DNA of 63,769 nt, the filler included, from Lenisia limosa (lineage: Eukaryota > Protista > Breviatea), in the NCBI GenBank assembly GCA_001655205.1. It is 15 parts of 15 records of this genome, joined end to end, with 100 filler letters (N's around TTAATTAATTAA, not from the genome) between each part and the next. Parts side by side here need not be neighbours in the genome. Positions count along the whole stretch, not along the records: positions 41,939 to 54,901 come from LPNZ01000689.1; 14 more parts are not named here. One strand, written 5' to 3'. Below the pieces are notes generated by a model that was not told the DNA's origin, did no database searches, and saw only the letters and a program-made list of their open reading frames with translations. Each line of letters opens with the position of its first letter. Positions within the stretch are counted from its first letter, which is position 1. The translations under genes were made by a program, and so were the position numbers. Shown piece by piece: positions 1-63,769 of this stretch.

Positions 1-46
1 GGGGGAGTAAAAAATGCGAAAAAGGTCCAAAGAGATGTCCACGCAC

Positions 47-3000
47 CGTGATATGCGCATTAGACGCAGGGGATATCGGGCAGTTCCAAGGATGCATAAG
101 AGAATCGTCGTCCTGAAAGGTGAGGCCAAACTGAGGATTTCATTACGCAATTGAACTCTCAAAATACATCCCAGCCAGGTGGGACAATTATGATAAAAAA
201 ATCCATGGTATCGCCGAAGGCGCCCCAAACGTACCTCAATTATGGGCATTGAGGAGAGGGCTTCGTCGCACTCCAAACTGAAAGTGGTGATAGCCGTTCG
301 ACCATTGTTTTTTAACAAGGACTTATAATGGTATGACCACAACAAATCATTATATTACGGGGTATCGGATTGGCGTGCTATTTTCAACCATCAAATAAAC
401 CTTACATTTCATATCATATGTTATAATGCTCATTTGCATGTGTAGGAATGAGACCCAAAAAAGGAATGCCCGATACTTTGAGAGTGAGAGGACCGCGGGT
501 TTGGAGGAAGTAAACAATCTGGGGTTGACAGCCAGTGGGATAGAGGCGTCAATGAGCTCTGATGTAGTGGAGCTGTGGTGTTATCATGATTGTAGTATAT
601 AACGTCTTAAGCCCTTAAGTCTGAAAAAGACCGGAAAATATCGATATTTATCAATAAATGTCAAGAACATCAGTATTTTTTGGGAAAATTGGGAGTCAAA
701 AAGGACCCTTCAATAGTTATTTTAGACGTACTCAGAGTGGTCGCTATTGACACTAGCCAGGGCGGAGAGGCGTTTGACAGTGACGTTGACAGTGTTGAGC
801 TTACATGGAATTCTGCGATGTAAAAAGGACGTAACTGGAACCCACAGACGTGTAAACTGGGACCCCCCCCCCCCACGTATTCATTTCATCAAAAACCCTG
901 GAACTGAGGCAGTGAGATGATGCGAGATTTGTGAACGCTGACAATACCTTTCCTGGAGGGTGAACATTGGACAGTCAGTGCACAAAACCGCACTTATCAA
1001 ACAACCTTANNNNNNNNNNNNNNNNNNNNNNNNNNNNNNNNNNNNNNNNNNNNNNNNNNNNNNNNNNNNNNNNNNNNNNNNNNNNNNNNATATCGCTGAA
1101 GCTGGTTTTGAGCTGACCGGCAGCCAGGATGGACTTCTCATTGAAATGCTTCATCCTAGGGGTATGTGTGTGACATTTTTTGGGCATGTGTGTGTGACTC
1201 TCTCCCTACCATTCCGATATAGGCTTGCTGTGAGGCGACAGTTCAGGGAAGTCCTTCAAAAGAACGTCAATAGCAATAGCAGGCTGAGGCTAAGGGGGTT
1301 AAGAATAGAAATATGACGATGGTTGTGCTCTTCTATATATATGACATCTGAATAGCTATGATTATTATTTGAAGATTGTTGTTATAAGGGGCAGGGAAAT
1401 CCCGTTGGTAAATCGGGGCATACCATTTTCTCAAGAATATATTCACGCATGACCGGGAAGAACGCAGGGGGAATGGTGATGGCAGGTCCTTCAGTGAAGG
1501 GGACAAGAATTCCACTAAAGCGTCAGATTCGGACTAAANNNNNNNNNNNNNNNNNNNNNNNNNNNNNNNNNNNNNNNNNNNNNNNNNNNNNNNNNNNNNN
1601 NNNNNNNNNNNNNNNNNNNNNNNNNNNNNNNNNNNNNNNNNNNNNNNNNNNNNNNNNNNNNNNNNNNNNNNGGACGCCGCAATGCAAAGAGCGTTACCAC
1701 TTCCATACGGCTGAGGGGTACCAAGCCGCTCAGAATGCTCGTTGTTGAAGATTCGCACTAAGTCCTTGGGGGAGCGCTGGAGGTGTAAAGAGTACGTAAA
1801 ATGGAATATGACGGTACCTGACCGAATTAGTCTCCTCAGACCAAAAACAACTCGCTGGGCTATGAAAGAGGAATTTATCTAAGGAAGCAAGTTTAAGGGC
1901 TTCACTCGGTTCAAAAAAAGACTAAATGTCGCGATAAATCCTTGAAAACTATCGATATATATTCCTGAGTGTTTTCGAACCGAAGTGAAGCCCTAGTAAG
2001 TATGAATGTAATCCAAGAATCCACAAGTGAGGCATTTCCATTCCACCAACATCAGGATTTGTAAGGGTGCTTTCTTCTACTTTTTCACCGAGGAGTAATA
2101 CCATGTCACAAACAAGGGATTCAAGCTAAAACGGTAAGAGCGGTCAGAGAGGGGGGAGGGATGGTTCATATCATATCTAGCAATATTTATTATATAATAT
2201 ATCATATATAATACATATATTATACATATACATATATTATACATGTATATATTATACTACATATATATATATGTTATATATATATCGATATGCAAATTAT
2301 ATATGTATACATGTATGTACTGTACCAAGTAATTATTTATCAAAACTAAACCTAAATGGGGACGAATTACAAAAATTTACCTTCTCCAAGTTTTGCTCGG
2401 AAATATTGTCCACTATATTACTATTTCATGAAGCTAGCTCTAACTCACCTTTTTAAGTTTGCCAAGCATGTCGCTCTCCAAAAGCCGTATGCAGAGAGCA
2501 AGCAGTTCACTACAGTCATTAGGAGGTACTATTGGTACACGGGGTAACGCTGCAGTATTAACAGTGCATTTTGGTTCAATTAGTACTCTAGCGCACGTCC
2601 TCATCTGTGCTATTTCTGTGTCTCTAGTGATTTTGAAAAAGTGGGAATTTTTGTTTCGAAAAGCCCACGCCAGGCTCTTAAATTGGGAAAATTTACAACA
2701 TCTTTTGCAGTAGCAGCCACTCCTTCAAACCTCTTGACAGCCAGGGAGGGGCAGTGTCTTACAGCCGCACTGCAGGGGTGAGAACAGTCAATCTCCATTG
2801 GTATTACAGTAAAGTTCATATACATGTACGTAGTACTTGAACTCCAATAACAACGATGTATCTATCCCATGTTACACATTGAACAAGGCCACTTGTACCT
2901 CCCCCCCCCCCNNNNNNNNNNNNNNNNNNNNNNNNNNNNNNNNNNNNNNNNNNNNNNNNNNTAAGCAGTTTCCTTCAATATAAGCAGCCCTTTCCACCAT

Positions 3001-6000
3001 CATTCCAGTTGGGGTATCCAAAGTCTCCTGTTCAGGCAAGGTTTTTTGACGCGGCGAAATTTCCAACCCCATCCCACATCATCATTGAAATGCAGACGTC
3101 AATATCGGGCATATTGTCCAGTTCAGCTTCATTGTAAGGATAGTTGGCTCCATCAAAAAGCAACACAGAGAATTATTTTAAATCGAGAAGCAAATACTTT
3201 CGAGAATAAAATCGAGAATAAAATTGTTTTAGAGAAGATCCATGAACTAATGTAAGCCCCAAACCTCCTATAGCCTTGATGTCCTTGTCGTTCATTTTCC
3301 TCTGAGGAAGTAAGTATATTGAAGTATTATTTTATAATGTTAATAATACAAGATATCAAAATTGATTTTTAACCGACTGTACGATCCAAACTCACCTTCT
3401 CTTCAGGGGTGATGAGTGCGTATGAGATGTAAGCCTTGATAAGACCCTCCGTGCACTTGATGGCTGTTTCAGGGTACTCAATCTGAATGGGTGAACAGGG
3501 ATTCAATTTGGTCATAAAAGAAGACGGAGTGGAGTACTGGAACTCTTGATAAATCTCAAAACTACACGTGCTTTGAAAGCAAGAGTAAACACAAAGAAAA
3601 AAGATGATACGCAAGAAGATCCCTTGAATAATCACAAAAAAAGAAAAATACTAAAACAAAGCAAAATAAGAAAACAATAATAATAATAATAAAAAAAGAA
3701 TCGGAAGTACAGCCCTCCTGATTGTGACCCGGTGAAGCGTCCTACCATTGCATCCTTTATTGACTTGTTGGGGTTGATGCTCCATTGAATTGAACGGAAA
3801 ATGTCAATGAAGAGTGACCTTGGAGTGTAACACGAGAATAAACCATTTTGCAACGATATCTGTACTGCCCCCCCCCCCCACGATTTGCTGTCGGCCGCTT
3901 TACCGTCCTTATTGAGAGCCTTCTGCACTCTTGAGGCGCCAATGAAGGTCACGGCATGCCGACTCAGTGTCACAAGCGTGTCGTGGACCAGGAGCTCTCT
4001 TTTCCTGAGGGGGTGTGAACTGTATTTGTGAGCAGGATCGTTCTCTTTCTTTCTCTCTCTGTGTGTGTGTGTCTGTGGCTCGTNNNNNNNNNNNNNNNNN
4101 NNNNNNNNNNNNNNNNNNNNNNNNNNNNNNNNNNNNNNNNNNNNNNNNNNNNNNNNNNNNNNNNNNNNNNNNNNNNNNNNNNNNNNNNNNNNNNNNNNNN
4201 NNNNNNNNNNNNNNNNNNNNNNNNNNNNNNNNNNNNNNNNNNNNNNNNNNNNNNNNNNNNNNNNNNNNNNNNNNNNNNNNNNNNNNNNNNNNNNNNNNNN
4301 NNNNNNNNNNNNNNNNNNNNNNNNNNNNNNNNNNNNNNNNNNNNNNNNNNNNNNNNNNNNNNNNNNNNNNNNNNNNNNNNNNNNNNNNNNNNNNNNNNNN
4401 NNNNNNNNNNAAACGTTAATATTGTGTGACACACATGGGGGTTGAAATAAAAGCACAGGTCAGTCAGTCACTTCAACAGAACCGCATCCGTATGTAAAAA
4501 TGGTAAATATAAGTTGGTACTATAATGTAACACATATATCATACAAACCCATCTTGAGGATCAAAGGAGGAATGATTAAGAAGCGAGCTGTTTGGACTTT
4601 TCTCCCCCTACTTTCGAGCACAGCTGCGACCTTCTCAGATTGATCGTTGGCAGATGAGGGGGGCAGACCCATAAGGTGTGTCTCATACACTACAAAACAT
4701 GAACCATTAAGCATTTGAAACAAAAAGGCTGTCTCAAATTAATTCTATGGTATGATGTTGACATGGGAAATGTTATTAACAAAAGGGGATGTGCCACTCT
4801 TTGCACTTTCCCTGACGCCAATTGATGTCCTTCCATTATCCTGTCACCTACCAGCATCATCCATAGAATGGTAGTGCAGCTTGTTCCAGAGGTCTTCCAC
4901 AAAGTTCCTCATATCTTCGTTACTCGTACATGGGAAAAGCTTGAGAACGTCACAATCTGTCGTGGCAATCCTGAGTAAGGCGTTAAAGTGTTGGTTCTCG
5001 TCATACTTGAAAAAGTCATCTGTACTACATATTGATATATAACTGTGTGTAACATGTGGAACCGCGAAATCGAAAAAGAAAGGAGTAGCGGGAGCTGAAG
5101 GAGAAGTAAGTGGTGCAGATGACGTCCAATAGTATATCATTCATTATAATACTGGTATTATGTATCTGCTAATACAATACTTAACCCTCAGTTTTATTAA
5201 CTGAAATCCTGAAGAAGGCCCCTAGTCACACCAACCTGCGAGGCGCCGTATTCAGCGGAAGTTCAGCAAAGAAGTCCGTGGTTTCACGGGCTAAATCATC
5301 AGAGGTTTGTGCTTTAGTTTCCGTAGTGCTGGTCACGGATTCAGCAGGAGCAGGGGCTGGCTCGGATGGGGGTTGTTGTGGCTCGTCGTTTTCTGACTCA
5401 GTTTCCCACTCGTCTTCTGAGGTAGTGAAGCAGAAGTGTGTTTATTATTTATCACTTAATAGTGAATGTGACGGGACAAAAAGGAATACTAGTGTGTGTA
5501 GCGTAATCAAACACTATTGTTCCAATCTGCCCGCTGGATCATACATATCGATGTGCTCAAGTTCAATGAACAAAAAGAGAACTTGTAAAAAGAAAAAGAC
5601 CCAAAAACGTATACGACCCCCCACCACCACCAGCGTCGTCTTCATTGACGTCTGCATCTTGTTTAGAGGACTGGAAGAGGTCACTCAAAACATTTTGGGG
5701 AACAGAAATAATCATAAAAGTGAATTTTTTTTTATAAGTTTTCTTTATTTAAACAAAACCTGGGGGTCCCTTGGTACCTTTTTGACCTCTTTCTGAGGCT
5801 CGGGCTGGGCTGGCACAGGGGCTCCCTTGACTACACAGTCCATTTCCTCCAGAAGGTTGAAGTTGGTGTCGTCTCTGCTTCGGTCAAATGGAGGCTTGTA
5901 TATTATGTAATGACCAAAGAGCTGAGTGCCTCAGGACCATGCTCAGATCTAAGGTTATAATGTCTAAAGGACCAAATGGGAGATTTAAGGTTAACCATGA

Positions 6001-6310
6001 ATCCCCATTCCAGACTCACATACGCCCACTCATCCCGATACCCCCCCCCCCNNNNNNNNNNNNNNNNNNNNNNNNNNNNNNNNNNNNNNNNNNNNNNNNN
6101 NNNNNNNNNNNNNNNNNNNNNNNNNNNNNNNNNNNNNNNNNNNNNNNNNNNNNNNNNNNNNNNNNNNNNNNNNNNNNNNNNNNNNNNNNNNNNNNNNNNN
6201 NNNNNNNNNNNNNNNNNNNNNNNNNNNNNNNNNNNNNNTGGCGTGGTGGCGGAGAACAAGGATGCTCTGAGCCCGGGAGACAAATCGCTTCTGGAAGGCT
6301 ATTAGATCTT
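47..6310 (-). CDS. large multi-exon gene, unknown product (5' and 3' ends not resolved)
   Basis: Phase-compatible GT-AG exons, e.g. STCSFEIYQEFQYSTPSSFMTKLNPCSPIQIEYPETAIKCTEGLIKAYISYALITPEEK|RKMNDKDIKAIG, GPAITIPPAFFPVMREYILEKM|PQPAIAIDVLLKDFPELSPHSKPISEW|MKHFNEKSILAAGQ and LECDEALSSMPIIE|DDDSLMHPWNCP; no domain recognised. Confidence 0.6.
608..667. mobile_element. MITE family A, partial
   Basis: GAAAAAGACCGGAAAATATCGATATTTATC core. Confidence 0.6.
1894..1996. mobile_element. MITE family A, subfamily A1, full length
   Basis: TIR AGGGCTTCACTCGGTTC...GAACCGAAGTGAAGCCCTA. Confidence 0.85.
2185..2320. repeat. (AT)n-rich low-complexity tract
   Basis: Imperfect TA/ATAC repeats; a similar tract lies at 23655-23715. 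Confidence 0.8.
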
Positions 6311-7028
6311 GGGATGGTTGTGTGAAATGAAAAAGGGCCAAAAAATGATACGTATTTGTATCCACTTCACCTACATGTAAGTAATGCTATGAAAAACTGC
6401 GACAAATACGCGATGTTGGGTAAAAGCCAGAAACGATGCCCCCCCCCCCCCNNNNNNNNNNNNNNNNNNNNNNNNNNNNNNNNNNNNNNNNNNNNNNNNN
6501 NNNNNNNNNNNNNNNNNNNNNNNNNNNNNNNNNNNNNNNNNNNNNNNNNNNNNNNNNNNNNNNNNNNNNNNNNNNNNNNNNNNNNNNNNNNNNNNNNNNN
6601 NNNNNNNNNNNNNNNNNNNNNNNNNNNNNNNNNNNNNNNNNNNNNNNNNNNNNNNNNNNNNNNNNNNNNNNNNNNNNNNNNNNNNNNNNNNNNNNNNNAG
6701 GGTATAAAAGTAGTGCGAGTGTAAGTGCCAATTAATTATCAAAATGGATTGTAATGAGCATCCAAACCCCTTAATCATATCTTTAGTAATATCTCACTTG
6801 CTTTCTCCTGTTGCTTCCGCGCTCTACAATAATCAGGAGGGAGTGGACGATGCGACTCATGATAAAATCAATATACTATGATATGCATATGATATTGATA
6901 CGCAAAGTGTATCATTAAAAACCACTAACTCACTGTCACCCACAACTCATACTGCAAACAAAACTATGACATACAAAGCCACTCCCTCTCAACAAACAAA
7001 GGCTGCCCAAAAAAAGGACACGATACTC

Positions 7029-9320
7029 CCCCCGACCGAGGGTGACGGCGGCGTGCTATTGACCCGCTCCCAAATGGTGGTGATTTGCCGCCGCATGGGG
7101 AAGAAAACCGGCAGGTCCGCTTCGGAGCAGTCCACTAGAGATTCGTAGGCATCCTCAGTCTCACAAAGCAATACCTGGGGAGGGGGGGGGGTGAAACAGC
7201 AGCAACTTAGACAATTGTTAATAAAATTTAACATTATAGTGAAAACATAATAATTGAGACAACGTCAAGCCACTTCTGCCATCACCTCTCTCCTCCCGTT
7301 CATAGCCCCTCACAAGGGCCTTCGCTGATGTGGTACCAAGGGATTCAATAATCTGGTCTATCTCGAGACTCTAAAGAGTTTAAACGGGGAGATAATCCTG
7401 TCATTATCTGGAAAACATACTAAGCTAATTTAATCCTTATGTTCTAATAATTATCCAAGAATCTAAAAAGTCATCTCAAACTCAAAATCAGACCCTTTTA
7501 AGTGTCAGTATAAACAACCAAAAACGTCAATGTTTGTATGTTTGAATTCAAGCTCACCTCCTCGCCTCCGTCGACCTTGACCACGGCAACGAACGGTGTG
7601 CTGGAATTCGACCATCCTGGCCTGAAGTTCAGCAAGTACGCTGCATCGACTTGAACTGCTTCAATGGGCACCATAGGAAGCCTGTACTCGTCTATAGCGT
7701 CAGACCGACCCAGTCTTATTATGGCAGACCCCTAAATACATACATGTAAATAACCCCATAACCCCCCAAAGAGGAATTACACCCCCTCACTCAAAGGGAT
7801 CATTTCTTCTTCAAAGTCCTCATTTGTGGCATTGGGCGTGTGCTGGCGTCTCTCCTCAGGCCCACTTCGCCCGAAACCGAAGAAAACCTCTCCACCTAGG
7901 GGGTGAGGGGGACATGGGTCGATAGTGTGATAATATTTAATCGTGAAACTGTCTCGGTTGTAACACTCCTTCCACACAAAGGCACATCACAACCCACAAA
8001 TGCTAACGTCCCAACTTACTCAGGTGAAGAACAGCAATGGTCACTTCCATGGAATTGACGAGGCAGTTCACTTCAGCATCTAAAGAGGTCATGAATGTGC
8101 TGTTTGACTAAAGAGGTCATGAATGTGATGTTTGACAGGAATATTAGGTTACTTGGAGATAATGCGAGGATGATACTCTTCTTGTTCGTTCTATTGCGCT
8201 TATTAATCTGATCTGACACATGGCGTATCTGCGTATCTCTTATGTGAACTAATATACCCCCCGCTTCCCGCAGCTTACCATCTTGAAATTCGAATATCGA
8301 ACCCATGTTCACAATAATTCTAAATAGTCAAGTTTAATTATGAGAGAATGAATGAGGAAGAAAAGAAATCTGCAATTCCCCAACTAGCATTTGGAGATAT
8401 ATTTGCCATAGAGAGCGATGTATTGAACAATAATATGACTAGAGTGCAAACGACTTCGGGTGATATTAAATGCTATTGAGGCGATGTACTGCGTAATACA
8501 GTTCATGGACTTGGTACAAATAAAAAGAAACGCAAGAGAGCCGCCCCCAACCTCAGGAAGTCAACGAAAGTTACTTCATTGGCGTCAAGAACGTAACAGT
8601 TGACCTGGGGGGGGGGGTGAACCAAAATAGCTCCAAGAATAGACAAGTAATTTATTATCTATCTAAGCAGGTGTTTTTAACCCGTCATAAGTAGTAGCTT
8701 AGCTTTGTAGCTGAAGACAATATTGCAAAAACAAGCAATAGCACATAGGAAGAAATACAGTGCTCAAAATCGCACATAGGAAGAAATCAAAAGCTTCTTC
8801 CGCACTCCCTTTTCTCACCCAGCTCGAAGCACACTCTCGCCGCTCTTCATCACTGTCGTAGTCATCTGAGTCCTCATTCTCCACCAACTGGGGGGGGGGG
8901 GNNNNNNNNNNNNNNNNNNNNNNNNNNNNNNNNNNNNNNNNNNNNNNNNNNNNNNNNNNNNNNNNNNNNNNNNNNNNNNNNNNNNNNNNNNNNNNNNNNN
9001 NNGAAAACTGAAGAGGCAATGTACGGGGGAGGATGCGTGAGAAATATGAGAACGTATCAAGTTGTTATCTGTATGCATTCCAAGATGCTATTTCATGTTC
9101 TCTAAAAAGCAGTTTCTTAGTTTTCCCCACAGATTTGCTACCTATCCCAAATAAACTCTCTACATCCCCGTGTTACCCCTCCCTTGTGCCTGAGACCTCC
9201 ACCCCCAGAGCCTACACAAGCCTGTGCGAAGAGGAAATCCAAGAGGATGTTTTCGGCCGGGTAGCTACCAGTTGTGATCAGCGCCTGGTACTTTTCATAG
9301 AGCTGAAGAGTGACAAATGT
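7029..9320 (-). CDS. multi-exon gene of unknown product (may be the 5' part of the 47-6310 gene)
   Basis: Spliceable exons GSAIIRLGRSDAIDEYRLPMVPIEAVQVDAAYLLNFRPGWSNSSTPFVAVVKVDGGEE|IIESLGTTSAKALVRGYERE, VLLCETEDAYESLVDCSEADLPVFFPMRRQITTIWERV, VNCYVLDANEVTFVDFLR and LYEKYQALITTGSYPAENILLDFLF. Confidence 0.6.
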
Positions 9321-10392
9321 GGTTTTGTTCAATGATAGTTAGTTAATTATGTTCTATAAAGCAATAATGATGAATCGTTTTTCAATGGTTACAATTTAAA
9401 AAACCAATAACCGACAGAGTTAACTATCTTAATTATGTTTCCATATGCCCCGCGCACCGTTTCGATACTGTCATAGATACCATCATTCGAGTCAACAGGC
9501 ATGGATTTTATGAAGTCAATCTGGACAGTGAGAGAATACACATTCCGTCTCCCAAATAGAGTATACTAATTATTATGGTGTAATGCTCCGAAATACACAT
9601 ANNNNNNNNNNNNNNNNNNNNNNNNNNNNNNNNNNNNNNNNNNNNTTAATTAATTAANNNNNNNNNNNNNNNNNNNNNNNNNNNNNNNNNNNNNNNNNNN
9701 NTTGAGTTGCCACTGGCAGAAGCAGAACAAGATAAAAGTTCAGAAGAGTGACAACGGAAGTAGAACTAAAACTTGGCATTTGCCTCCCTCAATACCTTTT
9801 TTAGAATTTCAACATTTGATAAAGACTCCAGAGATACATGGGGGACTTTTCGATGCGGCAAAATGTCGATAAGGAGCAGCAGAAACTGCTTGTAGTAGAA
9901 GTACGTCTGTACAACATCTTCGTTTTGCTTGTCAAAAAACGTTCCTTGTGTATAGAGGTTGAGAACACCCTTGGACTTGACAGTGGGAATAGCCCTCGCG
10001 ACGTGAAGGGCTTGCGTCTCCACTGCCTGATTTAATTCTTCTATAGACTTGAAATCAAACATTCTACATATTCCTAAGCGTGTGATTGCTTCACTTTCTG
10101 TATTTTCCCAAATTTGTTACATTTTCACTTACATTTATTACATGTTAGTAAATATTTTCAAAAAATCAAAAAGCGAATGAAAGAATGAAAGAAGAAGATG
10201 AAAAATGCATAAGGATGATGATGACCAAGGGTTAAGAAGCTTTGAGAAGCTGTAGACATGGTGGCGGTTGAGTTGTTGGAGAAGATCGCTCAGGTCTGCG
10301 AGCGTCCTCTCTCTGTTCCTGAAGATCTGGATAAGCGTTTATTAAGCGCAATCTCGCCTTTAAAGCCGGGTGTCAAGCTTTCCCCGGAAACT

Positions 10393-10650
10393 AAGTGGGT
10401 TTTACGTTTCTCTATCATGCTTCATTGTTGGGTTTAATTTCTCTATCATGCTTCATTGTTGGGTTTAACGTTTCTCTATCATGCTTCATTGTTGGGTTTA
10501 ACGTTTCTCTATCACGTTTCATTGTTGGGTTTAACGTTTCTCTATGTTGGGTTCAACGTTTCTCTATCATGCTTCATTGTTGGGTTTAACGTTTCTCTAT
10601 CATGCGTCATTGTTGGGTTTAACGTTTCTCTATCATGCTTCTTTGTTGGG
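10393..10650. repeat. 33-bp minisatellite, about 8 units (TGTTGGGTTTAACGTTTCTCTATCATGCTTCAT)
   Basis: Direct tandem units without spacers; one unit has an internal deletion near 10545. Confidence 0.9.
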
Positions 10651-11200
10651 TTTTTCGTTGGGATTGTGAGTAAGGAAAGATTATTTTGTTTTCAATTAGG
10701 AAGTTTCATTTCTCTCACTAGTTTTCTTAACTTAAATGGCTCTTCCAAGAGCTCTTGACATCAAGTCTCATTATATAATTTTGGAACTGTAATTTTTGAA
10801 ATGACGTATTCACTCGCTCGATATCTACAAGCTGTGTCAATGGGTTCTTTTACAGCTTCAATATCGTCTACAAAAGACTTAGTTCTCGATAAATACTCGA
10901 TGAATATGCTTGTTTTGTTGATCTCTTGTTCTCCTTCTAAATGCCTTTTGTTTTTGGGGCATCTTTTTCTTTGCTTCTCACCCCCCCCCNNNNNNNNNNN
11001 NNNNNNNNNNNNNNNNNNNNNNNNNNNNNNNNNNNNNNNNNNNNNNNNNNNNNNNNNNNNNNNNNNNNNNNNNNNNNNNNNNNNNNNNNNNNNNNNNNNN
11101 TTCTCCAAAGCAATTAGCCCAATATCCCGAGTTATTAACACATGCATCAGCAGCCTGAGTGCCATTGCTAAAGTGGGGGGAGTGGTGTAAAATTAAGGAA

Positions 11201-11255
11201 CCCTCGAAAACTATCGATATTTTACCGGTTTCTTTCGAACCAAAGTGAAGCCCTA
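11201..11255. mobile_element. MITE family A1, 3' half
   Basis: CTCGAAAACTATCGATATTT...TTCGAACCAAAGTGAAGCCCTA. Confidence 0.8.
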
Positions 11256-11872
11256 TTTCTTATTGCTCATGCAGAAAGCTGGGTAAACAGAGTTACTGGG
11301 CAAATGGTTGGGTGAACTAATATTTACTATCATCTTATAAGCGTGTGGTTGGCCTTGTTTTTTATTTCTAAATGCTATAGAACCCAAAGGACGTCCCATC
11401 GCACGTTCCTTCGATCCTTGCAAATGCAGCTCTTGTTGGATTGAGTGTATGCGGGGATTTTTTTATATTTGGTTTTGTTTTTGTGGTGAGGGTGAGCGTT
11501 TGTTGTTTGAGTTTTTGTAGGGAGGGGATATCCTATTTATTGTTATAATTATGATTTGAAATTATTAAGAAATCTATTTTTCTCACATCATCCACTCAAA
11601 TTGCTTGTCTCATTGAAGCGTCCTTGAGATGTCCTTATTATTATCCTCTTAGTTCTAACGTAAGATTTCTCATAACCATCTTATTTGCTCTCGTAAGGCT
11701 TTATTCACTGACCTAATAGAAACGTTCTTGAGATTTCCTAATAACCTTCCCATTAGGTTGTGGAGGCCGGCGGAGCGCTCATCGAAACGTCGTCACAGTT
11801 TCATTTGGCGTCTCTTCGCCTTGCTGTGGCTGATTCCCTCGTCAGGAACTCAATTGTGAGGGGGGGTAGAGG

Positions 11873-11972
11873 TAAGACTTTACTTCGGTTCGAAAAAACC
11901 CGAGGAAATATCGATAGTTTTCGATGATTTAACGAGAAATTCTCTCTTTTTTCGAACCAAAGTGAAGCCCTA
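11873..11972. mobile_element. MITE family A1, full length
   Basis: TAAGACTTTACTTCGGTTCGAAAA...TTCGAACCAAAGTGAAGCCCTA. Confidence 0.85.
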
Positions 11973-12856
11973 GGGTGGTGGGNNNNNNNNNNNNNNNNNN
12001 NNNNNNNNNNNNNNNNNNNNNNNNNNNNNNNNNNNNNNNNNNNNNNNNNNNNNNNTTCTCCTGATTTTGAGGACTTTTTCGTTCAGAAAGTTATTAAGAA
12101 AATTAACAAAATTTAAAATTAAGTTCCTGTATTGGGCTCCTTACAATATGTCTTTAGGACTCTGTTTAAAATTGTTTTTCAGGAAATTAATTAACACAAT
12201 CTGAATGACATATTTTTCATTGAAACATATATGATATAATGTAGTCTAATACAGTAGGGCTCTCATTACAATATGGTTTCAGTTGCATGGAGTCCTACTT
12301 ATCTTGCAGTTGGGGAGAGCCAGTAAGGCCCTTGATGAACTCTTCGCCGCCATCGTCAAAATCGAGGGATGTTCTGTGACAAGTAGGTTTATTAGGGGGA
12401 AAAAAATTGAAGCATTCCGTCAGTTCTTTCAATAAAATCGAAGCATCATCACCATCATCAACAAAACCATCATGCTTAAAAACATCCCTAACTCAACCCC
12501 AGAAGACGATATTCCCGAAGCATCAAGCAACAGTTCCATTGAGGCTTGTAAAATTGTCGTACCTGCCCTTGCTTATGCCTGTGTTTGTTGGACCAAGGGC
12601 GCTTCAAAAGACTATGCTGAAGTGAGGGGGTATGGTGGAAAAATTAATGAAACAAAAAAGCCCAAAATCAANNNNNNNNNNNNNNNNNNNNNNNNNNNNN
12701 NNNNNNNNNNNNNNNTTAATTAATTAANNNNNNNNNNNNNNNNNNNNNNNNNNNNNNNNNNNNNNNNNNNNTTATTACACGCCTCCACCCCCTGATTTTT
12801 TAGACATGTATAAAGAAAGGCCGCGAACACCCCAGGCCCCCAATCCAATCCTTCAG

Positions 12857-14093
12857 GTTTGTTTGCCAAGAAATGGCGAATAAAAATAATGGCATTGCCA
12901 GAACTATCTTCCTCCCGAAGCGTTCAGTCGACTGGCGTGGGCCTTGTTTAACCCCCTCATACATCTCCCACAGAACGACAACTCCTTCAAGCCTGCCCAG
13001 CCCAGACCACGCACCGCCCTTGCCCTCCAGGAAACTGCCCAACTCGACCCCAACAGGGTTTGCTCCAATTGGGTTGTTATTCTCAGAACATCTCTTTCGG
13101 GACTAAAATACTGTTTTCGATATTGTTGTGGTATCGATAGTTTACAGATCTTTTAGAACTGAAGGAGTTTTTTTTTATGTATCAATACTCCTCTATTGAA
13201 CTGGGCACACAAATCAGCTTTTAAGAAACAAATAACAATGATTGGGCTAACAGCTCGCCTCATCTATTTTGCTTGTTTTTTTTTTTGGGGGGGTGGGTAT
13301 TCAATATCTTATGCTTGACAGGGACGTAAGACCTGCAGCACCAGCTACGCCCCCACGAACGACCGCTTGTTTGGCAGTGGCACCCAGGAGAAGGCCAAGG
13401 TGGGGGATATGCATGTAGTAGTAGTATATCAATGCACTACTGATGGTATTATATCATACATATGATACCCAAAACGGTCCTGACTGCTCAGCCGTCTCTT
13501 CGCAAGGCTATCATTGGAGGCTCCAAACCAAGTAGGTGCCCGTCTGTCTTTTGCAGTATTATACAGCTTGATACACTGTAAAAATTATCAACATATCTTA
13601 AACTAATATATTCTTCAATACACCGGACCGATTTTCTAAAGGGAAATCTGAGTAATATTGGTCAAGAGCGTATTAGGTTTCTGGTATGGATGGCGTTGGC
13701 CTGATACTTCCTTATGATTAACCGTGTAGGGGACAGCGGAATGTCTGACATTATGACGAGGGATTCTACGGGCAGACATATGGATTCAGTGGGAGGTTGA
13801 CAATTACTGACTTTTGGCTCCTGGGCTGAATTTGTTCTCACTCTCCTCTTTCATTCATAACCGTGATATTTTTTTTTGTTATTTTGGGCTTTTGCTTCTC
13901 GATTGTGTTATTTCATCAATAGGTCTGTCATCTTGTTCTTATTTTTTGCTGGGATTTCAGATTTAGATTATACCTTTGCCAGTGTTTGACCCTGTAGTTC
14001 TCAAGCCGCGAGAATGAACGCAAACGGTACGAGCGAGCTATCAACACTCAGGTGCATGAAACCAACCAGCAGTATGCAGCAATGAACAAGTAG
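12857..14093 (+). CDS. 3' part of a multi-exon gene, unknown product
   Basis: Exons NDNSFKPAQPRPRTALALQETAQLDPN, GRKTCSTSYAPTNDRLFGSGTQEKAK|PSLRKAIIGGSKP|RDSGMSDIMTRGFYGQTYGF and FSSRENERKRYERAINTQVHETNQQYAAMNK-stop (TAG 14091-14093). Confidence 0.6.
13090..13168. mobile_element. MITE family A, degenerate
   Basis: CGGGACTAAAA...TCGATAT...TATCGATAGTTT...TTTTAGAACTGAAG. Confidence 0.5.
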
Positions 14094-14402
14094 CTTGGAA
14101 AGTTGCAGGAAGCTGCGGTGTTGGGGTTGTGTATTATTTCTGTATAATGTCGTCTAATAAAGGTTGTTTTCTACTTTAGGGTTGAACCAGATAATGAGAA
14201 TTAATGCTTAAAGTATCATACTGAATAAACAGATTTATGATTTCAATCAGAATCAGATTTTTGTTAATGATAGTGGACCCTTATAGGCGTATGCTATTGA
14301 GCCTTCAAAAAGCTAAGGCATCCAACAAATTGCTCTGGGCCTTACTCATCTTTATCATCTCAGTGATATGCATTTCAGATTTCACTAGAATTGTCTGCAG
14401 GT

Positions 14403-16800
14403 CTAGATGTGGCCACGGCCTCCGCATTTAGAGCACGTGTGCGTCATCTGAAGCATGAGGGGGGAAGGAGGCTTTTTAAGAAGGATTTCAAACAAGGTTC
14501 ATGACTCCATCACACCCCTAATTAACAAAGACGTCAGAGTTCACCGAAAACATCCACACAAATTCTAAAACCTCCGTATGAAAAACATCCTAGATGTGCT
14601 AAGCACAAAGAATCTACAATATTGTAAAGTATTAATATGATATACGATACCCCCTTACAATGCCGTCACTTGTCACCCCAGCTCCATGGCATTTTGGGCA
14701 CTATGGGGTAAAAAAAGGAAGTTATTAACGAGGACCATTGGCAAGATTCACTCTGAGGTGAAATATGGACATTTAACTGAGAAATGTAGGAAAACTGATC
14801 CAACAGATGACAACAGCTTCCCTAGGTTCCAAGAAACCCCCGGTAAAATCAAAGAGGCTGTATTGGGACCTGTAGGCAACTCAAAAGTCCCTCATACAAT
14901 TGGGGTTCCCTTGGGGAGAACCGCGTGACCGCTGCATCCGGGGCAGGTCGTCTTGAAGGCACATGAGCTTGCTGGGTGGTTATGATTGAAGAAAGATTGG
15001 ATGCTATGGAATAAAAATCCAAATGCACCCCCCCTCCCACAGGTGCAAATTTCGCCAGCCCCATGGCAACGGTAGCAATTAATCGAATCTGAAGCAACTT
15101 GGCCTGATCCCTCTGTGGGGGTAAACAACGTGATACCAAATGGTCCCATTTGCATCCCAAGATTTAATTTGGTTTTTGCTCTCAGACCCCCCCAACTGCA
15201 AGAGTGGCACGTGTGCTTGAATGCACAGTTAGGGTTGTCACAAACCTGGCCTAGAAAATAGGTCAAAGGAGTAGTTATTATTAAGTAGATACTACTAAAA
15301 TGAGATATAATAGTGATCGGAATGAAGCTCTTCATATCATATCACTTTTTGGATCATTTTCACACGTGTAACATTTTCCGCGCAGTGATATGATACCTCA
15401 TATCCACTCGTATGGTAATTGACCGACAAGTCTCAATGATACTCTGATACACTCGGGGTGAACCCTCGTGTTATCTTCGCTCATCATTTCGACTTGAAAG
15501 TCGGCCATATGCTCATATCACTAGTGGATATGGGTCAACAAGAGTCCCACCCACCCAAGCTGTTTGAGATATTCTAGAAATGAGTAAGACTCAATCCGTC
15601 CACACTACCACGCTTACAAGAGATATTGGACTATAGTATTCATCCAATCATTTGCTTAAAAACTCTTATTCTTGTATTTTTTTTGTATAGTTCGTTTCCT
15701 CTTCTTTATAAATAAACGTTTCTACACTTGCAAAAAAAAAGTTACAGACTGACCTATTCTCAACACACATTTCTCATACCCCCCACCGCTTCCATGGCAA
15801 GTGGGACAGTTGCGTCCAACATCACACTTCGCTCCGCTCCATCTGAAACGTTTAGGATATGGCGATATATCAGTACCAAGCGCGTGAGACGAAATCACAG
15901 CCATCCAGGATATTAAGAGACCCACCCATGCTCGCATTGGTTACAAGCGGCACCCGCAAAGTGGGTCTTGCACACACATTTATCCGGACTCTTGCAGACA
16001 CCGTGCTATGTGGTGAGCGGATATTTTGGCAGAGGTTGGGATAAAAAAAAACCTGTTAAATATCGATATTTATCGAGGATTGTTTGAGAAATTCTCTCTT
16101 GTTCGGACCGAAGTGAAACAACTTGACTCTACCCACCACGCATCCCTGGCTGCAGACGGGGGTCTTGCATCCCGTGCCCTTCCATTTGGGTGAGCACTTT
16201 TTGCAGTTCGGACCCTGTTCTGTGAAACAAAAAATGACCAGCCAAATCTACTGGCCAAACATTTCAGTAATGCAGAAAGCAGCATTGTGAAATATGGAGA
16301 CTTTACCCCCCCCCCNNNNNNNNNNNNNNNNNNNNNNNNNNNNNNNNNNNNNNNNNNNNNNNNNNNNNNNNNNNNNNNNNNNNNNNNNNNNNNNNNNNNN
16401 NNNNATTTGGGGTCTGGGGTGGACAAATGCATATTTAGAACTTTCTATAGGTGATTTCGGACTTGAAAACTATACGATTTTGACCAATATTTCAGGAAGT
16501 TAATACCTAGAAAACGACAAAATAATAATGTTATCCAATTCTCTTGGAGTTGACTCAGAAAAGTGCATATTTCTTGCAATATTCCACGGAAATGCGGGCG
16601 AAATTCTAAAAAAAACAATGTTTTCACAATTTAAGTGGACTTCCGCTTTAAGGTGCAATGGCTTGGATTCAAACACCAATTCAAACAAATCAGACTCTAA
16701 AACTCTGAGACTCAGCACCCCCCTACAGCGTGATGTTGGTCACATTTGCACTGGTTGGGAGCTGTGCAGGGCTGTCCGTTGCATCCCCCCTTGCAGACCT
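14403..16800 (-). CDS. EGF-like repeat protein with C-terminal DnaJ-type CxxCxGxG repeats (5' truncated)
   Basis: Spliced: VCKGGCNGQPCTAPNQCKCD...CKKCSPKWKGTGCKTPVCSQGCV|HGVCKSPDKCVCKTHFAGAACNQCEHG|WSGAKCDVGRNCPTCHGSG|QVCDNPNCAFKHTCHSCKGSGQVASDSINCYRCHGAGEICTSSSCAFKTTCPGCSGHAVLPKGTPI|MTHTCSKCGGRGHI-stop; splice phases consistent from the GCVHGVC exon onward. Confidence 0.8.
15334..15540. repeat. interspersed repeat family C (about 200 bp, internal CATATCCAC/GTGGATATG inverted repeat)
   Basis: GACCGACAAGTCTCAATRATACTCTGATACACTC...GTGGATATGGGT shared with 17388-17650; related sequence at 31948-32052. Confidence 0.75.
16040..16120. mobile_element. MITE family A, degenerate
   Basis: AAATATCGATATTTATCGAGGATT...TTCGGACCGAAGTGAA. 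Confidence 0.65.
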
Positions 16801-16925
16801 NNNNNNNNNNNNNNNNNNNNNNNNNNNNNNNNNNNNNNNNNNNNTTAATTAATTAANNNNNNNNNNNNNNNNNNNNNNNNNNNNNNNNNNNNNNNNNNNN
16901 CCCAAATGAAATTACTTGGGCTCAC

Positions 16926-18384
16926 CATCCGGTATTGTGTGCCCCCCATACGACATAAACCGTCAATTTCGTCGAAGAATATAATAGACGGCTGCATTCT
17001 TTGGGCTTGGTGGAATAACAAACGGAGCTGCTTCTCTGCCTCGCCAACCTGGGGGAGTAAAGAATTGTTTTTTTAATGTATGAATTATATATAGTACATA
17101 GTAATAAGGAATAAAAAGACAAGGTTGTATCTGGCCGAATAATAATAATAATAATATTAGACTTGCCCCCCCCCCCATTAATTCAAGGAAAATATGCAAC
17201 GATCTTGATACAGTGACAGGATAAGTTTTGACCGATTCTCAAATCAAGAGCAAATTGTCAAGATTTATCCCGGTCACCACATCAATCAAGTTGACCTACC
17301 CATTTTGAGAGACAATCTGCGCCTTTTCTCATGAAGAACGACACGTGTTGGTGACACTAAAATGTCATGGATGAGTACATCATTTTCCATGCAGTGATAT
17401 TTTGCCTCATTTCCAGTAGTCATATGGTAATTTGGGCTTCACTTCGGTTCGAAAAAGACTGGATAAAATATCGATAGTTTTCGAGAAGTTCTCAAAGATT
17501 TCGGTCTATTTTCGAACTGAAGTACAGCCCTATTAGACCGACAAGTCTCAATAATACTCTGATACACTCTGGATAAACCCTCGTGCTATCGTTCATCATT
17601 TCAATATAAAAGTCGGTCATATTATCATATCATTTGTGGATATGGGTGACCATATGACATACAAATGAATCTACCCCTCCCACCTGTTTTGAGCACATGT
17701 TGGCGAGGGCTCGGGCACAGAGGGTTTTACCAGTACCGGGTGGGCCGCTGAAGAGTACTCCCCTGTTTTGTGAATAGGGGATGGAGGGGGCATCAGGACA
17801 TTAATACTACATGTATTGATACTATACTTTCAATTATAATACTATTGTATATCATATCATACTACACTCTACAAATCACTCTATCATATGATATGCAAAT
17901 GTGAATTATGTAATTCTATTTGCCTTTTTAGAGTGTATCTAATTTCAAACATCAACCCATAGTATACATCTGTGAAATATATGACATAGTATATTATATA
18001 TAGCAATGAGAAATACAAATAAAGATGTATCTGGCCGAAGCCGTCCACATAATCACGCTTATAAGAGATATTGGATTATAGTATAAAATTAATTCATATT
18101 ATAGTACATTATATAAATGTACACACCAAATGCATCATATATATATTACATATAGTATTTGACTATGGCTTCACTTCGGTTCAAAAAAAGTCTGAAAATC
18201 TCGATAAACCCTCAAACACTATTGATATTTTCGCGGTTTTTTTCCGAACCGAGTGAAGCCCTACATATAATGCAGATAGTATTCTATATATTTTAAAGTA
18301 CTGGTGCAAAACCTCCCACTTTGGAGGGGTAACGCCGAACTTTTCAAAAACTTCAGGGTACACCAAGGGGAGTACCACGGTTTC
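16926..18384 (-). CDS. ATAD2: ATAD2/Yta7-family AAA+ ATPase, internal fragment
   Basis: Spliced ETVVLPLVYPEVFEKFGVTPPK|GVLFSGPPGTGKTLCARALANMCSKQ|...SFFMRKGADCLSKW|VGEAEKQLRLLFHQAQRMQPSIIFFDEIDGL: Walker A and B plus the family-diagnostic FFMRKGADCLSKWVGEAE. Confidence 0.93.
17209..17278. mobile_element. MITE family B (TA-CAGTG ends)
   Basis: TACAGTGACAGGATAAGTTTTGACC...GTCAAGATTTATCCCGGTCAC. Confidence 0.75.
17388..17650. repeat. interspersed repeat family C, copy interrupted by a family A MITE
   Basis: Aligns to 15385-15540 on both sides of the 17432-17532 insertion. Confidence 0.75.
17432..17532. mobile_element. MITE family A1, full length, nested in a family C repeat
   Basis: TTGGGCTTCACTTCGGTTCGAAAA...TTCGAACTGAAGTACAGCCCTA. 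Confidence 0.85.
18164..18263. mobile_element. MITE family A1, full length
   Basis: TATGGCTTCACTTCGGTTC...CGAACCGAGTGAAGCCCTA. Confidence 0.85.
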
Positions 18385-18729
18385 CTAAAACATTCATTGA
18401 AAAAATAATTACCAAAAGGGGGAAGGATAGTTATACATACATGTATAATACCAAGTTGAGGGGGAAGGACTGCAGTTTCATAAAAGGAAATAAATGTGAA
18501 GATTCACCAGGTGCCAGGCTCTTCGTAGAACAACCGAAATCGAAACCGAAAGTGAACATTTAAATATTTGTGTGTAACAATTGTGGGGGGGGGGGCATGA
18601 GGCGAAGATGCATTNNNNNNNNNNNNNNNNNNNNNNNNNNNNNNNNNNNNNNNNNNNNNNNNNNNNNNCTTCTTTCATAATAATACTCCCATCTCCATGA
18701 TGTACATGTACGTACACAATATACAATCA

Positions 18730-18833
18730 CATAATATATAGCAATGCGAAAATAAATAAATAAGATCTGGCCGACATATCATATTATATGGTATGATAAA
18801 CCTAATTTTTATTTCGCATTGCTATATATTATG
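18730..18833. repeat. palindromic element family E (about 26-bp arms)
   Basis: CATAATATATAGCAATGCGAAAATAAA...TTTATTTCGCATTGCTATATATTATG; left arm and ATCTGGCCGA recur at 17996-18040. Confidence 0.8.
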
Positions 18834-18945
18834 TCTGTATCACTACGATGTTACTTCAGGAGGTATATTTTATCATACCATCATATCACTGTCATATGGT
18901 ATGATAAAATACCCCCCCTGAAGTAACATCGTAGTTATACAGACA
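18832..18945. repeat. palindromic element D (about 49-bp near-perfect arms)
   Basis: TGTCTGTATCACTACGATGTTACTTCAGG...CCTGAAGTAACATCGTAGTTATACAGACA. Confidence 0.85.
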
Positions 18946-19022
18946 GTGATCGGAATAAGCCTCGACCGCTGGCTATATGATTTCCCACGGAAAATAGGTC
19001 AAGACTTATCCCGGTCACTGTA
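18944..19022. mobile_element. MITE family B
   Basis: CAGTGATCGGAATAAG...GGTCAAGACTTATCCCGGTCACTGTA. Confidence 0.8.
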
Positions 19023-19299
19023 CGTATCAATAAAGAATTATCAAATACAATCCACCCTTAAAAAATAACAAAAAAAACATAATAAAACAATTTTTTTTTA
19101 TTATTATCAAATACCAGTATATGATATAGTATGTATATAAATACTAAAAACCATATTATACCTCCGCCCCCCCCCCCCCCNNNNNNNNNNNNNNNNNNNN
19201 NNNNNNNNNNNNNNNNNNNNNNNNTTAATTAATTAANNNNNNNNNNNNNNNNNNNNNNNNNNNNNNNNNNNNNNNNNNNNATTTACCGCTAAAATTAGG

Positions 19300-21650
19300 C
19301 CTAAAACAGACCCTCAGCTCCTGTTTAGGCCCGATATTAGCGGTAGGTGCTGATGTCTCCGTACTATTAACCATAGTGCTTCTTACTAACATGCTCCACC
19401 CACCCACAGTGCTTCTGCCAGTCATTCCGACAAAGGGTGAGTAAGCAGAGGCAAGACCGCTCAGAAGTCCGAGGTCAGCTACTGTCTCTGGTACGGCTAA
19501 CTGGCCCTGGGGGGGGGGGGGNNNNNNNNNNNNNNNNNNNNNNNNNNNNNNNNNNNNNNNNNNNNNNNNNNNNNNNNNNNNNNNNNNNNNNNNNNNNNNN
19601 NNNNNNNNGGTAAGAGAGGCAAAATCAGGGGAAGACAAGGACGTCTTTCAACACCTCTCAAACATTAGTCCCCCCCACCCCAAGTCCTTGGCACATTATT
19701 TGGGCATCAGCAAATGTCAAAGGTGCCGACTGATGGGTTGCACATGCTCCAGTAGACAGAATGCTAAGAAATGTGATGCCTGGGTTTGAACTGACAATGA
19801 GGCTGATAGTAATCGAAATGATTGTACAGAAACCGAAGGGAAATAAGAAAAATGTTATGTTGGCATCGGGATATAATAAGGAAAGGCCTTATTTGTCATT
19901 GTTGATATTGCGATTCAATACAGATCATCACTGCGTATATAATGATAGTTCAGATGTGTAAAAATGAACCGAAAAGTGAACCAACAGCTCCCTACTCACA
20001 CATGCTCCCCCAAAATGCAGTTGTTAAACTAAAATGTCAGAGAAAAGACAGGAATTTTTGACACAATAAGAACTGTGATGAAGACCTTACCTCTTTGTCA
20101 ACCGCCATCTCAATCTCTTCGCGGATCTAAAAAAATAAAATGTTGAATACCCCCCCCCCCCCNNNNNNNNNNNNNNNNNNNNNNNNNNNNNNNNNNNNNN
20201 NNNNNNNNNNNNNNNNNNNNNNNNNNNNNNNNNNNNNNNNNNNNNNNNNNNNNNNNNNNNNNNNNNNNNNNNNNNNNNNNNNNNNNNNNNNNNNNNNNNN
20301 NNNGCAGTGACATTGGCGCGCAACTCATCAATCAGCCCCTGTACGTAGACCTAAGAGCTGTTTTAATACAAAGCTTCACTTTCGGATGTAAAGCACGTGA
20401 AAATTGTTGAAAAATACAAAAATGAAGCACGATAGGCCACTGTGTGAACAGAGTTTGAAGACAACATAAATTTATATACATAATCAGAAATCCTAGCTGA
20501 AATTGATGCTTTAAATATTGGGCTTGCGAAGATCAGAGTTAATATTCATACAATCAGGAGGGAGAGAGTTGCTTGGTTATATTCATACAATCAGGTAGTA
20601 ATATTCATACAATGGAGGGAGAGAGCTGCTTAGTACAACCAGGAGGGAGAGAATTATTTATCCTTTCCTAAAAAGGACAAACTACCAAAGTGGAATATTG
20701 GTAGTTTATCCTGTTTAGGAAAGGATAAATAATAGTTTTGTGAAATATACCGTCCAGCCCCAAACCAACCTTGGATGTAGCATGAAGGTCATCCGTCGGG
20801 GTGTTGAGGACTCTGGTGGTGTGAATCGCAAATATGTTCCGAACGTATTGGATTTGTATCCCTATTATGTCTTTTTATTACTAAGATTAAAATACGATAA
20901 AAAAAGAGGATTTCAAATTCCAGTAAAGTTGTAAAAAAAAAAAACAAAAAAACAGAGAAATGGGAAATAAAACAAGTTTGTATCTGACCAAAGCCTTACA
21001 CTATCATGTTTATCGGGGATATGCATAAATATCATAAGCAGAAACAAGCAGCATAAAATTCAAAAGAGGTCTTCTATTTCGGAAAAGGGTGTGGGTAAGG
21101 GAATTACCGCCTACCGCAAGCTATTGACTGAGTGCTCCCCGTTAATCTTCAAAAGAAAACTAAACAGTTATAATTGAATCATTTTGAAGATATTATTCAA
21201 AGATAAGGGTGGGCATTGCAAAAAGCCTCTTTGATTGGTGAATTGCTTCTCAAGAATGTTGCTGCTAAAGAATGTGGAAGAATGCATAATACATTAACGT
21301 ATCCAATGTCCTAGTAGAACATTTCTATCAATTAATTATCTTTTCAGAGACAAAAGGAAAGAAGGTAGTGGATACAAGGTTCTACGGATTGAGGGAGGAA
21401 TAAACACTGTTTGAGATCAAGGCGTAGCACTGAGCAAGTGATGTCCTTACCCATTTCATTCTGTTATTTATAAAGATTTCTACATAAGAGCAAGGAAGAT
21501 AGCCACGGAAGAGTACTGGAAAACAACGTTTTGAGCAAATATCGTGTCTTACCACTAAGCCGCCATTTCGCCAACCTTAACGAGTAGTTCACGTGCAGTA
21601 ATACCAGAAACCAGAGCGTCAATATCCTTCTCATCATTATATAGGGATTT
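19300..21650 (-). CDS. multi-exon gene with a C-type lectin-like domain near its 3' end
   Basis: LTFADAQIMCQGLG|GQLAVPETVADLGLLSGLASAYSPFVGM matches the start of the CTL fold (A-x3-C-x3-GGxLA); upstream exons IREEIEMAVDKE, VYVQGLIDELRANVT and NDEKDIDALVSGITARELLVKVGEMAA are unassigned. Confidence 0.55.
20653..20733. repeat. palindromic element H (36-bp arms, 2 mismatches, 9-nt loop)
   Basis: ATTATTTATCCTTTCCTAAAAAGGACAAACTACCAA / TTGGTAGTTTATCCTGTTTAGGAAAGGATAAATAAT. Confidence 0.85.
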
Positions 21651-22630
21651 AGGGGTTTTCGGATTTTTGGGAATTTGCAAGGAATTTGTTCTGGGCTTCC
21701 TAGGGTTCGACCAGACCCGGGTATTCTTTGATGCTTCAGTATAAATAGTTTTCCTTTTCCATCCATCCCCCATCCCATCCACCCATCCTACTATCTTTTA
21801 ATCCAGCTTTAATCTTTTAGTTACAGCCAGTAGCCCTTTCTCAATTATCTTTTTATTTGTTCTCCTCCCCCCTCCGTAGCGAGTAGCAGCAAGTAANNNN
21901 NNNNNNNNNNNNNNNNNNNNNNNNNNNNNNNNNNNNNNNNTTAATTAATTAANNNNNNNNNNNNNNNNNNNNNNNNNNNNNNNNNNNNNNNNNNNNAAAA
22001 ATTAAACTTTATGAGTATCTTCCATGATTAAACATTCATGCCCATGGTTGTTAAACATTCTGTAATGTAGAACAGGTTTTTGTCGATAAATCTTTATAGA
22101 TATCATCTTATCAACCAGAGGGGAAGCTGTTGTGATGATATCTTTTTCTCACTTCGCTTTAAATGACCTCTATTATTTGACTATACTAACTGAATTACCT
22201 TGGCTGCACTTCTCTTTCTTTGGGTGAGAGCTGAACTACAAGTTTAAGGACGTCTTCATCTCTAAGGAGGAAGAAGGTCTTCATTCGTGTACCCGAGACC
22301 ATGGAGTTCAAAGAGGAGCAGGACACACGCAAAGGTGGGACGTGAGGATTTCTTCTGAATATATCGTATGCTGCACAATTTGACCATACCAAATATATGT
22401 AGTTTACAGTCTAGGAAAGCTCCTGTCTGTCAACTCTGAGGAGGATGGCATCGACACATCCTGCATTGTCTGGGATACTTACTGTTATGACAATCCAAGA
22501 TGTGAGCATGGGATGATGATATTTTAATTAAATTTTGGAAATAAGGGGTTGGTGTTAAAAAACACCGTTGTGGTAAAAGGAAACATACAAATTATGAATC
22601 CGAAAAAAAGGCTAAATAAGCCAATGAAAG

Positions 22631-23134
22631 CTAAAAGCCTTCATAATCACGATCACGAATGATTTCAGCTTGAACATCTTCACGATTGCGATGGTGATAG
22701 TCGTCATTGGCATGGGCATCTCTTAAGGCAGTGGTGTAATGGGAGTTGTTCAAGCACTTCTTGATAGAGAATTGCTCCAAACGATGATTAGAAGAGCCAC
22801 GAACTCCAAACTCAAGATTGAAGCACCTAGTTGCTGGAACATCAGGGTGCCTGCGGCTGTCATCGGAGTCGTCAAGAAGAATAGCAACGGCGGTAACCTT
22901 CTCAAGCCCTTCTGGAAACTTTGCTTCAGCATTGGGGTGGGCACTTGCAAGGGAAACAATAAAGTGAAAAGCCTCTTGGTCAACCAAACTGGTACACTCT
23001 GGCGAGTAGCGGAATCCAAGTTCATGTCTATTCAGAAATAGCTTGAAATAGGTTGCGGCTTCCCCCTTCTTGTTGAAAACTTTTAAAACGCGATTGGTCC
23101 TCACCGAGAATAGCACAATCTGGATTCCTACCAT
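22631..23134 (-). CDS. DUF3223 / DCL(DeCL)-domain protein, main exon; further exons likely to about 22198
   Basis: FNKKGEAATYFKLFL...SLASAHPNAEAKFPEG...HPDVPATRCFNL...EQFSIKKCL reproduces the HPxxxxK / HPx5RCF / FSxxKC pattern of DUF3223. Confidence 0.75.
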   Translation of the reverse strand: MVGIQIVLFSVRTNRVLKVFNKKGEAATYFKLFLNRHELGFRYSPECTSLVDQEAFHFIVSLASAHPNAEAKFPEGLEKVTAVAILLDDSDDSRRHPDVPATRCFNLEFGVRGSSNHRLEQFSIKKCLNNSHYTTALRDAHANDDYHHRNREDVQAEIIRDRDYEGF

Positions 23135-23861
23135 CTTGGTTAAGAAAGAGAGAAAATGTTTTTTTTTTTTTTTCAGTAAAAAATAACTCAGATGACCTAG
23201 TTCAGTTCATACATTTAAATATTCGTAATTCATTCAATACAATCTGACAGTCGGATTCAAACAATATCATTTAATTACCACCTCTATTACTCCTATTCTC
23301 CTATTACGACGAGTCTCCGCTGGTCGTCAACTCCTAATGATTGCTCGTCATTCAAAAACACACAAGTGACCGAGAGACCGCCCAGTATGTTTTTAATAAA
23401 ATTTGAAATTCTGTTGTGGTGAGTAACAGTAAACTTAAATCCGAGAAGTAAATCAGTGTAAATAAAATACATACAAATAAAATATAAAAAGAGAGCGGCG
23501 TGCTGCTGTGTGCTTTCTGTGATGTTTGGTTGATCTTGCACCTGCACCTACACTGACTTCTTCTAATTTGTAAGGTTTTTGTGACAATGTATAGTTATAT
23601 ATATATCCAGATTATATCTTCTCTTGTCTTGTTCGATTTTGAAAAGAGGTCTTCCATATAATATATCTATCTATCTATCTATATATATATATATATATAT
23701 ATGATATATATATATTCTGACCCAATGTAGACAACATGTTGAACTTGGTTGCATTTTTTACCACGCTAGTTTTCGTGGCAGTAATTAAGTTTGTTTTAGG
23801 TTGGTGGGATGGTTTGGTGGAGTGGTTGTTGTGTAATAATTCTGTCAGTTTGTGATATTAT

Positions 23862-24697
23862 AGTTCCTGCCTTTGGACCATTTACGGCCAGAAAGGTCAC
23901 AGCACTACCCCAACCATCATTCTCAAATAAGAAAACGAGATCTGCGTCGGATACTCTTGGTACAAGAGCTAAGAAATCGAAAGTATGGAAATATTTCTTG
24001 AATCTTCATGATTTTTAAAACAATAGGTTGAGAAGCCTACAACCCTACTAGCTGAAGAGTGGGAGTATAGTGGTTATGATGAGATTGTAAGTCCCGATAA
24101 TTACTTCCGTTTGAGACCTGTGGAAATCCCACCAGATTCAGACGAGGACAACTGGTATGCATTGTATTATATACCATATTATTTTCTAGGAATGATGACA
24201 TTGTGATTCGCCAGGGCTGCTGGGATCATGACGATCCAAGCGAGAGCGAAGGCTCAGAAAGCAGCAGTGATGAGGATGACGCTGCTGACTGTAGGTATTT
24301 GCTACTGTTGATTAATTGTAGTTTTTCCAATTGCTGCCCAAAACACTGATAGAGACGGTCAGTTATTTTTGTGTGTTCGTTTACCTCTTAGTTAATCTTG
24401 AAAATAGCGACCACCGTAATGCAAGCGGTTTGAATTCTTATTACAAATATTTTATCTTCCAGAAATAAATGAAGAATTAGCCAACTCTTATGTTGATTAT
24501 GTTGTGACTATTCTGAAGCACAAGGAAACGCGTTTGAAAATTCTTCGTTTTACAACGTTTTAGTTAAACATTTTATGGACAGAGATTTACTCCCTCGGTT
24601 TTTAGATCTTGGAGATGTCACCAAATTCCATGGTGAGTTATCTGAAAATTTTTATTGTTAATTTTCAGTTGATGACTGTGAGAGCGGTTCAGAGAGC
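23862..24697 (+). CDS. multi-exon gene with acidic tracts, unknown product (3' truncated)
   Basis: ...SASDTLGTRAKKSK|VEKPTTLLAEEWEYSGYDEIVSPDNYFRLRPVEIPPDSDEDNW|NDDIVIRQGCWDHDDPSESEGSESSSDEDD, with consistent phases. Confidence 0.6.
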
Positions 24698-24917
24698 NNN
24701 NNNNNNNNNNNNNNNNNNNNNNNNNNNNNNNNNNNNNNNNNTTAATTAATTAANNNNNNNNNNNNNNNNNNNNNNNNNNNNNNNNNNNNNNNNNNNNGAA
24801 TGGTGAAAACGATATCTGAATACGAGAGAGGTTAACATAAATATTTGAGAAACAAAGAGGGAGGGGAAGGGGGGGAAGTAAAACGAAGGTAAAATTTAGA
24901 AAACTAAAGGGGAGCCC

Positions 24918-24976
24918 AAAATCAACTCTGTTCGCTGACGACAACACATGAGGGTTGATAACAACCAAACAAGGTC
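24918..24976 (-). repeat. short interspersed repeat family F (non-palindromic)
   Basis: Consensus-like GGCTTTGTTTTGTTGTYATCAACCCTCGTGTGTTGTCAGCCAACAGAGTTGATTT; copies at 25446-25503, 31133-31161 and 63728-63769, with fragments at 32465 and 62173. Confidence 0.75.
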
Positions 24977-25253
24977 TATTCCTGATTGTAAAACAACAAT
25001 TAAAACCCTGAACAAACAAAACAAAAAAAAAAAGCAAACAATTACAAAGCCAAGAGAGAAGCAGGAGGGAGGGGGTAAATACTATCCTGCTTGCAAAAAC
25101 AANNNNNNNNNNNNNNNNNNNNNNNNNNNNNNNNNNNNNNNNNNNNNNNNNNNNNNNNNNNNNNNNNNNNNNNNNNNNNNNNNNNNNNNNNNNNNNNNNN
25201 NNNNNNNNNNNNNNNNNNNNNNNNNNNNNNNNNNNNNNNNNNNNNNNNNNNNN

Positions 25254-27650
25254 CACAGCAGTATTGCTCAAGTTCATGAGGTACGCGCTCTTGCCGCCCT
25301 TCGCCTCTAGCGCGTAGAGAATCGCATTAAGAGCTTCCTCTGATTTGACACAGTGTAACACACTTTCATTCTGGGGCGAGTGAGATATACTCCAGAGTGG
25401 GGAGGGGGGGAGTAAAATTGGAAAATTTATGAAACAAAAAAATAATCCAAATCAACTCTGTTGGCTGACAACACACACGGTTTGATAACAACAAAACAAA
25501 GCCAGTAAAATTGGAAAGTTATGAAACAACAAAAACAAAAGCCCAAAATCAACTCCCCTCCCCATCCAACCTTTTCTTTGGACACAAATCGAACGTCGGC
25601 GTTGTCCATACAGAGCTGATGGATTACCTCCTTGTTGTCGTAAAGACAGGCTGCCATTAAGGGCGAAAGGTCCTGAAGGATCAGTCATAGTGATAAAAAG
25701 TGAAACCTTGACTTGCCTCTGTGAATTGCACGCCCTCCCCCCAATAACGCAATTTATCTTCCTCTCTTTTGTCTAATTCAAAAACTATTTCACTCTCCCC
25801 CCACATCAGACAAATTAGCGTTAGGTGACGCTCTGTGAGTGAGAAGGAGCTGTGCCATCGCAAGGTCATCAGCAGCTAGCACGATCGGTGAGAGCTCCTG
25901 GAATAGTAAGAAATGGGCAAGGAAACACGGCTGCACTCCAGTACTACTTCTTACCCCCCATCAAGGTTATTCAGTCCAATATTCATCGAAATGTCTTTCT
26001 TTTCTTCTATCAGATAGACGTCCCCTTCTAATCGCGTTACTCTCTCCCACCTCTACATTCCTCACCCCCCCCCCCACCTCCAAATCCCTAACGTTGGGGT
26101 TGGCCCCCCCTTTTAAGAGCAGCTCCACGCTCTCAAGATCACCGATTTCAATTGACAAGAAAAGAGGGGTGTAAAGCGTCTGAAAGGGGTCAATGGAAAA
26201 GAAGTTATCAGCCCAAAAAAGTAGGGCTTCACTTCCAGTTCCAAAAAAGACGGTTCGAAAAATTTTCGAAAATTTTGATATTGTGCCGCTCTACCAAAAA
26301 GGCCAAACCCACTTCGTTGGTTCTGATATTAGGGTCCGCACCAGCTTCGAGAAGAGCTTTAATCGCGGTCACATTACCAGTTGCGGCTGCGGCGTGGAGG
26401 GGCGCTTCATCATCCTGTTGGGTTANNNNNNNNNNNNNNNNNNNNNNNNNNNNNNNNNNNNNNNNNNNNNNNNNNNNNNNNAAATGCCTTAATTTTACAC
26501 TCAACTGAATACCGCCAATATTTCATTTATTATACCTTGTAGTACCATTTCCTGTAACACTATTATGTCGGGACATCCACAAGATGACTGTAGGTAGATG
26601 AACAAATAAACAATACTACTCTCTCTCTTTTTTTTTCTTTTTTTTTTCACCCCCTTTGATATCGTGAAAAATGCCACTAATATAAAGNNNNNNNNNNNNN
26701 NNNNNNNNNNNNNNNNNNNNNNNNNNNNNNNNNNNNNNNNNNNNNNNNNNNNNNNNNNNNNNNNNNNNNNNNNNNNNNNNNNNNNNNNNNNNNNNNNNNN
26801 NNNNNNNCCCCTCATAAACGTGAAAGTATCTTTTCAAGACACAGGAGTGTCTTGCATCCAAGAAAGATATCCATATTGAATAGTCACAAGTTGTGGTATA
26901 TTATCTGCGAAGAAGGGAGTGCTTGTCAAACCAGAGTAACACAAGACGCCAACAAACCGATGACAGAAAGTCGAAGTTCATTTTGAAGCGATTATGTAGC
27001 GGAGTCACCAGGTGGGAGTGCCCGTTTGAAATAGACTCAAAGAGAACATCTTCAAGCTTGAAGGGTTACTAAAAAGGTCGAACATAATCGAATTTGACTC
27101 AATACAGATAGATCTCTTGTCAAAAATGGGCTAAGAGAAGGGAAGATACTCTGTGTAACAGATGTGTGAAAAGAAGTAATAAAAAGGTACAGTTTCATAT
27201 ATGATATATATTATATGATAAGTATTTTGACACAATAGGTTAGAAGAAAAGTACCAGCGATTTAAGATACAGAAAAGATGACTCATATTTCATGAGAAAC
27301 AATTGATATTCACTCTTCGCCAACAACGCCCCTTGGTGAAGAAAGATTGGGGCCAAACACGGGCCAAGTGCAGTTGAAATGGAAAGAGACAACCCTTGGG
27401 GAGGAAATGCCAAGCTTACCAATTCCCTAAATGCCATGTGCGAAGAAGTTTTCTTTAGTCTGTCAAGGGTATCAAGGACTTTCAGGAACTCCCCAAAGGA
27501 AGCCAACAACTTTGCTGATTCAATGAGATCTTCGTGCGATTCCACGACTTCGCCTCTCTCTGCGGCCTCCTTTTGTCCTAGAAAGTTGTTAACAAGGAAG
27601 ACGGCGAAAGGCAACCAACGAAGAGCCAATGGCTTTCCTGTGATAATGTA
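25254..27650 (-). CDS. ankyrin-repeat protein
   Basis: One repeat per exon: APLHAAAATGNVTAIKALLEAGADPN, LSIEIGDLESVELLLKGGANPN, SPIVLAADDLAMAQLLLTHRASPN, SPLMAACLYDNKEVIHQLCMDNADV. Confidence 0.92.
26222..26310. mobile_element. MITE family A1, 5' part, in an ankyrin-gene intron
   Basis: TAGGGCTTCACTTCCAGTTCCAAAAAAGAC. Confidence 0.7.
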
Positions 27651-28129
27651 CGACATTGCAGGCAACCAGGTGAATATGCTTCAATTGATCAATCAGCCGA
27701 AAGAAGCCTGGTAACAGGTGGGTGAGTTAATAAGGAGGGTGGATTCAATCAAAAAAACAGTTTGTGTCAAGTTTTCTGGTTATAGGAGGGATCTAGTTGG
27801 TAATAATGACAGTCAATATAAGTCGATTAGAAGGCTTTGAGATTGATTTATCTGAATTTATCGATTACGCCTTAAAAGAAGCAAAATCTCTTCGGTCCCC
27901 CAGGTTTTATTTTTTAACTTTCCGAAAAATTTCGAAAACTTTCGAGAAATAGAACTGAACCCAGGTCATCCAGTTTCTTTTTCACCAAAAAAAATTCGAA
28001 ACCAAAAAAATTGGCGCCATAAATTATCCTAATGTAATGTATTGTGAATGTTTGTATATGAGGTATATAATCTAGTTCTGAGGATCAAACGGCATTAGTT
28101 TAGACGTTTTTCTTTCACAGATTACAAAA

Positions 28130-30004
28130 ATGGCAGACTACCAAAGGTTCGCAATGAAATGATGTTCTTAGGCAAATTAAACACCGTGACTGTTTTTTTT
28201 TTTACCTTTTGTTTAGCTATGACTATGACTACTTCACCTCCACCCCACAAACGGTTTGTGTTTTAAGTATTATATATAAAAAGCAAAAGAAACTCCAAAA
28301 ACTTAATCTTAGGAGTTTAACCTTCCTCTAATATTGCACCCCTTCCCACCTCTGGGCATTGATAATCTTCCAATGTTGAAAAAATAGTCAGATTAACCCG
28401 ATTTTCTCTTGAAAAGGCTTTCTCCTCCTCATGATCGCAGCATGCCTACTCAGCTCCTCGTCCTCCCCCACCAGCCCAATCCTACTCCCATTACAGCGGG
28501 CCCTACCTTCCCTTAACAAACGAAATGAGATGGATGGAGGGCCTTCTGAAGAAGACAATGTCCAAGGATACTGAGCGGGTTTTCCACAGCCCTGTAGATT
28601 ATGTTTCCCTTTCCTTGAAGGACTATCTCAACATTGTTCCCCACCCCATGGATCTTGGCACGGTTGAGAAGAAGGTGGGCATTTTAGCGACACGAAATAT
28701 GATAACGGATCCATGCTTTTTTTTTTGTCATATTCCTTGATACTAGAGGTAAAGGTGGTTTCCTTAATATGACCACAGTCCGTCTTCCTCCACCCAGTAC
28801 CTTGATGAACATACAACTCCACATTTAATGCTATTACACTCTTCAAAGCATGTTATTGTTTAAACGCATGATATTAAACTCTTGAAAACATATGATGTTG
28901 CAATCTTGAGTCTGATCCTTCAGCTTCGAGGTGGCGCCTACGCCACTCCAGAGGACGTTGCAGCTGATATTGAGCTGACCTTCGAGAACTCCATACGCTA
29001 TAACGGCATGTCAGGACCGTCAAGCTACTTCGGAACCCTGGCAAAGACGCTTCAGGTGGGGAGGTTGTGGAGATTAGACTGAATAACCATCCTTTTTTAT
29101 TGTGACATATCGTGTCTCGTGATCCTGCCGGATGTATATTACTTTTATACCTATAATGATACTACTAACGTTACCCCTTATCTATCTTCAACACCTTTTC
29201 TATCTTTACCACCTTATCATTCTTCTCATTCAGCACCTTATCATTCTTCTCCTTCTTGCACCTTATCATTCTTCTCCTTCTAGCACCTTACCTTATCCAT
29301 CTTCACCACCTTCCTTATCCATCCTATCTTCTCCGTTGTCACCACTCAGGACGAGTTCCGCCAAGACTTCCTGAGGGCGCCCCATAGGAAACCCCNNNNN
29401 NNNNNNNNNNNNNNNNNNNNNNNNNNNNNNNNNNNNNNNNNNNNNNNNNNNNNNNNNNNNNNNNNNNNNNNNNNNNNNNNNNNNNNNNNNNNNNNNNNNN
29501 NNNNNNNNNNNNNNNNNNNNNCACTTTTTGAGTTGTGAATAAGAATGTTTTATGTGACAGCAAAGAACACCAAACAATGCTGTTTTCTTTTTTGTTTTTC
29601 AAAAAACGCAATTATTGGTGTTTTCATCTTTGTTGCTTTAGATTGTGTTGTATTATTGAACAATAACCTTTTCCATTTCCCCAGAATACCAACATTAAGA
29701 CAAGAACAGCTGTACTGTTTATCAGCATACCCTCACTTCCACCCCATATATGAATACATCTCTTCACATAAATATAACTGCGAGATCTTAAACACGATTC
29801 AATAGAACATCACTGACACCCAGGCCCTCTCAATGGATGAGCTCAAACGAGTGGTTGAGGAGGTTGGACAGCTTCAATCCGACCCCCAAATGATCAACCG
29901 GATCATTGAGATCATCACTCGCTTCCACAACATGCCCGAAGACAACGAGCTTGACATTATGGCCCTCCCCGCTCCGTGCTTGAGGGAGATCCAGCGCTTC
30001 TTAG
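28130..30004 (+). CDS. bromodomain + extra-terminal (BET/GTE-type) protein
   Basis: FHSPVDYVSLSLKDYLNIVPHPMDLGTVEKK|LRGGAYATPEDVAADIELTFENSIRYN (bromodomain) followed by the ET domain LSMDELKRVVEEVGQL...INRIIEII...ELDIMALPAPCLREIQRFL. Confidence 0.92.
29185..29325. repeat. degenerate tandem repeat (CACCTTATCATTCTTCTC-like) in a BET-gene intron
   Basis: At least 5 imperfect units of ACCTTATC(A)TTCTTC. Confidence 0.65.
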
Positions 30005-30329
30005 GTGGGTACAGGGATAATTTGAATTACCGTNNNNNNNNNNNNNNNNNNNNNNNNNNNNNNNNNNNNNNNNNNNNTTAATTAATTAANNNNNNNNNNN
30101 NNNNNNNNNNNNNNNNNNNNNNNNNNNNNNNNNGGTTTGGACTATTTTGATGGGGGCAATACCGGTGAGGAGGGGGGCAATGGATGGGGTAACACCCGAG
30201 CTGGTCCTAATATCAGCGGGATCCCAGCGGTCTTTCACTCAAACACAAAATGAGATACCCCTGATGATTAGAGTGTAACGCCTAAGGTGGTGTGATTACC
30301 TACGTCATTTCACTTTTCTTACCTCTCAG

Positions 30330-30919
30330 AACCACAGTAACCGTACAACATCCCTGTTGTCGCGAAAGAGCCAGACAATGGAGGTACTCGGTAATGACTC
30401 TGATGAGGCCTCCACTGAGGCTGATGAAGTGGGTGAGGGTGTTGATAGGAGTAGTGTTAGGCAAATGAGGGCATTTATGAATATGTATATCATATACAAT
30501 AAGTCTTGACCGATTTGCTATGTGATACATAATATATGTTTTCTCATTTCTGCAAATCACTCAATTCACGGATTTAGTTGATTGTCTTACGCCCGGATTC
30601 CAAGGAACTTTGGGCCTTTCTCAATACCAATATCAAGGGTTGGTTATTATGTATGTACAGTGACCAGGATAAGTCTTGACCGATTTGCTATGTGATTTCC
30701 TCAAGAAAATCGGTCAAGACTTATCCCAGTCACTGCGGTTTGTGAAAGAAACGTGTTACCTTTGTATGTGTCATACGTTTTCCATGTTTATGACGTCCTC
30801 ACATTCCCCAGTGCAGTCTATGGAAGACAGAGGGGCGTGGCGTCCTAGCGAAGAGTCGAGTAAACCACGCCCGGATGATGCACCTGTCGATGTGTTCTTA
30901 ACTCTCATGGACACTGCCG
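30330..30919 (+). CDS. gene fragment ending in a small-GTPase-like G3 motif
   Basis: ...EASTEADE|SMEDRGAWRPSEESSKPRPDDAPVDVFLTLMDTAG followed by a GT donor; no G1 P-loop is visible in this scaffold. Confidence 0.4.
30656..30735. mobile_element. MITE family B, best-preserved copy
   Basis: TACAGTGACCAGGATAAGTCTTGACCGATTT...AAAATCGGTCAAGACTTATCCCAGTCACTG; a partial copy also lies at 30498-30525. Confidence 0.88.
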
Positions 30920-31713
30920 GTAGGAAGGGGGAAGGGTGCTGAAATCAGCTATCATATTATACATATATATTTACAATACAATGCCAGTGAAAATCCGTCT
31001 TAACAGCAACTTTAATCATAAACAAAATATTGTTCCCGTGAATACTGCTCTCCCAGCCTGGGCAACCCTCCCCCTCCCAACTACCAGTGTAATATCAACA
31101 ACACGTAAACGCTGGAGTGATGGAATGCGCTGGCCTGGGCTTTGTTTTGTTGTCATCAACCCTCGTGTGTTGCCAGCCAACNNNNNNNNNNNNNNNNNNN
31201 NNNNNNNNNNNNNNNNNNNNNNNNNNNNNNNNNNNNNNNNNNNNNNNNNNNNNNNNNNNNNNNNNNNNNNNNNNNNNNNNNNNGTTCGTATTTGGGCGGT
31301 CACCCCCATGATGGACCTTCTGACACACTACACCAACGCCTATGCCCACTTCCAGACCCAGTCGGAGAAACAGAAAACTCTGAGGGTGGGTGGGACAATA
31401 TTTGTTCAGTTGTTATTTGGAAAGATGGAGGGTATTGGGGGCATATGCAAAGTAGTAGTGTAAATAGTGCTTCATTTTTATTCTTAGAATTGGGGTTGGG
31501 GAGTATCAATATTCTTTTACTTTAAAAACGATGGCAGTTGTTCACATTTTTCTCATTTCTTCATAGTCCCGAAGTCCTTCTTCACGTCCTTTTTATTATT
31601 TTTTTTGAACACTCACCCCACAGCCGCCGGAGGCTAGACTCAGGAAGGTCATGAAAAAGGTGGAGGGGGATATGAGTATAGAGATATCAGGAGAGTTAGT
31701 GTATATTATGTAT

Positions 31714-31786
31714 AATGACTGGGATAAGTCTTGACCTTTTTCCTTGAGAAATCTTATTGCAAATCGGCCAAGACTTATCGCAGTAT
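31714..31786. mobile_element. MITE family B
   Basis: TGACTGGGATAAGTCTTGACC...GGCCAAGACTTATCGCAGT. Confidence 0.75.
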
Positions 31787-32073
31787 ATGGGAGTACATTG
31801 AAGAAAATGGTGGAAACGGGGGGAGGGGGGGGGGGGNNNNNNNNNNNNNNNNNNNNNNNNNNNNNNNNNNNNNNNNNNNNTTAATTAATTAANNNNNNNN
31901 NNNNNNNNNNNNNNNNNNNNNNNNNNNNNNNNNNNNTGGGTGTTATCTTGATTCATCATTTCGACCATATGATCGTTTCACACGTGGATATGTGCCAAAA
32001 TACTAAGAAAGGTGTCAAAATACCATTAAAACACAAGTGGATATGGGCCATAATACGGGATATTTCATCCCAA

Positions 32074-33203
32074 CCCCGCCTATTACATTCAGGACTATTA
32101 CTGGATATGTTCACCCTCGCAGGCACTGGATCTCCTCACTCGGAAACCAGCGTTTAGCCCAATTCGGTGGGAGGGGGGCTTCTCTTCTTCTAAATTTACC
32201 ATGAAAAATGTATCTTCTTTTCTTCTTATCCTCTTTTCTTCTACTTGCTGGTCTTTCTTTAACGAGAGGAGGGCTTCTTTTCTTCTTTTAAGGGGGTATG
32301 TTGCTCGGTTTTTTTGCTGTTGTTTTATAACTGTTCATCCCCTACACCCACATACACATGGAGAGAGAGAGAGTCTCCATTTTACCTTCCCTCTCCATCC
32401 TATTTGCACCTCCTATTTGTCGCTGGAGTGATGTGCGGGGCTTTGTTTGTTTTATTGTTCTTCCCCACCAACAGAGTTTTTTGGACTATTTTCATAAATT
32501 TTTCCTTTTCACCCCGCCCCTCTCAGAAACATGCTAGAAGAGGCCAACTTCCCGGATATTCTCGAGAAACTTCGTCTTATTGTCGCGTCAGAACTACGTA
32601 CAGTGTAAGCATGTGCACGGTACTATATTTTTTGAGGTAAAATTTCAAGTAAAATAGGATTAGACGCAAGGTATTTTTTATTAATATCCACTACCACTAT
32701 AGTCCTATTTCTTCAATAATTATAATTTGATTTGGCTGTTTCATAGCTTGTTTTTGTACCCATATTTAGCTTTTTACCACTATATTTGAAGATCATCCCC
32801 CTATTTCACCCATATTTCTGTTTCTCAAATTCTCCACTTCACCATCACAGAATTTCAGTTGGAGAGGAGTACTGTGAAGTGGACAGGAATGTGCACTTTG
32901 GGAAATGGAGGGTATGTGGGGCTTCCCTGCGGTCCTAAAAAGACTGAATTACTCGATAAACATCGATATTTAAAAGGTGGGGAAGCCCTAGTTATAGGTG
33001 TGGAAGGAGTGGAGGGGGGAATGAAGGGTACTAGTATATGTACAGTGACCGGGATAAGTCTTGACCTATTTTCCTGAGGAAATCACATGGCAAATCGGTC
33101 AAGATTCCAAACTTAATATTCCTTCATTCATTTCCTATTAGACGGTTTTGCCCAAAAATGACAAGGAAGAGGCACAGGAGGACTCTGAGAAGGAATCTGA
33201 ACC
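32074..33203 (+). CDS. internal fragment of a multi-exon gene, unknown product
   Basis: DYYWICSPSQALDLLTRKPAFSPIR|NMLEEANFPDILEKLRLIVASELRTV|GEEYCEVDRN|TVLPKNDKEEAQEDSEKESEP. Confidence 0.55.
32917..32990. mobile_element. MITE family A2, internally deleted
   Basis: TGGGGCTTCCCTGCGGTCCTAAAA...GGGAAGCCCTA. Confidence 0.8.
33041..33105. mobile_element. MITE family B, right arm truncated
   Basis: TACAGTGACCGGGATAAGTCTTGACC...AAATCGGTCAAGAT. Confidence 0.8.
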
Positions 33204-33495
33204 AGTGGGAGGGGGGGGTCAGAAAATGTGTTCGATCNNNNNNNNNNNNNNNNNNNNNNNNNNNNNNNNNNNNNNNNNNNNTTAATTAATTAANNNNNNN
33301 NNNNNNNNNNNNNNNNNNNNNNNNNNNNNNNNNNNNNTTTTTGGGTCCGAGGGCACGTGACTTGGTACCGAATGTGGGCTGGTGAGGGGATGTAAGTGGG
33401 GGGGTGGGGGTCATATTAGATTAGGACAAGTAACTATACAATTGCTTGGAATATTAGAAAGGGAGTATTACTCTTGATGCAAAATTCCACGTTCA

Positions 33496-36400
33496 TTATT
33501 CCCCTCTCACTCCTGATGTGAGTGACGGAGTTGAGGGCACGGATTTCGGGGAGGCTTCGGAAGGCACCGGGGTTTTCTTGGGCTCGGAGAGTTGGGGACG
33601 TTGAGATTGGCGGCGGGGGGNNNNNNNNNNNNNNNNNNNNNNNNNNNNNNNNNNNNNNNNNNNNNNNNNNNNNNNNNNNNNAGGATTTATCGAGAAATTC
33701 AGGGGTTTTTTGAACCGAGGTGGAGCCCCTATTCGTATAGTATCGGCACAGGGTGTTAATAGAGCAATTATCATTAGAATCCTAAACAGCCGATATTGAG
33801 ATCCGACTTTCATTATGATGATATCTCACTAACCTTGGTGGGGGTGATATTGGCGTTATTTTCAGATGCTGAGGGGGACGAAATGGCGTCTTTGTTGTTC
33901 TTCGGCTTTATCTTCTGAGCTTCTTTGACTTCCTTTTCCTTTTGAGCATCCTTCAATTCCTGGATCTTAGCCTTTTGTGCATCCTTCATTTCTTGCAGCT
34001 TCGCCTTGTGTTGTTCCTTGATTTCTTCAATCTTTGCCTTGTTTGCTTCATCTGCAGCCTCCATCTGATATCGCAAGGCGTCTCTTTCCTCTTCGATCCT
34101 CTTGGTGTTAGCTTCAGACTCCTTCACTCTGCTGCTGTCACCTTTCTTGGAAGCTTTCATTTCATTGAACTTGGTTTGTTGAGCTTTTAGCTTATCTTTG
34201 ATTTCGGAGTACTCGGATGACTGTTTTGAGAGTTCCTTTTGAAGATTCTGAATTGTACTTTCCATCGACTACACCGATAGTAAGACTCTTTTCGATCTCA
34301 CCTTTTTGTCATTATCCCAGATCTTCTTGCTGCTTTCAATATCCTCGATTTTTTGGGCTAAAGCGTCAAAAAGGCTCTTTTGTGCTTACTTAGTGCCTTT
34401 TGCGTTGTCTGAATTTTAAGGTTGAGTGATTGAATATCCTTCTCCTTCATTTCTTCCATTTTCTTAACCTGAAGTGTGAGAGTAACGAATGGGAATTTTA
34501 CCTGTTCGCTTGTGTTGTCGGCTTCTCTTTTAAATGATTCTTGCTTCTCCTTCTCAACTTCAGCAATTTTGTCATTCAGTTTCTTGATTTCCTTCTGATG
34601 ATTCTTTTGTTGACCTTCCATTTCTCTCTTTTTCAATGCCTCTGCAGCCTTTTCGTTCTTAGCCAATTGAGCAGTTAACTCTGCAGCCGTCTTCTCTGAC
34701 TCAGAAAGCTACAGGGTGAGTGAAACATTTTGCGGCTTACTTTCTGGGTTGCCTTCTTCATGTCCTCCTTTGTCTTTTTCAGGCTTGAATCAGTCTCCTT
34801 CAACTTGGTACAATATTGATCAATCTATATGTATTAGCGCGACGTTGTTATTAGAACTCACCTTTTGGTTCAGCTTAACGATTTTCTTCTCAAATTCAGA
34901 CTTTTTCTTTTCGCTCTTAATAGGTGATACAGTGCCCCCAATTCCTTACATCTTTCATTGCGGATTCCTCTGCGTTTTTACTGTGCGATTTCTCAGAGTT
35001 CAGTTCAGCCTCGAATATTTCCACATCTGCATTGATTATCATGATACACTGCTAACCTTTTCTGAGCTTTAGATTTTGGGACTCAAGAGCCTTGCATTCT
35101 GTCTTGCTCTCCTTGAGCTGGTTGTGAAGATCCTTTTCTGTCTGAAGAATAAGTCATAGAAATAGCTCGCATACCTCTGATTTGCTGCATTCCAAAGCCT
35201 GATGCTCCTTCGACTTCGTTTCAATTTCTTTAATCATAGATTCGATCTGCTTCTTCTTTTCCTCCAGCTCAGCCTTTGTTGAGTTGCACTGTTTTGTCTT
35301 CGCCTCAAGATCTTTATTTGTTGCCTTGAGCTCTTTTTCCATTGTCGCCTTAACTTTCATTTCCTTTTCAAATTCCACAATTTTCTTCTTCAACACAACC
35401 TGGGAGTTTAGACCAACCGTAACTTTACCTTATCCTGTGTTTCAGAAGCAAGTTTGTTTTCAACTGTACTTCGCTATTTTGTAAGAAGGAAATAAATTCG
35501 AGCTTACCTTGGAGATTTCGTCCTGGATTTCGGCTGTAAGTGTAGCGATATTTCTGTCTTTTTCGGTGTTTTCATTCTTGAGTGACTCGATTTTCCTTAA
35601 GGCGTTCTGTAATTTTGAGGTTTCCTCAGCGTGGTTCTGGAGTTCTTCGACATGACGTTGCTGCAGTTCTGAAGTGTGAGATTCGTGAATTTCCAAACAA
35701 GATTTTTTATAGTGTTTATTTCTGTTGAAATTATATGTATTAGAGTTAGAAGTGACCAATAACATCACGTAAACAATGAATATATGAGAAGAGTGAGGGA
35801 CAAACCTTCGTAATTTTTGATCTTCTTCTTCATGTCCTCATCTTGCATTTTCACCTAAAGTGAAGTTAAGCAAAATCAATGTTGGCAAGTCAAAATGCAT
35901 TTTCCAACCTTTTCTTCAAGTTGCTGCTTTTGAATGTTGAATTCGTGAGAGACTGTTTGGAAGTGTTTTTCATGACTGGAAATCTTGTTTCGCATTCTAA
36001 AAAGTAAACAAAAACAAAAACAAGGAGCCAACTCATTCTCCACTGCCCTTGCGTTGTTAATTTGGTTTGAGAGTTCTTCTTGCAGCTTTGAGTTGTCCTT
36101 TTGAGAATTCTCATTAATGGCAGTTAGTTTTTCGATTTGTGCAGCTCTTTCTAAAAACAATAAGTTATACCAGGTGAACAAACCGTCACTTTGCTTGTGT
36201 GCGTACTTGTTTTCCGACTTCAACTGAGTAGTTTCATTTAACTAAAGAGTAACACATAATAACTCCTACCAATGCCTGGATTTTTGCATCACGTTGCTGT
36301 TGTATTTCAATGAGTTGTTGTTCTGTCTTTTTGAATTGGGCTTTTTCGTTGTCAAAAGATTTTTTGGTAGATTCAATCTAAGGGGTCAGCCAGTAAAATC

Positions 36401-37320
36401 AGAAAAATATGAAAAAAATGATGAAACAAACCTGGGTTTCGAGCTTCTCAATTGCTTCGTGCTTAGCCTGAATTTTGGTTTCTTGACTTTCAACGGTACT
36501 TGACAGATGCCTGAGTTCCTTTTCTGAACTAGCCACATTCGATTGAAAAGATTCAACAGACACTTCAAGTTTTTTACAGCGAGCTTTCAAATCCGTTGTC
36601 TCACTCTCAACTACAATCAAATCTAAAAACAAACGTTTTCCATTGAGCTGCTTGAGGTTGATGTTTTTCTGTTTCAGAATTTGGAAAGCATCATCCACTT
36701 CTGAATAGACATTGGAATACTCAACCATTTTGCTCTCAATTTCACTCTTCTCTTCATCATCTTGGTGAAAAATAAAGACAAACATCCAGCTTGAGCAGAC
36801 CTAATGGCAGTAAAGTCATTTTCAAAAGTTCCAAAGAATGCTTTGATTTCACCAAGTTGGAATCGGAGATCTCTAAGGAAACAAAAAATAAACCTTGAAA
36901 CTCAGCACTCTTTTCCTCAACTTCAGCTTTCATCTCAGTAACACGCTCTTCAAGCAATTCGTTTTGTTTTTGGAGCTGGTTATAATGTTCATCTTTCTTG
37001 ACGTTTTCCATCATCTGAAAATTAAGGAAAATGGACAATAAAGGCTTACCATCTCTTGAAGCTGCACTTGCTGATTAGATCTTTCTGTTGCAAGTTTTCC
37101 TAAAGGTAAGAAGAGGGAAGAAGAACCTACTAGCAGCCAAAACAACAGAGTCAAATTTGACAGATTCCGACTCAAAGTCTTCTTTAAGCTCATCCTTTTT
37201 TGTATGAACTTTTTCAGCTGTTACAACTTGTTTGGCTGGCTTCATTTTCATTCCGCCTCCATTTTTTGATGACGTTCTGCCTTTAGAGGAGCCAAAGCTC
37301 CAACTAAATGGTGTAGACAT
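33496..37320 (-). CDS. long coiled-coil protein
   Basis: Start MSTPFSWSFGSSKG at 37320; many K/E/Q-rich heptad exons (e.g. ORFs 33813-34265, 34358-34666, 35154-35396, 36399-36785); Ser/Pro tail ending at the stop at 33496. Confidence 0.85.
33682..33731. mobile_element. MITE family A1, 3' part (adjacent to a gap)
   Basis: ATTTATCGAGAAATTC...TTGAACCGAGGTGGAGCCCCTA. Confidence 0.7.
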
Positions 37321-37625
37321 GATTATATACTAGTTAGTCAACTGAATTGTTCTACAATGTCGAATATTGACGAGTTACAGATCAGATTGAAGAACTTTAT
37401 GTCCGTCAAATTAAGTGAATTGATTTGTAAATCCGTAAATACTCTTCTTTTGAGATCTTCCAGTTCCAGCCTGAGTCCTCTTCTCTTGTGTTGCGTCGCT
37501 CCTTGAAGGTGTTGTTTTGTTTTAACGTAACGACAACTACATTGTGTCAACAATTATCCTCCCTTCCCCCTCTTCCTGCAAATGATCTAATCGATTCGTA
37601 TTGTGATACTTGAGGCACTGCAACC

Positions 37626-40600
37626 ATGGAGAAGCCAAGGGAGCTGAAGTACTTCAATGGAATCTCAATAGTATGTCTGTTTCATTCTGATGAGTAACCA
37701 TCAGTTTTCTCTCGAGGATGCAACAAGCCAGATTGAGGCTGCTCGTGATAACGTGACGGTTGGGAGTTATTACGCTTGCAGCTGATTTGCTTGAGGGGTT
37801 TTACGAATGAAGCTGAATTGCTTGAGGGTTTTACGATTGTAACTGATTGAATATCAGGGTGAGTGTGGTCTCAGTTTCTTTTTCCTCACTCTGAGCCCTG
37901 AGGTGGCAAACAGAATGTTGTTACTTCTTAATGTACAGCGACCGTATGAAGTCTTGACCGATTTTCCTTGGGATATCTCAGAGGAAATCGGTCATGACTT
38001 GCCAAAGTCAGTGCATATGTAGAAATGAAATGATTCTTGGAAGAAGTGATTGATGCACGAGTTACTTAAGCTGAAAAAATTCTTCAGTATCAATGACAAA
38101 TGTTGAGTAAATGTTAATGCTGGTGCGGAGATGCTCAGCTCTACACTCAGTACTTCATTCAATCAATGAAACAAGCCAATTCACATCGTAGGCAATTTCA
38201 TGGCTGAAGGAGCCTTCACAAGTCCTATCCACCATCCTCAAAGACTTATTGTAAGCACCAAGATAATATTATTTCTTGGCAAATCGTGTAGACAGGAAAG
38301 GCTAAAATTGGATTTCAGTAATGGTCCGAAAAAGAACGACAAAATATTGATATTTATCGAAGATTTATTGATAAATTTAGATAGGGAACCCTAAATATCA
38401 TTTGTAGAGGGATTGATTAAACTTTCAGAGCTGGTTCGATCAAAGAGCGGACGTCTGTACACCATGCCTATGCTCTCTCCGGGCTTGATTATGCTATTGT
38501 TGGTGGATGGAGATGGGTTGGGCTTTTGTCTGTATTTTTACATTGACTACTTCATGTTTTAATGAGAGTGGAATAGTGATTCAGAATAAAATTGTAAGGC
38601 ATAATAATTCTGTAAACTGAACATTCATATTGGGGTAGTGATTTTGGCAAATATATTAATTTTGGATTAGGGCACATTTAAGTAATTAATCTAATTTGGA
38701 AACCTGCTTTAACCCTGATAGGCTGGAATCATCGCGGCTGCTGCGAATGAGCGAAACGACCCGGCCCCAACTCTCGAAGTCAGCTACACCACCAAAATCC
38801 GCGAGATCAATCCCACGTTCCACTTTTCCTGGCTTGAGCACCCTGAACGACTGCATTGTCTCAGCATGACCCTTTGTATTGCGATTGCGCTGAAGGCTTC
38901 TGAAAGTGTGTAATAGGCTTAACAATTATTAATCTCTTTTATTATGTGTTTTTTTTCAAAACTCATTCAAATGTACACTGACCGCGATAAGTCTTGACTC
39001 GGATATTGGACATTATCTTTAGTCAATCGTATCACGACTATCGCGATTACTGTTACATTTGTCGAATAGAAAAATATAACAAAGGGTACAAACTACTTAT
39101 TCAAGCTCAAACTATTTTATTATTCTGTAAAATTTGTCTATTCTTGCACTTAAAAATGTTTATGCTTGTAGGATTCATCCGAACATTGTTTCGATGTGAC
39201 GCTATCAAATGTTTGACTTTCCTTGTCCACTCCCCTCCTACTCACTACCATGCATGCGCGGTGAGAAATGGGGACCCCGGAAATAATGTATAACTCAATA
39301 AATCCTTGATATAACATATTACCCTGATTTAAGCCACGGGAGATATGCTTCCTATGGTCCAAAAAAGACGGAATTTCTCGATATATCCTCGAAAAATATT
39401 GATATTTGCAGATTTTTTTCGGACCTAGGGAAGCCCTTTTTATATTGTGATACGTACTTGCTTTTGCCATTTATCAAACTCTGATCATATTACACAGAAT
39501 ATCCAAAATTTTAAAGTCACAAAATAATTCTGTCACTCACATTTTAGGCCTTAACCGTTCTGGAAATCATTATTTCCGCATTTCCCTGGGAGTCAGCTCC
39601 TCTTCTTGCAACACCCTATGAGTTCGGTTCTTCAACCCTTATGACCGTTTTGTCCTTCGGGTCACGAGCTCGAGAGTCGTTCTACGTGAAGGCCCTTCAG
39701 TTTCCTGTGGGTAAACAGTGGCAAGGATAAGTCTTGACCGATTTAAGGAAATAAATTATAATACATTTTTTTGACAAAAGAAGTTATATCATATGTAATA
39801 CACATTAAAAATCTAGTATACATACATACTACATAGGGATACCGTAGAACAATTTACCATGTATCTTCATTGTTGCAGGAAAATGGCTACAATGGAGCCT
39901 CCATCTTCACAAGTGGTGGCCTATTTGGGTGGGATGGCATTTGGCTTTCAGTTTTTAGGAGGCAGTAGAGATGTACTTAGGGATTCACTTTGGTTCAAAA
40001 AAAGACTGAGTTTGTCGATTAATCCAAAGTACCAATATTTTTTGAAACGAAGTGAAGCCTTAACTTACTCTTTTATTTATCAACGTAATACTTTCCAGTT
40101 TTGAGGAGGTGGCCGAACAGCCTGCTGTTAACTCACTGACTGCCATCATGCATCGAAGTATGATGTCTCCGTGGCGCATTTTATGGATCTATCTTGAAGT
40201 GGGGGGGGGGGGTCACCTTGGNNNNNNNNNNNNNNNNNNNNNNNNNNNNNNNNNNNNNNNNNNNNNNNNNNNNNNNNNNNNNNNNNNNNNNNNNNNNNNN
40301 NNNNNNNNNNNNNNNNNNNNGTGTAATTTTTGTTTTTTTGGCATTCATGGAGGGAGGGTTTTGAGGATCGTGAGTTATTTTTAATTTTTTGAATCTATCT
40401 TTAAGTACTTGGGGAGGGGGGTTATGGCAATCCATCAGCATTCCCAAATCCCCATCCATGAAATCTTTTTTTTGTTTTTCATTCCCACCATTCTTTTTAT
40501 CAGTCAATTTTAAATTACGAACTAACCTCTTTAGCATCACAATGCATGGTAACCATTTTAGCGTCGCCATGCTTCTCTCTCCGAAGAATGCCTTGTACTT

Positions 40601-41772
40601 GTTGCTGATCTGATGAAGGAGTGGCCGCGAACTCTCGTCATGTGTCAAGACCAAGCCGTGAGGGGGGGGGATTGGATAGAGCTTTGGAGAGGGAGGGCAT
40701 TTGGGTGACTGTACAGTGGGGGTGCGAACAGAGTATATTTTGGCTGTTGTTTCTTGATTAGTACCTTTACGCCAATATTCTTCATCGAAATTTCCCTCGC
40801 TTTACTCCTCTCCCCTTCACCCATAGGATGCCTCGCTGCTTATTCAGTGTATCTTCACAATCATTGGCCACCCCGAAAACCCTGGAAGTTTTCTCGAAAA
40901 AATCGCGTCTTCTCCGAACCTTGCCACATTACTGGAATTGGCGTATCTTCAGCAGCAACCAGAAATCGTGATTCCTGCTCTTGATGTTCTTTTGGTTTGG
41001 GGGTGGGGGATTATAAGTGGGGCTTCCCTACAGTCCCAAAAAAAGACTGTTTTCGATAAATCCTCGATAAATATTGATATTTTATCGGTCTTTTTTCGGC
41101 GCAGGGAAGTCCTAGTTGTAAGGATCGTAGGGAAGACCTAGTTTACAGAAGTGATAAGAATCACTTGGGGTGGTGGGTGGGTTGTATCACAAGGAGTTAC
41201 CTTGAGATTGTTGGAGANNNNNNNNNNNNNNNNNNNNNNNNNNNNNNNNNNNNNNNNNNNNNNNNNNNNNNNNNNNNNNNNNNNNNNNNNNNNNNNNNNN
41301 NNNNNNNNNNNNNNNNNNNNNNNNNNNNNNNNNNNNNNNNNNNNNNNNNNNNNGTCATCTGATAGTTGACTATTAGCAATATCAGGTTATCTGTTAGATG
41401 TCCATTATATAGTTTGACAGTTGACCATTATAGATTCATTCGAAGTCAGAAGGAAGCTTTATGGCGAAGATAAAAGCCCTGGCTGGGTTTTCATCAGACG
41501 TTCTAGCTCTCAATGTTTGCAAGGATAAATCTTGCCCGAATTGCTATAATTTCCCAAGGATAATTGGAGTTATTCTGGTCACTGTTTATGCTGAATTTTT
41601 CACGCTGAAAATCATTCCTAACTTGACGTGTTCACCCCCTAGGCTATGGTGGAGAACATTCTCAAATCAAATCTCCCAGCAGTTAAACAGGAATTTCAGT
41701 CATGGCGTATGTTTCATGGTTCGGAAGCAGCGAATAAACCGCTAATGGACTCTTACAAGCAAAATGCAACTG
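37626..41772 (+). CDS. helical-repeat (ARM/HEAT-like) protein, 3' truncated
   Basis: MEKPRELKYFNGISI|FSLEDATSQIEAARDNVT...AGIIAAAANE...CIAIALKASE|RFIRTLFRCDAIKCLTFLV...|ALTVLEIIISAFPW...|DASLLIQCIFTIIG...LATLLELAYLQQQPEIVIPALDVLL; amphipathic helices; fold is inferred. Confidence 0.65.
37934..38015. mobile_element. MITE family B, degenerate
   Basis: TACAGCGACCGTATGAAGTCTTGACCGATTT...AAATCGGTCATGACTT; solo arms also at 38974-38998, 39716-39744 and 62452-62476. Confidence 0.7.
38310..38393. mobile_element. MITE family A2, degenerate
   Basis: GGTCCGAAAAAGA...GATATTTATCGA...TAGGGAACCCTA. Confidence 0.65.
39344..39438. mobile_element. MITE family A2, full length
   Basis: TATGCTTCCTATGGTCCAAAA...TTCGGACCTAGGGAAGCCC. 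Confidence 0.8.
39978..40062. mobile_element. MITE family A1
   Basis: TAGGGATTCACTTTGGTTCAAAA...TTGAAACGAAGTGAAGCCTTA. Confidence 0.8.
40756..40793. repeat. short interspersed repeat family G
   Basis: GATTAGTAC(C)TTTACGCCAATATTCTTCATCG also at 62004-62036 and inverted at about 61296-61325; the flanking TTTGGAGTTTCAGATTxTTCGGTTCGTGATT of the 62004 copy recurs at 63125-63160. Confidence 0.65.
41018..41114. mobile_element. MITE family A2, full length
   Basis: TGGGGCTTCCCTACAGTCCC...GCGCAGGGAAGTCCTA. Confidence 0.8.
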
Positions 41773-42390
41773 TATGCCCCTACCCACATCCCTCCACAGC
41801 TGAATTCATATTATGAGGTAAATGTACATATCATATTANNNNNNNNNNNNNNNNNNNNNNNNNNNNNNNNNNNNNNNNNNNNTTAATTAATTAANNNNNN
41901 NNNNNNNNNNNNNNNNNNNNNNNNNNNNNNNNNNNNNNTTTTTCTCACCAGATTTGATAATATTATTGTTAAAATTAACAGAATCCCACTTACATTTGAG
42001 TTTCCCTCGTTTTCAGCTCTTAAAATATAACTATTGTAACAGAGATAATTGAAGAAAAGGGATAAAACAACAAAAAACAAAGCAAAAACACAATTAAATA
42101 GTCCGCAGTATCGGTACTCTTGTGGCTCTTTATTTTTTTCTTATTGTTTTCTTTTTTCTTTTTTCTTCTTTTTTCTTCTTTTTTCTTCTTCTTTCTTCTG
42201 GTTTCTTCTTTTTAGAGCAGATTCTGCTTAGCTCTATGAGGTACTAGTAACTGTTGTTACAATTCATCATTTTACCAGTATTATAGATAAAATCAAGCAA
42301 TTTATACACGGCTTCACTGGCAAAAATACCCAAATTTAATTAATCCCAAGGTTTATGCAGAGCAGCATTTCAGTTGTCGAATTTCTAATA

Positions 42391-45300
42391 GTTTAGGCTC
42401 ATACCTACATTACAGGAGTGTGTCAAACCCGGCTAGACCGAATTTTCCAAGTTTGTCCTTCTTTTTAATGAAATTTTTCAAAATGCTATGAAGCGATATG
42501 AAAAATATTGATCATATAAAGAAGTTATTCATAGAAAATTATAATGTGTCACCTCTAGGACATGCAGGAGGAGCTGATCACTTTGGCCATTGCCTCAATA
42601 ATAGGGTGGAATATCTCAGATACAGAAAGTATCCGCCAGTTCCTATGGCGGTGGGGATGGGTTGAACGACTGAATGTTAAAAATTTGGCATTGTATATTT
42701 ATTTTGTCTCAAATTTTGGCATGTGGTCACGGATCACATTCTCACAATTTCAGTGAACAGGTGTTTAGCGATACATACTTATTGACTGTTTTGAAACCAA
42801 GACAGCTTGTCATTTATTACCAGTATGATGAACTGTTCTGACCAAATTGCAAAGATACTTTAAGGCATTGGTCACTATCACTATTGGATGCAATTATATA
42901 ACTATTTATTGTTTACAATCAGGCAAAAGTTAACACGTATTTATTATTGTTAGAAGGGGATACAACAGAATTTATAAGATATATTGTTGAAGTAACAACA
43001 TAGAATAAAAACAGAAACTACTATTGTATTGAGTAATATTTGTCACTGCAATTTTTGAAAGTCCTTATTGTGGAAACAACCTGACAATTCAGCACAAACC
43101 CATCATCAGCCATATTTGGCTTTTCTGATGAGACAATTAAAGACTGCACCTGGTGCCCAGAGGATATGGTACGCAGTCACTTAACCATACTTAAACGTTA
43201 TATTTTGCCTCACAAGATACATGAACATATTTTGTGTTGAAACAATTGATGATGGACTGTAAGCAACTTTTGAATGGATTGAAAAATTTTTGGCATGTTC
43301 CTTTACCATAATCTGGACTCAGAATATTTGTTATAATTTCCAAACAGGTGAAGTCCAATTTGACAGTGTTCTCCGGAGGAGTCAATATCTTTGGTGAACT
43401 TCAGCTAATCAGGTTGACTGGATGGTGTCATTATTTAAGGTTGCTATTGAATTATTTTTCTCAATAAAGTGAATCATAATTGTGTTATTGAAATTTTCAA
43501 TTTAACAAACTGTTTGACAATAATGTGAATGTTGTGACGACACCTTGATTTTTCCTAAATTCATTCGCCTAGGGACTCCAAGTTGACGGCCAATTTTACT
43601 GTACCATCTAACGGGGAAGAAACAAATTCAATTAGTATTCTGTTGGTGGACAGCAATGTTATTTGTGTAACTTAACCAAAAAAACAATTATTATTGTCAA
43701 CGACGCTGAGTTAGCAATATACAACAGAAAGGAACCATTGTCCTCTTTTAAACTTCAAATGGCCGACATTTATCAGATGTTTTTATATTGCTCTTGCTCT
43801 TTATAATTTAATACACAAGAATTCAATTACAATTTTAGAAAAACCGAGTTTGACAGTATGTTTGAGTCAGGAGGTCATATGGTGGGCATTATTCAAACAT
43901 ATTAACTTGTTACACATATAATATTATGTACAATTAAAGAGCTTTTCTTACCTTGTCAATATTGACATATTCTTCCAAAATATTACCTAAACTGTCTTTT
44001 TATTACATTTCTCAAAATGATTTGGAAATTTGTATACATTTTAAGAATTATTGTTAAGGTATGGTCCGAGCCAGCTTTCCACTCAGACATTAATGAGGGA
44101 GCATTAGTTATTGCATTAACTACATATGTAAGCACTTTTGATATGTATCTTAATTTCACAACTACGTAACTATGATAATTCAGACAAATGACACCCTTGT
44201 TACACCTCAAAAGAGTAGATTTGAATTTTCCACTGATGGAAGGTAGAGTTTTGTATTTCGTTCTGGATTATTTGGTAAATAAATTCATTTCCATACATAA
44301 ATAATAGAAATAATTTTTTTCTCAATAGTGGGATAGAGAACTGCATCTAAACGCTTTCATATTTTCACATATTTATTCAAATAGTGTGTTTTATTATCAA
44401 TAATTCAAACACAATATTTCAAAAAACATGACATAATAAATGTGAAACAGTACGGAACGAGGGGAGCCGAGCTGGGGAATGGCAGTGACATTCACTGAAA
44501 GAACCCTACAAGAAGCTCTGAGGGTATGATGACTAGGGTTTTGTTACATGACTGTTTTAAATTAGATGTTCAATTCAATTTACAATACGCTTTTCAGTTT
44601 TCAAATTCCTTTTAGGAAACCATCACACAAAGTCACACAGGGTTTGGCGTAATGCTGCTACATACTGGTAAGGTTAATGGTGACAAAACAGAATCAACTT
44701 TAAAATAAATCTTTAGCCTTTAATCTGGTCTTCATTGAATTTTTTTATAGTGTTATAATTATTCTAATTTTACTTCGACTTTCTTAACCCATGTTTTTGA
44801 CTTGATGTATTGTCTGGGAATGTTACTCTCCAAAGGCAATCAAGTTTTCATATACATTGGTTGTTCTAACAAGTATCATAAACATTTGAAGTAATAAACT
44901 GAATGATGGTAGGTCAAAATTCTGTATATAATATCAGAAAGAGTCTGCTGCACCAATAATATTTCCCAATCACCCTGTAGACTACACCGTTTTTTCAGCC
45001 TATTGTAACGGATGGCAGAAGAACGCTTTTGTAAGTGCAGAGATGAAGAGGCGGATTAAAATTTTGTGTCTTTGATTCAAACACTGCTTTTTGAATTTTT
45101 GTATTTACTACTTACATTGTCCATTCTGCTTTCGTCATCCGTATAGAAGAGAATGTTTTACGAGATTAACTGTCCAAATCTTGTGGATGTTGTCAATAAA
45201 ACTCTGTACATGGTAGGTATTGACTGTCGCTCCCAAATAATAAATTCTCCGATCTCCTCTAATCCCTTTATTCAACCCCCCCCCCTTTGAATTATACACG

Positions 45301-48300
45301 ATTCTGCTCATAATTTTAGCAAAAACAAGGTTTCTGAGAATATCTTGTTTTCAACACCTTATTTTCTATTATACCACCCAATAGTCCATTTACATATTAT
45401 CCAATATTTTAGGTATAAATAGTACTGTTCTCCTAAATACTCACAAAGTAGCCCCAGAGAAATTGGACCCATGTGGACGGTATGTCACTTAATGACGAAA
45501 TCAACCTCATTTCGGTCGGTAAAGTAAGGGCGTGTATTGAATAATGTTATGATTGGTTCATAAGATATTTATTTTGATATACTTTTCATACACTCAATTA
45601 TTGTGAATAGGCTGATATTAATAAAAGTGTTGAAAACAGAAACAAATACTTCATTGAACTTCCACGATAGTCCAGATGTTTTAAAGGTTTTCAAGAGAGT
45701 TTTATACATATATATATTAAATAACAATGGAGCCGTGATCGTATTGTTCATATATCGTATCCCATAAGTTTATTCAAATAATATAAAGTGTGTCAATGTA
45801 AATGCTCATTATTGAGACCACCACTGATAAAAGTATATCAAAGCCTCCGAGGAATTGTATTTACTACATAAGACAACATTCATCAGAGATGACATAGGCC
45901 TTCAAATGATGATGGTGACTGTCACCCCTCTCGTCAATGTCACAACATTGGTAGGTTGATATTACAGATTTCTTAGTGATATCAATTTGTTTTGTTGAAT
46001 TTGATTTGTATGTATATGTAGTCTATTAGAAGCTTTCAGAAGCCACATTTGTTTCTTTAACTAACTTCCCAGTACCTCAATGAAGTCGAGAACTTGGGAA
46101 CTGAGAAGCAGTCATATCAAACAACCCTACTGATCTCTACTCTTCTTTGTATGTCAATAACAATAATCTTATCCATGTGATGATTACGGGTTTGTAGTAC
46201 ACAGAATGATACATTTTTGATAACAACATAACTTGAATTTTGAGACTCTTCGAATTTTGTAATCTTTATGTATTGATAAATCACATTTGCTGAAAATATG
46301 ACTTCATCTGTCCCAAAAATAAGACACAATGCTTACAAAAGAACGAAATATTATGAATAGCCGTGTAGATTGTTGACCCAGATCAGGTGCAAGTATTTCC
46401 TTAGGTGTCACAATTTGCTTGTCTGTCCAATTTAGCGGTCCTATGAAACTCGTGTTGAAACAGTGGGCTAATTAGTGTTGTATATGACATATTGTGTGTA
46501 ATAACGAAAACGGGGGATATTGGTTTGAATTTGTAAACTTCATTTTGTTCATTTGTCTTTTATGATATCCGATAAAACTAGGGAATTTTTCAAAACAACT
46601 GAATCTTTTAGACCTATATAAATCATTCATAATTGAATTTTTAGACTGAATCAAGTCGGGCGTCTCGACTTTCAAAACCTTGAAACGTGGGAGGGGTAAT
46701 ATGGGAGGAAGGTTTTTTGACGTGAGAAAGATTATAGGTGAGCTAGGGGTGATATCTGTTTAACCGATTATCCAAATTGATTACATTCTTGGTATAAATA
46801 ACTCATCTAGCGGGGAACTATCCAACTCTTGGGTATCTGAGATCAACAAATTGGGCCAAGCATTTGTAGACTTGAGAAGAGACTTGGTGTCTTTCAGGTT
46901 TGACGGGAGAGAGAAGTTTGTTAATCAGCGAAGATATTTTGGTTCCTGATGTTACATTCACTGGTACTGTTGTTTGTTAAATGATTAACCACATTGCTTT
47001 TTGTGAAGTCGGGTACTTTATAATTATGAAATTTTTATAATTGTGATTAGTTCTCATTTCCACTTTCACACACCATAGTCGCTATATTCCAGTCAGCTTA
47101 GGTCCAATTATTCATGAATCTGGAAAAGACTCCGAGGTGAGTTTGTGCAGATAATGAAATTATTAAGTTGATAATTCAAGTGATGTTAACTATACTGCAA
47201 TTATAATATTAAATTATACTGATTCACTTTATATACTACTCCATATAAACATATATTAATACATATATCTGTATTTTTCCAAATGAATTTTTACATCCCA
47301 GTTGGGGCTGCTGGCCAATGACTTAACGTGAGTTTGGGCTCAATATGTGATCCTTTTTAGTAATTATAAACAAATTGTTTACACTTTCGCTATTTATCAC
47401 ACAAACATTTGCACTATAACCAAAACAACTTAATTTTTGATATTTTATTTCTTCTTTCGTTGCTTTATTCTGTAATATAATCTAAGTTTGTAGCTGATGT
47501 AATAATTCTTGTTTTTGCGCTTTCCTACAATTCATAATCAAATCGAATTACTCTGATTATTCAGTGTACTCACAAGTGATATCCAAGGCTTCACAGGCAT
47601 TTCTGAGGGTATGATAATTTGCCCTCCATTTGGCACAATATCATTCACATGTAATATATTTATTACAACTACACCAAGATATACAGAAAAGAGGTAAATG
47701 AATATCATATTCCAAAACATACAATCTTACTTTGACTTCTTCATTCTTAGATTAGTATTGTATTAAATTATATTTACTTTAAATGATTGTCTTTTTGAAT
47801 AAATATGATTCCTCGTATTTTTTGAGATATTACAATTGAAATTACGTTGGATTTACTGAGTTATTGCTGCCATGTAACTTTATGTAGAATTGGAGCCGCA
47901 ATTACTTGCTGAATTCCTTACGGAGTATTTGACTCTCATGGGTTCAATCATTGAGGAGGAGCAAGGCACTATTGGCGAGTGAGCAGAGTTGTAACTCAAT
48001 ATTGTTTTGGGTCTTTCTACACCTTAACCTACTTCGAGATGTAATGACACCCCAGGTTCCTTGGAGATGGGATTGTGGCGTTTTGGAATTCCCCAACAGA
48101 AGTTACATACCACGAAGGCCGTGCCTGCATTACCGCCCTACGAATGCAAGTAGGTTGTTTGCGCTGGATTTCATCCCTCTTATAGTTGTAATCATGAGCA
48201 TATTTTCTATCCACTATCTATTACAACACAAGGAAGCTTCATTTGTTGCCGAAAAAAGTCTAAAACAGAGACTTCAGCATCAATCTCTGATTACCCGAAT

Positions 48301-49800
48301 AGGCGTTTGTTCGGGTACAACATTGTATGGCAATATGGGTAGGTTGGAGTCAAGGATTAAGAAAACCTCAAAATGTCTGATTTTTATTTTGAATTGAGAT
48401 GTCATCATTTTCATTGCCTTCAACAGACATGAATTAGTATACATATAAGCTGGACAACACTGAATATCAGTGACACATTTCGACATAACATTATCAGGGA
48501 CAACAACGCACTTCAAATACGGAGTGGTTGGTTCAATTGTAAGCATGTCTTCAACACTGGAAGAGGCATGCAAAGTATTCAACTGCAAGATTATTATCAG
48601 CAAGTCAACTTATGTCAAAGTTGGTCACGAGTTTATATGCAGGTAGGTTATGAATTTAGTATTGTTGAACTCTTGATTCTTCTTTATCATTGTCAATAGT
48701 CCTCTGCTGTTTTTTGAAGTTGATTTTTCTTCATTTGTTTCATTTAATTAATTTTTGTTGTATATCTTAATAATATTGCCATTCAGTATCACAGTAAATT
48801 TTCATTGATTATGATGATTATCTTTTTTACAAATGTGGCATTTAGGTTTCTGCTTTACAATTTATTGTATATTGTGTTTAAACCAGCATTTTCTTATGCT
48901 CTGCACAGATGCTTGGGCAGAGCAGACATTATGGGTGAAAACAGGTTACCAAGTATTTTAATATTTGAACTTCTTGCAAGTCCCCCGCCACCAACAGGTA
49001 GGCAAAAGGGTTCCAGGTAGGATATATGTTAGTTGTTCTTAAACTAAAAAAACATAAACTCCTTTTCTATTTATTAAGTTTGGTAATATTTTGTGTTAGA
49101 GTTTTATTTGAAAGTAATTACAGCGGTTCCATTTTTGATTACGAAGCTTCCTATTCAACACTTGAAAACCTCATTGAATGCTGGAGCAACGCTATGCTAT
49201 GGCACAAATTTTTAGACGTATGTGTGACAGGATACTCACATTTGATATAGTGACAAATCGATATCATTAGATATGAGTACTGTGACTTGAAGACTCATGA
49301 TAAAATATCTAAATTCTCAATATGTGTCCGTAGATTATCTTCGGAGTATTTACTTAGGCATTCTAGGCCATCAACGAAAATAAGAAGAAACTAGCAGAGC
49401 ATCTTTTGACCTCATGGGTTCTGCAGTATGGAACGGTTGGCAGCATCTCCTTTTTGTAATGTTTTGCACAAGTTACTTGGGCTCTGTGCAATTGAAAAAT
49501 TAATTAACAAATTGAAGTTGGAACGAGAACAATTTCAAATTATTTCAATTAATTACCTCAAAAAAATAATTGCACAGAGCCGAACAAAGTACCAAACTAC
49601 GTATTGCATAATCAGAGCATGATGTGATTATTTTCATCATTATAGAACTATTACACAAAAGGCCTTCATTCCAGACTTTCCGCGATTCCTGGTGGGATCA
49701 CCATGAATATGGAGTAATTATCAACAACCGAAAATATTGTCTATTAATTTGAATAATTAGGCTCGCCTGACGACATCAACATTGAGCAGACTACAAAGGC
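42391..49800 (+). CDS. receptor-type class III nucleotide cyclase: Cache-like sensor, TM, HAMP, cyclase homology domain
   Basis: Phase-consistent exons 46073-46148, 46405-46462, 46645-46686, 46811-46897, 47079-47136, 47302-47327, 47565-47608, 47888-47978, 48056-48149, 48233-48338, 48498-48642, 48909-48997 give TTLLISTLLCVTICLSVQFSGPMKLVLKQLNQVGRLDF...SEINKLGQAFVDLRRDLVSFSRYIP...TVLTSDIQGFTGISEELEPQLLAEFLTEYL...GTIGEFLGDGIVAFWNSP...RIGVCSGTTLYGNMGTTTHFKYGVVG; upstream VWSEPAFH...LVIALTTY and WGMAVTFTERTL are Cache-like. Both gene ends are uncertain. Confidence 0.9.
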
Positions 49801-49951
49801 CATGGTTTATGAGCAATATTGATTAATATGGTCAGAATTGGACCAAAGCTATCTTATCTTTTCCCTGTTTAGAGCAATTGTATTGTTTTTGAAGTGAAGC
49901 ACACTGATACAGTTACTTAAACCAGTACATTTAGGGGAACATAATACCAGG

Positions 49952-52900
49952 TTAAGCCATCAATCCGTCGAAGCGACCTCCTCTCCCAGTTCCTTTTACT
50001 CGCTCATTTCCTCTTCCCCTTTCACTTCCTCTTCCCCTTTCACTTCCTCTTCCCCACCCATTTCCTCTTCCAATTCCTCTTCCCTGTTCACTTTCTTTTC
50101 CCTGCCCACTTCCTCTCCCTCTTCCAGTTACACTTCTACTCTCATTTCCTCTTTCTCTCCAATTGCCATTGCCCCGAGACCCTTCGTAGTAGTTGGGCAT
50201 AAGGTTCAGTCTAAACGCGTCCGACGCGGCTCTTTCTTCATCAGTCATATTCACTGCAAATGTGAGTTGTGGGTTGGGCACAAAACTGTGAAATCAATTT
50301 TTCTGATAGAGATGTCCCACTTCAAATTACCAACCTAATGTCTGCATTAAATAGGAGTATCAGAAAGATAGAAGCTTACTGATAATTGTTCTGATATTTG
50401 CAGCTCGCTGCTGATGATTGACAGCAGCCTTCATAAGGGTGCTGTCGCAAAGTAAACATGATAGAAATATTGTGGGTGTGTGAGGAGAAAGATAAACCAA
50501 GAGGATAATGAAGAAATAATAAATGTATAATTACTGGTGTGAATGCGTATTGGTCAAATAGTAAACTAGGATCCGAGAGCATTCAAAGGCTACAAAAAGA
50601 AAATCATATTATGTTCATACAATCTATGGTGGGTTGGGGTGGCTTATATGATGGTTATGGGGGAGATTAAAGATGTTCTGACAAATATGCTGTGCAAAAA
50701 GTGGAACAGTCAATTGAGGTTAGCCAATTCTCAAAAGAAACTAATTATTAAAGATATCATTAGAGTCTTTATACTTAATATTTGACATAATTAATTATTA
50801 TTTATAACATTACGACTATTAGTCCCCCCCATACTGTTTGTTGATAATGTATGGAACTGGGTATTGCTAAATGGTCAGGATAAAGATGCGGAAATTGGCA
50901 ATCAATATTTGATAATCAAGTTGGGACCAAGGACAACATATTATATTAAATATCATCTAGGGAATTTGGAAATGGGAGTTTCTTGAATCAGAATCATATA
51001 AATGTGGTATATTTGAAGGGAATTCTTAGAAGAGAAACTTAGTTTTTTGTTTAACTTGTTCTCTATCACTAACCGTTTCAAGATCCTTCCTCAACTCCTG
51101 AAGTCTTTCGTTAGTTTCTGATAGTCTTATTCTGTGGAAAAAGTAAAAAGTAATGTAAAAAAATTGACTTGAAAAAGTAATAAATCTTATGACCGGAGTT
51201 TCAAAATTAGACTTGGTCAAATTATAACTTGAACAATGGTATAATTATACCATGAGCGTGAAAAGATATAACAATTTCCCTTCAGAAAAATTTTCAAGAC
51301 TTGGAGGTTTATCAGTTAACTAACCAAACTTCGAAAAGTATATCCACAAACTCTTGATGGAGAGTCTCTAAAGATCCTTCGAATTTGGCTGTGTTCAAGG
51401 GAAATTCAACATTGCTCATTACGCTGATGTTTCGGTCGAGATCGCCACGTGTAATGATCTTTGAAATTATTTACAAAACAAACAGATCATTTCGATTTCA
51501 ATTTCATTTATACCATTATAAAAACCTGACCTTCAGACCCAACAAAAAGCCCACAATACCCCCAAGAAACATGCTAACATTCCGAAAATAAAACGCAAAT
51601 CAGCTTGTCGGCAAGTATTGATGGAAATTGTATTATGTTGTCGCTTTGTACATGTACATGTATTTATTCGTTTCCCTGGATATATTTAATGTCCCTATTA
51701 TGTTGCAACGAGTAGTTAACTTCCTCCCATGTTTTATATCATCTCCACCACAAGAACCAGAATGTTAGTACCGACTTCATAAATCAAAACAAAACAATGC
51801 AACACCCAGAATGCTCTCCAATATTCCCAATCCAACCTCTTTTCCGTTTTCATCTAAAAAATCATTGGTCCAGAATTCGTCAGTTTGGATATAGTCCAAA
51901 GCACCCAGTAAGATGTCCAAAAGGTGCGGAATTTCCACAAGCTGAATATTAAGTAATTGAAAGTGGCGTAATACACAGAAATAATTTAGAAGCAATTATA
52001 ATTTCAAGTTTATTATACTCGAAACTACTAATGTAATTATATTAAAGTTATACATGATGGAGTTTAGCATGACATAATGTTGGTTTTGGGATTCTGTACG
52101 TAATATTATATCTTTGAGCTATGTACACCCATAAAAATTAAGCATAAACACTTCCGAAACAGCTGAAAGCACACTTAATACCTAAACTTACATGATTTAA
52201 AACGTCCACTGGTCCTTCCCCATCGAATGGGTGGTTCACCATATTTTTGATATGTCTAGTGGTGTTAATTTGATGTAAAAACACTTTTAGATAATTGTTA
52301 AGCTGTGGGAGTGCTTTGAAGATATTAAAATGTCTGAGGTCGCCCTGGCAATTGTCTCACTTCAAATATTGCATTCAATTTCTATTATTATTCAAAAACT
52401 TATTATATTTCATTTATTCTTTTCTTCAAGATTAACATACTGGAGCAAGCCGGGAAAGAATTTTGCAGGTGGCCGTCCACCAGCTTTGCTAATCTTCTGC
52501 ACTGTCTAAAATGTCGGCGATGTTACATGAAACTTGTAATTTTAGACCATAATAGCGAAGCCGGTGCTAACAAATAAATTATAGCCCCCTCCCATTGGTA
52601 TTGATTTTCACATCTCTTATCACAACCACATATTACATATAATTACATACATATTACAGATAATTATATAACTATATATATATGATATGATATGATATAC
52701 ATTCACCAGAATCCAAGATACGATTTTGACTAACATTGAATTTGAGTTGCTTAGGCGAGTACTTCATTAGGATATATGGCCAGTTGTCATAAGCTCCCAC
52801 AATACTGAATTTGTAAAAAGACCAAGAAATAATATCAAATAGGGAAACATATTGTAAAAATAACTCCATTTCAGGTTTATAATGCAAATTATGTCAATCC

Positions 52901-53500
52901 ATTATTATAAATAGTAACAGCTCAGAATCTTAGTTGTAATCGAATATTGAGAGAATATGAAGGGAGGAAATTCTGAAGGGAATCACAAAATATCAAGTGG
53001 TCATTATACAGGGTCTCAAATCCTACCTTGCAATAGCCAATTTATTTGTTTTTCTATTGAGAAAGTCATTCATTGTGTATTTCTTCCAATGCTTTTCAGG
53101 AAAGTCATCAACCAAAACGAATTCCGGATAGTCTGTCAACTCATTGATTGTAGCCTAAATTGTAATAGGTTCAATTTAAACAAAATCAATTTAATATTTG
53201 GAAGTAGGTAGACAATTTGGATCCCTAAAGATATTGTCTCCATCACTCCAGAGTATCGAAATTATAAGTAAGAAATACGCAACAAAAAATGAGGGAATCA
53301 GGTTGAACGGAACTAGTCTTCTCCACGAAGCGTTAGTTTCAGTATTAAACAAGTTCCATAATTGACATTGTACGCACATATCCAGCAGTCTATGAAAGAG
53401 GTACTCACATGTACATACCTTGACAATGAAAAGCATTATAGTTGTTTTGATCATTTGATCGTCTTTGTAGATTTGATTCCAATCCGCTGTGAGAATTAAT
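49952..53500 (-). pseudogene. spliced, partly decayed gene with an RG/RGG-rich C-terminus; possibly transposase-related
   Basis: Exons ATINELTDYPEFVLVDDFPEKHWKKYTMNDFLNRKTNKLAIA|SIVGAYDNWPYILMK..., HIKNMVNHPFDGEGPVDVLNH, LVEIPHLLDILLGALDYIQTDEFW, TLMKAAVNHQQRAANIRTII|MNMTDEERAASDAFRLNLMPNYYEGSRG...(GRG)n; at least one frameshift near 51320. Confidence 0.45.
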
Positions 53501-54149
53501 AGAATGCTAGAGGCGTATACTATAAATGGAAATTTGACAACTATAAAGGAACCGAAAGAAAAGTTGTGAAAATTATCCCAATGTTACAAAGTCAGGTTGC
53601 AAGTAGGTTTGTTTGTTTCTGTGTTGGATCCTTGATCTTTCACTCAGAGAACCCACCTACCGATTTTGTCAGACTTCCAGTTGACAGGGTTCTAGAGTGT
53701 AAGTGCTTGAGTTATTCAACTTGTGCTCTAAGTTGGACAATGAATTTGAAATGAACCATAATACTCAAACTCTAGAGATAGTTTTTGGTACAATATTCTG
53801 GTCCGAATCAGACTCCTTAAAAAATGCGAGGATCCGGATCTGGTTTTGGTATCTACTCGGATCCTATATCGGATCCTGAACGATCCGAAGAGATAAGGGT
53901 AAGATCAGACTAACTATATGACAATTTTATTTTGATAAAAAATCAATAAAAATTTGAACAATATAGGTGGAGGCACATGTGTTTGGGCACCCACATGAGT
54001 GTGGGCACTTTTTCATTCTTTTATTTTTTCCAAAAGGGGGAGCAGCAACGATTTATCTTAAAGCAATTATCAAAAAAACCACCTTTTTGAAAAATAATAA
54101 TAAGAAGTGTATTCATACAGATATAAAACATAACATAGAGAGGGTAAAA

Positions 54150-54870
54150 ACACAAAAACTAGCGTTTGCGAGAGCGAAGAATTGTTTTTGTCTTCGTCTT
54201 CATGACTTTCCCAAGCTGTTCTTTGATTCAAAAGTAGTGAATAAGTTGAAAAAAATGAGAACTTACCTTTTTTCTAACATTTCTTTTTTCTTTTCTTCAG
54301 CCAAAACTTCAGACCAATGTTTAGGAGACATAGGAGCAATTGATTTTCGTGGTTTTCTACCAACTTCATAAGCCATTTGAACTTTCTTTCCGACCAGTGG
54401 ATTACCGATTGTCCCGATAAACTGCCACTGCCTTTAAAGCTTCTGCAGTTTCTTCCTTTGTGAGATCTTCATTTTTGGCAAGACTAATCAAGAGTCTGTC
54501 TGAATTCGGGAGAGCTTCTACCAATCGCCAAGGGTCAATTGTAATTGTTGGCTCATCGCCTTCACTGACACAAATACTTGATTATTTCAAAAGCTTCCTT
54601 CACTTTCTTCTTGGTTGTGGCAATAGAGAGAGCTTCCGTACAGGCTTCAACTTTCTGGCATCACTTTCTTCATGGAAGCATTATAGAAGCGATGTAGGAT
54701 GGTCTTCACGACACCAAATGTCACCAAATCCAGTGCCTGGGTACACTGCGAAGTGTGTGATGGGAGCAGGTTAAGGCTAAGGAGGTACTCAAGCGCATGA
54801 TAAGCATATCGAGAACTGTGACCGTCAACAAGGAAAAATGCCCACTTTTGGCACAACATACTGAAATACG
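54150..54870 (-). mobile_element. pogo/Tigger/Fot1-family (DDE_1) transposase remnant, cut by the scaffold end
   Basis: FFLVDGHSSRY...LLPSHTSQCTQALDLVTFGVVKTIL matches the pogo DGHxSH / LPxHxxxxxQPLD motifs; frameshift before ...ATTKKKVKEAF; GTAAGT intron near 54265. Confidence 0.85.
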
Positions 54871-56989
54871 TATTCTGTCCAAGTTGTACAATTCTAAATT
54901 GNNNNNNNNNNNNNNNNNNNNNNNNNNNNNNNNNNNNNNNNNNNNTTAATTAATTAANNNNNNNNNNNNNNNNNNNNNNNNNNNNNNNNNNNNNNNNNNN
55001 NGGTCTGCGGTTTCAGAAAAAGGCTTTATTCGAAACTAAACTGAGTGGAACGGGCATAAACCCAAAAAAAATCATTTTTTTTAAAGATTAGTGAAGGAAT
55101 ATTTTGACTTTAAGGTCAAATTTTTTCAAAAAATAAAAAAAATTTTTGTCTTGCAAGATCCTTCTGTGGTTTCCACCACTTTTTGAGAGAATTCAACTTC
55201 ATGATTGTCTAAAAACCGGAATTGGCAAAAAAACCGGAATTTTGAACGGACGCATATGATATAATATGTAATATATCCTTCTATCTATAGATATGATAGG
55301 TATCTACATATTATATCATACTTTCTCATATAAAATAAGGTGGGCGGGGGGTATGAAAGCGGTTGGGTCATAGGGATGCCAAACAATCCAAGTCGGAAAC
55401 AGTTTTTTCCCGCCGTGTTAAATATAAATAGTGACCGATATATCTTTTTGCATGGAAATCGGATTTTAAATCTTTTTATGACCCTAAATTATGATTCCAG
55501 AGGACATTTTTTTTACAATAATTTAGTGAATGGATTAAGAAAAATGTGTCTTTTTGGGAGTATTTAAGTGAAAACCCTGAATTTTGTGAATGGTAATGTA
55601 GAACATCTGATTGCACAGCCTGGCTTATACTGAATTGAAATGACGTCAATTTACTTCTCTTTATTTTTCACCATTGTTTTACATTATTGTGAAATAGGGA
55701 ACTCATGTGATGAAAAAACCCCAATTTTTGCGGTTTTAATCATACAATAGAATATAAGATATGCCATATTCCCAATAAACGCTACTTTAAAAGAATTCTA
55801 CATAATGTAACTAATATTTATAGTTATTATTTTTTTCCTTTTTCTACTTTCTAAAGTTAAGAGATGGGTTTCTTCATTGGATCCTTTTACTGCTGAATCC
55901 TGGAAACTTGCAGTCGAAGACTGCTTCTTAGAGGCTGATTAAGCTTTCTTAAAAGAAATATCAGTTTTCAAAAAGTTTTGGGGTAATCAGTTTCTTCCTG
56001 ATCTGTCGAAGGTGTGCTTCCTCTCAATAGTATAGTAATACTCCGCTATGAATACCCTCAAAACCCTTTGAAATTTGGTCACACCACTAGAGAATGTGGT
56101 CCTGTATACCCTTGTATTTTTGGAGGTTACACCCAATGTACACCCTCAAACAATGATTAAAAGCTTCTTGAGACTCGTGGAGAGGGAAAAAACGTGACAG
56201 TTCGGGTAAATGTTTGGAGGGTCTTTATTGGTCTTTGGTACAAAACAAAACTCAGGAAAACAAAAGTGGGGTACTAAGCTAGCAAATGGGCAAGAAAAAT
56301 TCAGTTCAGCTCACCCTTTTCTCCAATTTTTTTTTTTTCCAGAGCCCCTCTTTTGCAGTTTAGATTTGCGATTAGTATTTTTTTAAGACTATTCTAGAAA
56401 ATTCTAAAAACAATCAATTTTGGTAAAAAAAAATGCTTTCCCAGTGTTAATTATTGAAAATTGTGTAAAAATGAGTTAAATCGCATCTAATTGCGGATTT
56501 TTGGATGATTTTTAAAAGCGTTCGCGTTCTTGTGAGTGCGTTCATGTATGGTCACCTATATGACATTCCGATGACGCAGGAATATGGCATGGGTGCATTG
56601 TCGAGGTTGGCTTAAGGAGGTTCCGAGGGACGAACGACGAGTGAGAGTCGAGGAACCTCCGCAAAACAACAAAACTGCCCCTTGCCGAGGGAATATGAGC
56701 AATCACCATATACTAAACTTTTCCAACATCATAATCANNNNNNNNNNNNNNNNNNNNNNNNNNNNNNNNNNNNNNNNNNNNTTAATTAATTAANNNNNNN
56801 NNNNNNNNNNNNNNNNNNNNNNNNNNNNNNNNNNNNNTCTTAAAGTGTTTCTCATGCTCACGAATGGCTCCTGGGGGGGGGGGAAAGGGGGGGGATAAGG
56901 AATCGAGTAGGAAAGAACATCAAAACAATAGACGGGGAGAGGGAGGGGGCGTAAAATTCTGCCAAAATGATAAAAATTACCACTCTAAT

Positions 56990-57580
56990 CCCTTTGCCTA
57001 CCAATGGTTTGCTCCTGGGTGTAGCACTTTCTGCAAACTTTATGCAATGATCCAAGATCATCAGGTTCGCCCTGCATCGTAACGGGGATACAAAGACACC
57101 GTAAAAGGAAACTGGCCAAAGAAACAAGCTCGCTATACAATTCCTTTTAAAATTCCGCCTTGCGTTTCTTTTCCAGTCCCAATCCGCATACTCTTGAGTT
57201 TAGTTTCCGCTCGTAGCCTCGGCATGTTTGACAAAACACCATTCCACATCTAAAGAATGTGAGATGAACATACTGAAGCCCTGTGCATCAACCTCAAAAA
57301 GACAAACAATCCCTCTTTAAATTGCACTCAATATGATGTTGTGCAGCTTATAAATCACTTATTACCTGTAGCAGTTCTTTTTCATGGACGACTTTGATAG
57401 TTTCTTTTCACAAAGGTAGCAGTTTGCTGGAATATGAGTGAGGCTGTTTATCATAGAGTGCCCTTTGTAATTTCACTCATTTCCACCTACTGAAGTCAGA
57501 GAGGGTTCGGAAGTGACCAGTATCAAAGTCAGTGTCTTGTTCGGTCTCAGGGCTTTCTGGGGCAAGATTTTGAGATGCAT
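56990..57580 (-). CDS. FYVE-type zinc-finger protein fragment (atypical)
   Basis: Spliced NCYLCEKKLSKSSMKKNCYR|CGMVFCQTCRGYERKLNSR|GEPDDLGSLHKVCRKCY: eight Cys in FYVE spacing. Confidence 0.75.
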
Positions 57581-57944
57581 GTTTCTTTCTAAACATTTTA
57601 AATTTACTGTAACTCAATAATTTAGCAGCAAAAGATCATTTAGAAACTTTTTTCGATTCATTTAAATACTTTTTCCGGTGGCGCATGTCTTTATAAAGCC
57701 CAATTTGTTAATTCAAAGCCTTTCTGCTTCTCCTTGCTGTACACTGTTTGTTTTTCATTCCGTGTTTATAGTTTGGTTAAGTAAGAGCATTTATTGTTTT
57801 ATTTATTGTGAGTACAATGGCAATTTCCACTGGTGACCCTCTTTTGCACAGGTTGGTCGATATTTGATAACAATATGCTCTTTTGTTGTTTGAGAACTTA
57901 ACTAATCGATCTTTAGCATTCAGTCTTCACTTAAGGAGAATCAT

Positions 57945-58915
57945 ATGCTCACTAGGACTCGCAGCAAACAGCGTCGCCTGAATTTGGTAAGCCTACACTC
58001 TGATTCATTAAATATAAAGAGGTAGCTTCATAAAAACTCTTTATGTTGCATTATTCAGGCGAGTTGCTCAACTCAAGGTGAACTTTGTCATTCCCTTGGG
58101 CTACTTATGTTCCATTATATTGAATTGTCCTGTTCTGACGGTTTCAGGTCAAGAAGCAACCCTCTGATCTTCCCGCCAAAAAGTGTTCTCCCTCGCGAAC
58201 AGCCGCTTTAGCTGGTCTTTCACCCTCTCTTTACGATGATGTGTCCCAAAATAGCCACCTCTACCCCAAAATCGACAACACGCAGCTACCCGCCAAAAGC
58301 ATTGAGATCTCAATTCAAGGAGCTGAAGACCTTACAGGCACCAATCCCTGCGTTACTGGCTTTGAAGATGATGTTGATTCTTCCTGGTCTGATGCAAGTG
58401 ATCCTGAGCCTCTTCAAGAGCAAGTTACCAGTGGTTACTCTGTATTCAAGGTTTGTTTTGGCATTTATCCTGAATAATTGTTTGATTTGGCTCTATTAAG
58501 GTTTATTGAGGGGGGTGAGACTGAGATTGGGACAGCTTCCTTTGAGCTCAAGTTTGGCGCTCTTTTCTCTTTGGCCTCTCTCTTCTCCTCTTCGTCATTA
58601 CTTTCCCACTTTTTATTGGTGTCAACATCATATCTCCTTAAGTAGCCCCATTTACACAGTTTCCTCACATCTTACAGACTCCCACCAAGGTTCATAAGTG
58701 CGCGCTTTTTGCTGCTAGTCAGGTTCCGGTTTGCGGGGAGGCTTTTCCTTTTTTTTTGTTGTATTATTGTCACTTCTGCTCTTCTGTTACATCATCGTTT
58801 GATTGCCATGTTCTTTCAGCTTCGTTTTGTTCTAACATTCTTTAGATACAGTCCATCCCCATCATCAACATTCACCGTGACATGAGAGTACACCAAAGCC
58901 ATTGGGTCAACCAGG
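57945..58915 (+). CDS. 5' part of a multi-exon gene, unknown product
   Basis: MLTRTRSKQRRLNL|VKKQPSDLPAKKCSPSRTAALA...EDDVDSSWSDASDPEPLQEQVTSGYSVFK and IQSIPIINIHRDMRVHQSHWVNQ, with canonical splice sites. Confidence 0.55.
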
Positions 58916-59212
58916 TGAGCATGCTGGGAAATAACATCGTTCATGGCTTTTTTCAATAATAATTGTCAGTTTTGTTGTTATTAACCCTNNNNNNNNNNNN
59001 NNNNNNNNNNNNNNNNNNNNNNNNNNNNNNNNTTAATTAATTAANNNNNNNNNNNNNNNNNNNNNNNNNNNNNNNNNNNNNNNNNNNNTACCACGTTCCA
59101 TAAGCTCTCGCCCACAAGACAAAGATGTGCTCATATTTCTCAAGTGAGTTTTCGGTATTTCTCGGATTGAATCGAAATAACAATCTTGATGACTCATCAT
59201 ATGAGAGACACC

Positions 59213-59312
59213 TAGGGCTTCACTTCGGTTCGAAAATATACTGAAACTCTCGATAAATCCTCAAAAACTATAGATATTTTACTGGATTTTTCCAAACCCA
59301 AGTGAAGCACTA
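59213..59312. mobile_element. MITE family A1, full length
   Basis: TAGGGCTTCACTTCGGTTCGAAAA...AAACCCAAGTGAAGCACTA. Confidence 0.85.
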
Positions 59313-60921
59313 GAGACAACCAACAATTATGTAAGGCTTTCGGTCAAAAAGAGATGAAAAAAATCGATTACAAGCATCCAAGTGAAGTTCTTATCATAGG
59401 CGATATGCTTTTTTTTATATTTGGAAATGAGAAACACCAACACATGCAATGGCAGAAGCATAAAAATGAATTAATGAAGAGCAGAGAGATTTAGGTTATT
59501 ATCATAACAAAAACAAACAAAAAAAAAACGCTGATATTATTTATAAGCGAGAAACTCCTTGGGGTGCAATTTCAAATGCTTTTTAAAAAAAATACGGCTA
59601 TTAATAACTCCCAACTTCATTTTGTTATTTTGATTATAAAAGTTCGCAAGTATCGGTAGATGCACTTTAAAAACACATATTTTTTATATGACCCAAGATT
59701 GTTTGTAATACAAACACACAAATATGGAACTTTGGAAAACAGAAGATAAATACATGCAACATAAAAATACTCACATTAATGTTCATTTCTAAGGTACACC
59801 ATTTTGCTGTTGTTGCTTTTCTCTTTTTCTCGCTCTTCACCGGGTCAAATTATCTCAATTTCAATTCATGTTTCTTATGTTCACTTATGTGAGCTTGACT
59901 TCAGGCTTTTTTTATTATTAATTTTTTTTTATTCCACTTCCCAAGGAAAGTTTCTGAAAATAATCTCCTATTTGTAGCTATGCTGAGTTTTTTATAAGGC
60001 ATCACTCACTTTCTTCAGGTATATATGGCAAAGACATCCGGAAATCCGCATCTCCAACTCAGCAATAGCATTTCTGTGTCAAAATATCTACTCTTCTAAT
60101 TGGTCATTATTTGCGGAAAATTAATTATCATCTTGTAAGTAGGAAAACAACGGTCCAGAGTTGGGGAGAAAATCTTGGAATAACCTCAACACCAGAAAGC
60201 CTCCAAATAAAACTTGCACAAAGTTTAGGGACATTTTTTTTTAAAAAATAAAATTGCATAACCTCTACATGAATGGTGANNNNNNNNNNNNNNNNNNNNN
60301 NNNNNNNNNNNNNNNNNNNNNNNNNNNNNNNNNNNNNNNNNNNNNNNNNNNNNNNNNNNNNNNNNNNNNNNNNNNNNNNNNNNNNNNNNNNNNNNNNNNN
60401 NNNNNNNNNNNNNNNNNNNNNNNNNNNNNNNNNNNNNNNNNNNNNNNNNNNNNNNNNNNNNNNNNNNNNNNNNNNTTTTTTGTGCTCTCATTCTTTCCTC
60501 TTATCTGAAAAAGTCACCAAATACTTGAACTTATTGAGAAATGTAATTCTGTTTTTTTCTTTTTTTCTTCTAAGAATGAAGTGATATAATTTACCCACCC
60601 ACACGCCCACCCTCTACTCCAGGATTTTAGATAGTATGCCTACCCCATGATTGGTCATTTAATAATACGATTTTTTCCTAACATCTTCCAATTACAAGAA
60701 TCGATTAAACACGTGAAAAAAGAAGTAATTTTGTATTTTCAAGAAAGATTCCATTTTTGGTCTTTTTTCAGATTTCAGAATTTGAACTAATAAGGTCCCT
60801 GACGACCACCTGGAGAGGTAAGTAAATGAAGCGGAAGGTAAAAAACCAGTCAATTTTCGGGGTTTCCACGAGATTTCAATGAGTTTTGAGTTGATTTTGC
60901 CCCTGGAGATCCCCTAATACC

Positions 60922-61010
60922 TTGGGATTCACTTCGGTTCGAAAAAGACCGTCGATAGTTTTCGAAGATTTTCGAGAATCCAGTCTTTTTTTGAACCGAA
61001 GTGAAGCCTT
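60922..61010. mobile_element. MITE family A1
   Basis: TTGGGATTCACTTCGGTTCGAAAA...TTGAACCGAAGTGAAGCCTT. Confidence 0.85.
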
Positions 61011-61166
61011 GCTAATACCCACCCAATCCCCTCAATATCCCACAAATCCCCCCCCCCNNNNNNNNNNNNNNNNNNNNNNNNNNNNNNNNNNNNNNNNNNN
61101 NNNNNNNNNNNNNNNNNNNNNNNNNNNNNNNNNNNNNNNNNNNNNNNNNNNNNNNNNNNNNNNNNG

Positions 61167-61651
61167 GCCGCGGGCGTTAGCGGCACGTGCAGGGTTCATC
61201 TGGGCGTTGCGCGGGACTACGCCGGCTCGCTTGAGGCCGATGAGGGGGTCATCGCGCTCTTCTTGCTGGAGGTGGGGGGTGAAAAGAGGGCTATTTCGAT
61301 GAAGAATATTGGCTTGAAGGTACTACTCCCTGCTTACGCTAATGTTGAAGAGGGGAGTGAGAAGCTTTTCAGCAGCATCAAGAGCCCACTGAGAAACGCC
61401 TGTGGGAGGTGAGCAAAAGAAAAATCCAAATGGCATGAATATATATAATAATAATACACAGAAGAAAACTAAAAATAATAATACTACTATCATCGTATCC
61501 AAAGGGCGTGGGCAAAATAAGATACAATTCAAAAAAAAAGACAAAATGGGGAGAGGAGCTCCGAAGGGCTTACTCTCGGGGCCTCCGAAGCTGACAAGAA
61601 CGTGGAGATTGTCACGAAGATGGGCGTTCTTGGGGTCGTTCATATCCATGG
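61167..61651 (-). CDS. STAR/SF1-type KH-domain RNA-binding protein fragment
   Basis: SMDMNDPKNAHLRDNLHVLVSFGGPE|SVSQWALDAAEKLLTPLFNIS|QEERDDPLIGLKR matches the C-terminal half of the maxi-KH domain (HLxExLHVLI...A...LLxP) leading into QUA2. Confidence 0.7.
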
Positions 61652-61717
61652 ACTGGACGAGTGAGATGATGGGAAAATGGCTTTGAGGAAATGAGGGGGT
61701 ATCTGATCATATGTTAT

Positions 61718-61818
61718 TAGGGCTTCCTTGCGGTCCCCAAAAAAATTGAATTTCTCGTTACACCTTCGATAAATTTCGATATTTTACCGGTCTTTTTAGG
61801 ACCGTAGGAAAGTTCTTT
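61718..61818. mobile_element. MITE family A2, full length
   Basis: TAGGGCTTCCTTGCGGTCCCC...TAGGACCGTAGGAAAG. Confidence 0.8.
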
Positions 61819-62539
61819 ATGTTATTCATACGGTTGGTGTTAACTATGAGAAAACGAGTAGTACACGTAGGTATCTGGTCATATATAGAGATGATAAATA
61901 AAACATGGTTGTTCTAGTCTCGTGTGAAATGGTAATATAAGTTGCTGCTCTATGGTTGGTCTGCTTGTTTTTTTTTTGTTTGGAGTTTCAGATTATTCGG
62001 TTCGTGATTAGTACTTTACGCCAATATTCTTCATCGNNNNNNNNNNNNNNNNNNNNNNNNNNNNNNNNNNNNNNNNNNNNTTAATTAATTAANNNNNNNN
62101 NNNNNNNNNNNNNNNNNNNNNNNNNNNNNNNNNNNNAAAATTAGATAATTTATGAGAAAAAAAAGCCCAAAGCAATTCTGTTGGCTAGCAACACACGTAT
62201 AGTATATTATATAGTTAAATGATCCTTTTGGAAGGGAAGCCCTAATAGATATCATATATATAGTGGTGGGCAAACCATATAGAGCTGTCACTGTGGTGGT
62301 GAGGGGGTATCATTCCTTTTGTGTAATATTATATCCTGTGTGTATTCATTCAGTTATCATGATAAACAATGGGAAAGATTGGTTTTTGCAAACCCCTCTG
62401 TGAAGAATAGCTTCTAGGTATCTATCAGTTTTCCCTTCACAACAATCAGTAAAGTCTTATCACAGTCAGTGTACATACTGTACATATCATATTATATATC
62501 TATTAATATGTAAATGTATTACATATATTTTCTAATTGC

Positions 62540-63640
62540 CAAGGATGTTTGCTGACATTGAAGTGACCTCCAACAGTACCCTCAGAAAAAGGTGGGAATC
62601 CGTATTTGGGATTGGTCGAATTTTCCCTTGGATTAAGGTCGGAGCTTCACTGAATCTCGATGGTCAATGTCGAATTCGTGACAAATATCGAACTATTTCG
62701 AATCTATTTGGACCGAACACAAACTTACGGTGACGTCATCTTTTGAATACTGTTTACTTGAATAAATACAAAGGTTTACTAGGACATGGAGTCGGGCCAC
62801 CTTGGGCTTCTCTACGGTCCGAAAAAGACCGGTGAAAGAGCGATATTTATCGACGATTTATCCAGAAATTCAATTTTTTTGGAACCGTAGGAAGCCCTAA
62901 GGCCACCTCCTCGTCCATAATCCTCTTTAATTTTAGCCTAGTGTTCTTCACTTTTTTTTCATGTTTTAGGCTTCCCTCAGACACCTTCGTGTCATCTTTG
63001 CCTCTAAGTTCAATCAATTTCGACAAAGGTAATGAGCATTTTTACTTCGAGAAAAAAAAAGTTTCGCTGGCTTTTGTCTAGTTTTCGCGTTGATTGCTCG
63101 TGTGTTTTTTTGCTTGTTTTTTTTTGTTTGGAGTTTCAGATTCTTCGGTTCGTGATTTATTTGTTCAGAAGCCCCGCGGTTTTCCTTAGCTGCAGTTTGT
63201 AGAATTCCTTCGGTATTGGGGGGGGGGGTAACCAAAAAATTTGAATGTAAGGTTCATTTACCTTTCACTAATACAATAACCACTGGCGTTTTGCAAAACA
63301 GTTGTGGGTTGTGCATTTGTACATCTTTCTATAATAAGGGGTTCACCTTGGATACTTTCTCGATAAATCCTCGACAGTTCTTGATGGACTTTTTTTGGAT
63401 CGGAGAGAAGCCGAATCAACCGAACTACCTTGTTCATCTTAGGGCTTCACTTCGGTTTAAAAAAGAGTGGATTTCTCGATAAATCCTCGAAAACTATCGA
63501 TATTTTACTGATCTTTTCAAACCGAAATGAAGAAATAGTTCCTCATTTACTGAGTACAGATCGCAAAAGCCACCCAGAGCCGCGAGTTCCCTTTCCCTCA
63601 AAGCGAAGAAGCAATTTTGAGCCCCCTCTTTACGCGTGAG
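62540..63640 (+). CDS. probable internal exons of an unidentified gene
   Basis: AG/GT-bounded open segments at about 62540-62590, 62971-63027 and 63560-63635; frames ambiguous. Confidence 0.3.
62802..62899. mobile_element. MITE family A2, full length
   Basis: TTGGGCTTCTCTACGGTCCG...GGAACCGTAGGAAGCCCTA. Confidence 0.85.
63334..63415. mobile_element. MITE family A, degenerate
   Basis: TTCTCGATAAATCCTCGAC core; weak TIRs. Confidence 0.5.
63440..63537. mobile_element. MITE family A1, full length
   Basis: TAGGGCTTCACTTCGGTTT...CAAACCGAAATGAAG. Confidence 0.8.
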
Positions 63641-63769
63641 TATGTCTGCCACCATAAATCAACTGAAATTTCGATAGATGTATGACGTACTCTGGAGTGA
63701 TGGGGTGCGGTGCGTCAGAAGCCACTGAGCTGGGCCGTGTTTGTTTGATGTCATCAACCCTCGTGTGTT

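Follow-up and report, generated by a model that had tools for sequence, protein, structure and literature searches.

Asymmetric cyclase dimers, which combine a working site with a regulatory one, are central to cAMP and cGMP signalling in animals. According to a published catalytic-residue table (PMC6005667), C1/alpha subunits contribute Asp, Asp and Arg and retain base residues that go unused, and C2/beta subunits contribute the base pair, Asn, Arg and Lys. Asymmetric dimers have also recently been demonstrated in chytrid photoreceptors, where NeoR lacks the NxxxR motif and retains Glu/Cys; on its own it is inactive, and it functions as a heterodimer with RGC1 in which one site is active and the other degenerate (PMC12264004). 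Synechocystis Cya2 carries a Glu-Gly pair (PMC4215837, PMC6005667) and is an active homodimeric guanylyl cyclase. The gene described here lies in a 63,769-nt stretch of Lenisia limosa DNA (the window, along which all positions are counted), on a 13-kb piece from a single record, and its predicted cyclase domain joins the Cya2-type base signature to a C1/alpha-like pattern of kept and lost residues.

A spliced cyclase gene

The class III cyclase homology domain (CHD) is encoded by plus-strand exons within 47565-48997. All junctions of the exon model are GT..AG with compatible reading phases, and the model consists of the following exons (HMM 1 and HMM 2 are the two bacterial CHD profiles described below):

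46073..46148, + strand: predicted exon with the start of the TM helix (..QTTLLISTLL); ab initio chain, coinciding with a GC island, without RNA or homology support
46387..46462, + strand: predicted exon with the TM remainder and the start of HAMP-like helix 1 (..FSGPMKLVLK); inferred from the ab initio chain and a GC island only
46645..46686, + strand: predicted exon of 42 nt, LNQVGRLDFQNLE, which may encode the last part of HAMP helix 1 and the connector; ab initio chain
46811..46897, + strand: HAMP helix-2-like exon GELSNSWVSEINKLGQAFVDLRRDLVSF; HAMP HMM, phase fits the next exon
47079..47136, + strand: pre-cyclase linker exon (S)RYIPVSLGPIIHESGKDSE; gapless alignment to the bacterial consensus, jointly with the next exon
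47302..47327, + strand: 26-nt mini-exon LGLLANDL; GT..AG and phase, included in the gapless linker comparison
47565..47608, + strand: CHD exon 1 VLTSDIQGFTGISE; HMM E = 0.025 (HMM 1) and E = 0.0014, tblastn
47888..47978, + strand: CHD exon 2 LEPQLL...EEQGTIG; HMM 1 positions 34-64, E = 4.8e-4
48056..48149, + strand: CHD exon 3 (E)FLGDGIVAFWNSP...; E = 4e-9 (HMM 2) and E = 1.9e-4 (HMM 1), tblastn
48233..48338, + strand: CHD exon 4 ..LITRIGVCSGTTLYGNM; colinear weak match to HMM 1, positions 107-136, E = 5
48498..48642, + strand: CHD exon 5 TTTHFKYGVVGSIVSMSSTLEE...; E = 1.8e-6 (HMM 1) and E = 3.5e-7 (HMM 2), language-model atlas, RNA at its 3' end
48909..48997, + strand: CHD exon 6 CLGRADIMGENRLPSILIFELLASPPPPT, without any Lys; both junctions in a polyA-RNA contig
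49147..49213, + strand: C-terminal tail exon SYSTLENLIECWSNAMLWHKFLD..; acceptor 49147 confirmed by the RNA contig

The ab initio chain was built from composition, splice-site weights and phase. The length of the exon at 46645..46686 is a multiple of three, so that the frame is kept with or without it, and the 3' end of the gene must precede approximately 49900, where the transcript of a minus-strand neighbour ends. The coordinates and the motifs SDIQGF, GEFLGDG, KYGVVG and VSMSST given in the initial annotation match the sequence exactly.

That annotation had proposed a cyclase domain in the spliced exons, and two independent bacterial profiles, as well as tblastn, pick out CHD exons. HMM 1 was built from 99 bacterial KYGVVG cyclase domains and HMM 2 from CHASE2-cyclases, in both cases from bacterial proteins assigned to PF00211 by Pfam. 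In a six-frame search of the whole 13-kb piece with HMM 1 (910 stop-free segments), the top five matches were five CHD exons (exons 1 to 5) in colinear order. By tblastn, CHD exon 1 is 60-67% identical to Ruegeria cyclases, and CHD exon 3 gives 50-56% identity (E about 1e-6). Pfam and PDB sequence searches with single exons, which are too short for these methods, returned no matches, and the language-model atlas groups the exon at 48500-48640 with PF00211 clusters (score 0.95). Sequence similarity across the domain thus assigns the predicted protein to the class III CHDs (PF00211). No second CHD was found in the 13-kb piece with either bacterial HMM.

The gene is spliced, eukaryotic and expressed. 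A single polyA-RNA contig (158 nt, depth 5.6), which spans the last three exons and ends at 49200, joins 48642|48909 and 48997|49147, bearing out two of the junctions as well as expression; the remaining junctions are predicted, including 47978|48056, which forms the Glu codon discussed below. The gene is probably not decayed, because the frame is open over 10 exons (268 codons), exons and introns differ in GC content (44% versus 29%) and the polyA RNA is spliced, in agreement with the initial view that the splice phases are intact. An alternative exon restoring NxxxR, named beforehand as an observation that would overturn the proposal, was absent throughout the 13-kb piece in six-frame searches with the two bacterial HMMs.

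Catalytic residues and the bacterial Glu-Gly family

Residues were mapped by computed alignments. Both metal-binding Asp residues are kept as had been claimed, the first at GAT 47578-80, within an LTSD motif common to the gene product and the bacterial family, and the second at GAT 48066-68; both columns are Asp in 99/99 bacterial family members. The first base position is Glu, encoded by a GAG codon that starts in the final two bases of CHD exon 2 and is completed by CHD exon 3 (47977-78 + 48056). The second base position is Gly (GGA 48521-23), within KYGVVG, and the supporting Lys of the base site is AAA 48515-17. The Cya2 motifs given for this comparison were correct, since PDB 2W01 reads ..GTIDEFMGDG.. 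and ..TKYGVVGAQVNLTYRIE.., and the Cya2-type signature of Glu, Gly and supporting Lys is present in the L. limosa domain as aligned, which makes it a Glu-Gly family member by signature.

The catalytic Asn and Arg of Cya2 are replaced in the alignment by Ser and Thr. Ser AGC 48542-44 occupies the ribose-Asn column (Cya2 Asn569), where the family count is uninformative since Asn was fixed by the search pattern, and Thr ACA 48554-56 occupies the transition-state Arg column (Cya2 Arg573), which is Arg in 99/99 family members; the substitution of N-x3-R by S-x3-T therefore holds when these codons are aligned to their columns. In addition, the position equivalent to Cya2 Arg450, two residues beyond the first Asp, is Gln (47584-86), where 97/99 family members have Arg. 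Arg CGA 48296-98 aligns with the canonical phosphate Arg, a column that is Gly in 98/99 members of the family; this placement could be due to chance. No equivalent of the last phosphate Lys (Cya2 Lys608; 98/99 in the family) could be placed: the exon at 48909-48997 contains no Lys, and it aligns to the family no better than shuffled sequence does. The predicted pattern is thus one in which Asp, Asp, Arg and the base residues are kept, Asn and Arg are lost and Lys is not placeable.

Among 120 bacterial KYGVVG-bearing CHD loci, the first base position was Glu in 107 and Asp in 6, and the other 7 had no recognisable motif. A practical rule follows from this survey: in many phyla, a cyclase with a KYGVVG loop can be expected to have Glu, and rarely Asp, as its first base residue. 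The Glu-Gly family is present in many bacterial phyla, and the best identity of the L. limosa domain to it is 34%. In a quick maximum-likelihood tree of 90 rows, the L. limosa domain falls at the base of the Glu-Gly set, adjoining the Lys-type outgroup, and no supported clade or sister group contains it. Its terminal branch is 6.5 substitutions per site long compared to a median of 0.38, and a branch of this length could mean relaxed constraint. Of the ten highest-scoring tblastn matches, nine come from cyanobacteria. A specifically cyanobacterial origin is nevertheless unsupported, as the tree does not group the domain with cyanobacteria despite these top scores, and the label "cyanobacterial" given to the signature at the outset is too narrow for a family of this breadth and a tree that offers no supported sister.

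Searches for orthologues returned none by any of four routes. An exhaustive phmmer search with the exon at 48500-48640 against 1.84 billion representatives gave no match at E <= 0.001, a word search with a 60-residue stop-free stretch gave no candidate, and no related locus was confirmed among contigs from genomes and metagenomes. In metagenomes, a degenerate DNA pattern for DGIVAFWNSP gave one match, a chance out-of-frame match in a bacterial response-regulator gene.

The region upstream of the cyclase domain

The linker exon and the mini-exon align without gaps to the bacterial consensus FGRYLSDEVV...LGGE.. with a score of 20, compared to -26 +/- 12 for shuffles, 9/20000 of which scored equally high. 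Further upstream, a HAMP HMM derived from 14 bacterial Glu-Gly cyclases ranked the exon at 46811-46897 first among the 910 six-frame segments (8.4 bits, E = 0.11); Pfam on this exon alone gave no match, and HAMP helix 1 rests on ab initio exons. The presence of a HAMP domain (PF00672) is weakly supported. At least one TM helix is predicted, and the gene probably encodes a membrane receptor-type protein. Of the Cache-TM-HAMP input described in the initial annotation, the HAMP portion was weakly recovered and the Cache portion was not. For Cache, Pfam gave nothing on 20 stop-free upstream segments, tblastn of the Cache motif exon against plasmids gave nothing, the atlas returned unrelated families, and a dCache-like HMM built from 9 bacterial Glu-Gly cyclases reached a best E of 11, all four methods having little sensitivity for exons this short (about 20 residues).

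A Cache-like motif at 44059-44127 was seen by eye only. A CHASE2 sensor, suggested by the CHASE2-cyclases that were the best plasmid matches, was rejected, as the CHASE2-cyclase HMM matches only CHD exons.

Possible roles of the gene product

There are several potential explanations for a cyclase domain with this residue pattern. Our leading one, to which we give roughly an even chance, is that the gene product is an obligate heterodimer subunit of the C1/alpha type that would have a working site only when paired. We infer dimerisation, and with it a partner, because the kept and lost residues match those of adenylyl cyclase C1, soluble guanylyl cyclase alpha and NeoR. The protein would consist of at least one TM helix, a HAMP-like helix, the conserved linker and a single C-terminal Glu-Gly (Cya2-like) CHD. 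To an active site, this domain could contribute the two metal Asp residues and a phosphate-binding Arg, but neither the ribose Asn nor the transition-state Arg nor the gamma-phosphate Lys; with these catalytic residues missing, both sites of a homodimer would be crippled. For activity, the protein would have to form a head-to-tail heterodimer in which a paralogous subunit brings the base-specifying pair together with Asn, Arg and Lys, giving one working site whose substrate, and thus the output, would be set by the partner. The protein's own Glu, Lys and Gly would line the second, degenerate site, which may have a regulatory role through nucleotide binding. Within the 13-kb piece, no gene for such a partner was seen. 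The earlier idea of a half-enzyme supplying metal-binding residues to a heterodimer partner thus agrees with the C1/alpha table and with NeoR. Its description as "GTP-type" does not follow, because the base residues share a site with the Asn, Arg and Lys of the same subunit in a head-to-tail dimer; the protein's own Glu and Gly would belong to the dead site, and specificity would depend on the partner.

A less likely possibility is that the protein is a catalytically dead pseudo-cyclase whose domain, behind the sensor, serves for dimerisation or scaffolding or for binding nucleotide or metal, with Asp, Glu and Gly inherited and unused in turnover. The four near-invariant phosphate and ribose positions that are all changed or unplaceable, the extremely long branch and the absence of a partner from the 13-kb piece are what such a protein would lead one to expect. 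However, Asp, Asp, Glu, Lys and Gly have all been kept despite an identity of <=34%, an Arg stands at the canonical phosphate position, and selective retention of this kind is typical of C1-, alpha- and NeoR-type subunits. The long branch would also suit a gene copy that is decaying, or was inactivated recently, and has an open frame by chance, as would the weak RNA (one contig at depth 5.6) and the lack of relatives in phmmer, word and contig searches. This explanation is improbable given at least 10 short open exons whose GT..AG sites and phases are all intact, the strong composition contrast (44% versus 29% GC), correctly spliced polyA RNA and structural motifs conserved throughout the domain. 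Least probable of all, in our estimation, is an active homodimeric cyclase in which non-canonical residues replace Asn, Arg and Lys. The metal and base residues are intact, and Asn is lacking in some active class III cyclases, such as Ma1120 with Ala (PMC4215837), but Arg is regarded as crucial (PMC12264004) and is found in 99/99 family members, and here Arg, Asn and the family Arg after the first Asp are all changed together, with no Lys placeable.

The heterodimer-subunit explanation can be taken further, into a scenario that we regard as speculative and unlikely in its full form: a bacterial Cya2-family domain would have been acquired or retained by a eukaryote and the alpha/beta (C1/C2) split re-invented independently; this subunit would have lost Asn, Arg, Lys and the phosphate Arg typical of the family, the phosphate Arg would have moved to the animal-type canonical strand, and the dead site, with its guanine-recognition triad (Glu/Lys/Gly) intact, would allow the receptor heterodimer to sense GTP allosterically. 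The gene suggests that the same asymmetric split may have arisen again, in a lineage with a cyclase domain of the Glu-Gly family. To our knowledge, all other guanylyl cyclases known from the bacterial Glu-Gly family are symmetric homodimers. Together with a partner, should one be found, the protein would constitute a natural experiment on half-site evolution and would inform the role of a degenerate site with intact base-recognition residues.

Compared to Synechocystis Cya2 (PDB 2W01) and the KYGVVG family, the L. limosa protein has the same Glu four residues before the second metal Asp, the same Lys-Tyr-Gly-Val-Val-Gly loop with Gly at the second base position, and the same FGRY..LGGE linker ahead of the domain, and dCache-like, TM and HAMP modules precede the CHD in some bacterial members. 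The bacterial proteins, however, keep Arg, Asn, Arg and Lys where L. limosa has Gln, Ser, Thr and no alignable Lys, and they have Gly where L. limosa has Arg; moreover, the L. limosa gene is eukaryotic, has many exons, shows <=34% identity and has no supported place inside the family in the tree. NeoR, from the rhodopsin-guanylyl cyclases of Rhizoclosmatium globosum, is likewise a single-CHD eukaryotic receptor protein that keeps its base pair and lacks NxxxR (Thr/Lys in NeoR, Ser/Thr in L. limosa), but it has a rhodopsin input and Glu-Cys in place of a putative extracellular region, a HAMP-like helix and Glu-Gly, and it has a known partner in RGC1, whereas no partner for the L. limosa protein was seen in the 13-kb piece. 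Mammalian adenylyl cyclase C1 and sGC alpha carry class IIIa CHDs, in contrast to the bacterial-type Glu-Gly lineage in L. limosa; C1 and its partner C2 belong to a single polypeptide, and sGC alpha is a soluble protein whose partner is a haem-binding beta subunit. In both, Asp, Asp and Arg are present, Asn, Arg and Lys are absent and the base residues are kept, unused, in the pseudo-symmetric site (PMC6005667), and the L. limosa domain, with Asp, Asp and Arg kept, Asn and Arg lost and Lys unplaced, shows what appears from the alignments to be the same C1/alpha-type pattern.

Gene structure, transcription and surroundings

The piece of approximately 13 kb that carries the cyclase gene (41939-54901) is AT-rich, with a GC content of about 33%. 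The gene lies on the plus strand as a chain of short exons separated by GT..AG introns of 77-279 bases, and its exon positions match GC islands, with a mean GC of 44% in exons versus 29% in introns. The coordinates of the initial annotation proved exact in a codon map drawn from the concatenated exon translations, which also served as this gene's row in the tree and in the linker comparison:

47578-80, + strand: GAT, first metal Asp
47978/48056 junction, + strand: GAG split over the junction, Glu at the first base position
48066-68, + strand: GAT, second metal Asp
48515-48532, + strand: KYGVVG loop
48542-44, + strand: AGC, Ser, 7 residues after the Gly of the KYGVVG loop
48554-56, + strand: ACA, Thr, 11 residues after the same Gly

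A DNA-like run matches the stretch without a single difference and is probably where it came from. The RNA evidence is one contig of 158 bases from a polyA RNA run belonging to the same study: it opens with the final 12 bases of exon 48498-48642, carries exon 48909-48997 in full and continues into the exon that begins at 49147, and its joints are GT..AG. The cyclase gene is therefore transcribed, and the splicing proposed for it is confirmed at the 3' end (junctions 48642/48909 and 48997/49147). A second RNA contig belongs to a minus-strand neighbour ending near 49921, so the cyclase domain is C-terminal, with only a short tail after it.

49921-50400, - strand: expressed neighbour gene, 1496-nt polyA RNA contig, depth 19.9

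This contig spans 49921-50253 and resumes over 50380-50400 and beyond; the CT..AC at its joint corresponds to a GT..AG intron on the minus strand. The two genes stand tail to tail, close together. The neighbour's last exon encodes an Arg-Gly-rich tail (open reading frame 49955-50293), and its coding repeat shows in the DNA as CT-rich tandem repeats (50004-50136). Several other elements were observed in the piece. A T-rich microsatellite with units TCTTTTT / TTTCTTCTTT occupies 42127-42213, near its start. The 3' region of the cyclase gene holds a short dispersed repeat (49531-49580), approximately 40-50 bases of which share 90-95% identity with five other contigs of the DNA-like run, and depth rises there to 71.7 versus 32.3. 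A minus-strand open frame (54650-54901) running off the end of the piece contains a motif (..VDGHSS..LPSHTSQ..ALD..) that by eye resembles the DDE transposases of pogo/Tc-type elements, and had no Pfam match at E <= 1.

Bacterial relatives of the cyclase domain

Single exons (14-48 residues) had no match in Pfam or among PDB sequences, and nothing was returned for them by an exhaustive protein search or a word search. Relatives were instead aligned to the DNA, by tblastn and then by profiles run against the 910 stop-free six-frame segments of the piece. Exon 48500-48640 gave weak tblastn matches to plasmids, the annotated ones lying in "adenylate/guanylate cyclase" genes that encode CHASE2 + PF00211 proteins, and a language-model atlas grouped it with PF00211 clusters (score 0.95). 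The CHASE2 + PF00211 proteins align to the gene one exon at a time, reaching 50-56% identity in exon 48056-48149 (E ~1e-6). Among the 910 segments, a profile of 14 CHASE2-cyclases found only two exons significant (E = 4e-9 and 3.5e-7) and three further exons weakly, colinear with the profile, while the best five matches to a profile of 99 bacterial KYGVVG domains were the five exons of the cyclase homology domain (CHD), also colinear. Two small exons preceding the CHD form a gapless match to the conserved bacterial linker, a score equalled by 9 of 20000 shuffles.

The motifs given initially for the Synechocystis guanylyl cyclase Cya2 were correct, as its PDB sequence (2W01) contains ..ILTSDLRGFT.., ..GTIDEFMGDG.. 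and ..TKYGVVGAQVNLTYRIE..; in the literature Cya2 has the pair Glu-Gly, supported by a Lys, and its Gly562, Asn569 and Arg573 have the spacing of the Gly, Ser and Thr seen here (PMC6005667). When species-representative genomes of bacteria were scanned for KYGVVGxxVN, at least 120 loci matched; of the 120 listed, 107 have Glu as the first base residue, 6 have Asp and 7 show no recognisable motif. Glu with KYGVVG is thus a family signature rather than a coincidence, but calling it cyanobacterial was too narrow, since the listed loci include Cyanobacteriota, Myxococcota, Pseudomonadota, Acidobacteriota, Spirochaetota and others. The CHASE2-cyclases L001-L004, from alphaproteobacterial plasmids, are Lys-type, and three of them (L001, L002 and L004) adjoin a FecR-domain gene. 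Their unusual AFWNAP motif recurs as AFWNSP in exon 48056-48149, where the Glu-Gly family has LVLFGAP, so the Lenisia domain mixes signatures of both groups.

A quick maximum-likelihood tree combined the Lenisia domain with 85 domains of the Glu-Gly type and 4 outgroups of the Lys type. The Lenisia domain took a basal position in the Glu-Gly set, had no sister group with support, and stood on a terminal branch of 6.5 substitutions per site (median 0.38) and with at most 34% identity to any member. Its probable membership of the Glu-Gly family is drawn from signature and profile scores, not from the tree. Nor does the tree show a cyanobacterial origin, despite nine of the ten top tblastn scorers being cyanobacterial. 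None of the collections searched yielded an orthologue or a paralogue, and the single match to a metagenome pattern search was a chance one.

Input domains of the Glu-Gly family are modular: among 73 proteins scanned, receiver domains occurred in 42, CHASE2 in 14, HAMP in 7, PAS_9 (the commonest PAS model) in 5 and dCache_1 in 3. Several proteins join a dCache-like domain, HAMP and CHD, a combination also seen among the Asp variants (L068, L080, L105). In the Lenisia gene, an ab initio chain based on composition, splice weights and phase predicts about 20 further exons from about 42236 to 46686, and the predicted upstream exons include a hydrophobic stretch of ~26 residues and HAMP-like sequence. 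Exon 46811-46897 ranked first of the 910 segments against a profile of 14 bacterial HAMP domains, but with an E value of only 0.11. By eye, 44059-44127 contains a motif similar to the Cache consensus; Pfam, tblastn, the atlas and a dCache-like profile, weak tests for such short exons, gave no support for Cache upstream of the CHD, and CHASE2 was not detectable there with the CHASE2-cyclase profile (910 segments).

Catalytic residues and the half-site reading

Catalytic columns in 99 bacterial KYGVVG domains and in the Lenisia domain
Position; family; Lenisia
First metal Asp; Asp 99/99; Asp
Two residues after first metal Asp (Cya2 Arg450); Arg 97/99; Gln
First base position; Glu 95/99, Asp 4/99; Glu
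Second metal Asp; Asp 99/99; Asp
Canonical phosphate-Arg column; Gly 98/99; Arg
Asn column (set by the search pattern KYGVVGxxVN, so uninformative for the family); Asn; Ser
Transition-state Arg; Arg 99/99; Thr
Last phosphate Lys; Lys 98/99; not alignable

Exon 48909-48997 contains no Lys, and no alignment of it to the family was obtained. Neither profile found a second CHD-like segment on either strand of the piece (910 segments); the piece consequently lacks both a second domain and any alternative exon, of the kind the initial annotation had considered, that could restore the NxxxR motif (ribose Asn and transition-state Arg).

Several explanations may be weighed against this pattern of kept and lost residues. 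A fully dead pseudo-cyclase would suit the loss of NxxxR and sits less easily with the intact metal Asp pair; it is rather unlikely, if the most credible of the alternatives. With a long terminal branch on one side and a spliced polyA transcript on the other, a decaying gene copy is improbable. An unusual active homodimer, which would draw on the retained Asp, Asp and Glu and have to work with Ser and Thr in place of NxxxR, is very improbable. The most likely mechanism, to which we give about an even chance, is that the protein serves as the C1/alpha-like half of a receptor cyclase built as an asymmetric dimer.

The catalytic residues of asymmetric dimers come from both sides: C1/alpha contributes two Asp and an Arg, C2/beta contributes the base pair together with Asn, Arg and Lys, and base residues also persist, unused, in C1/alpha (PMC6005667). 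The Lenisia protein agrees with the C1/alpha row position for position, apart from the last Lys, which is not alignable. The proposed label "GTP-type" is unwarranted, because base residues in a head-to-tail dimer share a site with the same subunit's own Asn, Arg and Lys; the Glu, Lys and Gly here would therefore line the dead site, and the choice of substrate would fall to a partner. These three residues may have been kept through ancestry or because they form a nucleotide pocket with a regulatory role.

Asymmetric CHD dimers are already well known; here a guanylyl cyclase family of bacteria would have a half-site form in a eukaryote, encoded by an intron-rich gene. The "half-enzyme" proposed initially is the best reading, given the match of kept and lost residues to both C1/alpha and NeoR, the chytrid subunit that pairs with RGC1 in a heterodimeric rhodopsin-guanylyl cyclase with one active and one regulatory site (PMC12264004). 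In NeoR, Thr and Lys replace NxxxR, Glu/Cys is kept and the subunit is inactive alone (PMC12264004); the Lenisia domain likewise lacks NxxxR and keeps its base residues.
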